Assembly (NCBI GenBank): GCA_964630295.1
Contig: CAZVTU010000001.1
Span: 1-33,411 of the forward strand
From: an uncultured Candidatus Saccharibacteria bacterium
GTDB taxonomy: Bacteria > Patescibacteriota > Minisyncoccia > Minisyncoccales > RBG-13-42-11
Reading direction: 5' to 3'
Length of the DNA: 33,411 nt
Shown here one piece after another: positions 1 through 33,411 of this stretch. Position 1 is the stretch's first letter, and the number at the start of each line of letters is the position of its first letter. Made by a program: the position numbers and the translations under genes. The notes under the pieces were generated by a model. The model saw only the letters and a list, made by a program, of their open reading frames with translations. It did no database searches and was not told the origin of the DNA.

Positions 1-1
1 G

Positions 2-439
2 GCTACCGGTTCACACGCTGCCAATGATTTTAATAAAATTGCCGGCATTCCCACTATTTGTCTTTCAGACAACCCGGCTCTCCTAACTGCTTTGGTTAAT
101 GATGAAGGTTGGGATTCAGTTTTCAAAAGGCAGCTGGAGATGCATAATTTAAATAAAAAAGATTGTCTTTTTGTTTATTCTGTTGGCGGTGGTACAGAAA
201 CAGTTTCAAGGAATTTAGTTTTGGCGATAGATTATGCCAGAGAAAAAGGTTCAAAAATTGTAGGAGTGGTGGGTAAAGATACCGGAGCTACTGCTCAAAA
301 ATCAAATGCCTATGTCTTGGTTCCTGAGATTAATGAAAAAAGAAGAACAGCCCATACTGAAGACTTTCAAATGGTCCTCGATCATTTAATTGTTAATTTA
401 ATAGCTGAAATTATAAATGAAAAAAGCGATATTTCTTGA
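2..439 (+). CDS. gmhA: SIS-domain sugar-phosphate isomerase, GmhA-like (sedoheptulose-7-P isomerase family); 5' end cut by the window edge
   Basis: The frame is open from nt 2 (ATGSHAANDFNKIAGIPTICLSDNPALL...), so the TTG at 92 in the ORF track is probably not the true start. SIS-like pattern LTALVNDEGWDSVFKRQL...VYSVGGGTETVSRNLVLAIDYAREKGSKIVGVVG. It overlaps the downstream gmhB-like gene. Confidence 0.65.
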   Translation, partial: ATGSHAANDFNKIAGIPTICLSDNPALLTALVNDEGWDSVFKRQLEMHNLNKKDCLFVYSVGGGTETVSRNLVLAIDYAREKGSKIVGVVGKDTGATAQKSNAYVLVPEINEKRRTAHTEDFQMVLDHLIVNLIAEIINEKSDIS

Positions 440-1013
440 TAGAGACGGAGTAATAAATCGGGTTATTTTCAATAAAAAATACGGGAAATATAATGCTCCC
501 AGTTCTTTAAAAGAGTTTAGATTGCTGCCAGGCGTAGCTGAAATAATTAAAAAGTTTAAAGAAAATGGTTTCTTAGTGGTTATTGTTTCAAATCAGCCGG
601 ATGTTGCCAGAAAAAAATTTAGCATTGAGGAATTAAATAGAATAACAAAAATAATGAAAGAGAGATTGATTAAAAAAGGAGCTGTTTTAGATGGAGTTTA
701 TTATTGTCTCCATCATCCCGATCCAGAACAAGTAGTTCTGAAGAAATATTTAAAGAATTGCAACTGCCGAAAACCTAAACCAGGTTTACTCTTTAAAGCA
801 ATTAAGAAATTTAAGATTAGTCCTAGAATTTCTTGGATGGTGGGAGATGGTTTAAACGATATTAAAGCTGGTCAAACCGCAGGTTGCAAAACTATTTTGA
901 TTTTTAGTAAAAAGGTCGATTATAACAGCCCAATTCAGAGGGTAAATGTTAAACCTGACTATATTGTTAGAAGCCTTAAGGAAGCTTCAAAAATTATTCT
1001 AAAACAAAACTAA
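417..1013 (+). CDS. gmhB: D-glycero-D-manno-heptose 1,7-bisphosphate phosphatase (HAD, HisB-N/GmhB family)
   Basis: HAD motif I FLDRDGVIN, motif II VSNQPDVAR, Cys/His insertion CLHHP...CNCRKPKPG and GDGLNDIKAG, all typical of GmhB. Confidence 0.8.
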   Translation: MKKAIFLDRDGVINRVIFNKKYGKYNAPSSLKEFRLLPGVAEIIKKFKENGFLVVIVSNQPDVARKKFSIEELNRITKIMKERLIKKGAVLDGVYYCLHHPDPEQVVLKKYLKNCNCRKPKPGLLFKAIKKFKISPRISWMVGDGLNDIKAGQTAGCKTILIFSKKVDYNSPIQRVNVKPDYIVRSLKEASKIILKQN

Positions 1014-1014
1014 T

Positions 1015-1740
1015 ATGAAAATATTTATTGATTCAGCTGATTTAGATGAGATCAAAAAATATCTTTCCTGGGGACTTTGTGATGGGGTGACGACTAATCC
1101 AACAATTTGTTTAAAATGTGGAGTCAAAGGGGGAGTGCCAGCAATAAAAGAAAGAACAGTGGAAATTGCCAAATTGATTTATCCTCGACCCGTAAGTGTA
1201 GAGGTTACTTCAGATAAATTAGAAGAAGTAATTGCACAGGCAAGAGAATACAGCAAGTGGGCAGAAAATATTGTTGTTAAAGTGACTATTACTGATAGGG
1301 AAGGAAACTCTCTTTTGCTAGCCGTTCATCAGTTAGCTAAAGAAGGGGTATCGATAAATGTTACGGCTATGACCACCTTTAACCAGGCAATTTTAGCTGC
1401 CAGGGCGTTAAAATCTGCTTATGAACAAGCCAGTCAGAAACCGAAATTTTCTTTTGTGAGTATATTTGCTGGACGAATTTCTGAAGAACATGGTGTTGAA
1501 CAGGCAGCAAAGGTTCTAAAAGACGTAAGAGGATGGTTAGATTTCCACGGATATCAAGGAATAGAGTTGATAGTGGGTTCAGTTAGAAGTCCTGAAAATG
1601 TGGAGCTATGGTCAAGAAGTAGGGCTCATATTCTGACTATTCCTCCAGATGTTATGACAAAATGTTTATCTTCAGCTAGAACCAAAGAAACAGTCCTACA
1701 GTTTATTACTGATGCTCAGGAAAATTTAGAAGAAATTTAA
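1015..1740 (+). CDS. Transaldolase / fructose-6-phosphate aldolase family protein (short Tal/FSA type)
   Basis: N-terminus MKIFIDSADLDEIKKY...DGVTTNPT. Candidate Schiff-base lysine context IVVKVTIT. Short-form length (241 aa). Confidence 0.8.
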   Translation: MKIFIDSADLDEIKKYLSWGLCDGVTTNPTICLKCGVKGGVPAIKERTVEIAKLIYPRPVSVEVTSDKLEEVIAQAREYSKWAENIVVKVTITDREGNSLLLAVHQLAKEGVSINVTAMTTFNQAILAARALKSAYEQASQKPKFSFVSIFAGRISEEHGVEQAAKVLKDVRGWLDFHGYQGIELIVGSVRSPENVELWSRSRAHILTIPPDVMTKCLSSARTKETVLQFITDAQENLEEI

Positions 1741-1746
1741 ATAAAG

Positions 1747-3060
1747 ATGGGAAAGTTTATAAAAGACACTTCCCACACCTTTATTACTCAAATAATAGCT
1801 TTTGCTTTAGGGGTGGGAGCAATGATTATAATAGCCAGAGTGCTCGGCCCGGAGAAGAACGGAATTTACACGCTTTGTATATTGGTGGCAACTTTAGTTG
1901 TTAATTTCGGAAATTTAGGAATTGATTCTGCTACTATTTATAATATTGGGAAGAAAAGATATGATTTCAAAGAAATTTTCAGAAATAATTTTATTTTGGT
2001 ATCTTTTATCAGTATTTTAGCTGTTTTGGTAGGGTTAGCGTTAGTTATTATTTTTCATGACATATTTCTCGAGGAAGTCCCTTATTATTATTTATTTTTA
2101 GCTCTTTTATTAATTCCCGTAACCTTAATTATGGATTATTTAGGAAATGTTTTACGGGGTCTGCAAGAGATCATAAAATTTAATTTGGCTTTTTTAGGAA
2201 ATCGCCTGTTTCTTTTTCTATTAGTTTTAATGGCATTATTTTTATTTCGTCTGGAAGTAATCGGTGCTTTGACTGCTCATATTTTTGCTGGTATCTTTAT
2301 TGCTATTTTGATTTATAGATATCTTAAAAAAATAAAAGGGAAATTATTCGAAAAATACAGAATTACTAGAGATTATGTAAAAGAAACTTTTTCTTACGGA
2401 TTAAAAAATCATATTGCCAATATTTTAGGTTTTTTAAATTACCGGGTAGATATACTTTTGATAAATATGTTTTTAAATCCATTAGCTGTAGGTTATTACG
2501 CGGTGTCTGTTGGTATTGTTGAGCGGCTCTGGATGATATCAAATTCTGCCTGCACAGCTTTGTTCCCTAGGGTTTGTTCTGAAGAAGACGAAAAAAGTCT
2601 TAAAGAATTTACACCTGTTGTTAGTCGTAATGTTTTTCTAATAACTGCAATAGGGGCGGTCATTCTTTATTTTCTAAGCCATTGGTTAGTTATAATATTT
2701 TTTTCCGAAGTCTATCTTAATAGTATTCGTCCTCTCCAAATATTGCTTCCGGGCATTGTTGCCTTAAGTACAGCTCGTATATTTGGTAATGATTTAGCCG
2801 GAAGAGGAAAACCAATACTTAATGTTTACATAGGAACAGCGGTGGTGTTTATAAATATTATTTTGAATATTATATTAATTCCGAAATGGGGAATTTCCGG
2901 CGCTGCTTTAGCCTCAACTGTAGCCTATATTACTTCCTTGATAGGTTCTTCAATAATTTATAGTAGAATTTCTGGCAACTCAATACTTAAGTGTATTTTT
3001 ATCCAAAGGTCTGACTTTAAATTTTATAAAGATTTCTATCAAATATTAAAAAGTAAATAA
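1747..3060 (+). CDS. Oligosaccharide/polysaccharide flippase (Wzx/MOP superfamily)
   Basis: 437 aa, hydrophobic throughout with many predicted TM segments. Located inside a glycan cluster. Polysaccharide-biosynthesis-protein-like C-terminal half. Confidence 0.7.
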   Translation: MGKFIKDTSHTFITQIIAFALGVGAMIIIARVLGPEKNGIYTLCILVATLVVNFGNLGIDSATIYNIGKKRYDFKEIFRNNFILVSFISILAVLVGLALVIIFHDIFLEEVPYYYLFLALLLIPVTLIMDYLGNVLRGLQEIIKFNLAFLGNRLFLFLLVLMALFLFRLEVIGALTAHIFAGIFIAILIYRYLKKIKGKLFEKYRITRDYVKETFSYGLKNHIANILGFLNYRVDILLINMFLNPLAVGYYAVSVGIVERLWMISNSACTALFPRVCSEEDEKSLKEFTPVVSRNVFLITAIGAVILYFLSHWLVIIFFSEVYLNSIRPLQILLPGIVALSTARIFGNDLAGRGKPILNVYIGTAVVFINIILNIILIPKWGISGAALASTVAYITSLIGSSIIYSRISGNSILKCIFIQRSDFKFYKDFYQILKSK

Positions 3061-3064
3061 AAAC

Positions 3065-4171
3065 ATGAAAAGAAATTACCAAGTTTGTACAAGATGTATT
3101 ATGGACACTTCTGATCCTGAGATTACTTTTGATGAAAAAGGAGTTTGTAATTACTGTAAGATGTATGAAGAGAGAGCAAAGAACGAATTAAAGAGTCCCG
3201 AAGAATTGAAGGAACTGATTAAAAAGATAAAGAAAGCAGGTGGAAAATGTTTGATTGGAGTATCAGGCGGTACCGACAGTTCGATGGCAGCTTATTTATT
3301 AAAAAAGCACGGCTTAACACCTTTAGCTGTAAGTTTTGATAATGGTTGGGATACTGATATAGCCAAAGAAAATGTTAGAAATCTGGTCAAGAAATTAAAC
3401 TTAGAATTAATTGAATATAAAGTAGACCCTGAAGAATTTAAAGATTTACAAGTTGCTTTTTTGAAAGCATCTATTTCTAACGCTGAGATACCAACCGATC
3501 ATGCCATTTTAGCTTTTCTATATCAATTAGCTTCTGAAAGAGGAATAAAATACATTATTCATGGAGGGAATATTGTTACTGAAGCCATAATGCCAAAAAG
3601 CTGGGGCTACGATTCCAAAGATTTGAAACACCTTAGAGCTATTCACAAGAAATTCGGTAAAGTTAAATTGAAAAATTTTCCTCAAATGAGTCTTTGGCAT
3701 TGGTTATATTACACATTCATTAAGGGAATAAAATATATTCCTATTTTAAATTATATCTCTTATAACCGAGAAGAGGCTAAAGAAATCCTTAAGAGAGAAT
3801 TAGGTTGGCAGGACTACGGTGGAAAGCACGCAGAGTCCATCTATACAAGATTTTTCCAATATTATATTCTGCCCAGAAAATTTAAAATTGATAAAAGAAA
3901 AGCCCATTTGTCTACCCTTATTAATTCTGGCCAAATAACTAGGGAAGAGGCTTTAGAGGAAGTAAAAAAAGAACCCTATTCTGACAAAAATATGATGGAA
4001 AACGATAAAACATTAGTATTAGAGAAGCTCGGGCTTTCTGAAGAAGAATTTGAAAGGATAATGCGATTACCTATTAGAAGCTATAAGGATTTTCCTAATA
4101 ATAGTTTCTTTTTCCAAAAAGATAATTTCCTTATAAAAATGGTTAAGAGAATAATCACTAATAGTAATTAA
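3065..4171 (+). CDS. N-acetyl sugar amidotransferase (PP-loop ATP pyrophosphatase, WbpG/PseA-like)
   Basis: N-terminal Cys cluster CTRC...CNYC followed by PP-loop SGGTDSS. The overall pattern matches the LPS/glycan N-acetyl sugar amidotransferase family. Confidence 0.75.
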   Translation: MKRNYQVCTRCIMDTSDPEITFDEKGVCNYCKMYEERAKNELKSPEELKELIKKIKKAGGKCLIGVSGGTDSSMAAYLLKKHGLTPLAVSFDNGWDTDIAKENVRNLVKKLNLELIEYKVDPEEFKDLQVAFLKASISNAEIPTDHAILAFLYQLASERGIKYIIHGGNIVTEAIMPKSWGYDSKDLKHLRAIHKKFGKVKLKNFPQMSLWHWLYYTFIKGIKYIPILNYISYNREEAKEILKRELGWQDYGGKHAESIYTRFFQYYILPRKFKIDKRKAHLSTLINSGQITREEALEEVKKEPYSDKNMMENDKTLVLEKLGLSEEEFERIMRLPIRSYKDFPNNSFFFQKDNFLIKMVKRIITNSN

Positions 4172-4173
4172 AA

Positions 4174-5322
4174 GTGAAAGAGTTTAAGAAAATAAATATT
4201 CATATCTATCCATCAAATATCAGGCATGAAAGTCGTATTTTAAAAGAAACTAAAAGTATTGGTGATTCTGGCTTAGTAGATAAAATTTTTATTATTGGGA
4301 TGGGAGGGAAAGATTTTAAAGAATTTGAACACTTAGACAAAAAAAGAACAGTATGGTTAATTCCTTTTAAAATCGGAGGATTGCCTGATTATGGTTTTTG
4401 GCGAATTTTTAAGTACCTCGAGTGGATGTCAAAAATTCTTATTGGTTTAAGAAAAGAAAAGATTAGTTTGGTTACCTGCCATTCTCTGCCGGTTTTACCT
4501 TTGGGGATACTGTTTAAAATATTTAAAAAGTCAAAAGTAGTTTATGACGCTCACGAATTAGAAACTGAAGGAGCAGGTGTGTCAAAAATAAGAAAAATAC
4601 CATCAAAAATAATTGAGAGAATTTTAATAAATTATGTAGATAGTATTATTGTGGTGAGTGATTCAATAGCTGAGTGGTATAAAAATAAATACAATTTAAA
4701 GAAAGTTTATGTTGTTAAAAATTTCCCCCGCCGACAAAAAATTAAACAGAATAATATTTTAAAGAGAAAATTTAATATTAAAGAAGACGAAATACTATTT
4801 ATAAATCAAGGAGTTTTAGGTGAAGGAAGGGGAACTGAAATTTTATTAAGCGTTTTTTCAAAACTTAATCCTAAAAAACACATTGTTTTTATGGGTTATG
4901 GGGGGTTGGAAAATGAAATTAAAGAATATGAAAAAAAGTTTTCCAACATCCATTTTTCCCCAGCAGTAAAACCAGAAGAAGTCATAGATTATACAGCCGG
5001 TACCGATGTTGGAGTACATCTGGCAGAAAATATTTGTTTAAGCTATTTTTATTCTTTGCCAAATAAAATTTTTGAATATATTTTAAGTGGAATACCGATT
5101 ATTGTTAGTAATTTTCCGGAAATGGCAAAGATTGTAGATGAAAACAATTGTGGCTGGAAAGTTTCTGTTGATAAAAAATCATTAAGGCAATTGGTAGAAA
5201 AAATTTCTAAAGAAGACATCGAGAAAAAGAAAAAAAATACTTTAAATTGCCGGGATAAATTTATCTGGGAAGAAGAAGGTAAAAAATTAGTAAAGATTTA
5301 TGAGAAACTACTCAGAGACTAA
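4174..5322 (+). CDS. Glycosyltransferase, GT-B fold (GT4-like)
   Basis: GTG start. 382 aa. C-terminal half has a GT1/GT4-like pattern (LPNKIFEYILSGIPIIVSNFPEM). Glycan cluster context. Confidence 0.7.
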   Translation: MKEFKKINIHIYPSNIRHESRILKETKSIGDSGLVDKIFIIGMGGKDFKEFEHLDKKRTVWLIPFKIGGLPDYGFWRIFKYLEWMSKILIGLRKEKISLVTCHSLPVLPLGILFKIFKKSKVVYDAHELETEGAGVSKIRKIPSKIIERILINYVDSIIVVSDSIAEWYKNKYNLKKVYVVKNFPRRQKIKQNNILKRKFNIKEDEILFINQGVLGEGRGTEILLSVFSKLNPKKHIVFMGYGGLENEIKEYEKKFSNIHFSPAVKPEEVIDYTAGTDVGVHLAENICLSYFYSLPNKIFEYILSGIPIIVSNFPEMAKIVDENNCGWKVSVDKKSLRQLVEKISKEDIEKKKKNTLNCRDKFIWEEEGKKLVKIYEKLLRD

Positions 5323-6268
5323 TTTGCCTTATATTTCAATATTAATACCCTGTCGGAATGAAGAGAGATATATTGGAAAATGTCTTGAGTCTATAATTTC
5401 TAACAACTATCCAAAAGATAAAATTGAGATTTTGGTTGTTGATGGAATGAGCAAAGATAGGACAAGAGATATTATTAAAAAATTCCAAATTACAAATCCC
5501 AAATCCCAAATTCAATTATTTGATAATCCGAGGAAATTTACCCCATTTGCTTTTAATATTGGAACTAAGAAAGCAAGAGGTGAAGTTATAATGCTAATGG
5601 GAGCCCACGCCATTTACGAAAAAGATTATGTTTCAAAATGCGTTAAATACCTTGAAGAATACAATGCTGATAATGTTGGCGGGGTGATGAAAGTGTTGCC
5701 GAGTAAAAATACTCTTTGTGCAAAAGCTATTGCTATTTCTCTTTCCCATTCTTTTGGAGCCGGCGGTTCTCATTTTAGAATTGGTATAAAAGAACCGAGA
5801 GAAGTAGATACTGTTTTTGGTGGCTGTTATAAAAGAGAGGTTTTTGAGAAAATTGGATTGTTTAATGAAAAATTAAAGAGAAGTCAGGATATGGAATTTA
5901 ATCTAAGACTGAAAAGAGCCGGTGGAAAAATTCTTTTAGCACCGGACATTATTTCTTACTATTATCCCAAAGATAATTTAAGAGATTTTTTCAAGCATAA
6001 TTTTAGAGATGGCGTTTGGGCGATTTTGCCCCTCAAATTTGTTAAATTACCCTTCAAATTAAGGCATTATATTCCTTTAATTTTTGTTTTGACTTTGCCT
6101 TTGAGTATTTGGTTTTATTTTTTATTTTCTTTATTTTTCTCTGTTCAAATTGCCTTTCAAGAAAAAAATTTCAAATTATTCTTTCTAATGCCAATTGCTT
6201 TTTTCTGCCGTCACTTCGGCTATGGTTTTGGTTCTTTATGGGGATTAGTAAAAATTTTTTCAAAATGA
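5300..6268 (+). CDS. Glycosyltransferase family 2 with C-terminal membrane segments
   Basis: PYISILIPCRNEERYI, VVDGMSKDRT and RSQDMEFNLRL motifs typical of GT2. Hydrophobic C-terminus. Confidence 0.85.
   Translation: MRNYSETNLPYISILIPCRNEERYIGKCLESIISNNYPKDKIEILVVDGMSKDRTRDIIKKFQITNPKSQIQLFDNPRKFTPFAFNIGTKKARGEVIMLMGAHAIYEKDYVSKCVKYLEEYNADNVGGVMKVLPSKNTLCAKAIAISLSHSFGAGGSHFRIGIKEPREVDTVFGGCYKREVFEKIGLFNEKLKRSQDMEFNLRLKRAGGKILLAPDIISYYYPKDNLRDFFKHNFRDGVWAILPLKFVKLPFKLRHYIPLIFVLTLPLSIWFYFLFSLFFSVQIAFQEKNFKLFFLMPIAFFCRHFGYGFGSLWGLVKIFSK
5480..5514 (+). repeat. Heptanucleotide tandem repeat, 5 units (AAATTCC AAATTAC AAATCCC AAATCCC AAATTCA), inside the GT2 CDS
   Basis: Read directly from the sequence. 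Encodes KFQITNPKSQIQ. Shares the 12-mer CAAATCCCAAAT with 12646-12657. Confidence 0.8.
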
Positions 6269-7053
6269 TTGAAGAAAGAAAACAAAAAGAAATAGAATAC
6301 TACGATAAAAAAGCCGAAGAGTGGTTAAAAGAATATTCAGAAAAAGAATGGCAGACTGATTTCGAGGGTTTTAAGCCAACTCTTCTTTCTTGTTATAATT
6401 TTACTTACAAAATTTTAGAGAAATACGTTAAAAACAAAGAAGTTTTAGATTATGGTTGTGGAAATGGGGTCCATTCTATTTTTTTAATAAGGGCAGGAGC
6501 TAAGAAAGTTGTGGGAATTGATTTATCAGAGAAATCTTTAGAAATTGCCAGAGAAAGAATAAAAAGAGAAGGACTGGAGGGGAAAGTAGAGTTTTTAAAA
6601 ATGGATTGTGAAAAAATGGATTTCCCGGCAAATTATTTTGATATTATTTTTGATGGCGGCACTTTTTCTTCTTTAGATTTAAAAAAAGCTTATCCTGAAA
6701 TAGTCAGAGTTTTAAAACCAAATGGTTCTCTTTTAGGTATCGAGACCTTCGGTCACAATCCATTTACCAACCTTAAAAGGAAAATTAATAAATTAACCGG
6801 AAAAAGGACAAATTGGGCAGTGAGTCATATTTTTCGGATGAAATATTTAAAGGAAGCTGAAAAATATTTTAATAAAATCGAAACTAAATATTTTCATTTA
6901 ATTTCTTGGTTTGCTTTCCCATTTTTAAATCTTCCCGGAGGTAAAATGTTATTAAAAATATTAGAAAAGATAGACGAAATTCTATTTAAAATCCCTCCTT
7001 TAAAGAAATACGCTTTTAAGGTAGTATTTATTTTTTCAGAACCAAAGAAATAG
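6265..7053 (+). CDS. Class I SAM-dependent methyltransferase
   Basis: Motif I LDYGCGNGVHSIFL and VLKPNGSL. The start was moved to the ATG at 6265 (an ATGA overlap with the GT2 stop), because the 52-aa N-terminal extension in the ORF track merely overlaps the GT2 C-terminus. Confidence 0.8.
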   Translation: MIEERKQKEIEYYDKKAEEWLKEYSEKEWQTDFEGFKPTLLSCYNFTYKILEKYVKNKEVLDYGCGNGVHSIFLIRAGAKKVVGIDLSEKSLEIARERIKREGLEGKVEFLKMDCEKMDFPANYFDIIFDGGTFSSLDLKKAYPEIVRVLKPNGSLLGIETFGHNPFTNLKRKINKLTGKRTNWAVSHIFRMKYLKEAEKYFNKIETKYFHLISWFAFPFLNLPGGKMLLKILEKIDEILFKIPPLKKYAFKVVFIFSEPKK

Positions 7054-7054
7054 T

Positions 7055-7648
7055 ATGCTGAAAAGATTATTTGATATTATTTTTTCTTCCCTTGGGTTGG
7101 TTTTAATTTCACCCTTATTTTTGCTTATCGCTTTTCTAATAAAAAAAGAATCATCAGGTCCCGTTTTTTATCGCGGAAAAAGAGTAGGAAAGAGTGGTAA
7201 AGTTTTTAGAATTTATAAATTTAGAACCATGGTTCCTAATGCTGAGATTTTAGGTGGACCTTCTACTTCAGCTGATGATCCAAGATTATTGAAAATAGGA
7301 AAATTTCTAAGAAAGCATAATTTAGATGAATTACCCCAATTAATAAACATTTTAAAGGGAGAAATGAGTTTTGTTGGACCGAGACCGGAAGTTCCTTCAG
7401 AGGTAGAAACATATCCTACAAAAATTAGAAAAATAATCTTAAGCGTAAAACCAGGAATGACCGATTTAGCAACCTTAGAAGATCTTCATGAGGAAGAAAT
7501 TCTCCGAGGTGCTTCCGATCCCCACCAAGCTTATCGAGAATTGATTAAACCTAAAAAACTAAAGTTAGCAGTAGAATACGTAAAGAATCGTTCTTTTTGG
7601 TTGGATATCAAAATAATTTTAAAAACTTTAAAATCGGCTCTTATTTAA
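7055..7648 (+). CDS. Small monotopic phosphoglycosyl (sugar) transferase, PglC/WbaP-C-terminal type
   Basis: MLKRLFDIIFS...PVFYRGKRVGKSGKVFRIYKFRTM...DELPQLINILKGEMSFVGPRP, the bacterial sugar transferase signature. Confidence 0.9.
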   Translation: MLKRLFDIIFSSLGLVLISPLFLLIAFLIKKESSGPVFYRGKRVGKSGKVFRIYKFRTMVPNAEILGGPSTSADDPRLLKIGKFLRKHNLDELPQLINILKGEMSFVGPRPEVPSEVETYPTKIRKIILSVKPGMTDLATLEDLHEEEILRGASDPHQAYRELIKPKKLKLAVEYVKNRSFWLDIKIILKTLKSALI

Positions 7649-7675
7649 TGATTTTCAGAAACAACTTCTCTATTT

Positions 7676-7702
7676 CCCGCGGTGTGCCGCGGGTTGATTT
7701 TT
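7676..7702 (+). terminator. Rho-independent terminator
   Basis: Stem CCCGCGG, loop TGTG, stem CCGCGGG, followed by TTGATTTTT. GC-rich stem in an AT-rich context. Confidence 0.8.
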
Positions 7703-7722
7703 ATTGGAATTATCAGTAAAAT
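7694..7722 (+). promoter_or_regulatory. Candidate sigma70-type promoter for the transketolase..ligase unit
   Basis: TTGATT, 17-nt spacer, TAAAAT. The -10 box ends 11 nt before the ATG at 7734, so the leader would be very short or absent. Confidence 0.45.
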
Positions 7723-7733
7723 AAAGAATACTT

Positions 7734-8555
7734 ATGAATGAAAACGAAGAGATTTATAAGCTCGAAGGATTAGCTAAGAAAATTCGGAAAGACATCCTAG
7801 AACTGATTTACCAAACGAAAAGTCCCCATATTGGCTCTTGCTTTTCAATGGTAGAATTGTTAGTAGCTTTATATTTTAAGATTTTACGAATTAATCCAAA
7901 AAACCCTCAAGATCCAAACCGAGATAGATTTTTATTAAGCAAAGGTCATGGGGTGCCAGCTCTTTACCCAGTTTTGGCTGAGAGAGGATTTATTAAAAAA
8001 GAAACTTTAGAAGGATTTGCCAGGGATGGGGGAACTTTAGAACAACATCCTACCAGAAATGTTTCTCAAGGAATTGAAATTTCCAGCGGTTCTTTGGGAC
8101 ATGGATTGGCATTAGGATGTGGAATGGCTTTAGCTGGAAAATACGACAAAAAGGATTATAGAGTTTTTGTTTATTTATCAGACGGAGAAATGGAGGAAGG
8201 ATCAACTTGGGAAAGTATTCTTTTTGCTAGTCATCATCAATTAGATAATTTAGTGGCAATTGTTGATAAGAATAAGTTTCAAGCCTTAGGTAAAACCTCA
8301 GAAATTTTAAATACTGACCCCTTGCCTAGAAAATGGCAATCTTTTGGTTGGGAAGTAAAAGAAATCGATGGTCATAATTTAAAAGAAATTATTTTTACTT
8401 TAGAAAAAATTCCTTTTCAATTAGAAAAACCAAGTTGTCTTATTGCTCAGACTATAAAAGGTAGAGGAGTATCATTTATGGAAAATAATGGAGAATGGCA
8501 TGATAAATACCCTAACGAAGAAGAGTATGAAGAGGCTTTAAAAGAATTAAAATGA
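7734..8555 (+). CDS. Transketolase, N-terminal (TPP-binding) subunit
   Basis: HIGSCFS, LSKGHG and SDGEMEEGSTWE motifs. 273 aa split form with an ATGA overlap to the next gene. Confidence 0.9.
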   Translation: MNENEEIYKLEGLAKKIRKDILELIYQTKSPHIGSCFSMVELLVALYFKILRINPKNPQDPNRDRFLLSKGHGVPALYPVLAERGFIKKETLEGFARDGGTLEQHPTRNVSQGIEISSGSLGHGLALGCGMALAGKYDKKDYRVFVYLSDGEMEEGSTWESILFASHHQLDNLVAIVDKNKFQALGKTSEILNTDPLPRKWQSFGWEVKEIDGHNLKEIIFTLEKIPFQLEKPSCLIAQTIKGRGVSFMENNGEWHDKYPNEEEYEEALKELK

Positions 8556-9466
8556 GAAAAGCATTTTTCCAAAAATTAGAAAAGATTGCTAAAGAAAATA
8601 AAGATATCTTTTTACTGGTAGGGGATTTGGGAAGAAAATTTTTTCAAAATTTCAAAGGGCTCGATCCTAAAAGATTTATCAATACGGGAGTAGCTGAAGC
8701 TAATATGATAGGAGTAGCAGCTGGTCTTTCGATGTCAGGAAAGAATGTTTATTGTTATTCAATTATCCCCTTTCTTTTAATGAGAACTTTTGAACAAATT
8801 CGGATTGATGTTTGCTACAATAAATTGAATGTAAAATTATTGGGAGCAGGCAGTGGATTTACTTATGGTCTGGAAGGAATTACTCATCATGCAATAGAAG
8901 ACATTGCTATCCTCCGCGTTTTACCCTATATGACGATAGTGGCTCCCGGAGACGCCAGAGAAGCTGAAGCTTTAGCTGAAGCCTCCTTTAATTATCAAAG
9001 TCCGCTTTATATTAGATTCGGTAGAGACAGAGAATCAGTTGTTCATGAAAAAGAAATAAAGTTTGAAATCGGAAAGGGGATTTTTGTAAACGAAGGAAAA
9101 GATATTTGTTTGTTAGCCACAGGGACGATGCTTCAGACCGGGAAAATAGTTTTAAAAAACTTAATTAGCCGAGGTTTAAACCCAACTCTTATCAGTCTTC
9201 ATACTATTAAACCCTTAGATGAAAATTTAATTAGAAATTGTAGTCAAAATTATAAGTCCATTTTTACTTTAGAAGAACATAGTATTATTGGGGGATTGGG
9301 GTCAGCAGTAGCCGAAATTTTAGCAGAAAATAATTTTTCAGGAAAATTTAAAAGAATTGGCATAAAAGACGTCTACTCTCCCTACATAGGAGGGCCGGAG
9401 TATCTATTAAAAAAACTCGGGCTTGATCCAGAAAGTATTACTAATTTCATCTTAAAAGAAATTTAA
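8552..9466 (+). CDS. Transketolase, C-terminal (pyrimidine-binding) subunit
   Basis: GVAEANMIGVAAGLS, THHAIEDIAILR and EEHSIIGGLGSAV motifs. Confidence 0.9.
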   Translation: MRKAFFQKLEKIAKENKDIFLLVGDLGRKFFQNFKGLDPKRFINTGVAEANMIGVAAGLSMSGKNVYCYSIIPFLLMRTFEQIRIDVCYNKLNVKLLGAGSGFTYGLEGITHHAIEDIAILRVLPYMTIVAPGDAREAEALAEASFNYQSPLYIRFGRDRESVVHEKEIKFEIGKGIFVNEGKDICLLATGTMLQTGKIVLKNLISRGLNPTLISLHTIKPLDENLIRNCSQNYKSIFTLEEHSIIGGLGSAVAEILAENNFSGKFKRIGIKDVYSPYIGGPEYLLKKLGLDPESITNFILKEI

Positions 9467-9470
9467 AAAT

Positions 9471-10589
9471 ATGAACTATAAAGTTCCTTTTGTAAATTAC
9501 AAAATCCAATATCAAAATCTCAAAAATGAGATAGATGAAGCATTAAAAAGAGTTTTGACATATGGAGATTATATTCTTCGTGGAGATGTCGAAGAATTTG
9601 AGAGAAATTTAGCTTCTTTTGTCGGAACAAAATATGCTGTTGGTGTGAATTCTGGAACGGATGCTTTAATTTTTTCTCTAAAAGCAGCTGGAATTGGGCC
9701 GGGTGATGAGGTAATTACTGTTTCTCATACATTCGTTGCTTCAATAGCAGCAATCTGCCATGTTGGAGCTATTCCGATATTGATTGATGTCAGAGAAGAT
9801 TTTAATATCGCTGTCAATAAAATTGAAGAAGCGATTACTGAAAAAACTAAAGCTATTCTGCCAGTTCATCTTAATGGTAGGGTTTGCGAGATGGATAAAT
9901 TAATGGAAATTGCTCAAAAAAACAATCTACTAGTAATTGAAGACGCTGCTCAAGCCTTAGGAGCGAAATTTCAAGGAAAAACAGCAGGTTCCTTTGGTTT
10001 GGCCGGTTGTTTTAGTTTTTATCCAGCTAAAATTTTAGGAGCAGCTGGTGATGCTGGTGCAGTAGTTACTAATGACGAAAACTTTGCTGAAAAAGTTCGT
10101 CTTCTAAGAAATCACGGACAGAGGAAAAACTCAGAAGGAAAAATTGAGATTTTATTATTTGGTGAAACCTCTCGATTGGACAATCTCCAAGCTGCTATTC
10201 TAAATGTGAAATTTAAATATCTACCAAAATGGATAAAAAGAAGGAGAGAAATTGCAGAAATTTATAATGAGGGTCTGAAAGAAGTTTCGCAAATTGATCT
10301 TCCTCCCGCTCCTAATTCAGATAAAAGATATTTTGATATCTTTCAAAACTATGTTTTAAAAGCTGAAAGAAGAGACGAATTATCTAATTTCTTAAAAGAA
10401 AAGGGAGTAGAAACCTTAATTAAAGACCCTATAGCCAATCATAAACAGCCCAGGCTTGGCTTATCTCATTTTAATCTTCCTTACACAGAGAAATTGGCTG
10501 AAATGGTTATTTCCCTTCCTATCTATCCCGAGTTAACTCAGGAACAAATAGATTATGTAATAAATTCTGTTAAAGACTTTTATCAATGA
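9471..10589 (+). CDS. DegT/DnrJ/EryC1/StrS-family PLP-dependent sugar aminotransferase (PglE-like)
   Basis: GTDALIFSLKAAG, IEDAAQALGA and SFYPAKILGAAGDAG, which contains the candidate PLP lysine. Confidence 0.9.
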   Translation: MNYKVPFVNYKIQYQNLKNEIDEALKRVLTYGDYILRGDVEEFERNLASFVGTKYAVGVNSGTDALIFSLKAAGIGPGDEVITVSHTFVASIAAICHVGAIPILIDVREDFNIAVNKIEEAITEKTKAILPVHLNGRVCEMDKLMEIAQKNNLLVIEDAAQALGAKFQGKTAGSFGLAGCFSFYPAKILGAAGDAGAVVTNDENFAEKVRLLRNHGQRKNSEGKIEILLFGETSRLDNLQAAILNVKFKYLPKWIKRRREIAEIYNEGLKEVSQIDLPPAPNSDKRYFDIFQNYVLKAERRDELSNFLKEKGVETLIKDPIANHKQPRLGLSHFNLPYTEKLAEMVISLPIYPELTQEQIDYVINSVKDFYQ

Positions 10590-12481
10590 AAAATATTTTT
10601 CAAAAATTTTTAACTGAAAAAAGAAAATCATTAAGAATTGTCTTTTTTCTTTTGGCCGATGTAATTCTAATTTCTCTCTCAGCTTGGCTGGCTTTTGTGG
10701 TCAGGTTTGAAGGCCAGATTCCTTACCAGTATCATTTAAATATTCTGGGAATTATCTTCTTTGCTTTAATAATTACCATTCCTATTTTTTACTTTTCAAA
10801 ACTCTATCATTTCACTTGGGTTTATGTTAGCACCGAAGAATTAATTTCTTTAACTAAAGCTACTTCTCTGAGCTTTTTAGTTTTAACAGCAGTTTATTTT
10901 GTTTTTCGAGAGCACCCAATATTTTCTGGTTTTCCTCGTTCTACCCTTTTTATTACTTATTTCTTTATTTTTATTTTATGTGGCGGAATCCGTTTTATTA
11001 AAAGAATTTATTTACAGATATTTCCCGGTGGAAAGAAAGAAGAAAAAGAAAGGACCTTAATCGTTGGAGCGGGAGATGCTGGAGAACAAATCCTGAGAAA
11101 TATTCTAAACACAAAGACGAGTCTTTATTTACCGGTTGGTTTTGTGGATGATAGTCCGGCTAAACAAGGGATATTAATTCATGGACTGAAAGTATTTGGC
11201 AAAATCAATGATATTCCTAAAGTGGTAAAGGACCAAAGAATAGAAAACTTAATTGTCGCTTTACCATCAGCTGGTTCTCAAGGAATAAGAAAAGCAGTCG
11301 AGCAAGGAAGAAAAGCTGGACTTAAGAAAATTAAGATTGTGCCGCCAATAGATGAGTTGATTAATGGTAAAATCAATCTTTCTACCCTTAGAGATGTAGA
11401 GATGGAAGATTTATTAGGTAGGGAGCCAGTAATTTTAGATCAAAATTCGATTGAGAATTTTATTAACGGAAAAAGGATTTTAGTTACGGGGGCCGCCGGT
11501 TCTATTGGTTCTGAACTTTGTAGGCAAATAATAAAATTTCGGCCACAATATCTTTTTTTATTAGATCAGGATGAGACCGGAATTTTTAATATAGAGAATG
11601 AATTAAAAAATAAATTTTCAGATGTCACCTCTTTTATTGTAGATATTAGGGATGAAGAAAAAATAAAAAGGATTATAGAAGGAATTTTTAATGCAACTGC
11701 CCCAAGTATAGTTTTTCATGCTGCAGCTTATAAGCACGTTCCTTTAATGGAAAAACATCCTGATGAGGCAGTAAAAAACAATATTCTTGGAACAAAAGTG
11801 TTAGCTTTAACCGCCGCTAAAGTTGGAGTTGAAAAATTTATTTTTATCTCTACCGATAAAGCAGTAAAACCTGCCTCAGTAATGGGCGCTACCAAACGAG
11901 TGGGAGAGATGATATGTCAAGCTTTAAACAACGACAAAAATCTTAATCCTCAAAACACCAAGTTTATCTCAGTTCGTTTTGGAAATGTTTTAGGAAGTAG
12001 GGGGAGTATTATCCCTATTTTTCGAGAAAGAATTAAGAAAAGAGAACCAATTGAAATTACACATTCTGAAATGAAAAGATATTTTATGACAACTCCTGAG
12101 GCTTGTCTTTTAGTATTACAGGCCGGAGCGATGGGTCAAGGAGGGGAAGTATTTGTTTTAAACATGGGAGATCCGGTGAAAATAATTGATTTAGCAAAAG
12201 AATTAATTAGGCTTTCTGGTCTACGACCAGATATCGATATTCCTATTGTTTTTACTGAACCCCGGCCAGGAGAAAAACTTTCTGAAGAACTATTAAGTGC
12301 TGAGGAAGGGACAATTTCTACTCAAAACAAAAAAATTTTTATCGCGAAGCTCTCTGAAATCGGGTGGTTAAGGTTATCCCCAAAATTAGAAAAATTAGAA
12401 AAAGCAGCTTATAATGGAGATAAGGAGGAGATAGTAAAAACTTTAAAAGAAGTCGTTCCAACTTATGACAAAAGAATCTAA
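10586..12481 (+). CDS. Membrane-anchored nucleotide-sugar 4,6-dehydratase (CapD/PglF/WbpM family)
   Basis: N-terminal TM segments. Two Rossmann motifs (VGAGDAGEQ and VTGAAGSIGSEL). AAAYKHVP catalytic YxxxK. Confidence 0.9.
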   Translation: MKNIFQKFLTEKRKSLRIVFFLLADVILISLSAWLAFVVRFEGQIPYQYHLNILGIIFFALIITIPIFYFSKLYHFTWVYVSTEELISLTKATSLSFLVLTAVYFVFREHPIFSGFPRSTLFITYFFIFILCGGIRFIKRIYLQIFPGGKKEEKERTLIVGAGDAGEQILRNILNTKTSLYLPVGFVDDSPAKQGILIHGLKVFGKINDIPKVVKDQRIENLIVALPSAGSQGIRKAVEQGRKAGLKKIKIVPPIDELINGKINLSTLRDVEMEDLLGREPVILDQNSIENFINGKRILVTGAAGSIGSELCRQIIKFRPQYLFLLDQDETGIFNIENELKNKFSDVTSFIVDIRDEEKIKRIIEGIFNATAPSIVFHAAAYKHVPLMEKHPDEAVKNNILGTKVLALTAAKVGVEKFIFISTDKAVKPASVMGATKRVGEMICQALNNDKNLNPQNTKFISVRFGNVLGSRGSIIPIFRERIKKREPIEITHSEMKRYFMTTPEACLLVLQAGAMGQGGEVFVLNMGDPVKIIDLAKELIRLSGLRPDIDIPIVFTEPRPGEKLSEELLSAEEGTISTQNKKIFIAKLSEIGWLRLSPKLEKLEKAAYNGDKEEIVKTLKEVVPTYDKRI

Positions 12482-14645
12482 AGAGAAATTTTATTTTAAT
12501 ATTATTCAATGGGGTGTTTACCTTGCTCTCTTTGCCCCATTTATTTTTATTAAAGATTATTTTTTCCCTTTTGTAGTACCAAAGACAATTTTCTTTAGAG
12601 TTTTTGTTGATATTATTTTTCTTGCTTACATTCCTTTAGCAATATCAAATCCCAAATACCGTCCCAAATTTAATGCTCTTACCATAACTATTACTATTTT
12701 TTTAATTGTTCTTATCTTAACATCGATCACTGGAGCTAATTTTGCTCGAAGTTTTTGGAGTACTTTTGAAAGAATGACAGGTCTTCTTACTTTCTTTCAT
12801 CTTTATGTTTTTTACATAATTCTAATCAGTGTTTTTAAGGAAAGGAAATATTGGGAAAGGATTTTATCCGTTTCAATTTTTGTCTGTCTTTTAATTTCAA
12901 TTATTGTCTTAACTTCCAGTGATCCAACCACTCGGGGAGGTGGAACTCTTGGTAATTCCTCATTTTATTCAGCTTATCTTTTATTTAATTTGTTTTTTGC
13001 AATAATTTTACTTGTCATCAAGGGAGGATTTTGGCGATTTCTTTACGGTATAGCTTTAATTGTTTTTCTCGCTGGCTTATTTTTTAATCCTGGAGGTTTT
13101 ACTAAGGGAGCGGTCTCTGCTTTTTTTGTTGGTTTATTTATTCTGGGAGTTGGCTATTTAATGTTTTGTTCGTTTTCTTCAGATAGAAAAAGAGCAAAAA
13201 AGATCACAATTTTAATAATAGTTTTAATGATAATAGGTGTACTGGGGCTTACTCAGTTGAGTTTTATCCAAAAAGAAATTGATAAAATTTGGAACTCAGG
13301 CAGTCTTCAGGCAAGATTAGTGGTTTGGAAAATGGGTTGGGAGAGCTGGCAAGAAAAATTTTGGTTAGGTTGGGGTCCAGAGAATTTTTATATTCCTTTT
13401 GCCAAATATTACAATCCCGAATTACCATTAACTCACGATATCTGGTATGATCGCGTTCATAATATTGTTTTAGATACAGGAGTTAGTTCGGGAATTTTAG
13501 GTCTATTAAGCTATTTAGCTATTTTTGGTGTGGCTATCGTCGGATTATTTAAACTCTTACCTAAAATTTTTGACAAAAAAAACGCTCTTGTCCCTTTAGG
13601 ATTAATCGCCCTATTAGTGATTTATCTTTTTCAAAATATTTGGGTTTTTGATATGGTTTCGAGTTATATTGTTTTCTTTTTAAGTTTAGCTTTTATTAAT
13701 TTTTTAATATCATCACAAAAAGAAGAGACCGTAAAAGTTGAAAAGCCAAATTATCTTTCCTCTTTCATTGGGGGAATTTTAATAATTTTAACAATTTTTA
13801 CTTTCTATTTTGGCAATATTAAAGTAGCCCAAGCTTCAAAATATACTGTTAGAGGAATGTCTTTTCCTCTAGAAGAATCTTTATCCTATTTTAAAAAGGC
13901 TCTAAAAGCTTCCCCTATTTCCCACTTTGAGACTCCAGAGCAGTTATCAACAAGAATTATTGCTTTGGCTCGAGAAGGAAATCAAAACCAACAGCTTTTA
14001 AGAGAAGGATTTAAATTAGCAGAGGAAGAAATGAAAAAAAGCCTTGAGCAAGATCCTCTGAACTTTCGTTTTTATTTATTTTTAGGAAAATATTACAACA
14101 GTCGTTATTCGCTAACAAACAATAAAGAAGATCTTAACCTAGCTGAGGAATCATTAAATAAAGCCAAAGAATTGAGTCCTAAAAATCAACAAGTCTATTG
14201 GTTTTTGGCCCAAACAAAACTTTACGAAAAAAAATATAATGAATCAATTAATTATTTAAAAAAAGCAGTTGACTTAGAACCGAGACTTGCTCAATCTAAT
14301 TGGTTTTTAGCTTTAGGTTATTTAAATGCTAGAAAATATCAATTAGCCCTGAATTATCTAAAAAAAGCAGAAGAGTTAGGGTTTAATTGGAAAGGAAATA
14401 TAAATTCTCTTAAACAAGGAATTGAAATATATAAAGGGATAGGGGATCGCGATACTTTATTATCTCTCTATAAATTAGGAACAGAGCTTTCGCCTAACGA
14501 GGCTGATTTTTGGGCTGGCCTTGCTGATGCTTACGCTTCCAAAGGGGAAAGAGAAAAAGCAAAAGAAGCAGCTGAAGAGTTATTAAAATTAAAACCCGAG
14601 GCATCCTCTCAGGTTGAGCAATTTTTAGAGCAGTTAGGTTATTGA
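12465..14645 (+). CDS. O-antigen ligase/polymerase-like (Wzy_C-type) polytopic membrane protein fused to C-terminal TPR repeats
   Basis: About 440 aa of TM segments with FWLGWGPENF and VHNIVLDTGVSSGILG. C-terminal repeats of the form A...Y..A..L.P (KAKELSPKNQQ, KAVDLEPRLAQ, TELSPNEAD). Confidence 0.75.
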   Translation: MTKESKEKFYFNIIQWGVYLALFAPFIFIKDYFFPFVVPKTIFFRVFVDIIFLAYIPLAISNPKYRPKFNALTITITIFLIVLILTSITGANFARSFWSTFERMTGLLTFFHLYVFYIILISVFKERKYWERILSVSIFVCLLISIIVLTSSDPTTRGGGTLGNSSFYSAYLLFNLFFAIILLVIKGGFWRFLYGIALIVFLAGLFFNPGGFTKGAVSAFFVGLFILGVGYLMFCSFSSDRKRAKKITILIIVLMIIGVLGLTQLSFIQKEIDKIWNSGSLQARLVVWKMGWESWQEKFWLGWGPENFYIPFAKYYNPELPLTHDIWYDRVHNIVLDTGVSSGILGLLSYLAIFGVAIVGLFKLLPKIFDKKNALVPLGLIALLVIYLFQNIWVFDMVSSYIVFFLSLAFINFLISSQKEETVKVEKPNYLSSFIGGILIILTIFTFYFGNIKVAQASKYTVRGMSFPLEESLSYFKKALKASPISHFETPEQLSTRIIALAREGNQNQQLLREGFKLAEEEMKKSLEQDPLNFRFYLFLGKYYNSRYSLTNNKEDLNLAEESLNKAKELSPKNQQVYWFLAQTKLYEKKYNESINYLKKAVDLEPRLAQSNWFLALGYLNARKYQLALNYLKKAEELGFNWKGNINSLKQGIEIYKGIGDRDTLLSLYKLGTELSPNEADFWAGLADAYASKGEREKAKEAAEELLKLKPEASSQVEQFLEQLGY

Positions 14646-14670
14646 CAATTGTTATTGGGTTTGCTATAAT
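14642..14670 (+). promoter_or_regulatory. Consensus sigma70 promoter (TTGACA-17-TATAAT)
   Basis: Perfect -35 and -10 hexamers with a 17-nt spacer. The -35 box contains the TGA stop of the upstream gene. Confidence 0.65.
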
Positions 14671-14676
14671 TTAACA

Positions 14677-14730
14677 GTGAGTGCAATACTCCACTAAGTC
14701 GCAGGCCCCACTCGAGCGGGGCCTGTTTTT
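14677..14730 (+). ncRNA. Candidate ~55-nt small RNA (unknown family)
   Basis: Lies between the consensus promoter and an intrinsic terminator (CAGGCCCC, 8-nt loop, GGGGCCTG, then TTTTT, 14702-14730). The 5' hairpin is AGTGAGT/ACTC(C)ACT. No ORF. Confidence 0.4.
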
Positions 14731-14743
14731 AATTTAATTAAAA

Positions 14744-14800
14744 GGGCCGAGAGAGTTAACTCCGATACTAAGTCTTTAGTGAGTGCTTACCTCTCGGCCC
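14744..14800 (+). other. GC-rich 10-bp stem (GGGCCGAGAG/CTCTCGGCCC) enclosing a 37-nt loop
   Basis: The loop repeats two exact motifs of the preceding element (ACTAAGTC and AGTGAGTGC) in swapped order. It lies 36 nt upstream of murB. Confidence 0.5.
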
Positions 14801-14821
14801 AGTTATATTTTAACAAAAAAA

Positions 14822-14830
14822 TGGTAAAAT
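14822..14830 (+). promoter_or_regulatory. Possible extended -10 promoter (TGgTAAAAT) for murB
   Basis: The -10 box ends 6 nt before the ATG at 14837, which would give a leaderless transcript. No good -35 box. Confidence 0.3.
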
Positions 14831-14836
14831 ACAATA

Positions 14837-15700
14837 ATGAAATTTCAGAGAAATATTTCTTTAGCTAAATACACAACATTTAGAATCGGGGGTCAAGCTA
14901 AATATTTTTTTATTGCTAAAACAAAAAAAGATCTAATTTTAGCAATTCAAGAAGCTAAAAGAAAAAAACTACCTTTTTTTATTTTAGGAAACGGAAGTAA
15001 TATTTTAATTTCAGATAAAGGATTTGATGGTTTAGTGATAAAAATTCAAAATTCAAAATTCAAAATTCTAAATTCTAAAATTATTGCTGGAGCAGGAGTT
15101 CATTTGGGGAAATTAGTAAATGAATCAGCGGTAAAAAGATTATCTGGTTTAGAGTGGGCGATAGGTATCCCAGGAACGGTTGGAGGAGCAGTTTATGGAA
15201 ATGCTGGAGCTTTTAAAAAGTCAATGGGAGATGTTGTTAAAGAAGTGGAAGTATACGATACCAAAAATCAGGAATTTAAAATTCTTAAAAATAAAAATTG
15301 TAAGTTTGGCTACCGCGACAGTATTTTTAAGCATAATAAGAATCTAATTATCGTTTCAGCAACGATTAAATTAAAAAAAGGTAATAAAAAAGAAATCAAA
15401 AAGAAAATTAAAGAATATTTAAATTATAAGAAGAAAACTCAACCTTTAAGTTTTCACTCAGCAGGTTCTATTTTTAAAAATTCTAAAAATTTTTCTGCTG
15501 CTGAATTGATTGAAAGATGTAATTTAAAAGGAAAAAAAATTGGAAAAGCAAAGATTTCCGGAAAACATGCAAATTTTATTATTAATTTAGGTGGAGCTAA
15601 AGCCGAGGATGTAATAAAATTGATAAATTTAATAAAAAAATCAGTGAAAAATAAATTCGGTATAATTTTAAAAGAAGAAATTCAATATTTAGACCATTAA
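14837..15700 (+). CDS. murB: UDP-N-acetylenolpyruvoylglucosamine reductase
   Basis: YTTFRIGG, GNGSNIL, GLEWAIGIPGTVGGAVYGNAGA and SAGSIFKN motifs. Confidence 0.92.
   Translation: MKFQRNISLAKYTTFRIGGQAKYFFIAKTKKDLILAIQEAKRKKLPFFILGNGSNILISDKGFDGLVIKIQNSKFKILNSKIIAGAGVHLGKLVNESAVKRLSGLEWAIGIPGTVGGAVYGNAGAFKKSMGDVVKEVEVYDTKNQEFKILKNKNCKFGYRDSIFKHNKNLIIVSATIKLKKGNKKEIKKKIKEYLNYKKKTQPLSFHSAGSIFKNSKNFSAAELIERCNLKGKKIGKAKISGKHANFIINLGGAKAEDVIKLINLIKKSVKNKFGIILKEEIQYLDH
15042..15076 (+). repeat. Heptanucleotide tandem repeat, 5 units (AAATTCA x3, AAATTCT x2), inside murB
   Basis: Read directly from the sequence. Encodes IQNSKFKILNSK. Confidence 0.85.
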
Positions 15701-15713
15701 AACGAAGAAGTTT

Positions 15714-15748
15714 TGAATTTCGTATTTTGATTTTTTAAATTTTGACTT
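15714..15748 (-). repeat. Degenerate heptamer array in inverted orientation
   Basis: On the minus strand it reads AAGTCAA AATTTAA AAAATCA AAATACG AAATTCA, the same unit family as the arrays in murB and secA. Intergenic, just downstream of murB. Confidence 0.5.
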
Positions 15749-15789
15749 ATTCACACTTGACAAACTATTTTAAAATGAAAAAATAAAAT

Positions 15790-15814
15790 AAGATTTTAAA
15801 AATTTTAAAATCTT
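15790..15814. promoter_or_regulatory. Perfect 12-1-12 palindrome AAGATTTTAAAA-A-TTTTAAAATCTT
   Basis: Read directly from the sequence. Could be an operator or an AT-rich hairpin. Confidence 0.4.
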
Positions 15815-15840
15815 TGCAAATAGTTGGTCGACTATTTGCA
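15815..15840. promoter_or_regulatory. Perfect 10-6-10 palindrome TGCAAATAGT-tggtcg-ACTATTTGCA next to a TGcATAAT -10-like box
   Basis: Read directly from the sequence. Operator-like geometry overlapping a possible extended -10 element (15837-15845). Confidence 0.45.
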
Positions 15841-15862
15841 TAATTTAAAAAATTCTAATCCC

Positions 15863-15898
15863 ATGGCAAAGAAAAAAAAGAAGAAAAAGAAGAGATAA
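15863..15898 (+). CDS. 11-codon poly-lysine mini-ORF (MAKKKKKKKKR), candidate leader peptide or micro-protein
   Basis: ATG GCA (AAG/AAA)x8 AGA TAA. The stop lies 11 nt before the left arm of a 15-bp terminator stem. No clear SD, so coding status is uncertain. Confidence 0.3.
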   Translation: MAKKKKKKKKR

Positions 15899-15909
15899 AA
15901 TCTTCTTGA

Positions 15910-15988
15910 CCCCCCACCACTTTTGGAATTTTCTAAAATGAAGTCAAAAGCTTCAATCTAAAAGTGGTGGGGGGTTGTTTTTTTGTTT
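15910..15988 (+). terminator. Long-stem intrinsic terminator/attenuator upstream of hpf
   Basis: A 15-bp perfect stem, CCCCCCACCACTTTT (15910-15924) with AAAAGTGGTGGGGGG (15960-15974). 35-nt loop. Followed by TTGTTTTTTTGTTT. Confidence 0.7.
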
Positions 15989-16008
15989 CAATTTGTTATT
16001 TTTAATGA

Positions 16009-16458
16009 ATGAAGATTATAATTAGAACTAAAAATTTAAAACTAACTTCCGCTTTAAGACAATATCTTAAAGAAAAAATAAATTCTCTTGATAAATTTGC
16101 GAAAATTTTCCAAGAGAAAGAAAAATATTTTAATGGTTTCTATGGGAAAGGAAAACCACGAGTGGAGGCGTGGGTAGAAATTAGTAAGACTACACAACAT
16201 CATCAGAAAGGTCCCCATTTCAGGGCAGAAATTCAGATGCGCTTACCAAGGAAAAGCCTAAGAGCAACTGCTAAAGAAAAAAATTTAAAATTAGCCATCG
16301 TTCAAATTAAAGATGAGTTACAAAGACAATTAAAACAATATAAGAACAAATTGGAATCGTTAACTAAAAGAAGACAAAGAACCCTAAAAAAAGAATTTCA
16401 TCTATCCCCCCAGGCCAGATTTTATCGAAAAGGAAGAATTAGAGAAGAAGGAATTTGA
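16009..16458 (+). CDS. hpf: Ribosome hibernation-promoting factor / RaiA family with a basic C-terminal tail
   Basis: MKIIIRTKNLKLTSALRQYLKEKINSLDKF is a typical HPF/YfiA N-terminus. 149 aa. I could not recognise the dimerisation domain of long HPFs in the tail. Confidence 0.8.
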   Translation: MKIIIRTKNLKLTSALRQYLKEKINSLDKFAKIFQEKEKYFNGFYGKGKPRVEAWVEISKTTQHHQKGPHFRAEIQMRLPRKSLRATAKEKNLKLAIVQIKDELQRQLKQYKNKLESLTKRRQRTLKKEFHLSPQARFYRKGRIREEGI

Positions 16459-16460
16459 TC

Positions 16461-16489
16461 TTTACAAGTTTTTTTAAAAATGTTAAAAA
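16461..16489 (+). promoter_or_regulatory. Possible promoter for the polyamine operon (TTTACA-17-TAAAAA with a TGn extended -10)
   Basis: Hexamers and spacing read from the sequence. The AT-rich context makes false positives likely. Confidence 0.3.
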
Positions 16490-16509
16490 GATAAAAGATA
16501 TTTTTACCG

Positions 16510-16606
16510 GTTAATCACTTTTTGTTTTACTCTTTGTTTTTTCCCGATTGTTATCGGGATTAGCTATAGAAAAGCATTAAATGCTTTTCTAAGGTAAGTG
16601 ATTAAC
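16510..16606 (+). promoter_or_regulatory. Structured 5' leader (three-way junction), candidate cis-regulatory RNA or riboswitch upstream of speD
   Basis: An 11-bp closing stem, GTTAATCACTT (16510-16520) with AAGTGATTAAC (16596-16606). It encloses hairpin TCCCGAT-TGTT-ATCGGGA (16542-16559) and hairpin/palindrome TAGAAAAGCATT-A-AATGCTTTTCTA (16567-16591). It ends 8 nt before the ATG. Confidence 0.45.
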
Positions 16607-16614
16607 TTAAAATT

Positions 16615-17016
16615 ATGTTTCAAAAAACAAAGAGATCCATCCAATGGGTCATAGAAAACAGAAAAAGAAAATATTCTGGCATTCATCTAATAGCCGAATT
16701 TTGGTTTGGAAAAATTATTGAAAATTCAGAAGAACTTAAAAAAATTTTAATCGAAGCTGTAAAAGAAGCAAACAATACTCCTTTAAAAGTTGCAATTCAC
16801 AAGTTTCAACCCCAGGGAATCACTGGGATTGTTTTATTAGCAGAATCTCATATTGCTATTCATACTTGGCCAGAATTTAACTACACAGCTATTGATATTT
16901 ATACTTGTGGTGATAAATCTAATCCCGAGAGAGCCTTAGAATATCTAAAAAAAGAACTTCAACCTCAGAAAGTTGAAATTAAAAAATTAAAAAGAGGTAA
17001 AATAAATACTCAATGA
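16615..17016 (+). CDS. speD: S-adenosylmethionine decarboxylase proenzyme (pyruvoyl-dependent, small bacterial/archaeal class)
   Basis: GIVLLAESHIAIHTWPE contains the self-cleavage E-S site. Also IDIYTCG. 133 aa. Confidence 0.9.
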   Translation: MFQKTKRSIQWVIENRKRKYSGIHLIAEFWFGKIIENSEELKKILIEAVKEANNTPLKVAIHKFQPQGITGIVLLAESHIAIHTWPEFNYTAIDIYTCGDKSNPERALEYLKKELQPQKVEIKKLKRGKINTQ

Positions 17017-18164
17017 ATTGGGAACTTATTTCGATGACGGAAAAAGATTTAAGAAAACTTTACAATAGGTTTATAAAGTTTAGAAAACGTTATTTTATTC
17101 TTGATGCTAAAAAATATTCTACTAGTCTTCAAGGACTGAAACTATCTGATAGAATAATCGGAGAATTTTACGATAATTATTATAAAATTCCTTACATTTC
17201 TTTTTTAGAGAACATCAAATATCTCCTTTACTCCAAGAACGCTTTTGATTTTTTATCAAAAGATTCTTCTGAAGATTGGACTTTGTGGCCTTATTTATAT
17301 TTTTTAGAGAAAGAAAGAATAATCAAAGTCCAAAAGAGCGGAAGAGTTAAAACAATAAATAGAGGAATATTAAAATTAATTCCCAGACCGCGGGCAAGAA
17401 AAGAAATAAGAAAGGCAATAGAAAAAAAATTAAAAATTAAAATCAAAGAATCAGAACCAGTAATTAACTTATTTAAAAAGTTTCGAGACTTCGAAGTTAA
17501 AGCAAAATGGGATCAGATGCCAATTTCTCAAGGATCAGCTATTTTTGTGGTCGAAAAAATCTTAGAAAGGTTGCCTTTGAAAAAAAATTTTTTATTTGTC
17601 GGAGATGACGACTTCGTATCTGTCATTTTGGGTTTATCGGCCCCAGAGGTTGAGAGTTTAGTGATTGATGCTGATGAGCAACTTTTAGATTGTATTAATC
17701 TTTTAGCTAAGAAATTCAAGTTAAAAATAAAAATAAAAAAAGTAGACATTAGAAAGAAAACAAATTTAGGTGAAAAAATTATTGGTTTTTTAACTAATCC
17801 AGTTTATACCGCTGATGGAGTTAAAGAGTTTGTAAAATATGGAAAAAATCAGTTAGGAAAAGATGGGGGAGTAGTTTTTTTAGAAGTAGGAGATGAGTCA
17901 ATTGGAAATAGATTCCTGACTTTGCAAGAATTCTTTACTAAAAATGGCCTAATTATCAGTGAGTTAATCCGAGGCAGAATATTCTATCCTTATATCGAAC
18001 TTTATAAAGAAGATAAAGAAATATTTAGAAGGCTATCAGCATTGATAGATGGTAAAGTTATCAAAAACTCTCCCAAATTAGCTGCTTCCTTATATATCTT
18101 TAAATATTTACCTTCCAAAATAAAAAAGGTAAAGTTTAAAAAACCATTTTATGCTTATCTCTAA
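17013..18164 (+). CDS. DUF43/BpsA-like putative aminopropyltransferase (branched-chain polyamine synthase family) with an N-terminal extension of about 170 aa
   Basis: The C-terminal half reads DQMPISQGSAIFVVEKI...FLFVGDDDFVSVILGL...VIDADEQLL...FLTNPVYTADG. From memory this resembles the DQ...T, GDDDLTS and TDPP blocks of archaeal DUF43/BpsA. Sits between speD and speE. Confidence 0.5.
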   Translation: MNWELISMTEKDLRKLYNRFIKFRKRYFILDAKKYSTSLQGLKLSDRIIGEFYDNYYKIPYISFLENIKYLLYSKNAFDFLSKDSSEDWTLWPYLYFLEKERIIKVQKSGRVKTINRGILKLIPRPRARKEIRKAIEKKLKIKIKESEPVINLFKKFRDFEVKAKWDQMPISQGSAIFVVEKILERLPLKKNFLFVGDDDFVSVILGLSAPEVESLVIDADEQLLDCINLLAKKFKLKIKIKKVDIRKKTNLGEKIIGFLTNPVYTADGVKEFVKYGKNQLGKDGGVVFLEVGDESIGNRFLTLQEFFTKNGLIISELIRGRIFYPYIELYKEDKEIFRRLSALIDGKVIKNSPKLAASLYIFKYLPSKIKKVKFKKPFYAYL

Positions 18165-19017
18165 AAAATGGTTTTGCGAAGATGTGGTTCCCGGGAAAAG
18201 ATTTGGGAAAATAAAACATTGTTTTTTAATAGATAAATTGGTTTTTAAAGGAAAAACATCCTATCAGGATGTTCTTATTTTTGATAATTCAATTTATGGA
18301 AGAGTGGTAGTGTTAGACGGAATTGTCCAACTCTCGGAACGTGATGAATTTATTTACCATGAAATAATTTCTCATCCAATTTTATTTTCTCACCCCAATC
18401 CTCAAAAAGTTTTAATTATTGGAGGGGGGGATGGGGGAGCACTGAGAGAAGTATTAAAACACCCAGTAAAGCAAGTTTTTCTAGTAGATATTGATAAAAA
18501 GGCAGTAGAACTTTTTAAGAAATATATACCTTTTGTTTCTAAAGGCTCTTTCAGAGACAAACGAACAAAAGTATTTTTTAAAGATGGGAGGAAATTTATT
18601 AAAAATTTCCAGAATTTTTTTGATGTTGTGATTATTGATAGTAATGATCCCACAGGACCTTCTTTACCTCTTTTTTCTCGTAAATTTTATGAAGATGTTG
18701 GTGGGGCTTTGAAAAAAGATGGGGTAATGATAACTTTAATTGGTTCTTTTTTAGATTTTGAAACCTTAATTAAAAAAACTATTAAGAAGTTAAGAACCAT
18801 TTTCCCGAAAGTTCGGCTTTATCGAGTAGCTATTCCATCTTATCATTGTGGAGATTTTTGTTTTATTGGGGCTTCTAAAAAGATTGATTTGGGAAAAGTT
18901 AATTTTAAGAAAATAGAAAAGAGGTTCCAAAAAATCAAAGGAAAAAATCAGTTTAAATATTATTCTCCCGAAATCCATTTAGCAACCATAACTTTACCAA
19001 AGATCTGGAAAATTTAA
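18151..19017 (+). CDS. speE: Spermidine synthase (aminopropyltransferase)
   Basis: YQDVLIF, DEFIYHE, VLIIGGGDGGALREVLKH and IIDSNDPTGPS motifs. Confidence 0.9.
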   Translation: MLISKKWFCEDVVPGKRFGKIKHCFLIDKLVFKGKTSYQDVLIFDNSIYGRVVVLDGIVQLSERDEFIYHEIISHPILFSHPNPQKVLIIGGGDGGALREVLKHPVKQVFLVDIDKKAVELFKKYIPFVSKGSFRDKRTKVFFKDGRKFIKNFQNFFDVVIIDSNDPTGPSLPLFSRKFYEDVGGALKKDGVMITLIGSFLDFETLIKKTIKKLRTIFPKVRLYRVAIPSYHCGDFCFIGASKKIDLGKVNFKKIEKRFQKIKGKNQFKYYSPEIHLATITLPKIWKI

Positions 19018-19018
19018 G

Positions 19019-20041
19019 ATGAAAGAAAGATTAAAAGTATTAATTTTAGGAAAAGGGAATATTGGACGAGCTGTAGCTTTCTATTTAAAAAAATTTAAAG
19101 CAGCAAAAAGGATTGCTTTTTTTTGTAATGAAAAGGAAGTTAAAAATTTTGATCTTCTAATAGGGGCTCTACCAAGCGAAACGGCTGAAGAGAGCTTAAG
19201 ATTGGCTTTGAAATATAAAAAAGATTTGATTGATGTTTCAGCCTTACCAATCTCGTTTTATTTCAAATTTAAAAAAGATATTTTAGATAAGGGAATAAAA
19301 GTAATTCCCGGCTGTGGTTTTTCTCCGGGTTTGGTTAATTTAATTTGCGGTTTTGAATTTCAAAATTTTGATAAGATAAATAATTTTGAAATCGCGGCTG
19401 GTACTCTCCCAAAAGATTCTAAGTTTCTTTTTCCTTTTACTTGGTGTTTTGAAGATTTAATTGAGCAACATCTTTATAAAGCAAGCATTATTAAAAATGG
19501 AAAGAAGATAAATCTACCTCCTTTTTCGGGTTATAAGAAAGAGAAACTAAAGGAAGTTGGAGAATTTGAAAGTTATTTTGTCGAAGAGTGGAATACCTTA
19601 TTTTATAGTTTAAAACCAAAAAATATAAGCTTTAGAGTAATAAGACCGATTGGCTTTTTTTATTTCTTTCAATATCTTAAAAATTACGGCTTCCTTAAAA
19701 AGGAAAACCTTTCTTTCACTAAAAAAATCTTGACCAGAGTAAAAATAGACAATATTACTTTAGCTACAGTTAAAATTTCTGGGACAAAAAAGGGGAAGAA
19801 AAAAGAAATTATATGGAAGCTCTTTAGTTTTGCCAAAGCAAGAGAGAAGTTAAATTCTATGCAAAAAATAACGGGTATTATCCCAGCTATTATGGTAAAG
19901 TTTCTTTCTGATGGAAAGATAGTAAATAAGGAGTTAATATTTATGGAAGATATTGGTAGAGATGAAGAATTGTTTAAAGAAATTTTAAAAGAAATTAAAA
20001 ATGAAAAATCAATCTTATTTTACTCCAAAAGCAGAAGTTAG
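19019..20041 (+). CDS. Saccharopine-dehydrogenase-fold NAD(P)-binding protein (same superfamily as carboxy(nor)spermidine dehydrogenase and homospermidine synthase); function unknown
   Basis: N-terminal Rossmann motif VLILGKGNIGRAV. GCGFSPGLVNL resembles the family motif. At 340 aa it is shorter than characterised CANSDH or HSS enzymes. Confidence 0.5.
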   Translation: MKERLKVLILGKGNIGRAVAFYLKKFKAAKRIAFFCNEKEVKNFDLLIGALPSETAEESLRLALKYKKDLIDVSALPISFYFKFKKDILDKGIKVIPGCGFSPGLVNLICGFEFQNFDKINNFEIAAGTLPKDSKFLFPFTWCFEDLIEQHLYKASIIKNGKKINLPPFSGYKKEKLKEVGEFESYFVEEWNTLFYSLKPKNISFRVIRPIGFFYFFQYLKNYGFLKKENLSFTKKILTRVKIDNITLATVKISGTKKGKKKEIIWKLFSFAKAREKLNSMQKITGIIPAIMVKFLSDGKIVNKELIFMEDIGRDEELFKEILKEIKNEKSILFYSKSRS

Positions 20042-20537
20042 ACGGTCTCCTTTTGATAAAAAAGGAATTTTTGCTAAAAAGCCGATAAAAAAAGGAGAAA
20101 TTATTTCAAAACCTGGAGTCGGTGTAATAATCACAGAAAAAGAGTATAAAAAACTCCAAAAAAAGAGTTTCAGAACCATCGGGCATTATGCAATAAAAGT
20201 GGCTGATAGGACTTATTTAATTTCGTCCAAAGACGGAAGATTAGATGAGGACGATTTTTTTAATCATAGTTGTGAACCTAATGCTGGAATAAAAGAAAAA
20301 TTTACAGTTGTGGCAATGAAAAATATAAAACCTGGAGAAGAAATAACTTATGATTACGCCATGACCGATTGCGATAAAGATGATTATTTTAAATGTAACT
20401 GCGGAGCAAAGAACTGTCGCAAAATTATTACAGGGAACGATTGGAAAATTCCAGCCCTCCAAAGGAAATATAAGGGATATTTTTCTTGGTATATCCAAGA
20501 AAAAATCAATAATTTATTAAGGAAGAGAAGAACTTGA
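20001..20537 (+). CDS. SET-domain methyltransferase
   Basis: GIFAKKPIKKGEII, NHSCEPNA, EEITYDY and a post-SET-like Cys cluster CNCGAKNC. Overlaps the upstream gene by 41 nt. Confidence 0.85.
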   Translation: MKNQSYFTPKAEVRRSPFDKKGIFAKKPIKKGEIISKPGVGVIITEKEYKKLQKKSFRTIGHYAIKVADRTYLISSKDGRLDEDDFFNHSCEPNAGIKEKFTVVAMKNIKPGEEITYDYAMTDCDKDDYFKCNCGAKNCRKIITGNDWKIPALQRKYKGYFSWYIQEKINNLLRKRRT

Positions 20538-20562
20538 CATTTTCTCCAAGATGTAGTATAAG
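20534..20562 (+). promoter_or_regulatory. Strong sigma70-type promoter (TTGACA-17-TATAAG)
   Basis: The -35 box contains the TGA stop of the SET gene. Followed by a leader of about 55 nt with an 11-bp bulged hairpin (20567-20598). Confidence 0.6.
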
Positions 20563-20610
20563 CTAACTTAGCAACTAAACAATTTATTAGGTTGCAAGGA
20601 TCATTTTTGA

Positions 20611-20620
20611 AAGGAGGTGA
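20611..20620 (+). promoter_or_regulatory. Perfect Shine-Dalgarno AAGGAGGTGA
   Basis: Ends 3 nt before the ATG at 20624. The other genes whose upstream regions I inspected have at best a weak SD (GGAG before secF, AAAGG before secA). Confidence 0.8.
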
Positions 20621-20623
20621 GAA

Positions 20624-20959
20624 ATGGAAGTCGAAAAAGCAAAGGAACTGTTTGAACTTCTCAAGGGTCTACCAATGGAGGACTATGCCGAGGAAGAGTT
20701 TAATGAGGAAGATCTTCGAGGGGACTATAACATCATCGATTTCTGGAAGTCAAAAGGGAAAAAGCTGACAATAGTCAGCGATTTCACTGATAGCGTTGAC
20801 CTTAGCTATTCAGAGATTGATGAGGTGGTATTGGTCGGTCGGTTTAATCGGGTCGATGCCACGAAAGCAAAGATAAAAATTCTGGATACTCGGGAAGCCG
20901 CTATCGTCAAGCTTGACCTTGCTGAAGCTGAGGTCGAGGAAGTGAAAGGGGGGAGATAA
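20624..20959 (+). CDS. Hypothetical small acidic protein (111 aa), compositionally atypical
   Basis: Has its own promoter, SD and terminator. Rich in Glu and Asp. A 60-nt hand count gave about 43% GC against about 23% at the start of secA. Four of five Arg codons are CGN. I recognised no family. Confidence 0.7.
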   Translation: MEVEKAKELFELLKGLPMEDYAEEEFNEEDLRGDYNIIDFWKSKGKKLTIVSDFTDSVDLSYSEIDEVVLVGRFNRVDATKAKIKILDTREAAIVKLDLAEAEVEEVKGGR

Positions 20960-20979
20960 CAACTCTAAGGCATGAGCTT

Positions 20980-21021
20980 AAAGGGGAGTAGGCAATTACG
21001 CTGCTCCCCTTTGAATTTTTT
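20980..21021 (+). terminator. Rho-independent terminator
   Basis: AAAGGGGAG (20980-20988) pairs with CTCCCCTTT (21004-21012), followed by GAATTTTTT. Confidence 0.75.
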
Positions 21022-21039
21022 CCAAAAAAATTATAAAAT
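21011..21039 (+). promoter_or_regulatory. Possible secA promoter (TTGAAT-17-TAAAAT) overlapping the terminator tail
   Basis: Hexamers and spacing read from the sequence. The -10 box ends 11 nt before the ATG at 21051. Confidence 0.35.
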
Positions 21040-21050
21040 ACAAAGGTATT

Positions 21051-23537
21051 ATGTCAATAATTACTAAAATTTTTGGTGATGCTAATGAAAAATATTTAAA
21101 GAAACTCCAGCCAACTATTGAGAAGATTAATTCTCTCGAAAAAGAATTCGAGAGTTTTTCCAATGAAAAATTAAAAGAAAAAACTCAAGAATTCAAAGAA
21201 AAAATTAAAAAGGGACATTCTTTAGACGATATTTTACCCGAAGCATTTGCTTTAGTTCGAGAAGCCGCCAAGAGAACCTTACATCAGAGACATTTCGATG
21301 TTCAGTTAATTGGCGGGATTGTTTTACACCAAGGAAAAATTGCTGAAATGAAAACCGGTGAAGGAAAAACTTTGGCTGCTACCTTACCTTTATATTTAAA
21401 TGCTTTAGAAGGAAAGGGTGTTCATTTAGTAACTGTTAATGATTATTTAGCCAGGAGAGACACTGTTTGGATGGGTCAAATTTACCATTTACTTGGTTTG
21501 TCGGTTGGTTGTTTAAATCATGATCAATCCTTCTTATATGACCCCACCTACAAAAAACCTGATGAGGAAAAAGAGAAAATCAGAGATGAATTGGGAGGAT
21601 TTAAGGTGGTGGAGGACTTCTTGAGACCATGCGCAAGAAAAGAAGCTTATTTGGCTGATATTACCTACGGAACTAATAATGAATTTGGTTTCGACTATTT
21701 AAGAGATAATATGGCTTATGATTTATCTCAACAAGTTCAACGGGAATTTAATTACGCTATAGTTGATGAAGTAGATTCAATTTTAATTGATGAAGCAAGA
21801 ACTCCTTTAATTATTTCTGCCCCTGATGTAGAGAGTTCAAAATATTATCAGGAATTTGCTAGAATTATTCCCAAATTAGAATTTAAGACAGATTATGAAA
21901 TTGATGAAAAAATGAAAGCCGTCACCTTAACCGAAGAAGGAATAAATAAAGTAGAAAGAATATTAGGATTAGAAAATATTTACGCTGATAGGGGAATGAA
22001 ATATTTACATTATTTAGAACAAGCTCTCCGAGCTCAAGTTCTATTTAAGAAAGACAGAGATTATGTAGTAAAAGATGGGAAGATTATTATTGTTGATGAA
22101 TTTACCGGCAGATTGATGCCAGGAAGAAGGTGGTCTGGTGGTCTTCATCAAGCGATTGAAGCTAAGGAAGGAGTTCCGATTCAACCTGAATCTTTAACTT
22201 TAGCTTCAATTACTTTTCAGAATTATTTTCGTCTTTACAAAAAATTAGCTGGAATGACCGGTACCGCAGCTACCTCCGCCGAAGAGTTTGATAAAGTTTA
22301 CGGTTTAGAAGTAATTATTGTTCCCACAAATAAACCAATGATTAGAAAAGATCTTCCAGATGTGGTTTATAAAACAGAGGAAGGTAAATTCAAAGCTCTA
22401 ATAAGAGAAATAAAGGAAAGATACGAAAAAAGACAACCAGTTTTAGTGGGTACAACTTCGATTGAGAAAAATGAATATTTAGGAAAATTATTAGATAGAG
22501 AAGGAATTCCCCATCAAATTTTAAACGCCAAAAACCACGAAAGAGAAGGAGAAATTATTGCTCAAGCTGGGAAATTGGGTCAGGTTACTATCGCCACCAA
22601 TATGGCTGGTCGTGGAGTAGATATTATTTTGGGCGGCAATCCTCCTGATCCAGAAGAAACAAGAAGAGTTATTGAACTTGGAGGATTACATGTAATTGGT
22701 ACTGAAAGACATGAAGCTAGAAGAATAGATAATCAATTACGAGGGAGAGCAGGTAGACAAGGAGATCCTGGTTCTTCTCAATTTTTCGTTTCTCTAGAAG
22801 ACGATTTAATGCGAATTTTCGGGGGAGATAGGATTAAATCTTTAATGTCAGCTTTAAAAATTCCCGAAGATCAACCAATCGAAGCCAATCTAATTTCCGG
22901 AGCAATTGAATCTGCTCAAGCTAAAATTGAAGGAATGAATTTTGACTTAAGAAAACATGTTTTAGAGTATGACGATGTGATGAATAAACATCGGGAAGTA
23001 ATTTATAAGAAGAGAAGAGAAATATTAGAGAAAAGTCAAAAGTCAAAAGTCAAAAGTCAAAATGACCTGAGGTCGTATATCTTGGAATTAATTAAAAAAG
23101 CTGGCTTTAAAGAAGAAGATTACTTAAAGAAAGAAAAGGAGATAGGTGAAGAGAGAATGAGAGAAGTCGAAAAAATCGTTTCTTTAAGAATTTTAGATAT
23201 GCTTTGGCTGGAACACTTAGAGAATATGGAATATTTAAGAGATTCAGTTAGATTAAGAGCTTATGGTCAGAGAGATCCTTTGGTTGAATACAAAACAGAA
23301 GGCCACAGAATGTTCCAAAGATTATTATCACAGATTGAATTTAACATTGCTAATACTATCTTAAGAGTAAGCCTGGCGGAGAAACCTACCCGACCAGTTC
23401 CACCTATTAAACAAGATCAACCAGTTTCTGATTCTTCATCAGTTAGTCATTCCAAAGACAAACCCGGCCGGAATGATCCTTGTCCTTGTGGATCTGGTAA
23501 GAAATATAAAAAGTGTTGTATGCCAAAGTTTGGTTAA
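21051..23537 (+). CDS. secA: Preprotein translocase ATPase SecA
   Basis: MKTGEGKTL Walker [40 protein letters not shown] and C-terminal zinc motif [13 protein letters not shown]. Confidence 0.97.
23033..23060 (+). repeat. Perfect heptanucleotide tandem repeat (AAAGTCA)x4 inside secA
   Basis: Read directly from the sequence, followed by a degenerate fifth unit AAATGAC. Encodes [11 protein letters not shown], apparently in a linker part of the SecA C-terminal region. Confidence 0.9.
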
Positions 23538-23538
23538 T

Positions 23539-24201
23539 ATGTTTTTTCTTCCTATTGGCTGTTTAATATTTTTGCTTTTTATTTTAGCTTTACCTTTTTT
23601 ATTTTTGTTAGGCTATTTCCATGTCGTTACTATTGGTTTTGAGAGGCTTGGAATTTCTCCAGAAATAACTTTATTTTTACTTCTAATTATTTTAATTGGT
23701 TCAGCAATTAACATTCCTATTGGTAAAAAGAAAATAATATATGTTGAGGAATCCCGATTTTTTGGTCTCTGGAAAATTCCCAGAATGGAAGCTAGGGGGT
23801 TAGCCATTAACTTAGGGGGAGGGATAATTCCGGTTTTGCTCTCGTTTTATTTTCTCTATTTAAGCTGGCGACAAGGATTTAATTTAATACCAATTTTAAT
23901 AGCCACCATTTTAATGGTTGTTGTTTCCAATTTTTTAGCCAAAATTATCCCTGGTCGGGGAATTTCTCTTCCAGCTCTGATTCCTCCTATTTTCTCAGCA
24001 ATTTTTGCTTTAATTTTAGCCCCCCAATTTCCAGCTATTTGCGCTTTTATTGCTGGTACCCTTGGGGTTTTAATTGGGGCAGATCTTTTAAATCTAAGAA
24101 AAGTTCAAAAATACGGAGGATTTTTATCCATTGGAGGAGCAGGAGTATTTGATGGAATATTTTTAGTTGGAATAATTTCCTCATTACTTACTAGTTTTTA
24201 A
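23539..24201 (+). CDS. Polytopic membrane protein, DUF1614-like
   Basis: The start was moved to the ATG at 23539, 1 nt after the secA stop. The 22-aa extension in the ORF track overlaps the secA C-terminus. Multiple TM segments. The IGGAGVFDGIFL motif resembles DUF1614, from memory. Confidence 0.6.
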   Translation: MFFLPIGCLIFLLFILALPFLFLLGYFHVVTIGFERLGISPEITLFLLLIILIGSAINIPIGKKKIIYVEESRFFGLWKIPRMEARGLAINLGGGIIPVLLSFYFLYLSWRQGFNLIPILIATILMVVVSNFLAKIIPGRGISLPALIPPIFSAIFALILAPQFPAICAFIAGTLGVLIGADLLNLRKVQKYGGFLSIGGAGVFDGIFLVGIISSLLTSF

Positions 24202-24209
24202 AATTTTAT

Positions 24210-24238
24210 TTGATTAAGTTAAATATTTTGAGTAAGAT
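24210..24238 (+). promoter_or_regulatory. Possible secDF promoter (TTGATT-17-TAAGAT)
   Basis: The -10 box ends 8 nt before the ATG at 24247. Confidence 0.3.
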
Positions 24239-24246
24239 AAAATAAT

Positions 24247-25602
24247 ATGTCTAAAAAAAGAATTTATCTAATTGTTTTTTTTATTTTCATTGTGGCTTTT
24301 TTAGCCGCTAACTTAGGCTATCCTCGATATTTTAATCAAGGAATTGATTTTTTAAATAAAAAATTAAATTTAAATTTACCTTATTTCTGGGAAGTTCCTT
24401 TTAAATTAGGTTTAGATTTACAGGGGGGAACTCATTTGGTTTATGAGGTCGATTTATCTAATGTTGAGAAAAAAGATTACGATTCATCCTTACAAGGATT
24501 GAGAGATGTAATTGAAAGAAGGGTGAATCTCTTTGGAGTTCAAGAACCAGTAGTCCAAACTCAAACAGCTGGTGGCCATTATCGTTTGATTGTGGAATTA
24601 GCTGGGATTAAAGATCCTGCTCAAGCTATTAAAATGATTGGGGAAACTCCTTATCTGGAATTTAGGGAGCAAAAAGAAAATTACCAAGAGATTTTAGAGA
24701 AAAATAAAAAAGTTGCTGAAACCAAGGAAGGAGAAATGGAAGATCCCTTTAAACCGACACCATTAACTGGAAAATATTTAAAAAAAGCAGAACTTGGTTT
24801 TGATCAGACTACTTACAAACCTATGGTTTTGCTTCAATTTAATGATGAAGGAGCAAAAATTTTTGAAGAGTTAACCTCAAAAAATGTTGGCAAAATTTTA
24901 GCGATTTATATTGATGGGATACCAATTTCTACTCCAGTTGTTCAAGAAAAAATTTCTGGTGGTAAAGCTCAAATCACGGGAAATTTCACTGTTAATGAAG
25001 CTAAAGCCTTGGCTAGGAATTTAAATGCTGGAGCTTTACCTGTTCCTATTACCTTAATTTCTCAACAGTCAGTTGGCCCAACATTAGGTAAAATTAGTTT
25101 AGAAAAATCACTGAAAGCAGGAATTTTTGGTTTTCTGGCGATAATTTTATTTATGATTCTTTTTTACCGTTTACCTGGAATAATATCTTCTTTAGTTTTA
25201 GGAATTTATATTGCTTTAGTTTTAGCTCTCTTTAAATTAATTCCGGTAACTTTAACTTTAGCTGGAGTAGGAGGTTTTATTTTGTCGATTGGAATGGCTA
25301 TTGATGCCAATGTTTTAATTTTTTCACGAATGAGAGAGGAATTAAGAGAAGGAAAAGAATTCAATCTAGCAGTAAAAGAAGGTTTCAATCGAGCTTGGCC
25401 TTCGATTAGAGATGGTAATTTTACCACTTTGATTGTAGCTGCTATTCTTTTTGGTTTTGGTAGTAGTTTTATTAAAGGATTTGCTTTAACTTTAAGTTTA
25501 GGAATTTTAATCAGTATGCTTTCAGCAATTGTTATTACTAAAAGTTTTCTTCAATGTTTTATTGACACAAAACTGGAGAAAATTAAATGTTTATGGCGGT
25601 AA
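24247..25602 (+). CDS. secD: Protein-export membrane protein SecD
   Basis: LGLDLQGGTHLVYEV, VGPTLG and GMAIDANVLIFSRMREE motifs. Confidence 0.93.
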   Translation: MSKKRIYLIVFFIFIVAFLAANLGYPRYFNQGIDFLNKKLNLNLPYFWEVPFKLGLDLQGGTHLVYEVDLSNVEKKDYDSSLQGLRDVIERRVNLFGVQEPVVQTQTAGGHYRLIVELAGIKDPAQAIKMIGETPYLEFREQKENYQEILEKNKKVAETKEGEMEDPFKPTPLTGKYLKKAELGFDQTTYKPMVLLQFNDEGAKIFEELTSKNVGKILAIYIDGIPISTPVVQEKISGGKAQITGNFTVNEAKALARNLNAGALPVPITLISQQSVGPTLGKISLEKSLKAGIFGFLAIILFMILFYRLPGIISSLVLGIYIALVLALFKLIPVTLTLAGVGGFILSIGMAIDANVLIFSRMREELREGKEFNLAVKEGFNRAWPSIRDGNFTTLIVAAILFGFGSSFIKGFALTLSLGILISMLSAIVITKSFLQCFIDTKLEKIKCLWR

Positions 25603-26498
25603 ATATGCAATTTAATTTCCTTAAATACAAGAAAATTTATTTTATTTTTTCTGGAATTTTAGTTTTGGGGAGTTTGGTTTCCCTGCTTACTTTTGGTCTA
25701 AAGCCAGGTATTGATTTTACTGGAGGGAGTATTTTGGAAGTTGAATATAAAACTGTGAGACCTTCAAATCAAGAAATAAAAGATAATTTGAACGAATTTA
25801 GTTTAGGCGACATTTATGTTCAGCCTACTGGAGAAAAGGGAGTAATTTTGCGAATGAAAGAAATCTCTGAGGAAACTCATCAAAAAATTATTCAAAAACT
25901 TAAAGAAAATAATGAATTAGAGGAACTCCGCTTTGAATCGATAGGGCCAGTAATCGGTCGGGAATTAAAAGAGAAAACAAAGGTTGTTGTTATCTTTTCT
26001 CTTTTAGCAATTGTTTCGTATATAGCTTTTGCTTTTAGGAAATTAACTTTCCCAGCAAAATCGTGGCAATATGGGTTAGCTTCTTTGGTTGCTCTTTTTC
26101 ACGACATATTAATTCCCCTAGGGATATTCTCAATTTTAGGGAAATTCTATGGAGTCCAAATCCAAATTCCGGTAATTGTTGCTTTATTAACTGTTTTAGG
26201 ATATTCAATCAACAACACGGTAGTTGTTTTTGATCGAGTTAGAGAAAATTTATTTAGAAAAGTGGGTGGTAATTTCGAAGAGACAGTAAACAAATCCCTT
26301 AATCAAACTTTAACTCGTTCTCTTAATACCTCTTTAACTACCCTTTTTGTCTTAATAGCCATTTTCTTTTTAGGTGGGGAAACTTTAAGATATTTTTCTT
26401 TAGCTCTTATTCTAGGAATTATTGCAGGGACCTATTCCTCTTTTTTCTTAGTCAGCCCTTTGCTTGTTACTTGGTTAAAGTGGAGAGGGAAGATTTGA
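25587..26498 (+). CDS. secF: Protein-export membrane protein SecF
   Basis: GIDFTGGS, FHDILIPLGIFS and GYSINNTVVVFDRVREN motifs. The ATG at 25587 is preceded by GGAG. An alternative start at 25605 (MQFNFLKYKK) lies just after the secD stop. Confidence 0.9.
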   Translation: MFMAVNMQFNFLKYKKIYFIFSGILVLGSLVSLLTFGLKPGIDFTGGSILEVEYKTVRPSNQEIKDNLNEFSLGDIYVQPTGEKGVILRMKEISEETHQKIIQKLKENNELEELRFESIGPVIGRELKEKTKVVVIFSLLAIVSYIAFAFRKLTFPAKSWQYGLASLVALFHDILIPLGIFSILGKFYGVQIQIPVIVALLTVLGYSINNTVVVFDRVRENLFRKVGGNFEETVNKSLNQTLTRSLNTSLTTLFVLIAIFFLGGETLRYFSLALILGIIAGTYSSFFLVSPLLVTWLKWRGKI

Positions 26499-26523
26499 CA
26501 AATTGGTAAAATTTTGTCAAAAT
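26495..26523 (+). promoter_or_regulatory. Candidate promoter (TTGACA-17-CAAAAT) embedded in a 9-bp inverted repeat
   Basis: The -35 box contains the secF TGA stop. The inverted repeat TTTGACAAA (26494-26502) / TTTGTCAAA (26513-26521) spans the promoter. The -10 box ends 8 nt before the ATG at 26532. Confidence 0.4.
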
Positions 26524-26531
26524 AAAATAAT

Positions 26532-27497
26532 ATGGATTTAAATTATTCCCAAATTTGTTCTAATCTTCTTAAGAATCTATCAGAAAAGCAGAAAGAAGTA
26601 ATTATTCGTCGGTTCGGTTTAAATCAATCAGTTAGCGAAAATCGGAGAGAAACTTTAGAATCAATTGGCAGAATTTTTGGTATTACTAGGGAGAGAGTTC
26701 GTCAGATTGAAAAAGATTGTTTCTTAAAATTAAAGCCAGAGACTAAAAAATATCAAAAGATTTTCCGATATTTTAATGAATATTTTAAGAAAAACAACGG
26801 CCTCAAAAGAGAAGATTTAGCTTTAGAAGACTTGGGGGGTGAACGTTGGAAAAACCAAGTCTATTTTTTATTAACTCTGGGTGAAAATTTTAAAAGATTC
26901 AGTGAAAATGAAGATTTCTATTCCTTTTGGTCAACTAATCCGAATGCTCCCTCCCTCCTTAAAAAAATCATTACTACAATCTATACTCAACTCAAAAAAA
27001 TTGGAAAGCCAATTGTATTAAAAGATCCTAAAAAAATAAATTATTTAGAAATATCAAAGAAAATTCAGAAAAATTCTGAAGGCCTTTGGGGACTAAAAGA
27101 ATGGCCGGAGATTAATCCCCGGGGAATTAAAGACAAAGCTTATTTAGTTTTTCAAAAAGAAAAAAGGCCACTTCATTTTACTGAGGTTGCTCATTTAATT
27201 GGTTCAGCCTTACCCCAAACCGTTCATAATGAATTAATTAAGGATTCTCGATTTGTCTTGGTTGGACGGGGTCTTTATGCTTTGTCTGATTGGGGATATG
27301 AGAAAGGAGTGGTAAGAGATATAATCATTAAAATTTTAAAAGAAACCAAGAAGCCTCTAAGTAAAGAAGAGATTTTAGAAAAGGTTTTAAAACAAAGATT
27401 TGTAAAAAAGAACACTGTTTTACTAAATTTAAGCAATAAAAAATATTTTTCCAAAACTCCTGAAGGTTTATATAACATCAAAACTAAAACAGCTTAA
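26532..27497 (+). CDS. DNA-binding protein with an N-terminal sigma-70 region-4-like HTH and a C-terminal HARE-HTH-like domain
   Basis: LSEKQKEVIIRRFGL...ETLESIGRIFGITRERVRQIEKDCFLKL is a region 4 pattern. I saw no region 2. In the C-terminal part, PLHFTEVAHLI...FVLVGRGLYALSDWGY resembles the RNAP delta N-terminal / HARE-HTH pattern. Confidence 0.7.
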   Translation: MDLNYSQICSNLLKNLSEKQKEVIIRRFGLNQSVSENRRETLESIGRIFGITRERVRQIEKDCFLKLKPETKKYQKIFRYFNEYFKKNNGLKREDLALEDLGGERWKNQVYFLLTLGENFKRFSENEDFYSFWSTNPNAPSLLKKIITTIYTQLKKIGKPIVLKDPKKINYLEISKKIQKNSEGLWGLKEWPEINPRGIKDKAYLVFQKEKRPLHFTEVAHLIGSALPQTVHNELIKDSRFVLVGRGLYALSDWGYEKGVVRDIIIKILKETKKPLSKEEILEKVLKQRFVKKNTVLLNLSNKKYFSKTPEGLYNIKTKTA

Positions 27498-27501
27498 ATA
27501 A

Positions 27502-28800
27502 ATGACAGCTGAAGAGGTTAATCTATTTTTATATTATTTTTGGCAGATTTTAAAAAACTGGTGGTGGGTGATAATTCCTTTTATCCTCTGGAAACCATTC
27601 TTGTTTTTATATCTTTGGTGGCGGAATGATGAATGGATTAAGAAACAGCGAATGGTTTTACTTGAAATTAAACTGCCCAAAGAAACCTTAAAACCGATTA
27701 GGGCTATGGAACAAGTAATGGCCTCTCTTCACGCAGCAGTTTATCATCCCCCTGACTGGTGGGAAAAATGGATTGATGGTCAAGTTCAATTATCATTATC
27801 TTTTGAGATAGCTTCGATTGGTGGGGAAACCCACTTTTTTGTTAGGAGTGGGGCCGCCTATCGTGATGCCATAGAATCCTCAATTTATTCTCAATATCCT
27901 GAAGCTGAAATTACTGAAGTTGATGATTATACAAAGTATGTTCCACAGAATATTCCTAATAAAGATTGGGATCTTTGGGCTTCAGATTATAAATTATTAA
28001 AAGATGACCATTTCCCAATTAAAACTTATCCGAAATTCGAAACTGAGACAGAAAGAGAGGAAGAAAAAAGAGTAGATCCGGTGGCCGCTCTTTTAGAAGC
28101 TATGGCTAAAGTAAAACCAGGAGAACAACTTTGGATTCAGATTATTGCTGAACCAGTATCTGAGGGTCCAGCCGCAGCCTGGATTAGAAAAGGAGAGGAA
28201 ATCAGAGATAGATTAGCCCGAAGACCAGGAGTTCCAAAACAAAAGCCAATAATTCAAGAAGCAGCTAAAGTTTTAATTACTGGTAAGCCAACTGAAACAG
28301 AAAAAGTTGAAGAAAAAGAAATCATACCTCCAGAAATGAAGCTTACTCCCGGCGAAAGAGAAATAATTACTAGATTAGAGGAAAAAATCTCTAAACCAAT
28401 TTTCAATACTAACATTAGGTTTATTTATTTGGGAAAAAGAAATATTTGGTTTAAACCTAATTTTAGATTAGCTTTTTCTTATTTCAATGGTTACACCACC
28501 GCTAATTTGAATGCTTTATTTCCTTTGGGAAAAACTTTAACCAAGATTCATAAATCTTGGTTTTTACCTTTAAATCTTCTTCGTCCAAGAAGACACTATT
28601 TAAGATGCCGAAAAATATTCAGGAATTATATTAGAAGATTTCCTCCTTTTTTTCCTCGAAAAGGAGGAACTTTTATGTTAAATACTGAGGAATTAGCTTC
28701 TCTTTTTCACTTTCCCAGCGAAGCTGCTGCTCCCGCTCCTGGGGTTACTCGAGTGGAGGCTAAAAAGAAAGGTATGCCTCCAACAATTCCTACCGAATAA
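27502..28800 (+). CDS. Hypothetical membrane-anchored protein, partner of the downstream ATPase
   Basis: N-terminal hydrophobic segment WWVIIPFILWKPFLFLYLWW. Acidic central region and basic C-terminal region. The stop is 5 nt before the ATPase start. No motif recognised. Confidence 0.6.
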   Translation: MTAEEVNLFLYYFWQILKNWWWVIIPFILWKPFLFLYLWWRNDEWIKKQRMVLLEIKLPKETLKPIRAMEQVMASLHAAVYHPPDWWEKWIDGQVQLSLSFEIASIGGETHFFVRSGAAYRDAIESSIYSQYPEAEITEVDDYTKYVPQNIPNKDWDLWASDYKLLKDDHFPIKTYPKFETETEREEEKRVDPVAALLEAMAKVKPGEQLWIQIIAEPVSEGPAAAWIRKGEEIRDRLARRPGVPKQKPIIQEAAKVLITGKPTETEKVEEKEIIPPEMKLTPGEREIITRLEEKISKPIFNTNIRFIYLGKRNIWFKPNFRLAFSYFNGYTTANLNALFPLGKTLTKIHKSWFLPLNLLRPRRHYLRCRKIFRNYIRRFPPFFPRKGGTFMLNTEELASLFHFPSEAAAPAPGVTRVEAKKKGMPPTIPTE

Positions 28801-28805
28801 AAATT

Positions 28806-30431
28806 ATGGCAGAAGATATAAATTTTTTCGGTGAAACAACTTTCCGAAATCAGAGGAAAAAATTTGGTATAAAACTCGACGATCGCCGCCGGCATATGTA
28901 TTTGGTTGGAAAGACTGGAATGGGGAAAACAGTAATGATGAAGAATATGGCCATTCAAGATATTCAACGAGGAAAAGGAGTCGGTTTTGTTGACCCCCAT
29001 GGTGAAGCAGCTGAAGATCTATTAGATTTTGTCCCTTCCGATCGAATTAATGATGTGGTTTACTTTAATCCAGCTGATTTGGAATACCCTATTGCCTTTA
29101 ATATTATGGAAAAGGTGGATGTAGAGCATCGGCATTTGGTGGCTTCTGGATTAATGGGAGTATTTAAAAAAATCTGGCCTGATGTTTGGTCAGCCCGGAT
29201 GGAATATATTTTAAATAATTGTATTTTAGCCCTTTTGGAATATCCAGGTTCTACGCTTTTGGGGGTGAATCGAATGTTAGCTGATCCTGATTATCGGAAA
29301 AAAGTGGTAGATAAAATTACCGATCCCGTAGTAAAGTCTTTTTGGGTTCAAGAATTTGCTAGATATACTCAAAGATATGAAGTGGAGGCGACAGCCGCTA
29401 TTCAAAATAAAGTTGGCCAGTTTATCTCCAACCCTTTAATTAGAAATATTATTGGTCAAGTTAAATCGAAAATTGATATGAGAGAAATTATGGACGGAGA
29501 AAAGATTTTAATTGCTAATATTTCTAAAGGAAAAATTGGTGAAGATAATTCTCGGCTCCTGGGAGCGCTTTTAATAACTAAATTACAGTTAGCCGCCATG
29601 TCTCGGGTAGATATTCCAGAAGAAGAAAGAAAAGATTTCTTTTTATACGTTGATGAATTCCAGAATTTTGCCACTGAATCTTTTGTCAATATTTTATCTG
29701 AGGCTAGGAAATATAGGTTAGCCTTAATTTTAGGTCATCAATATATTGCTCAAATGGAAGAAGTGGTAAGGGATGCGGTTTTCGGTAACATGGGAACGAT
29801 TATTTCTTTTCGAGTAGGAGCTGAAGACGCTGAATTTTTAGAAAAAGAATTTGCTCCCGATTTTGCTGCTTCAGATTTAGTTAATTTAAAAAAATATAAT
29901 ATTTATTTAAAATTAATGATTGATGGATTAGCTGGCCGTCCTTTTTCTGCTGAGACTCTTCCTCCTTTTCCAAAACCTAAAGAATCAAATAAAGAAAAAA
30001 TTATTAAAGTATCTCGTGAGAGATATGGTACTCCTAGAGAAATCGTTGAGGAAAAAATCAATAAATGGACTGGGAATTTAAAATTACCCGAAACCCCAGA
30101 GACAACAACGCCAGTTTTGTATGATGCCCGATGTTCGCGTTGTGGAAAGTGGACCAAAGTAGTTTTTCCTCCTGAGCCCTCCCGGCCAGTTTATTGTAAA
30201 TCTTGTTTAAAGAAAATAAAGAAGGAAAAGGAAGTCTCAAGTGAAGAAAGTCAAAGTATTTCTTTGGAGGAAGCTCTAAAAAAAGAACCAATTTCTTTCT
30301 CCGGAAAAGTAGTAACTGAAAAGAAAAAAGAGAAAAAGAAGGAAAAGAGAAAAGAAGTTAATGTGGAAGAACTTAAAAAAACTCTGGAGGAATCTTTAAG
30401 AGATATAAAAGGTAAAAGTAAGGAAAAATGA
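28806..30431 (+). CDS. Type IV coupling protein-like (TraD/TrwB/VirD4 superfamily) P-loop ATPase with a C-terminal CxxC-x17-CxxC zinc ribbon and a Lys/Glu-rich tail
   Basis: Walker A GKTGMGKT (28908-28931), VDPHGEAAEDLL, Walker B FFLYVDEFQNF and LILGHQYIAQM. Zinc ribbon CSRC-x17-CKSC at 30132-30206. The tail is encoded by a 40-nt all-purine run (30318-30357). Confidence 0.75.
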   Translation: MAEDINFFGETTFRNQRKKFGIKLDDRRRHMYLVGKTGMGKTVMMKNMAIQDIQRGKGVGFVDPHGEAAEDLLDFVPSDRINDVVYFNPADLEYPIAFNIMEKVDVEHRHLVASGLMGVFKKIWPDVWSARMEYILNNCILALLEYPGSTLLGVNRMLADPDYRKKVVDKITDPVVKSFWVQEFARYTQRYEVEATAAIQNKVGQFISNPLIRNIIGQVKSKIDMREIMDGEKILIANISKGKIGEDNSRLLGALLITKLQLAAMSRVDIPEEERKDFFLYVDEFQNFATESFVNILSEARKYRLALILGHQYIAQMEEVVRDAVFGNMGTIISFRVGAEDAEFLEKEFAPDFAASDLVNLKKYNIYLKLMIDGLAGRPFSAETLPPFPKPKESNKEKIIKVSRERYGTPREIVEEKINKWTGNLKLPETPETTTPVLYDARCSRCGKWTKVVFPPEPSRPVYCKSCLKKIKKEKEVSSEESQSISLEEALKKEPISFSGKVVTEKKKEKKKEKRKEVNVEELKKTLEESLRDIKGKSKEK

Positions 30432-31465
30432 AAACTTTAAGAGAGTTTGATCTTAAAGGGAAAAGAACATTAGTTAGGTGCGATTTTAATGTCCCCCTTG
30501 GAGATCAAGGGAATATTTTAGATGATTTCCGAATTAAACAAAGTATTCCTACTATCGAGTACCTTATAAAAGAGGAAACAAAAGTGATTCTAATGAGTCA
30601 TTTAGATAGGCCGGGCGGAAAGGTAATTGAGAAATTAAGATTAACCCCTATTCAAGATAAATTAATGGAGTATTTAGATATATCTATCGTTAAAGCACCA
30701 GATTGTTTGGGTAAAGAAATCGAGAAATGGAGCCATCAAATGAAAAAAGGAGAAATTTTACTTTTAGAAAATTTGAGATTTCACAAAGAGGAAGAAGAAA
30801 ATGATGAAAGCTTTGCTAGAGAATTAGCGAAATTAGGAGATATTTATATTAATGATGCCTTTGGGGTTTCTCATAGGAATCATGCTTCGATCGTAGGGGT
30901 ACCTAAGTTTTTACCATCAGGAGCTGGGTTTTTGTTAGAAAAGGAAATTAAAGTTTTAACTGGGTTAATAGAAAAACCGAAAAAGCCCTTAGTAGCAATT
31001 ATTGGTGGGAAAAAAGTTGAAACAAAAACTAAATTAATTGATAAGATTTCTGAAATTGCTGATTTCGTTCTTATTGGAGGTTTAATTAAAAAAGAAATAA
31101 AAGAGAAAAACATTCAGTTAAGAAATCCTTCAAAGATCATTGAACCCTCAGACAGTATAGAGGGAAAAGATATCGGTCCTCAAACCATTAAAAATTTTAA
31201 AGAAAAAATAAATTTAGCTAAAACAATTTTCTGGTCAGGTCCTCTTGGTAAAATTGAAGAAGAAAAATTTCAAATAGGTTCCAAAACAATTGCCCAAACA
31301 ATCATTAATAGTGGCGCTTTTTCAGTAATCGGCGGGGGAGAAACAGTTGAGTTTATTAATCAATCTGGTTTAATTGAGAAATTTAATCACGTTTCCACCG
31401 GCGGTGGGGCGATGATAGCTTTTATATCTGGTGAAAGAATGCCTGGCATCGAGGTTTTAAAATAA
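30428..31465 (+). CDS. pgk: Phosphoglycerate kinase (short form, 345 aa)
   Basis: VRCDFNVPL, MSHLDRPGG, LENLRFHKEEE, NDAFGVSHRNHAS, IIGGKKV and STGGGA motifs. ATGA overlap with the upstream ATPase gene. Confidence 0.92.
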   Translation: MKTLREFDLKGKRTLVRCDFNVPLGDQGNILDDFRIKQSIPTIEYLIKEETKVILMSHLDRPGGKVIEKLRLTPIQDKLMEYLDISIVKAPDCLGKEIEKWSHQMKKGEILLLENLRFHKEEEENDESFARELAKLGDIYINDAFGVSHRNHASIVGVPKFLPSGAGFLLEKEIKVLTGLIEKPKKPLVAIIGGKKVETKTKLIDKISEIADFVLIGGLIKKEIKEKNIQLRNPSKIIEPSDSIEGKDIGPQTIKNFKEKINLAKTIFWSGPLGKIEEEKFQIGSKTIAQTIINSGAFSVIGGGETVEFINQSGLIEKFNHVSTGGGAMIAFISGERMPGIEVLK

Positions 31466-32628
31466 TGGCGGAAATCAAAAATTTAAAAAAAGTAGCTCAA
31501 AGAATAAAAAAAGCAATAGAAAAGAAAGAAAAAATTATTCTTTACGGTGACGCTGATTTAGATGGGGTATCGGCTGTGATTATTTTAGAAGAAACTATAA
31601 AAACTTTAGGCGGGAGAATATCAATGATTTATTTTCCTGACCGAGAAGTTGAAGGTTATGGAATATCTCAAGTTGCTTTAGATTTCTTAAAAGAAAAAGC
31701 TCCAGCTTTATTTATCGCGTTAGATTGTGGAATTGGAAATTTTAATGAAGTAAAATTGGCAAAAAAATATGGATTCGAAGTAATAATCATTGATCATCAT
31801 GAGGTTTTAGATAGATTACCTCAGGCTGATATCATTGTTGACCCTAAACAGAAAACAGATAACTATCCCTTTAAAGGATTATCTACCGCTGGTATTTCTT
31901 TTAAACTTTCTCAATTCCTTTTAGGAGATAGATTAACTAAGAATCTTCGAAAAAATTTTTTAGAATTAGTGGCGATAGCTACTATCGCTGATATGATGCC
32001 CCAAGAAGAAGAAAATAGAATTTTTATTGAAGAGGGTTTATTTTCAATAGAAAATACTTGGCGGCCTGGCCTTAAGGCTTTTTTCGAAATAGAACCTTTT
32101 CAAAGTTTTTTAAATTTAAATCAAAAAATCTCTAAAATTATTTCTATCTTAAATATCAGAGATGTTAAGAATAGACTACCTGCTAGTTTTAGATTACTAA
32201 CAACCCCTTCTTTAAGCGAGGCCAAGGAAATAATTAAAGAACTTTTAGAAAAAAGTAAAATTAGAAAGGAGAAAATAGAAAAAATTACCAAAGAAGTTGA
32301 AAAAAGAATTACCAAAAAAGAAGAGCCAATTATTTTTGAAGGCGGTTCCACTTTTGAGTTGACTTTAATTAGTTCAGTAGCTTCAATTATCTGTCAAAAG
32401 TATCAAAAACCAACTTTTTTATATAAAAAAATGAATCAAGAAAGCCAAGGAACAGTAAGAACACCAAAAGGAATAGATAGTATTTCCTTAATGAAAAAAT
32501 GCTCAAAATATCCTTTAACTTATGGTGGTCATCCCCAAGCTTCTGGTTTCAGAATCAGGAATAAAGATTTAGAGAAATTTAAAAAATGTTTGATTAAAAA
32601 CTATGAAGAAGATAATTATCTACACTGA
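31465..32628 (+). CDS. DHH/DHHA1 phosphoesterase, RecJ-core-like (no extra C-terminal domains)
   Basis: YGDADLDGVSA, IIIDHHE and GGHPQASGF motifs. At 387 aa it is shorter than canonical RecJ. Confidence 0.75.
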   Translation: MAEIKNLKKVAQRIKKAIEKKEKIILYGDADLDGVSAVIILEETIKTLGGRISMIYFPDREVEGYGISQVALDFLKEKAPALFIALDCGIGNFNEVKLAKKYGFEVIIIDHHEVLDRLPQADIIVDPKQKTDNYPFKGLSTAGISFKLSQFLLGDRLTKNLRKNFLELVAIATIADMMPQEEENRIFIEEGLFSIENTWRPGLKAFFEIEPFQSFLNLNQKISKIISILNIRDVKNRLPASFRLLTTPSLSEAKEIIKELLEKSKIRKEKIEKITKEVEKRITKKEEPIIFEGGSTFELTLISSVASIICQKYQKPTFLYKKMNQESQGTVRTPKGIDSISLMKKCSKYPLTYGGHPQASGFRIRNKDLEKFKKCLIKNYEEDNYLH

Positions 32629-33046
32629 TGGAGGGTCAAGGGGAAATCCTGGGCCAGCGGCTATAGGGGTAGTTTTTTGTAATGAGAAAGGTGAAATTTT
32701 TAAAAAATATTCAGAATATCTAGGAGAAAATTTCACCAACAATGAAGCTGAATATCAAGCTGTAATTTTCGCTTTAAGAAAGTTTAAAGCTCTTTTTGGA
32801 AAAAAGTTAGCTCAAAATACCGAAATCAAGATAAAATCTGACTCCGAATTACTAATTAAACAACTCAATGGTCAATATAAAATCTTAGACCCTAAAATTC
32901 AACCCCTTTTTTTAAAAGTTTGGAATTTAAAATTAGAATTTAAAAAAGTTACATTTTTGTTCATCTCTCGAGAAAGAAATAAAGAAGCTGACAATTTAGT
33001 TAATCAAGCTTTGAATAGCCATGATCGCAACCAAAGATTGCTTTAG
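32603..33046 (+). CDS. rnhA: Ribonuclease HI
   Basis: IIIYTDGGSRGNPGPAAIGVV, NNEAEYQAVIFAL and NKEADNLVNQA motifs. Confidence 0.9.
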   Translation: MKKIIIYTDGGSRGNPGPAAIGVVFCNEKGEIFKKYSEYLGENFTNNEAEYQAVIFALRKFKALFGKKLAQNTEIKIKSDSELLIKQLNGQYKILDPKIQPLFLKVWNLKLEFKKVTFLFISRERNKEADNLVNQALNSHDRNQRLL

Positions 33047-33061
33047 AATAATCTCAAAATT

Positions 33062-33088
33062 AAAAAACCCGATTTGATCGGGTTTTTT
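33062..33088. terminator. Bidirectional intrinsic terminator shared by rnhA (+) and rnpB (-)
   Basis: AAAAAA, stem CCCGAT, loop TTG, stem ATCGGG, TTTTTT. The A and T tracts are symmetric. Confidence 0.75.
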
Positions 33089-33090
33089 AA

Positions 33091-33411
33091 TGTCCTAGCA
33101 AGTCTGTAAGCCGAATTCTGTTTTCCGCCGAAAGCGGAAGGTGATCATCTATCTAAGCGAGCTACTTTTCACAAAAGCTCCATGATGAATCAAAGAACTT
33201 TTGGTTTGCTCTTGCACCCAGTAAGGATTTAGCCGTTTCACCCCAAAGGTTATCCCTTTGGACTCGCCCCATCTTGCGATAGGGCGTTCCTCAGCTTTCG
33301 CTTTGGAACGTCTCTGTTCGCACCTCTAGCCTCACGGCCGACGGCTGTTAGCCGCTACTTTTTTAACCCGTGAGATTAATCATCTCATGGGTGAGTGTTC
33401 GGACTTTCCTC
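33091..33411 (-). ncRNA. rnpB: RNase P RNA, bacterial type A; 5' end (P1/P2 strands) lies beyond the window edge
   Basis: The reverse complement begins GAGGAAAGUCCGAAC. It contains GUGCGAACAGAGAC, GGGUGAAACGGCUAAAUCC, GGGUGCAAGAGCAAACC, UAGAUAGAUGAUCACC and ACAGAAUUCGGCUUACAG, in the same order as the conserved blocks of E. coli M1 RNA. Confidence 0.9.

What the first reader, a model, noticed from the sequence alone, without database searches (positions are those of the whole stretch)
16461..20537. Five-gene translationally coupled polyamine operon ending in a SET-domain methyltransferase
The order is AdoMet decarboxylase, DUF43/BpsA-like, spermidine synthase, saccharopine-DH-fold protein, SET-domain protein. 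The junctions are an ATGA overlap at 17013, a 14-nt overlap at 18151, a 1-nt gap at 19019 and a 41-nt overlap at 20001, which suggests a single expression unit. SpeD and SpeE alone make spermidine, so the three extra enzymes imply a more elaborate product. SET enzymes are known as protein-lysine methyltransferases, and a polyamine primary amine chemically resembles a Lys epsilon-amine. The operon could therefore make branched and/or N-methylated polyamines, or a polyamine-derived (hypusine-like) protein modification. I am not aware of a described SET-linked polyamine operon.
Basis: partly seen in the sequence, partly recalled or inferred. Interest (0 to 1): 0.7.

Follow-up and report, generated by a model that had tools for sequence, protein, structure and literature searches.

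The report
Polyamine operon with SET methyltransferase
A small uncultured bacterium keeps its spermidine-making genes in one tight operon with a lysine-dehydrogenase-like enzyme and a "histone-type" SET methyltransferase, and because this linkage recurs across several phyla it probably points to an undescribed way of modifying polyamines.

Summary
The five ORFs, their order and all four junctions are real. Only the start is wrong: speD begins at 16615, and 16461-16614 is a structured leader. All five Pfam assignments hold.

The decisive test was synteny, and it passes. A new subfamily of saccharopine-dehydrogenase-fold proteins (SDHL; closest solved structure is P. horikoshii L-lysine dehydrogenase) follows speE in 63 of 63 assessable non-redundant loci. 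SET follows it in 34 of 60. These loci come from Patescibacteria, Omnitrophota and a Deltaproteobacteria MAG, with unrelated flanks.

Close SET relatives also sit beside other polyamine genes: a DHS-homologue plus agmatinase pair (of the SpeY/SpeB type), an ADC-SpeY-SpeB-MFS operon, a BpsA-like gene alone, and a CASDH-like gene.

The tailoring genes vary from locus to locus. BpsA-like and SET are nearly exclusive, and the window is the rare form with both. A GNAT acetyltransferase takes the SET slot in some loci.

Best reading: a spermidine core plus amine-tailoring enzymes, with SET N-methylating a polyamine amine. The product and the SDHL reaction are inferred, not shown. A hypusine-like protein modification remains possible.

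Bonus: a conserved pseudoknotted leader RNA encloses the speD start codon and has no Rfam match.

The parts
16507..16634 (+). Structured speD leader RNA, probably an H-type pseudoknot. P1 pairs 16509-16520 (GGTTAATCACTT) with 16597-16608. An invariant pyrimidine tract CTCTTTGTTTTT lies at 16530-16541. Two variable hairpins occupy 16542-16596. The exact complement of the tract, AAAAACAAAGAG, lies at 16623-16634 inside speD codons 3-7. The start codon (16615) sits between the two helices.
   Evidence: The MFE is -40.7 kcal/mol with z = -6.3. The same architecture occurs in 18 non-identical CPR loci, each with a 10-14 nt perfect complement. On the trimmed alignment 95.8% of cells are paired, against about 50% when the partners are slid; 5 of 8 P1 pairs show changes on both sides, and the pseudoknot helix is 100% paired with one compensatory change. 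The tract plus its complement occurs only at speD 5' ends in 1.74 Mb of fetched loci. There is no Rfam match.
16615..17016 (+). speD, a class 1b pyruvoyl S-adenosylmethionine decarboxylase proenzyme (133 aa). It carries a roughly 18-aa N-terminal extension that holds the 3' strand of the leader pseudoknot.
   Evidence: Pfam AdoMet_dc scores 128.7 bits. NCBIfam TIGR03330 (equivalog) scores 137.6 against a cut-off of 75.65. The closest PDB entries are the Aquifex and T. maritima AdoMetDC, E about 1e-26, and the LLAESH...HTWPE motif is kept.
17013..18164 (+). BpsA_C-like (former DUF43) putative N-alkyl (aminopropyl) transferase, 383 aa. It is a divergent relative of branched-chain polyamine synthase.
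   Evidence: Pfam BpsA_C scores 82.2 bits. The PDB BpsA entry 5xnc matches only at E 3.7e-6, but GDDD is aligned. Across the family GDDD is conserved, and motif IV is NP[VI]Y in most members (SPVY, TPIY and, in L018/L019, SPPD in the rest) rather than the DPPE of BpsA. No NCBIfam hit was found. NCBI names relatives 'bis-aminopropyl spermidine synthase family protein'.
18151..19017 (+). speE, a polyamine aminopropyltransferase (spermidine synthase type), 288 aa.
   Evidence: NCBIfam NF002010 scores 291.6 (cut-off 260) and TIGR00417 scores 276.2 (cut-off 249.55). The closest PDB entries are bona fide spermidine synthases, E 1e-59 to 1e-53.
19019..20041 (+). SDHL, a new subfamily of saccharopine-dehydrogenase-fold NAD(P) oxidoreductases that resembles L-lysine 6-dehydrogenase (340 aa). 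It is always found immediately downstream of a speE gene.
   Evidence: Pfam Sacchrp_dh_C scores 62.5 bits. The sequence match to PDB 3abi has E 1.7e-35, or 5.7e-50 with the family profile. The AF2 model has pLDDT 91. Foldseek gives 3abi TM 0.82, then CASDH at TM about 0.8 with only 16-19% identity. speE lies upstream in 63 of 63 assessable loci. There is no NCBIfam hit.
20001..20537 (+). Minimal SET-domain methyltransferase (178 aa) with a post-SET zinc motif and a family-specific C-terminal extension (ITGxDWKxPxLQKKYKGYFSWYIQEKI).
   Evidence: Pfam SET scores 68.7 bits. The PDB MLL1 SET domain matches at E 3.8e-18 over residues 12-143. The AF2 model has pLDDT 86, and Foldseek puts ASH1L, NSD and MLL1 on top, with BurB at rank 29. 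Invariant features are NHSC.PN, EE..DY, C91/C132/C134/C139, D147, W148 and F161.

Best explanation
This is a genuine polyamine biosynthesis and tailoring operon of a Patescibacteria (CPR) genome, transcribed from upstream of a structured leader. SHOWN BY COMPARISON: the conserved core is speE followed by SDHL, usually preceded by speD. The amine-modifying genes attached to this core vary from lineage to lineage: a BpsA-like gene between speD and speE, or a SET or GNAT gene after SDHL. INFERRED MECHANISM: SpeD makes decarboxylated AdoMet, and SpeE uses it to aminopropylate a diamine, giving spermidine. The BpsA-like enzyme adds a further alkyl (aminopropyl) group to a polyamine nitrogen. SDHL, an NAD(P)-dependent enzyme of the lysine-6-dehydrogenase / carboxyspermidine-dehydrogenase fold, carries out a C-N redox step on a terminal aminoalkyl group of the SpeE product. 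This could be an aminoalkyl transfer like that of homospermidine synthase or DHS, or an oxidative deamination or reductive amination. The SET enzyme uses AdoMet to N-methylate a terminal primary amine of the polyamine, whose aminobutyl arm mimics a lysine side chain. The expected product is an N-methylated, possibly branched, polyamine. Translation of speD is probably gated by the leader pseudoknot that encloses its start codon.
For: Synteny of the SDHL family (95 loci, 72 clusters at 95% identity): speE lies immediately upstream in 63 of 63 assessable clusters (60 by my distance rule, plus 3 recovered from the architecture strings), speD lies upstream in 43 of 52, and SET lies immediately downstream in 34 of 60. 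The speD-speE-SDHL-SET order recurs with unrelated flanks in Omnitrophota (L011, L017), a Deltaproteobacteria MAG (L014), a 3.36-Mb genome (L013) and GCA_040960175 (L009).

The closest SET relatives also sit next to other polyamine genes. DS (DHS homologue)-agmatinase-SET occurs in two CPR contigs, one of them directly upstream of secA, the same chromosomal position as in the window. A tandem SET-SET gene lies divergent from an ADC-SpeY-SpeB-MFS operon. BpsA_C-like-SET occurs alone. A CASDH-like gene is followed by SET, near metK, ahcY and a DS-like gene. SpeY plus SpeB is an experimentally shown homospermidine pathway (PMC13625781).

There is a variable tailoring slot. BpsA-like and SET are nearly mutually exclusive (both 3, BpsA-like only 14, SET only 20, neither 5; Fisher p = 1e-4). 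A GNAT acetyltransferase replaces SET directly after SDHL in at least 5 loci. All three add a group to an amine.

There is a precedent for a small-molecule SET enzyme: BurB methylates free methionine (PMC12542666; it also appears). One SET-AdoMet_dc fusion protein exists (P0407).
Against: No chemistry was tested. The SET protein is a canonical MLL/ASH1L-like lysine methyltransferase by sequence and fold. It belongs to a large, well-conserved bacterial family: at least 585 genomic relatives, and 603 clusters at 50% identity with E <= 1e-30. The 75 more distant members examined have no polyamine gene within 8 kb and no common neighbour. One close relative follows rplJ-rplL. This is what a general protein methyltransferase would look like.

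SDHL has no assignable reaction. It lacks the CASDH His-Glu-Glu triad, and HSS is not recovered by sequence or among the top 50 fold matches (PMC10413350). SET is absent from 26 of 60 SDHL loci, so SDHL does not need it. The BpsA/SET exclusivity follows phylogeny (CPR versus the others), so the p-value overstates independence. The fusion P0407 is a singleton from one contig.
Confidence: 0.5

Rival explanations
1. The cluster builds a polyamine-derived protein modification, analogous to hypusine. SDHL would be the functional analogue of deoxyhypusine synthase, joining a protein (or free) lysine side chain to a polyamine or aminobutyl moiety through NAD-dependent borrowed-hydrogen chemistry. SET, acting as a true protein-lysine methyltransferase, would methylate that lysine or the new terminal amine on a target such as a translation factor or a ribosomal protein.
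For: SET is most similar to protein-lysine methyltransferases and keeps every catalytic and post-SET motif. SDHL's closest relative acts on the lysine epsilon-amine (3abi). In other CPR the SET gene follows a DHS-family gene that passes NCBI's 'deoxyhypusine synthase' equivalog cut-off (441 against 434), plus an agmatinase. That pairing was proposed for deoxyhypusine formation in haloarchaea (PMC5178350). One SET homologue lies directly after rplJ-rplL. The wide SET family has a constant active site regardless of neighbourhood.
Against: Every bacterial DHS homologue (SpeY) tested makes the free polyamine precursor G44G, not a modified protein (PMC13625781). No candidate target gene is conserved in or next to the clusters. 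The alternative occupants of the same slots, the BpsA-like gene and the GNAT, belong to families with known small-molecule polyamine substrates. No hypusine-like modification of a bacterial protein is known to me (own knowledge).
Confidence: 0.22
2. SET is a functionally unrelated neighbour, a general protein methyltransferase carried along in a compact genome. The real unit is speD-(bpsA-like)-speE-SDHL alone.
For: All genes in the window are co-oriented and packed. SET is missing from 26 of 60 SDHL loci. Most of the wider SET family is not next to polyamine genes.
Against: SET recurs directly after SDHL, often overlapping it, in several phyla with different flanks. It also lies next to four other kinds of polyamine-gene arrangement. 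Chance adjacency would not be regained this often.
Confidence: 0.08
3. The cluster runs a sulfonium route. SET would be a BurB-like methionine S-methyltransferase making S-methylmethionine. The SpeD homologue would decarboxylate it. SDHL, acting as an amine dehydrogenase, would oxidise the resulting dimethylsulfoniopropylamine towards DMSP, or SpeE would use that compound as an aminopropyl donor.
For: BurB is a SET enzyme of the same size that acts on free methionine, and it is detectably similar (E 1.7e-8; fold rank 29; PMC12542666). S-methylmethionine is an AdoMet analogue. SDHL's relative 3abi is an amine dehydrogenase.
Against: The window SET matches MLL1 far better and over its full length (E 3.8e-18 over residues 12-143, against residues 87-146 only for BurB). 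SpeD and SpeE pass the curated equivalog cut-offs for AdoMetDC and spermidine synthase. The SpeY-SpeB-SET and BpsA-SET contexts have no place in this scheme. No aldehyde dehydrogenase is linked to the cluster.
Confidence: 0.03

Closest known systems
Classical SpeD/SpeE spermidine pathway (class 1b AdoMetDC of T. maritima/B. subtilis type, plus spermidine synthase)
   Same: Both genes pass the curated equivalog cut-offs and keep the ES self-cleavage site with HTWPE, and the GGGDGG and DSxDP motifs. They are adjacent and co-oriented, as in many bacteria.
   Different: Here the pair is interrupted by a BpsA-like gene and extended by SDHL and SET. speD carries an N-terminal extension that belongs to a leader pseudoknot. 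In one lineage the SDHL-linked speE is a second paralogue, about 35% identical to the speD-linked one.
BpsA, branched-chain polyamine synthase (N4-bis(aminopropyl)spermidine synthase) of Thermococcus kodakarensis and Thermus (PDB 5xnc, 6j27)
   Same: It has the same Pfam domain, a similar length (383 aa against about 370), an aligned GDDD motif, and it co-occurs with speD/speE.
   Different: It is very divergent (E 3.7e-6 to 5xnc). Motif IV is NP[VI]Y in most members instead of DPPE. It comes from mesophilic, low-GC CPR bacteria rather than hyperthermophiles. Whether the donor is dcAdoMet or AdoMet is unknown.
L-lysine 6-dehydrogenase of Pyrococcus horikoshii (PH1688, PDB 3abi)
   Same: It is the best sequence and fold match to SDHL (29% identity, TM 0.82). 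The two share GxGxxG, DVS, GF(S/A)PGL, a W..D motif and an (N/S)SM..(I/V)T motif.
   Different: SDHL has a shortened Rossmann domain. It has His151 where 3abi has Tyr, and 'CFED' where 3abi has 'SPRD'. It is always linked to speE, which suggests an amine substrate other than free L-lysine. The substrate was not tested.
Carboxyspermidine dehydrogenase (CASDH, PDB 8deb/8h4z) and bacterial homospermidine synthase (HSS)
   Same: They belong to the same fold superfamily, they are polyamine-pathway enzymes, and they form a secondary amine from an amine and a carbonyl or imine using NAD(P) (PMC10413350; PMC13625781).
   Different: Identity to CASDH is only 16-19%. The CASDH His-Glu-Glu triad is not conserved. 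No carboxyspermidine decarboxylase partner is present. HSS is not recovered by sequence (E > 1) or in the top 50 fold matches.
SpeY (bacterial DHS homologue) plus SpeB-type ureohydrolase homospermidine pathway (PMC13625781)
   Same: In sister CPR lineages this cassette occupies the same locus upstream of secA, and it too ends in a SET gene of the same family. A gammaproteobacterial MAG has ADC-SpeY-SpeB-MFS lying divergent from a SET-SET gene.
   Different: It is not present in the window, and a SET partner was not mentioned in that paper.
BurB, the SET-domain methionine S-methyltransferase of Burkholderia (PDB 9l4t; PMC12542666)
   Same: It is a stand-alone SET protein of about 175 aa that acts on a free small molecule. 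It is a detectable homologue.
   Different: Similarity is weak and partial (residues 87-146). It performs S-methylation, not N-methylation, and it sits in a different gene context.
Eukaryotic SET lysine methyltransferases (MLL1/KMT2A, ASH1L, NSD)
   Same: These are the best full-length sequence and fold matches. They share NHSCxPN, ELTYDY and the post-SET CxCxxxxC motif.
   Different: The window protein is a stand-alone bacterial protein with a family-specific C-terminal DW...YxGYF helix. It is embedded in polyamine operons.
Plant putrescine N-methyltransferase (PMT)
   Same: It is the known enzyme that N-methylates a polyamine primary amine with AdoMet (PMC3725402, listed).
   Different: PMT evolved from spermidine synthase (a class I Rossmann methyltransferase fold), not from a SET fold. 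It is a plant alkaloid enzyme.

Membership tests
SET-domain methyltransferases (Pfam PF00856) | Profile match above the curated cut-off | tested here: met
   68.7 bits against a cut-off of 22.4, covering residues 21-119.
SET-domain methyltransferases (Pfam PF00856) | AdoMet-binding and pseudoknot motifs NHSxxPN and ELxF/YDY, plus the post-SET Cys cluster | tested here: met
   FFNHSCEPN, EEITYDY and C91/C132/C134/C139 are invariant in 20 family members and in the 76 wider members. They align to MLL1.
SET-domain methyltransferases (Pfam PF00856) | SET fold | tested here: met
   The AF2 model has pLDDT 86. Foldseek gives ASH1L, NSD and MLL1 at TM about 0.6 and E 3e-11.
Protein-lysine N-methyltransferase (as annotated by NCBI for relatives) | The substrate is a protein lysine | not testable with these tools
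   The name is given by the source only. BurB shows that SET enzymes can act on small molecules (PMC12542666).
Branched-chain polyamine synthase BpsA | BpsA_C domain match and two-domain architecture of about 350-380 aa | tested here: met
   82.2 bits against a cut-off of 27, covering residues 161-333 of 383.
Branched-chain polyamine synthase BpsA | Conserved GDDD motif of the catalytic centre (assignment of its role is from memory of Hidese et al. 2017) | tested here: met
   FVGDDDFVSV aligns to vlGDDDltSv of 5xnc. It is conserved in 24 of 24 family members.
Branched-chain polyamine synthase BpsA | The TDPPET motif seen in solved BpsA sequences | tested here: not met
   The window has TNPVYT. 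Most of the 24 family members have NP[VI]Y, and the rest have SPVY, TPIY or, in L018/L019, SPPD.
Branched-chain polyamine synthase BpsA | Aminopropyl transfer from dcAdoMet to N4 of spermidine | not testable with these tools
   No NCBIfam equivalog is hit. Activity is unknown.
AdoMet decarboxylase, class 1b (SpeD) | Equivalog model above its cut-off, the Glu-Ser self-cleavage site, and the Pro of HTWPE that is said to separate true AdoMetDC from SpeD-derived arginine decarboxylases | tested here: met
   TIGR03330 scores 137.6 against a cut-off of 75.65. LLAESHIAIHTWPE aligns to Aquifex AdoMetDC. The Pro criterion comes from PMC10407285. I could not see the figure, so which Pro is meant is my inference.
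Spermidine synthase / polyamine aminopropyltransferase (SpeE) | Equivalog models above their cut-offs, with both the tetramerisation and catalytic domains | tested here: met
   NF002010 scores 291.6 (cut-off 260) and TIGR00417 scores 276.2 (cut-off 249.55). Both Pfam domains are present. The amine substrate cannot be determined here.
Saccharopine dehydrogenase superfamily | N-terminal GxGxxG Rossmann domain, the Sacchrp_dh_C domain, and the fold | tested here: met
   LGKGNIG lies at residues 10-16. Sacchrp_dh_C scores 62.5 bits. TM is 0.73-0.82 to 3abi, 8deb, 1ff9 and 5l78. Sacchrp_dh_NADP itself is not hit, because the Rossmann domain is shortened.
Carboxyspermidine dehydrogenase (CASDH) | The His-Glu-Glu catalytic triad (His228-Glu229-Glu230 of BfCASDH; PMC10413350) and a linked carboxyspermidine decarboxylase | tested here: not met
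   The 'YHEEL' of 4ina aligns to 'FV-EEW' in the window, with no His. The positions vary across the family. No decarboxylase partner appears in any locus. There is no NCBIfam hit.
Bacterial homospermidine synthase (HSS) | Recognisable homology to HSS | tested here: not met
   No HSS chain was recovered at E <= 1 with the sequence or the profile, and none was among the top 50 Foldseek matches. An HSS-like reaction is not excluded.
L-lysine 6-dehydrogenase | Close homology to the characterised enzyme and conservation of its substrate pocket | tested here: inconclusive
   E is 1.7e-35, identity 29% and TM 0.82. Differences include His151 for Tyr and CFED for SPRD. The pocket residues of 3abi could not be looked up, because the paper is not held.
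Operon (single expression unit) | Co-orientation, overlapping or abutting genes, no convincing internal terminator, conserved order in relatives | tested here: met
   synteny. The only + strand terminator-like matches inside the cluster (16811-16827, 18255-18273) are weak, with tails poor in T. No transcript evidence is available.

The most novel reading that the evidence does not exclude
The SET protein would be the first SET-fold polyamine N-methyltransferase. Its family of at least 600 clusters would then be a bacterial polyamine-methylating family rather than 'histone-like' methyltransferases. SDHL would be a new lysine-dehydrogenase-fold enzyme that remodels the SpeE product by NAD-dependent aminoalkyl transfer, making it a third, independent analogue of DHS and HSS. 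Together with the BpsA-like enzyme they would produce N-methylated and/or branched polyamines not yet catalogued in bacteria. The speD leader pseudoknot would be a metabolite- or polyamine-responsive translational switch.
Probability: 0.3. Interest if true: 0.85.

Novelty: new variant of a known kind. Interest (0 to 1): 0.72.

Why it matters
Polyamine biosynthesis is one of the best-mapped areas of bacterial metabolism. Even so, no bacterial enzyme for polyamine N-methylation turned up in my literature searches or is known to me, and no role in polyamine metabolism has been described for SET-domain or lysine-dehydrogenase-like proteins.

The cross-phylum gene linkage shown here turns two 'hypothetical / mis-named' families into directly testable candidates. 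One is a SET family with hundreds of sequence clusters that is currently annotated as protein-lysine methyltransferase. The other is an SDH-fold family that is always linked to speE.

If SET methylates polyamines, the substrate range of SET enzymes widens beyond proteins and methionine, and the meaning of 'bacterial SET proteins' changes. If instead the cluster modifies a protein, it would be a bacterial counterpart of hypusination.

The organisms concerned (CPR/Patescibacteria and Omnitrophota) have tiny genomes, so keeping a five-gene polyamine module implies that it is physiologically important. The conserved leader pseudoknot would also be a rare example of RNA-level control of bacterial AdoMet decarboxylase.

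Tried and rejected
(1) Rfam was searched at gathering thresholds over the whole window, and permissively over 16400-16700. Nothing relevant was found.

(2) SDHL as CASDH is rejected. The catalytic triad is not conserved, there is no decarboxylase partner and there is no NCBIfam hit.

(3) SDHL as a member of the HSS family is not supported by sequence or fold ranking.

(4) I looked for a gene common to the neighbourhoods of 76 more distant SET homologues, such as a candidate protein substrate. There is none. The apparent clusters were spurious ORFs from high-GC DNA or local synteny within alphaproteobacteria, including a second SET paralogue.

(5) I looked for a conserved gene downstream of the clusters. 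The only recurrent ones are secA (a CPR chromosomal position) and a GNAT in some loci. The radical-SAM/SPASM gene after SDHL in Nealsonbacteria and the 389-aa, TPR and ferredoxin genes after SET elsewhere are not recurrent.

(6) The DMSP / S-methylmethionine route was considered and ranked low (see rivals).

(7) Domain fusions were checked as Rosetta-stone evidence. One SET-AdoMet_dc fusion (P0407) was found, but it is a singleton. The other fusions (a class I methyltransferase, a Kdo transferase, an ABC membrane domain, a T2SSE fragment) are uninformative or may be gene-calling artefacts.

(8) I tried to read the 3abi paper for the pocket residues, but it is not held.

(9) Ten literature searches found no description of a SET-polyamine or a speE-SDH-fold cluster.

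(10) The source organism's name could not be retrieved. Relatives are annotated Pacebacteria, Nealsonbacteria or Patescibacteria.

Full report
OBSERVATION. The window is low-GC DNA (about 0.31). All 32 ORFs of at least 100 aa lie on the + strand.
- speD, 16615-17016
- a BpsA_C-like gene, 17013-18164
- speE, 18151-19017
- a saccharopine-dehydrogenase-fold gene, here called SDHL, 19019-20041
- a SET-domain gene, 20001-20537

I read the four junctions from the sequence, and they are as stated: an ATGA overlap, a 14-nt overlap, a 1-nt gap and a 41-nt overlap. The only error is the start. 16461 is two bases after the stop codon of a ribosome hibernation factor gene (16009-16458). The first start codon of speD is at 16615, and the 156 nt in between are non-coding. 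The only two terminator-like matches on the + strand inside the cluster (16811-16827 and 18255-18273) are weak, with tails poor in T. After SET there is a promoter-like TTGACA-17-TATAAG, a strong Shine-Dalgarno sequence, a 111-aa ORF and a hairpin with a T-run. The unit therefore ends at SET.

DOMAIN IDENTITIES. All five Pfam assignments pass the curated cut-offs.
- SpeD and SpeE also pass NCBI's equivalog cut-offs for AdoMet decarboxylase and for spermidine synthase / aminopropyltransferase. Their nearest solved relatives are bona fide enzymes: Aquifex and T. maritima AdoMetDC, and yeast, Plasmodium, human, B. subtilis, E. coli and T. maritima spermidine synthases.
- The BpsA_C-like protein is a divergent member. 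It matches T. kodakarensis BpsA only at E 3.7e-6. GDDD is conserved, but motif IV is NP[VI]Y in most members rather than DPPE.
- SDHL has no NCBIfam hit. Its best solved relative by sequence (E 1.7e-35; 5.7e-50 with a family profile) and by fold (AF2 pLDDT 91; TM 0.82) is the L-lysine dehydrogenase of Pyrococcus horikoshii. Carboxyspermidine dehydrogenases come next, at 16-19% identity. The CASDH His-Glu-Glu triad (PMC10413350) is not conserved, and homospermidine synthase is not recovered. SDHL is therefore a new subfamily whose reaction cannot be assigned by homology.
- The SET protein is a minimal but complete SET domain, with NHSCEPN, EEITYDY and a post-SET Cys cluster. It is most like MLL1, ASH1L and NSD. 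It also has a family-specific C-terminal helix containing invariant Asp-Trp.

THE KEY TEST: SYNTENY. Starting from SDHL, I collected 95 loci, which form 72 clusters at 95% identity, from metagenomes and genomes. I annotated them with HMMs built from the window and its relatives. The counts over assessable non-redundant loci are:
- speE lies immediately upstream of SDHL in all 63.
- speD lies upstream in 43 of 52.
- SET lies immediately downstream in 34 of 60.
- A BpsA_C-like gene lies between speD and speE in 25 of 51.

The order speD-speE-SDHL-SET occurs in Omnitrophota, a Deltaproteobacteria MAG and other non-CPR contigs with completely different flanking genes. This rules out passive conservation of a CPR chromosomal neighbourhood. 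In one lineage a canonical speD-speE pair is divergently transcribed from a second speE paralogue followed by SDHL, and the two speE copies are about 35% identical. The tightest pair is therefore speE-SDHL.

Starting from SET, the nearest relatives (at least 43% identical) are found in further polyamine contexts:
- A deoxyhypusine-synthase homologue, then an agmatinase, then SET, in two CPR contigs. One of these lies directly upstream of secA, the position occupied by the window's cluster.
- A tandem SET-SET gene divergent from an arginine decarboxylase-SpeY-SpeB-MFS operon in a gammaproteobacterial MAG.
- A BpsA_C-like gene overlapping SET, with no other polyamine gene nearby.
- A distant CASDH-like gene overlapping SET, next to metK, ahcY and a DS-like gene.

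SpeY plus a SpeB-type ureohydrolase has been shown experimentally to make homospermidine from agmatine (PMC13625781). This SET clade is thus repeatedly attached to triamine biosynthesis, whichever pathway is used.

A VARIABLE TAILORING LAYER. BpsA_C-like and SET are nearly mutually exclusive around the speE-SDHL core: both in 3 clusters, BpsA-like only in 14, SET only in 20, neither in 5 (Fisher p = 1e-4, not corrected for phylogeny). The window's Pacebacteria-like lineage is the rare form carrying both. In at least five SET-less CPR loci the gene directly after SDHL is a GNAT acetyltransferase. The accessory genes in these slots therefore belong to three families that add a group to an amine: aminopropyl or alkyl, methyl, and acetyl. 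BpsA acts on free polyamines, and GNAT enzymes include polyamine acetyltransferases such as SpeG (own knowledge). This is the main reason I favour a polyamine amine as the SET substrate. The aminobutyl arm of putrescine, spermidine or homospermidine mimics a lysine side chain. BurB shows that a stand-alone SET enzyme of the same size can methylate a free metabolite (PMC12542666). A single SET-AdoMet_dc fusion protein exists, but it is a singleton, so I give it little weight.

WHAT ARGUES THE OTHER WAY. The SET protein belongs to a large and strongly conserved bacterial family, with at least 585 genomic relatives and 603 clusters at 50% identity with E <= 1e-30. Its active-site residues are constant. 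The 75 more distant members examined, from Chloroflexota, Actinomycetota, Alphaproteobacteria and other groups, have no polyamine gene within 8 kb and no shared neighbour. One close relative follows rplJ-rplL. That pattern is also what a housekeeping protein methyltransferase would show. In large genomes polyamine genes are often scattered, so the absence of linkage is weak evidence either way. A hypusine-like reading, with SDHL as a DHS analogue acting on a lysine and SET methylating the product, therefore stays alive at roughly one chance in five. The idea that SET is a mere passenger is unlikely, and a BurB-like sulfonium route is very unlikely.

MECHANISM, WITH STATUS OF EACH STEP.
- Shown by homology at equivalog level: SpeD makes dcAdoMet, and SpeE transfers the aminopropyl group to a diamine.
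- Inferred from family membership: the BpsA-like enzyme alkylates a polyamine nitrogen.
- Inferred from fold and obligatory linkage only: SDHL performs an NAD(P)-dependent C-N redox step on the product of the adjacent SpeE. The candidates are an aminoalkyl transfer like that of HSS or DHS (for example spermidine plus a diamine giving a homospermidine-type triamine plus diaminopropane), or oxidative deamination, or reductive amination of a terminal amine.
- Inferred from context: SET N-methylates a terminal amine. The Phe/Tyr-switch position is Tyr in the speE-linked proteins and mostly Phe elsewhere, so methylation multiplicity may differ between contexts.

The leader at 16507-16614, together with the first 20 nt of speD, forms a conserved RNA.
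- Helix P1 pairs 16509-16520 with 16597-16608. It encloses an invariant tract CUCUUUGUUUUU (16530-16541) and 0-76 nt of variable hairpins.
- The tract is exactly complementary to codons 3-7 of speD (16623-16634).
- The start codon therefore sits between the two helices of an H-type pseudoknot.
- The fold is far more stable than shuffled sequence (z = -6.3).
- The architecture recurs upstream of speD in 18 non-identical CPR loci.
- P1 shows changes on both sides in 5 of 8 pairs. The pseudoknot helix is 100% paired with one compensatory change, and it moves together with a 5-aa insertion in one sequence.
- In 1.74 Mb of fetched loci the paired motifs occur only at speD 5' ends.
- Rfam has no match.

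This looks like a translational control element for AdoMet decarboxylase. Its effector, if it has one, is unknown.

NOVELTY AND VERDICT. The spermidine core is ordinary. Its obligatory partnership with a new lysine-dehydrogenase-like enzyme, and its recurrent partnership with a SET methyltransferase, are not described in any paper I could search. They would surprise a polyamine specialist. I class the finding as a new variant of a known kind of system. Its interpretation is partly supported: the functional linkage is yes, the product is unproven, and the five-gene form is a lineage-specific composite of a modular system.

Noticed in passing
window 16507-16634 (+); also L005, L007, L097, L098, L100, L105, L109-L111, L113, L115, L119, L121, L129, L139, L151 and L168, upstream of speD: A conserved pseudoknotted leader RNA. 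P1 encloses an invariant CUCUUUGUUUUU tract that pairs with speD codons 3-7, so the start codon is trapped between the two helices. It shows covariation, has no Rfam match, and is a candidate translational switch for AdoMet decarboxylase.
   Followed up: yes
window 20624-20959 (+): A 111-aa acidic ORF with no Pfam or NCBIfam hit. It has its own promoter-like site, a strong Shine-Dalgarno sequence (AAGGAGG) and a hairpin with a T-run terminator at about 20981-21025, in a kilobase that is the most G+C-rich of the window (0.369 for 20001-21000). It is present only in the window's closest relatives (L001-L004) and absent between SET and secA in L005. It is possibly a recent insertion.
   Followed up: partly
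L127 1957-2481, L122 1253-1750, L109 6256-6753, L151 7036-7512, L113 7048-7509: In SET-less CPR clusters a GNAT acetyltransferase occupies the position directly after SDHL. This suggests a variable tailoring slot: methyl, acetyl or nothing.
   Followed up: partly
L020 2814-8492: A gammaproteobacterial MAG carries an arginine/ornithine decarboxylase-SpeY(DS)-SpeB(arginase family)-MFS operon, divergent by about 660 bp from a 355-aa protein with two tandem SET domains of this family. Many of the best matches in the 1.84-billion-protein library are also tandem SET-SET proteins of about 350 aa.
   Followed up: partly
P0407 (303 aa, single Logan contig): A fusion of a SET domain of this family with an AdoMet_dc-family domain that lacks the HTWPE proline and has TS in place of the ES cleavage site. 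It may be a SpeD-derived amino-acid decarboxylase. Because it is a singleton, it could be an assembly or gene-calling artefact.
   Followed up: partly
L179 171-1909 and 2915-5884: A 406-aa SDH-family protein (distant CASDH-like, E 2e-19 to 8h4z) overlaps a SET gene by ATGA. It is followed by metK, ahcY and a DHS-like gene. This is another, different SDH-fold-plus-SET pairing, set among AdoMet-cycle genes.
   Followed up: partly
L177 3704-5507: A SET homologue 50% identical to the window's lies about 430 bp downstream of rplJ-rplL with no polyamine genes nearby. This is the one context that hints at a ribosomal-protein substrate.
   Followed up: no
L007/L008 7149-8288 (Nealsonbacteria complete genomes CP179890 and CP179889): A radical-SAM/SPASM protein follows SDHL where SET would be. 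L018 also has a radical-SAM gene divergent from BpsA-like-SET. It is not recurrent enough to interpret.
   Followed up: partly
L135, L146, L149, L164: One lineage has speD-speE1 divergently transcribed from speE2-SDHL. The two SpeE paralogues are only about 35% identical, so the SDHL-linked aminopropyltransferase may have a different substrate or product.
   Followed up: partly
window 27502-30431: A 432-aa ORF with no Pfam hit is followed by a TrwB/TraG-like type IV coupling protein with a treble-clef zinc finger, in an otherwise housekeeping region of this small genome.
   Followed up: no
window 5300-7053: The glycosyltransferase ORF (5300-6268) and the class I methyltransferase ORF (6109-7053, TTG start) overlap by 160 nt as listed. 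The methyltransferase probably starts further downstream.
   Followed up: no

Follow-up and report, generated by a model that had tools for sequence, protein, structure and literature searches.

A structured RNA leader that extends into the speD coding sequence in one order of Patescibacteria, a candidate riboswitch of the polyamine pathway

In one order of ultra-small Patescibacteria (Nealsonbacteria/Paceibacterota), the gene encoding the AdoMet decarboxylase homolog SpeD is preceded by an RNA leader whose structure runs across the start codon into the coding sequence. Comparison of 66 copies supports a conserved, structured, sense-strand RNA leader that is tied specifically to speD. We give about an even chance to the proposal that this leader is a new cis-acting translational OFF element, an H-type pseudoknot that would hide the speD start and would most likely act as a riboswitch for a polyamine or for decarboxylated SAM (dcSAM). 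The leader was analyzed in the window, which denotes the whole stretch of 33,411 nucleotides studied here; all positions given without a locus name refer to it.

Fold of the speD Leader

The first-pass annotation had described a three-way-junction leader upstream of speD, built from a perfect 11-bp closing helix, two perfect hairpins and a 21-nt U-rich linker (16521-16541). Reading the sequence directly, we found all of these elements at the positions given for them. The closing helix P1 is formed by GTTAATCACTT and AAGTGATTAAC without a mismatch, hairpin 1 (P2) consists of a 7-bp stem with the loop TGTT, and hairpin 2 (P3) is a perfect 12-1-12 palindrome (Table 1). The minimum free energy structure obtained with RNAfold for 16496-16614 is exactly this three-way junction (-37.1 kcal/mol). 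The expectation that three perfect helices would be unlikely by chance was borne out, as 200 dinucleotide shuffles of the same segment yielded -16.7 +/- 2.8 kcal/mol and none of them reached the value of the leader (z = -7.2). For the longer segment 16459-16640, the fold gave z = -4.95. The reverse strand is equally foldable (z = -7.6), and consequently folding alone cannot pick the strand.

Two features had been overlooked. A repeat finder detected a perfect complementarity of 13 nt (repeat I23) between the linker at 16530-16542 (CTCTTTGTTTTTT) and 16622-16634, which corresponds to speD codons 3-7; within this region the linker sequence CUCUUUGUUUU is exactly complementary to AAAACAAAGAG, which is invariant. 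Since this pairing, termed S2, crosses P1, it represents either a pseudoknot or an alternative helix. The second feature is a hairpin within the open reading frame (P4). The U-rich linker, which had been taken for a mere spacer, is the most conserved part of the leader and pairs with the start of the reading frame. Similarly, P1 does end 8 nt before the speD ATG as had been noted for the whole element, but the element continues for approximately 36 nt into the coding sequence.

Table 1: Positions of the predicted promoter, the leader elements and the speD reading frame in the window.
Feature	Position	Strand	Description and basis
Predicted speD-operon promoter	16461-16489	+	-35 TTTACA 16461-16466, 17-nt spacer, extended -10 TGtTAAAAA (TG 16481-16482; hexamer 16484-16489)
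Predicted transcript start	~16495-16498	+	Deduced from the promoter sequence
P1, 5' strand GUUAAUCACUU	16510-16520	+	Perfect 11 bp with 16596-16606; covariation in 66 homologs
L1, U-rich loop UUUGUUUUA	16521-16529	+	Reads UUUUUGUUUUA with two U of the P1 top
S2a, proposed pseudoknot 5' strand CUCUUUGUUUUU	16530-16541	+	Perfect complement of S2b; near-invariant in homologs; 16542 can give a 13th pair
P2 hairpin, 7 bp, loop UGUU	16542-16559	+	Variable decoration; hairpin here in most, not all, homologs; sequence unconserved
P3 hairpin	16563-16595	+	GCU/GGU closing pairs and 11-bp stem of palindrome 16567-16591; variable decoration
GGUAAG box, joint of P3 to P1 3' strand	16593-16598	+	Conserved in most homologs
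P1, 3' strand AAGUGAUUAAC	16596-16606	+	As for the 5' strand of P1
L3, A-rich single strand bearing the speD AUG (16615-16617)	16607-16621	+	Loop lengths and composition in 66 homologs
S2b, proposed pseudoknot 3' strand AAAAAACAAAGAG	16622-16634	+	speD codons 3-7 (Q K T K R); frozen synonymous sites
P4 hairpin GAUCCAU-CCA-AUGGGUC	16634-16650	+	speD codons 7-12 (R S I Q W V); 90% of cells paired in 66 homologs
speD ORF, 133 aa, pyruvoyl AdoMet decarboxylase family	16615-17016	+	PF02675 at 1.4e-37, domain from residue 24; first gene of the polyamine operon

In the model, P3 can stack on P1. In most homologs, the six nucleotides that precede the GCG of the P1 3' strand end in (G/A/U)GUAA or GAUAA(A). 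The box in the window, read at 16590-16600 as CUAAGGUAAGU, is the same as the eukaryotic 5' splice-site consensus, which is almost certainly a coincidence.

Many orthologous loci show the same layout as the predicted promoter (TTTACA/TTGACA-17-TGnTAnAAA), at a distance of 19-48 nt upstream of P1. Elsewhere the motif directly follows the stop codon of the upstream gene hpf, and there the leader is probably co-transcribed with hpf. A scan for terminators found none between 16459 and 16614, and no U-tract follows P1, P2 or P3. Inside speD, a terminator-like hairpin with a T-run (CCCAGGGAATCACTGGG ATTGTTTTAT) is present at 16811-16837, where the conserved codons for PQGITGIV are located; it is probably due to chance or codon-driven.

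Distribution of the Motif

SpeD homologs with 58-72% identity were found in approximately half of 61 relatives. The region around their start codons shares one order of elements, beginning with P1 (gttaaYcgc ... gcgRttaac), whose 5' strand is followed by the U-run, the invariant CTCTTTGTTTTT, a variable insert, GGTAAG and the P1 3' strand. After approximately 10 nt comes the ATG, followed by two to three codons, the invariant AAAACAAAGAG and the hairpin GATCCAT-tca-ATGGGTC. Fifteen leaders were aligned with MAFFT (A1), and the alignment served to build a covariance model (R1) that did not include S2. Searches with R1 covered 401 genomes of the order and detected the motif in 65, representing 50 of 245 genera; each genome has a single copy, except that a duplicated speD is accompanied by two. 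No true match was obtained in a phylum-wide sample of 400 genomes, nor outside the order in a class-wide sample of 400. One weak class-wide match (L127) was rejected as spurious, as it comprises neither speD nor the motif sequence.

The association with speD is tight, with 65 of the 66 aligned copies overlapping the start of a SpeD homolog; for the remaining copy (L081), SpeD was located just downstream by tblastn. The gene following speD is speE in 30 loci and a BpsA-like gene in 21 loci. The 119-nt element occurs as one copy in the 542-kb assembly that contains the window, and a repeat or mobile element was rejected on this basis. The 11-mer has four other copies in unrelated, apparently coding contexts, which were taken as chance.

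Exact-pattern matches in public genomes were all derived from MAGs. Where a lineage was named, they were labelled Candidatus Nealsonbacteria, Paceibacterota, Parcubacteria, Patescibacteria or Saccharibacteria, and in one case Humimicrobiaceae. This last match (L104, 7856-8000 of DATKUR010000006.1, labelled Candidatus Humimicrobiaceae) is cut at its 5' end and could reflect mis-binning or horizontal transfer. Two genomes carry two copies of motif and speD, namely, G023 (C1:314292-314455 and C2:49510-49673) and G197 (C72 and C90). In G023 the two leaders are near-identical but the SpeD proteins are distinct, at 72% and 66% identity to that of the window, suggesting a recent duplication or a strain mixture.

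In one further locus (L011, G012:C2:139220-139283) the whole 5' part of the motif is lost, and speD starts approximately 30 nt after hpf. This locus keeps AAAACAAAGAG, and its P4 region is decayed (peptide KTKRLIQRV), a pattern that would fit a relaxation of constraint once the partner strand had been lost.

Covariation and Strand

Pairing was evaluated in an alignment of 66 sequences (A3). As A3 had been fitted to P1 and P4, the pair counts were repeated on the structure-blind alignment A1. For P1, 96.7% of the cells are paired in A3 and 9 of the 11 pairs are changed on both sides; the respective values in A1 are 94.5% and 8 of 11. P4 is paired in 90.2% of the cells of A3, with pair 326-347 occurring as A-U (49), G-C (10), G.U (3) and U-A (2), and pair 327-346 as U.G (40) and U-A (18). 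Sliding the partners in A3 by one to three columns reduced pairing to 40-55%.

S2 is near-invariant, with 92.6% of the cells paired in A3 and 97.8% in A1, where a shift by one column lowers the value to 56%. Its pairing rests on complementarity and on one covarying position, pair 29-324 of A3, which is U-A in 56 sequences, U.G in 4 and C-G in 3, with one mismatch (C.A in L067). The three C-G compensations (L065, L069 and L073) combine an exchange of AGA (Arg) for GGG (Gly) in speD with a change from U to C in the 5' UTR partner. An Arg-to-Gly exchange that is matched by a change in the 5' UTR indicates that the RNA pairing is preserved and not the residue.

On the opposite strand the frequent G.U pairs would read A.C, which identifies the sense RNA of speD as the functional molecule. 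Covariation in related speD leaders, which the first-pass annotation had suggested as a check, was thus obtained for P1 and P4, whereas the inner hairpins are variable in sequence and sometimes missing. Two general hallmarks of riboswitches were found for the leader, a structured 5' region with covarying helices and conserved unpaired nucleotides, and a steady association with the genes of one pathway.

Conserved Core and Overlap with the Coding Sequence

The three-way junction is common but dispensable, since P2 and P3 are variable or absent. S2a and GGUAAG are separated by an insert of 0-182 nt, which contains two hairpins in 46 of the 66 homologs and zero, one, three or four in the others. 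The stem sequence of P3 is different in every ortholog. Two minimal forms, L023 (87 nt) and L060 (108 nt), have neither P2 nor P3 and show the layout of classical H-type pseudoknots. In L023, the dimensions are 8 bp for S1, 7 nt for L1, 9-10 bp for S2, 3 nt for L2 and 17 nt for L3 including the AUG. Such natural variants of 87-108 nt are ready constructs for probing and crystallography.

The conserved core consists of P1, L1, S2, L3 with the AUG, and P4. L1 begins with 5-8 U straight after P1 in all 66 homologs and has a length of 6-13 nt; L3 comprises 13-20 nt with 46% A. The AUG is located two to three codons before S2b in all homologs but L020, where the distance is six codons. The leader fold described initially is thus present, belongs to the sense strand and is tied to speD, but the junction that gave it its name is not its conserved core.

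The start of speD is under RNA constraint, not peptide constraint. In a codon alignment of 64 SpeD ORFs, the residues encoded here use practically one codon each: AAA for K (59/59), ACA for T (62/62), AAG for K (64/64) and TCC for S (53/56). The relative synonymous entropy is 0.08 at codons 4-8 compared to 0.71 at 64 conserved positions elsewhere in speD. P4 stays paired while its peptide varies (SIQWV, SKTWA, SILWN and SDLRV), and in L070 the stem persists despite loss of the Trp codon. An in-frame insertion of 51 nt in L020 falls exactly within the P4 loop and leaves both halves of the stem intact. In approximately 75 SpeD homologs from other orders of the class, which lack the motif, the alignment starts at residue 15-23; the N-terminal extension thus occurs only together with the RNA. 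This overlap represents a clean case of an RNA structure shaping a protein N terminus.

Comparison with Known Systems

The earlier reading had failed to recognize a known riboswitch class, and a scan with the Rfam covariance models, covering the window and 20 homologous loci, likewise gave no match. Rfam 15 was used at gathering thresholds on the whole window, at E up to 10 over 16400-16700 and at E up to 5 over the 20 homologous loci; no family recurred at the motif, and only scattered chance matches (RsaF, Clostridium-PBP and others) were obtained. None of the three scans matched a SAM family, and RF00521 and RF01826 were matched neither at E up to 10 over 16400-16700 nor in the homologs. 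Consequently, the leader is not SAM-I or one of its spermidine variants, SAM-II/V, or the ldcC, speF or potC motif. We found no description in the literature of a speD leader RNA in Patescibacteria. We rate it as a new family of riboswitch-like translational pseudoknot leader, with an unusual overlap with the coding sequence and unusually good comparative support.

In architecture, the leader may be compared with a group of pseudoknotted riboswitches. SAM-II, SAM-V (RF00521 and RF01826) and preQ1-II are H-type pseudoknots, formed when the loop of a hairpin pairs with a 3' tail carrying the ribosome-binding region. In riboswitches of this type, a U-rich loop 1 lies as base triples in the major groove of helix 2, and the ligand stabilizes the knot and blocks initiation; telomerase-type pseudoknots likewise contain U.A-U base triples. 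The perfect complementarity of S2 is present in the speD leader, which would have the same H-type topology if P1 and S2 form together. In contrast to these classes, it is much larger with long variable inserts, its helix 2 involves coding sequence downstream of the AUG and not the Shine-Dalgarno region, and the associated gene consumes SAM and does not make it.

In function, the leader may be compared with sensors of polyamines. To our knowledge, one natural class of polyamine riboswitch has been validated so far (SAM-I variants, 2023), and we know of no dcSAM sensor. This spermidine riboswitch, a variant of the SAM-I aptamer, acts as an OFF switch before speE, speB, speD and ldcC in Firmicutes (Salvail, Balaji, Roth and Breaker 2023, PMC10853860). 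It is likewise a cis-acting leader at polyamine-synthesis genes, and its OFF logic toward the end product is the one proposed here. However, it combines a SAM-I four-way junction with an intrinsic terminator, whereas the speD leader shows the association with polyamine genes but neither a SAM-I-type aptamer (RF00162) nor a terminator platform; instead it carries a putative pseudoknot over the start codon and coding sequence and is confined to one order of Patescibacteria.

The ldcC motif (PMC5737381), the speF leader and the potC motif, candidate RNAs in Rfam, are also conserved structured 5' UTRs at genes for polyamine decarboxylases or transporters, but they differ in host phylum and architecture. 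Feedback at the 5' end is further found in other systems. The MAGDIS uORF of eukaryotic AdoMetDC and SpeFL of E. coli are arrest or sensor peptides. The 5' UTR of S. pombe spe2, which encodes AdoMetDC, binds spermidine and thereby controls translation (PMC6961545). In all three, polyamines or ornithine feed back on the translation of AdoMetDC or ornithine decarboxylase, in a way comparable to that proposed for the speD leader. They are, however, eukaryotic or peptide-based and share neither sequence nor structure with it, and in the speD leader the constraint is on the RNA and not on a peptide.

Proposed Mechanism and Alternatives

A riboswitch candidate for control by a polyamine or by dcSAM/SAM remains the leading reading of these comparisons. 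In the proposed structure, P1 would close a loop starting with the U-run L1 and S2a, and S2a would pair with S2b, thereby placing the AUG in the third loop between P1 and S2. P4 would continue directly from S2, and P2 and P3 would be variable inserts of the second loop. Once pseudoknot and P4 have formed, the start codon and its surroundings, from about -19 to +36, would be helical or boxed in. The 30S subunit could then not load, and speD as well as the translationally coupled aminopropyltransferase genes would be shut off. A small molecule of the pathway would stabilize this fold, resulting in an OFF riboswitch. The most plausible ligands would be the end-product polyamine, spermidine or the product of the operon, or dcSAM; these are the most logical effectors in view of the biosynthetic pathway concerned and of the spermidine OFF riboswitches already known. 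Polyamines stabilize RNA tertiary folds non-specifically, and a response to polyamines need therefore not mean a specific aptamer.

Whether P1 and S2 coexist bears directly on this proposal. Under a nested energy model, the fold with P1 (-39.2 kcal/mol) and the fold with S2 (-39.7 kcal/mol) are isoenergetic and thus could be alternatives and not a simultaneous pseudoknot. Simultaneous formation is favoured by the fact that P1 and S2 (-11.5 and -12.6 kcal/mol, respectively, as isolated duplexes) share no nucleotides and that the loop lengths fit an H-type knot. Judging from the geometry of such knots, L1 would lie in the major groove of S2 and form U.A-U triples with the A-rich S2b, which would explain why S2 is invariant instead of covarying. 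The contrast between an invariant, A-U-rich S2 and a freely covarying P1, together with the obligatory U-run, suggests base triples or a ligand pocket. A triplex is not the sole reading, as AAACAAA in S2b is also able to form an antiparallel helix with UUUUUGUUU, the long form of L1. We infer that P1 and S2 form at the same time, that a triplex is present, that translation is repressed, and that a ligand exists and which one it is.

The strict conservation of S2 might also be explained by a protein that binds the same fold and controls speD translation, such as a pathway enzyme that regulates its own synthesis, a repressor dedicated to RNA binding, or ribosomal protein S1 bound to the U-rich tract. 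Ribosomal-protein leaders and others act by protein binding, and the invariance of the 11-bp S2 and the U-run in sequence, beyond pairing, is typical of sequence-specific recognition, here by a protein or the ribosome. However, base triples or a ligand pocket explain this invariance equally, no candidate regulator gene accompanies the motif, which has hpf upstream and aminopropyltransferases downstream as neighbours, and these genomes of approximately 0.5 Mb carry few regulators; we consider protein binding unlikely. We are similarly sceptical of a pseudoknot that works independently of a ligand, as a constitutive damper, an mRNA stabilizer, or a sensor of temperature or bulk cations (Mg2+ or total polyamine charge) without a specific pocket. 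No recognizable aptamer family was matched, conditions near the physiological range would be enough for the A-U-rich S2 (-12.6 kcal/mol) to melt or form, and Mg2+ and polyamines are generally known to stabilize pseudoknots and triplexes. Yet the order-wide invariance of approximately 25 nt, paired or unpaired, and of the GGUAAG box exceeds the need of a simple thermometer or damper, and a leader found solely on the first gene of a biosynthetic operon usually points to feedback control.

Two further explanations would shift the function away from the RNA fold. The nascent peptide M-x-x-KTKRSIQWV, which lies N-terminal to the Pfam catalytic domain and is strongly conserved, might act as a polyamine-responsive arrest or sensor peptide like the MAGDIS uORF or SpeFL, with the RNA helices being secondary; polyamine-sensing nascent peptides are known for polyamine genes. 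In this case synonymous sites should be free, but they are frozen beyond any demand of the peptide, and the amino-acid changes track RNA pairing: the Arg-to-Gly exchanges coincide with compensating changes in the upstream non-coding strand, P4 remains paired while its peptide changes, and the peptide accommodates an insertion of 17 residues that leaves the RNA stem intact. A sensor peptide is thus quite improbable. We find it hardly credible that the palindromes serve as a DNA operator for a dimeric repressor or that the hairpins are the hpf terminator. The perfect palindrome at 16567-16591, which had been put forward as a protein operator, and the equal folding of the reverse strand would speak for an operator. 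However, no conserved palindrome is found at a fixed position relative to the promoter: the P3 sequence is unique to this genome and unconserved in all 65 orthologous leaders, which have unrelated hairpins or none, and the G.U pairs reveal selection on one RNA strand. As a terminator, either hairpin would lack a U-tract, the terminator scan of the leader was negative, and the conserved predicted promoter upstream of P1 would place the hairpins inside the speD transcript.

Within the riboswitch reading, the leader might represent a second, structurally unrelated riboswitch class of the polyamine pathway, for spermidine or a branched polyamine, or the first dcSAM sensor, in each case as a triple-helix pseudoknot located partly in coding sequence; we regard this more far-reaching assignment as possible rather than probable. 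If true, an RNA would have imposed on SpeD, in an entire order of Patescibacteria, a conserved N-terminal extension of approximately 12 residues. Association of a different fold with these genes would demonstrate convergent RNA solutions to polyamine homeostasis. The leader would also count as one of the earliest lineage-specific regulatory RNAs to be described from the candidate phyla radiation, a group with tiny genomes, few protein regulators and almost unstudied physiology.

Genomic Context

The assembly carrying the window comprises 542 kb with 34% G+C and is approximately 92% complete. Downstream of the leader, speD is followed by genes for a BpsA-like aminopropyltransferase, a spermidine synthase and a protein of the saccharopine-dehydrogenase fold. 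The BpsA-like gene (PF01861, 17013-18164) encodes an N-terminal region of approximately 160 aa without a Pfam match. In related genomes this gene and speE alternate as the gene after speD, and the bacteria look mesophilic.

Some SpeD homologs are neofunctionalized arginine or ornithine decarboxylases (PMC10407285). A single SpeD homolog was found in this assembly, where it adjoins two aminopropyltransferase genes, and both observations argue that the window SpeD is probably a true AdoMetDC rather than an arginine or ornithine decarboxylase. In another genome, a second, distant SpeD homolog (32% identity) is encoded just upstream of the leader (G056:C1:72648-72842) and may be a neofunctionalized arginine or ornithine decarboxylase of the kind described in PMC10407285.

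The gene upstream of the leader in the window encodes the ribosome hibernation factor Hpf (PF02482, 16009-16458), and hpf directly precedes the speD leader in at least 25 of the 66 copies. In some loci the leader begins no more than 25 nt after the hpf stop codon, with no promoter between. This arrangement suggests that, in loci without an intervening promoter, the genes for ribosome hibernation and polyamine synthesis may be co-transcribed.

What the first reader, a model, noticed from the sequence alone, without database searches (positions are those of the whole stretch)
27502..30431. Orphan coupling-protein-like ATPase with a zinc ribbon, plus a membrane partner, embedded among housekeeping genes
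The 541-aa protein has T4CP-type Walker A and B boxes and an HQYIAQ block. The window contains no relaxase, VirB4, pilin or other T4SS genes. Instead the gene is preceded at a 5-nt gap by a 432-aa membrane-anchored protein of unknown family, and it overlaps pgk (ATGA). It also carries a C-terminal CxxC-x17-CxxC zinc ribbon (30132-30206) and a Lys/Glu tail. Canonical T4CPs carry their own N-terminal TM anchor, so the pair may be a split coupling protein that works as a stand-alone two-component membrane translocation motor. Given the putative nucleic-acid-binding ribbon, the substrate could be DNA or RNA.
Basis: partly seen in the sequence, partly recalled or inferred. Interest (0 to 1): 0.6.

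Follow-up and report, generated by a model that had tools for sequence, protein, structure and literature searches.

The report
Split coupling-type ATPase of Patescibacteria
These two genes are the separated halves of one conjugation-type "coupling" motor protein that almost every ultra-small Patescibacteria genome carries. It is not an orphan, because the same genome encodes a type IV secretion system elsewhere, but its cargo is still unknown.

Summary
Gene spacing, the Walker A and B boxes, the HQYIAQ block, the CxxC-x17-CxxC ribbon at 30132-30206 and the Lys/Glu tail are all exactly as described.

**What it is**
- The 541-aa protein is a TrwB/VirD4-type ATPase. It passes Pfam PF10412 above cut-off, and TrwB is its best match in the PDB by sequence and by fold.
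- The 432-aa partner belongs to Pfam DUF8128. Its confident AlphaFold model significantly resembles only the N-terminal domain of VirB4 (TrwK).
- In other Patescibacteria classes the two parts form a single 850-1175-aa chain.
- A tree of the motor domain places all 39 split forms in one clade, which points to a single gene fission. That clade also gained the zinc ribbon.

**Why "orphan" and "stand-alone" fail**
- This genome encodes pilins, a VirB6-like protein, PrgI/VirB3 and VirB4 next to dnaA on contigs C2/C21.
- The ATPase is present in 300 of 301 sampled Patescibacteria genomes and VirB4 in 290 of 301.
- A DUF8128-type coupling protein sits inside a real type IV secretion cluster on a Streptomycetaceae plasmid.

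**Status**
- The most likely role is the coupling ATPase of the phylum's relaxase-less secretion system.
- A secretion-independent role is not excluded: the fused Saccharimonadia orthologue is non-essential by published Tn-seq.
- The presence of coupling-protein homologues in Patescibacteria is already published. The split, the VirB4-like N-domain and the second paralogue are not.

The parts
26495..26523 (+). Promoter-like site (TTGACA-17-CAAAAT with a TG extension) 9 nt upstream of the HTH gene. It is a candidate start of an HTH / DUF8128 / ATPase / pgk transcript.
   Evidence: Consensus scan. The number of promoter-like sites in the region is not above the shuffled expectation, so this is weak evidence. 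No intergenic terminator follows, and the gene gaps are 4 nt, 5 nt and a 4-nt overlap.
26532..27497 (+). 321-aa sigma-70 region-4 plus HARE-HTH protein. It is the conserved upstream neighbour of the module. Its role is unknown.
   Evidence: PF04545 at 2.3e-14 and PF05066 at 1.7e-9. It lies directly upstream of DUF8128 in 74 of 80 split loci and in 4 of 6 fused loci. In S. epibionticum the gene upstream of the fused orthologue (SEML1_0294, annotated 'RpoS', 349 aa) is called essential (PMC10633639 Table S1); orthology is inferred from position and annotation only.
27502..28800 (+). DUF8128 (PF26449) protein, 432 aa. It is the N-terminal half of the split coupling-type ATPase.
   Evidence: Precomputed PF26449 annotation. 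AlphaFold2 model with pLDDT 91.5 and pTM 0.88. All 13 significant Foldseek hits in the PDB are TrwK/VirB4. It corresponds to residues about 10-430 of single-chain homologues.
27508..27645 (+). N-terminal aromatic-rich helix (aa 3-48), the putative membrane anchor.
   Evidence: AlphaFold2 helix H3-48. Highest Kyte-Doolittle mean 1.54 at aa 20-38. Membrane insertion is inferred, not shown.
27649..28716 (+). Alpha/beta domain (aa 50-405) with a VirB4 N-terminal-domain-like fold. It ends in the conserved motif EELASLFHFP (aa 396-405, nt 28687-28716).
   Evidence: Foldseek E 2e-5 to 3e-4, prob 1.0, TMq 0.34-0.40 against 7o42, 8rtb, 8rtd, 7o43 and 7o41. Invariant residues are G93, E102, D142, E397 and H403. 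The same motif recurs in the Embleya plasmid coupling protein. There is no sequence-profile similarity to Patescibacteria VirB4.
28806..30431 (+). TrwB/VirD4-type motor ATPase, 541 aa, with no TM segment. It is the C-terminal half of the split protein.
   Evidence: PF10412 and PF12696 above cut-off. Best PDB sequence hit is TrwB at 8e-7. The motor half of a 63%-identical fused homologue superposes on TrwB with TMt 0.62-0.67. Found in 300 of 301 phylum genomes.
28908..28931 (+). Walker A (GKTGMGKT, aa 35-42).
   Evidence: Invariant G-K-T-G-x-G-K in the fused alignment.
29640..29657 (+). Walker B (FLYVDE, aa 279-284), followed by the conserved FQNFAT.
   Evidence: V-D-E-F-Q-N-F-A-T is invariant in 61 fused homologues.
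29736..29753 (+). HQYIAQ block (aa 311-316).
   Evidence: It aligns with TrwB 'GLQSTSQ' in the phmmer alignment. The Q residues are invariant.
30132..30206 (+). CxxC-x17-CxxC treble-clef zinc ribbon (aa 443-467).
   Evidence: PF23477 at 8.8e-11 and TIGR04272 at 6.1e-11. Present in 120 of 120 split-type ATPases and 0 of 120 fused homologues.
30207..30428 (+). Lys/Glu-rich, probably disordered C-terminal tail.
   Evidence: 20 K and 16 E in 70 aa. Tails of fused homologues are also charged and low-complexity, and P0393 carries an S1 domain there.
30428..31465 (+). pgk, overlapping the ATPase stop (ATGA). It is a neighbour, not part of the machine.
   Evidence: pgk follows the ATPase only in 27 of 80 loci, the closest relatives.

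Best explanation
**Shown.**
- The two genes encode the two halves of one protein, the DUF8128-type coupling-protein ATPase. This is a core gene of Patescibacteria.
- In most classes it is one chain of 850-1175 aa. In the clade that holds this genome, a single gene fission cut it in the inter-domain linker, and a zinc ribbon was added to the motor's tail.
- Half 1 (432 aa) is an aromatic N-terminal helix followed by a domain whose predicted fold resembles the VirB4 N-terminal domain.
- Half 2 (541 aa) is a TrwB/VirD4-like nucleotide-binding domain plus all-alpha domain, with intact Walker motifs.

**Inferred.**
- Half 1 tethers a hexamer of half 2 to the membrane. Because its fold is that of the VirB4 domain which contacts VirB3 and VirB8 in the R388 machine, it may also dock the motor on the inner-membrane platform of the type IV secretion system. 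That system is encoded elsewhere in this genome, beside dnaA.
- The pair is the only coupling-type ATPase in this assembly.
- The motor would use ATP to hand a substrate, recruited by its charged tail and zinc ribbon, to or from that secretion system.
- No relaxase was found, so the substrate is probably not a classical conjugative relaxase-DNA complex. Protein, or host-derived or exported nucleic acid, both remain possible.
For: **Identity of the motor.**
- PF10412 at 45.8 bits and PF12696 above cut-off.
- TrwB is the best PDB sequence hit.
- By fold, the motor half of the fused homologue matches TrwB with TMt 0.62-0.67. Cag-beta, DotL and HerA score lower at 0.50-0.54.

**Split of one protein.**
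- Six loci from other classes and 120 database proteins carry PF26449 plus PF10412 in one frame.
- The junction falls in the linker ...KKGxPPxxLPxE | ...FxxTxFR.
- All 39 split ATPases form one clade (SH-aLRT 99) nested among fused forms, which requires only one change.

**Co-conservation.**
- The two genes are adjacent in 69 of 80 loci.
- In the 9 broken cases I searched, 8 keep a 55-65% identical ATPase on another contig.
- The ATPase is found in 300 of 301 genomes. The single exception has a DUF8128 fragment at a contig end.

**N-domain fold.** All 13 significant Foldseek hits are TrwK/VirB4. The full-length fused model aligns over about 900-950 columns to TrwK with E 1.8e-13.

**Link to the secretion system.**
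- This genome has a pilin-fusion protein, a VirB6-like protein, PrgI, VirB4 and several pilins on C2/C21/C3.
- VirB4 is found in 290 of 301 genomes.
- The four high-quality genomes that seemed to lack VirB4 still have pilins, and three have PrgI at contig edges.
- An Embleya plasmid carries a DUF8128-type coupling protein directly between a VirB4-like ATPase and a replication-relaxation gene, with PrgI nearby.

**Precedent and prior reports.**
- pIP501 TraI (membrane) plus TraJ (soluble) is a proposed two-protein coupling protein (PMC4981023).
- VirD4-type homologues are reported in 2,918 of 3,035 Patescibacteria genomes (PMC12102498).
Against: **Against a role with the secretion system.**
- The gene pair is about as far from the secretion cluster as it can be, on a different contig. 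Published counts find only 148 of 5,713 Patescibacteria coupling-protein homologues near virB4.
- In S. epibionticum the 921-aa fused orthologue SEML1_0293 is called non-essential by Tn-seq, while the secretion genes are essential. Its normalised reads do fall from 5817 to 2940 to 1372.
- Because both systems are near-universal, co-variation cannot discriminate between the two roles.

**Limits of the N-domain evidence.**
- The VirB4-like fold rests on Foldseek against a predicted model, with modest TM-scores of 0.34-0.40.
- It has no sequence-profile support (hhalign probability 0.1%).

**Not demonstrated.** Membrane insertion, hexamer formation, interaction of the two halves and ATPase activity are all untested.
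Confidence: 0.65

Rival explanations
1. The pair is a secretion-independent, stand-alone, membrane-tethered nucleic-acid translocase: a coupling protein taken over for another job such as DNA or RNA uptake, export or segregation. The zinc ribbon and basic tail would bind the nucleic acid.
For: - The pair is encoded among housekeeping genes, in conserved synteny with an HTH protein and not with secretion genes.
- The published survey raises the possibility of exaptation.
- The fused orthologue is non-essential in S. epibionticum while the secretion genes are essential.
- C-terminal tails carry nucleic-acid-type modules: a zinc ribbon here and an S1 domain in P0393.
- pIP501 TraJ binds ssDNA.
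- There is a weak partial match to the archaeal DNA-translocating ATPase CedD, at 30.8 bits against a cut-off of 600.
Against: - No genome was found that keeps the module without the secretion system. The apparent VirB4-less genomes have pilins and PrgI at contig edges.
- The N-domain resembles the part of VirB4 that docks on the secretion machine's inner-membrane complex.
- The same architecture sits inside a real secretion cluster on an actinobacterial plasmid.
- The zinc ribbon is absent from all 120 fused homologues examined.
- The genome already has FtsK (C11).
Confidence: 0.25
2. The pair is functionally a second, divergent VirB4-like assembly or pilus-biogenesis ATPase, not a substrate-coupling protein.
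For: - The N-domain has a VirB4-like fold, and the whole fused model aligns end to end with TrwK.
- Patescibacteria secretion systems carry many pilin genes, with 6 matches in this genome.
Against: - The motor half matches TrwB much better than VirB4-type models. PF10412 scores 45.8 bits against 14.1 bits for P-loop_TraG, and TMt to TrwB is 0.62-0.67, including the all-alpha insertion.
- There is no profile similarity to Patescibacteria VirB4.
- A canonical VirB4 is already present.
Confidence: 0.07
3. The pair is a remnant of an integrated conjugative element or plasmid, with no host function.
For: The closest non-Patescibacteria relatives are plasmid-borne (Sulfitobacter 39.7%, Priestia, Streptomycetaceae, haloarchaea).
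Against: - It is present in 300 of 301 genomes of the phylum.
- The motor is 55-80% identical across classes.
- Synteny is conserved.
- GC content is 35.7% against 32.4% for the window, with no composition break.
- No integrase, relaxase or repeats were seen nearby.
Confidence: 0.02

Closest known systems
Type IV coupling proteins: TrwB (R388), VirD4, TraD, Cag-beta, DotL
   Same: It shares the P-loop nucleotide-binding domain with an inserted all-alpha domain. It passes the Pfam PF10412 and PF12696 thresholds. TrwB is its best sequence and fold match in the PDB. Its variable C-terminal tail sits where other coupling proteins bind adaptors or substrates.
   Different: The motor chain has no TM helices. 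The N-terminal part is not a simple two-helix anchor but a roughly 350-aa VirB4-N-domain-like module, here on a separate polypeptide. The gene is chromosomal, vertically inherited, far from virB4, and has no relaxase partner.
pIP501 TraI/TraJ 'two-protein' coupling protein (Enterococcus Inc18 plasmid)
   Same: A soluble VirD4-like ATPase (TraJ) is encoded immediately downstream of a membrane protein (TraI) that is proposed to recruit it to the membrane (PMC4981023). The gene order and the logic are the same.
   Different: Whether TraI belongs to DUF8128 was not tested. The pIP501 pair lies inside a conjugation operon with a relaxase.
VirB4 / TrwK (R388) N-terminal domain
   Same: It is the only significant structural match for the DUF8128 protein (13 hits, E 2e-5 to 3e-4). 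The overall arrangement of N-domain followed by motor is also shared.
   Different: Sequence-profile similarity is absent and TM-scores are modest. The motor attached to it is of VirD4 type, not VirB4 type.
DUF8128-type single-chain coupling proteins of monoderm plasmids, for example Embleya sp. NBC_00896 WP_331738717.1 (812 aa)
   Same: It matches the fused Patescibacteria profile over positions 18-775 (E 3e-107), including the EELAxLxHxP motif. It is encoded within PrgI / XF1762 / VirB4-like ATPase / coupling protein / replication-relaxation / NlpC-P60.
   Different: It is a single chain, plasmid-borne, beside VirB4 and a relaxase-like gene, and has no zinc ribbon. Motor identity is about 30%.
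Ca. Southlakia epibionticum SEML1_0293 (921 aa) and the Patescibacteria coupling-protein homologues surveyed in PMC12102498
   Same: It is the same family: PF10412 lies at residues 402-719 behind a roughly 400-aa N-terminal region, and a sigma-like gene lies upstream. These homologues are reported as widespread and mostly far from virB4.
   Different: It is fused, not split. The papers do not describe the DUF8128 domain, its VirB4-like fold, the fission or the two paralogues (no paper mentions DUF8128).

Membership tests
Type IV coupling protein (VirD4/TrwB/TraD) | P-loop nucleotide-binding domain that passes the curated family models | tested here: met
   PF10412 scores 45.8 bits (cut-off 20.5) and PF12696 scores 24.9 (cut-off 22). 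The NCBIfam TraD/SXT_TraD equivalog models match only partially and far below cut-off, so it is a superfamily member, not one of those subfamilies.
Type IV coupling protein (VirD4/TrwB/TraD) | TrwB-like fold, including the all-alpha domain inserted in the nucleotide-binding domain | tested here: met
   The fused homologue model (63% identical motor) aligns to nearly all of TrwB-deltaN70 with TMt 0.62-0.67 and rmsd 5-6 A. A helical block spans residues 533-657 of the model. The test was on a homologue, not on the window protein itself.
Type IV coupling protein (VirD4/TrwB/TraD) | N-terminal transmembrane anchor in the same polypeptide | tested here: not met
   The 541-aa chain has no hydrophobic segment (highest Kyte-Doolittle mean 1.17). 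A putative anchor is supplied by the separate DUF8128 protein, which is fused in other lineages.
Type IV coupling protein (VirD4/TrwB/TraD) | Genetic association with a type IV secretion system and a relaxase | tested here: inconclusive
   Secretion genes are present in the genome but on other contigs. No replication-relaxation homologue was found, and other relaxase families were not searched. Relaxases are rare in the phylum.
Type IV coupling protein (VirD4/TrwB/TraD) | Hexameric ATPase that binds DNA or substrate and is needed for transfer | not testable with these tools
   This needs biochemistry or genetics.
DUF8128 (PF26449) | Match to the family model | tested here: met
   PF26449.1 is precomputed for the window protein P0001 and nearly all of its homologues. 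The local Pfam copy lacks the model.
VirB4 (N-terminal domain) | Structural similarity to the VirB4 N-terminal domain | tested here: met
   The Foldseek top 13 hits are all TrwK, with E 2e-5 to 3e-4, prob 1.0 and TMq 0.34-0.40.
VirB4 (N-terminal domain) | Sequence or profile homology to VirB4 (PF03135, or Patescibacteria VirB4) | tested here: not met
   There is no PF03135 hit. hhalign of the DUF8128 alignment against 21 Patescibacteria VirB4 sequences gives probability 0.1%.
CxxC-x17-CxxC / zf_Tbcl_2 zinc ribbon | Match above the curated cut-off | tested here: met
   TIGR04272 scores 41.9 (cut-off 36) and PF23477 scores 41.8 (cut-off 27) at aa 438-471.

The most novel reading that the evidence does not exclude
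DUF8128-type motors may be a third branch of the VirB4/VirD4 ATPase family. They occur as two ancient paralogues in Patescibacteria, with relatives on actinobacterial and archaeal plasmids. This branch would keep a VirB4-style docking domain on a VirD4-style motor, which would show how coupling proteins arose from VirB4 and how they plug into monoderm secretion machines. In Patescibacteria this branch would be the engine that moves host-derived or exported nucleic acid (RNA or DNA) through the relaxase-less secretion system that supports the epibiotic lifestyle.
Probability: 0.15. Interest if true: 0.8.

Novelty: new variant of a known kind. Interest (0 to 1): 0.45.

Why it matters
- Patescibacteria make up a large share of bacterial diversity and live attached to hosts. 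Their type IV secretion system is essential for epibiotic growth in the one species tested (PMC10633639), yet what it transports and how it is energised are unknown.
- This module is the phylum's near-universal coupling-type ATPase, and in this genome it is the only one. It is therefore the obvious handle on the cargo question.
- A VirB4-like docking domain on a VirD4-like motor also bears on two long-standing questions: how coupling proteins engage the secretion channel, and how the two ATPase families diverged.
- The natural split provides two separately expressible halves for interaction studies.

Tried and rejected
1. **PF03135 as a VirB4 detector.** It found nothing in 26 related genomes. 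It is insensitive to the Patescibacteria VirB4, which I then found through a weak hit, tblastn and PF19044.
2. **My first Walker A regex.** It missed VirB4, whose Walker A reads AKSGSGKS.
3. **Genomes that keep the module but lack the secretion system.** Four high-quality genomes had no VirB4 hit. They do have pilins, and three have PrgI at contig edges, so these are assembly gaps, not real absence.
4. **Sequence-profile link between DUF8128 and VirB4.** None was found.
5. **DUF8128 on plasmids by tblastn.** No hit. Only the fused profile detects it, in the Embleya coupling protein.
6. **The upstream HTH protein as a relative of the 'replication-relaxation' protein.** That protein flanks the plasmid coupling protein. 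There was no similarity, and no homologue in this genome.
7. **A perfect AAGGAGG plus ATG inside a 12-bp hairpin at 28640-28676.** This could have meant internal translation of the conserved C-terminal peptide. The Met and the Shine-Dalgarno sequence are not conserved in relatives (19 of 48 have any such motif), so I rejected it as incidental.
9. **Literature on DUF8128.** None exists in the searched library.


Full report
**1. The observation**

The window is contig C1 of a 542-kb, 55-contig, 92%-complete, low-GC genome. Its best protein matches are Nealsonbacteria and Paceibacteria MAGs.

The two ORFs, their 5-nt gap and the ATGA overlap with pgk are as described. So are the motifs in the ATPase:
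- Walker A (aa 35-42) and Walker B (aa 279-284).
- HQYIAQ (aa 311-316).
- CxxC-x17-CxxC at nt 30132-30206.
- A Lys/Glu tail.

The ATPase passes the Pfam thresholds for TrwB_AAD_bind, TraG-D_C and the zf_Tbcl_2 zinc finger, and the NCBIfam threshold for the CxxC-x17-CxxC domain. Its best PDB sequence hit is TrwB.

The partner has no hit in the local Pfam or in the PDB by sequence. It is precomputed as PF26449, which earlier notes of this scan call DUF8128.

**2. The pair is one protein cut in two**

The evidence that the two proteins are halves of one:
- A phylum-wide search with the ATPase hit 300 of 301 Patescibacteria genomes, and 253 of 254 high-quality ones.
- In many other classes the open frame around the match is 870-1175 aa. 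I fetched six such loci. In each, one frame holds a DUF8128-homologous region (about aa 10-430) followed directly by the motor (about aa 380-850).
- A database search with one of them returned 120 proteins carrying PF26449 plus PF10412. They come from Berkelbacteria, Gracilibacteria, CPR2 and Howlettbacteria, among others.
- The break point in the split form lies in the linker after the conserved EELAxLFHFP motif.

The evidence on linkage and on when the split happened:
- In 80 named genome loci with a split-type DUF8128 gene, the ATPase follows in a separate frame in 69.
- Of 9 loci where it does not follow, 8 genomes keep a 55-65% identical ATPase on another contig.
- A maximum-likelihood tree of the motor domain (93 sequences) puts all 39 split ATPases in one clade (SH-aLRT 99). 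That clade is nested among fused forms, so one fission event suffices.
- The zinc ribbon is found in 120 of 120 split ATPases and in 0 of 120 fused homologues. It is therefore a later, lineage-specific addition.

**3. What the partner is**

The AlphaFold2 model of the window's 432-aa protein is confident (pLDDT 91.5, pTM 0.88). It shows a long N-terminal helix (aa 3-48) followed by an alpha/beta domain.

- Against the PDB, the 13 significant Foldseek hits (E 2e-5 to 3e-4) are all TrwK/VirB4 of plasmid R388. The next hits are insignificant.
- A model of a fused homologue (pLDDT 84) aligns end to end with TrwK (E 1.8e-13, about 900-950 columns, low TM).
- The motor half of that model superposes best on TrwB (TMt 0.62-0.67). 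Cag-beta, DotL and HerA score lower.
- Profile-profile comparison of DUF8128 with 21 Patescibacteria VirB4 sequences gives no signal.

The VirB4 relationship is therefore at fold level only. The architecture is a VirB4-like N-domain on a VirD4-like motor.

**4. It is not an orphan**

VirB4 in these organisms escapes PF03135. A weak hit in a relative turned out to be a 594-aa protein matching P-loop_TraG, AAA_10 and DUF87. tblastn with it found a 78% identical gene at C2:24734-26512 of this genome.

That region and the adjoining contig C21 encode:
- a 739-aa protein ending in a T4SS_pilin domain;
- a 961-aa polytopic protein with a weak TrbL/VirB6 match;
- PrgI/VirB3;
- a 212-aa protein;
- VirB4 (595 aa);
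- a 121-aa pilin;
- dnaA.

Further pilin genes lie on C3 and C2. This is the Patescibacteria secretion system described in PMC12102498, which finds it near dnaA in Paceibacteria.

VirB4 is present in 290 of 301 sampled genomes. The four high-quality genomes without a VirB4 hit all have pilins, and three have PrgI at contig edges, so the absence reflects assembly gaps. The single genome without the ATPase has a DUF8128 fragment at a contig end.

Both systems are thus effectively universal. Co-variation cannot separate a role coupled to the secretion system from an independent one.

**5. Relatives outside the phylum**

By tblastn against plasmids, the motor's nearest relatives are on Sulfitobacter (39.7%), Priestia, Streptomycetaceae (121 Streptomyces records), haloarchaeal and Sulfolobus plasmids.

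On an Embleya linear plasmid the 812-aa homologue lies within PrgI / XF1762 / VirB4-like ATPase / coupling protein / replication-relaxation protein / NlpC-P60. It matches the fused Patescibacteria profile over positions 18-775 (E 3e-107), including the EELAxLxHxP motif.

DUF8128-type coupling proteins are therefore genuine components of monoderm secretion clusters. This fits the published origin of the Patescibacteria system from the monoderm (MPF-FATA) class of type IV secretion systems.

A split coupling protein also has a precedent: TraI (membrane) plus TraJ (soluble) of pIP501 (PMC4981023).

**6. A second paralogue, and the genetics**

Most Patescibacteria genomes give two ATPase matches. 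The second, which I call paralogue B, is 38-46% identical and sits in a 780-943-aa frame. It also carries a DUF8128-like N-domain and forms its own clade (SH-aLRT 100). It is absent from this assembly, so the split pair is the only coupling-type ATPase here.

The Tn-seq table of Wang et al. 2023 for S. epibionticum gives:
- SEML1_0293 (921 aa, PF10412 at 402-719) is called non-essential, but its normalised reads fall from 5817 to 2940 to 1372.
- The sigma-like gene immediately upstream, SEML1_0294, is essential.
- SEML1_0142 (1019 aa, 'TraM recognition') is essential.

Equating these three genes with paralogue A, the HTH neighbour and paralogue B is my inference from length, domain positions and synteny. 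Their sequences were not compared.

**7. Neighbours**

- The sigma-70 region-4 / HARE-HTH gene lies directly upstream in 74 of 80 split loci and in 4 of 6 fused loci. It is the most conserved neighbour.
- pgk follows only in the 27 closest relatives.
- A promoter-like site precedes the HTH gene, and no intergenic terminator follows.

**8. Mechanism**

Shown:
- homology to coupling proteins;
- the fission;
- phylum-wide conservation;
- the presence of a secretion system in the genome;
- fold-level similarity of the N-domain to the VirB4 N-domain.

Inferred:
- The DUF8128 protein anchors a hexamer of the motor at the membrane and docks it on the PrgI/VirB4/VirB6-like platform.
- The charged tail and zinc ribbon recruit cargo or an adaptor.
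- ATP hydrolysis drives hand-over of the substrate.

I found no relaxase, and relaxases are rare in the phylum. The cargo is therefore unlikely to be a classical relaxase-DNA complex.

A 2026 preprint reports a Patescibacterium that takes up host RNA and shows secretion-pilus-like tubes at the host interface. That makes nucleic-acid import an attractive possibility, but it is untested here.

I put the identity claim at about 0.9, the secretion-coupling role at about 0.5, and a secretion-independent role at about 0.25.

**9. Novelty**

Already published: coupling-protein homologues in Patescibacteria, and their position away from virB4.

Not in the literature I could search:
- the DUF8128 domain's VirB4-like fold;
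- the single fission, with the gain of a zinc ribbon;
- the two DUF8128-bearing paralogues;
- the conserved HTH neighbour.

Earlier follow-ups within this scan reached similar conclusions on sister genomes. I treated them as leads and re-tested each one here.

Noticed in passing
Own genome contigs C2:17628-26521 (L004 3628-12522) and C21 (L005 8720-9824); outside the window: A Patescibacteria-type type IV secretion cluster lies beside dnaA. It holds a 739-aa protein with a C-terminal T4SS_pilin domain, a 961-aa VirB6/TrbL-like polytopic protein with a Cys-rich N-terminus and a long coiled-coil tail, PrgI/VirB3, a 212-aa unknown protein, VirB4 (595 aa, Walker A AKSGSGKS) and a 121-aa pilin. The C2 end and the C21 end overlap within virB4. 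Three more pilin genes lie at C3:11471-12643.
   Followed up: partly
window 26532-27497: The sigma-70 region-4 plus HARE-HTH protein is the most conserved neighbour of the module across Patescibacteria classes (74 of 80 and 4 of 6 loci). Its presumed orthologue in S. epibionticum (SEML1_0294) is essential by Tn-seq, while the adjacent motor is not. Whether it works with the motor or is simply a housekeeping RNA-polymerase factor is open.
   Followed up: partly
Own genome C25 (L002 1480-1665, minus strand): A stand-alone 61-aa basic protein carries the same CxxC-x17-CxxC ribbon. Its core, CSECGKEITELPFQPAPDRPIYCRDC, is very like the ATPase's CSRCGKWTKVVFPPEPSRPVYCKSC. This suggests a shared ligand for the finger.
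   Followed up: no
L124-L135 and L100 (other Patescibacteria genomes): A second, ancient paralogue of the DUF8128-plus-motor protein (780-943 aa, always fused) exists in most Patescibacteria but is missing from this assembly and from some genomes of its order. The likely S. epibionticum member (SEML1_0142) is essential.
   Followed up: partly
L092, L093 and L101 (G332:C26 and G326:C8): In genomes where the split ATPase has moved away from its DUF8128 partner, it sits in tandem with an extra motor-only paralogue (about 46% identical). That paralogue forms its own long branch in the tree.
   Followed up: no
P0393 (fused homologue, 1052 aa): It carries an S1 RNA-binding domain (PF00575) and PF23459 in the C-terminal tail, in the place where the split clade has the zinc ribbon.
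   Followed up: no
L042 (2.6-kb contig of an 'uncultured Saccharibacteria' MAG): Here DUF8128 is followed directly by pgk with no ATPase between them. The genome (G325) shows only a 45%-identical paralogue. This is either a real loss of the motor half or an incomplete assembly.
   Followed up: partly
window 28640-28669: A 12-bp hairpin inside the DUF8128 gene pairs TTCCTCC with GGAGGAA (a perfect Shine-Dalgarno sequence) 7 nt before an in-frame ATG (Met391). It is not conserved in relatives, so it is probably incidental.
   Followed up: yes
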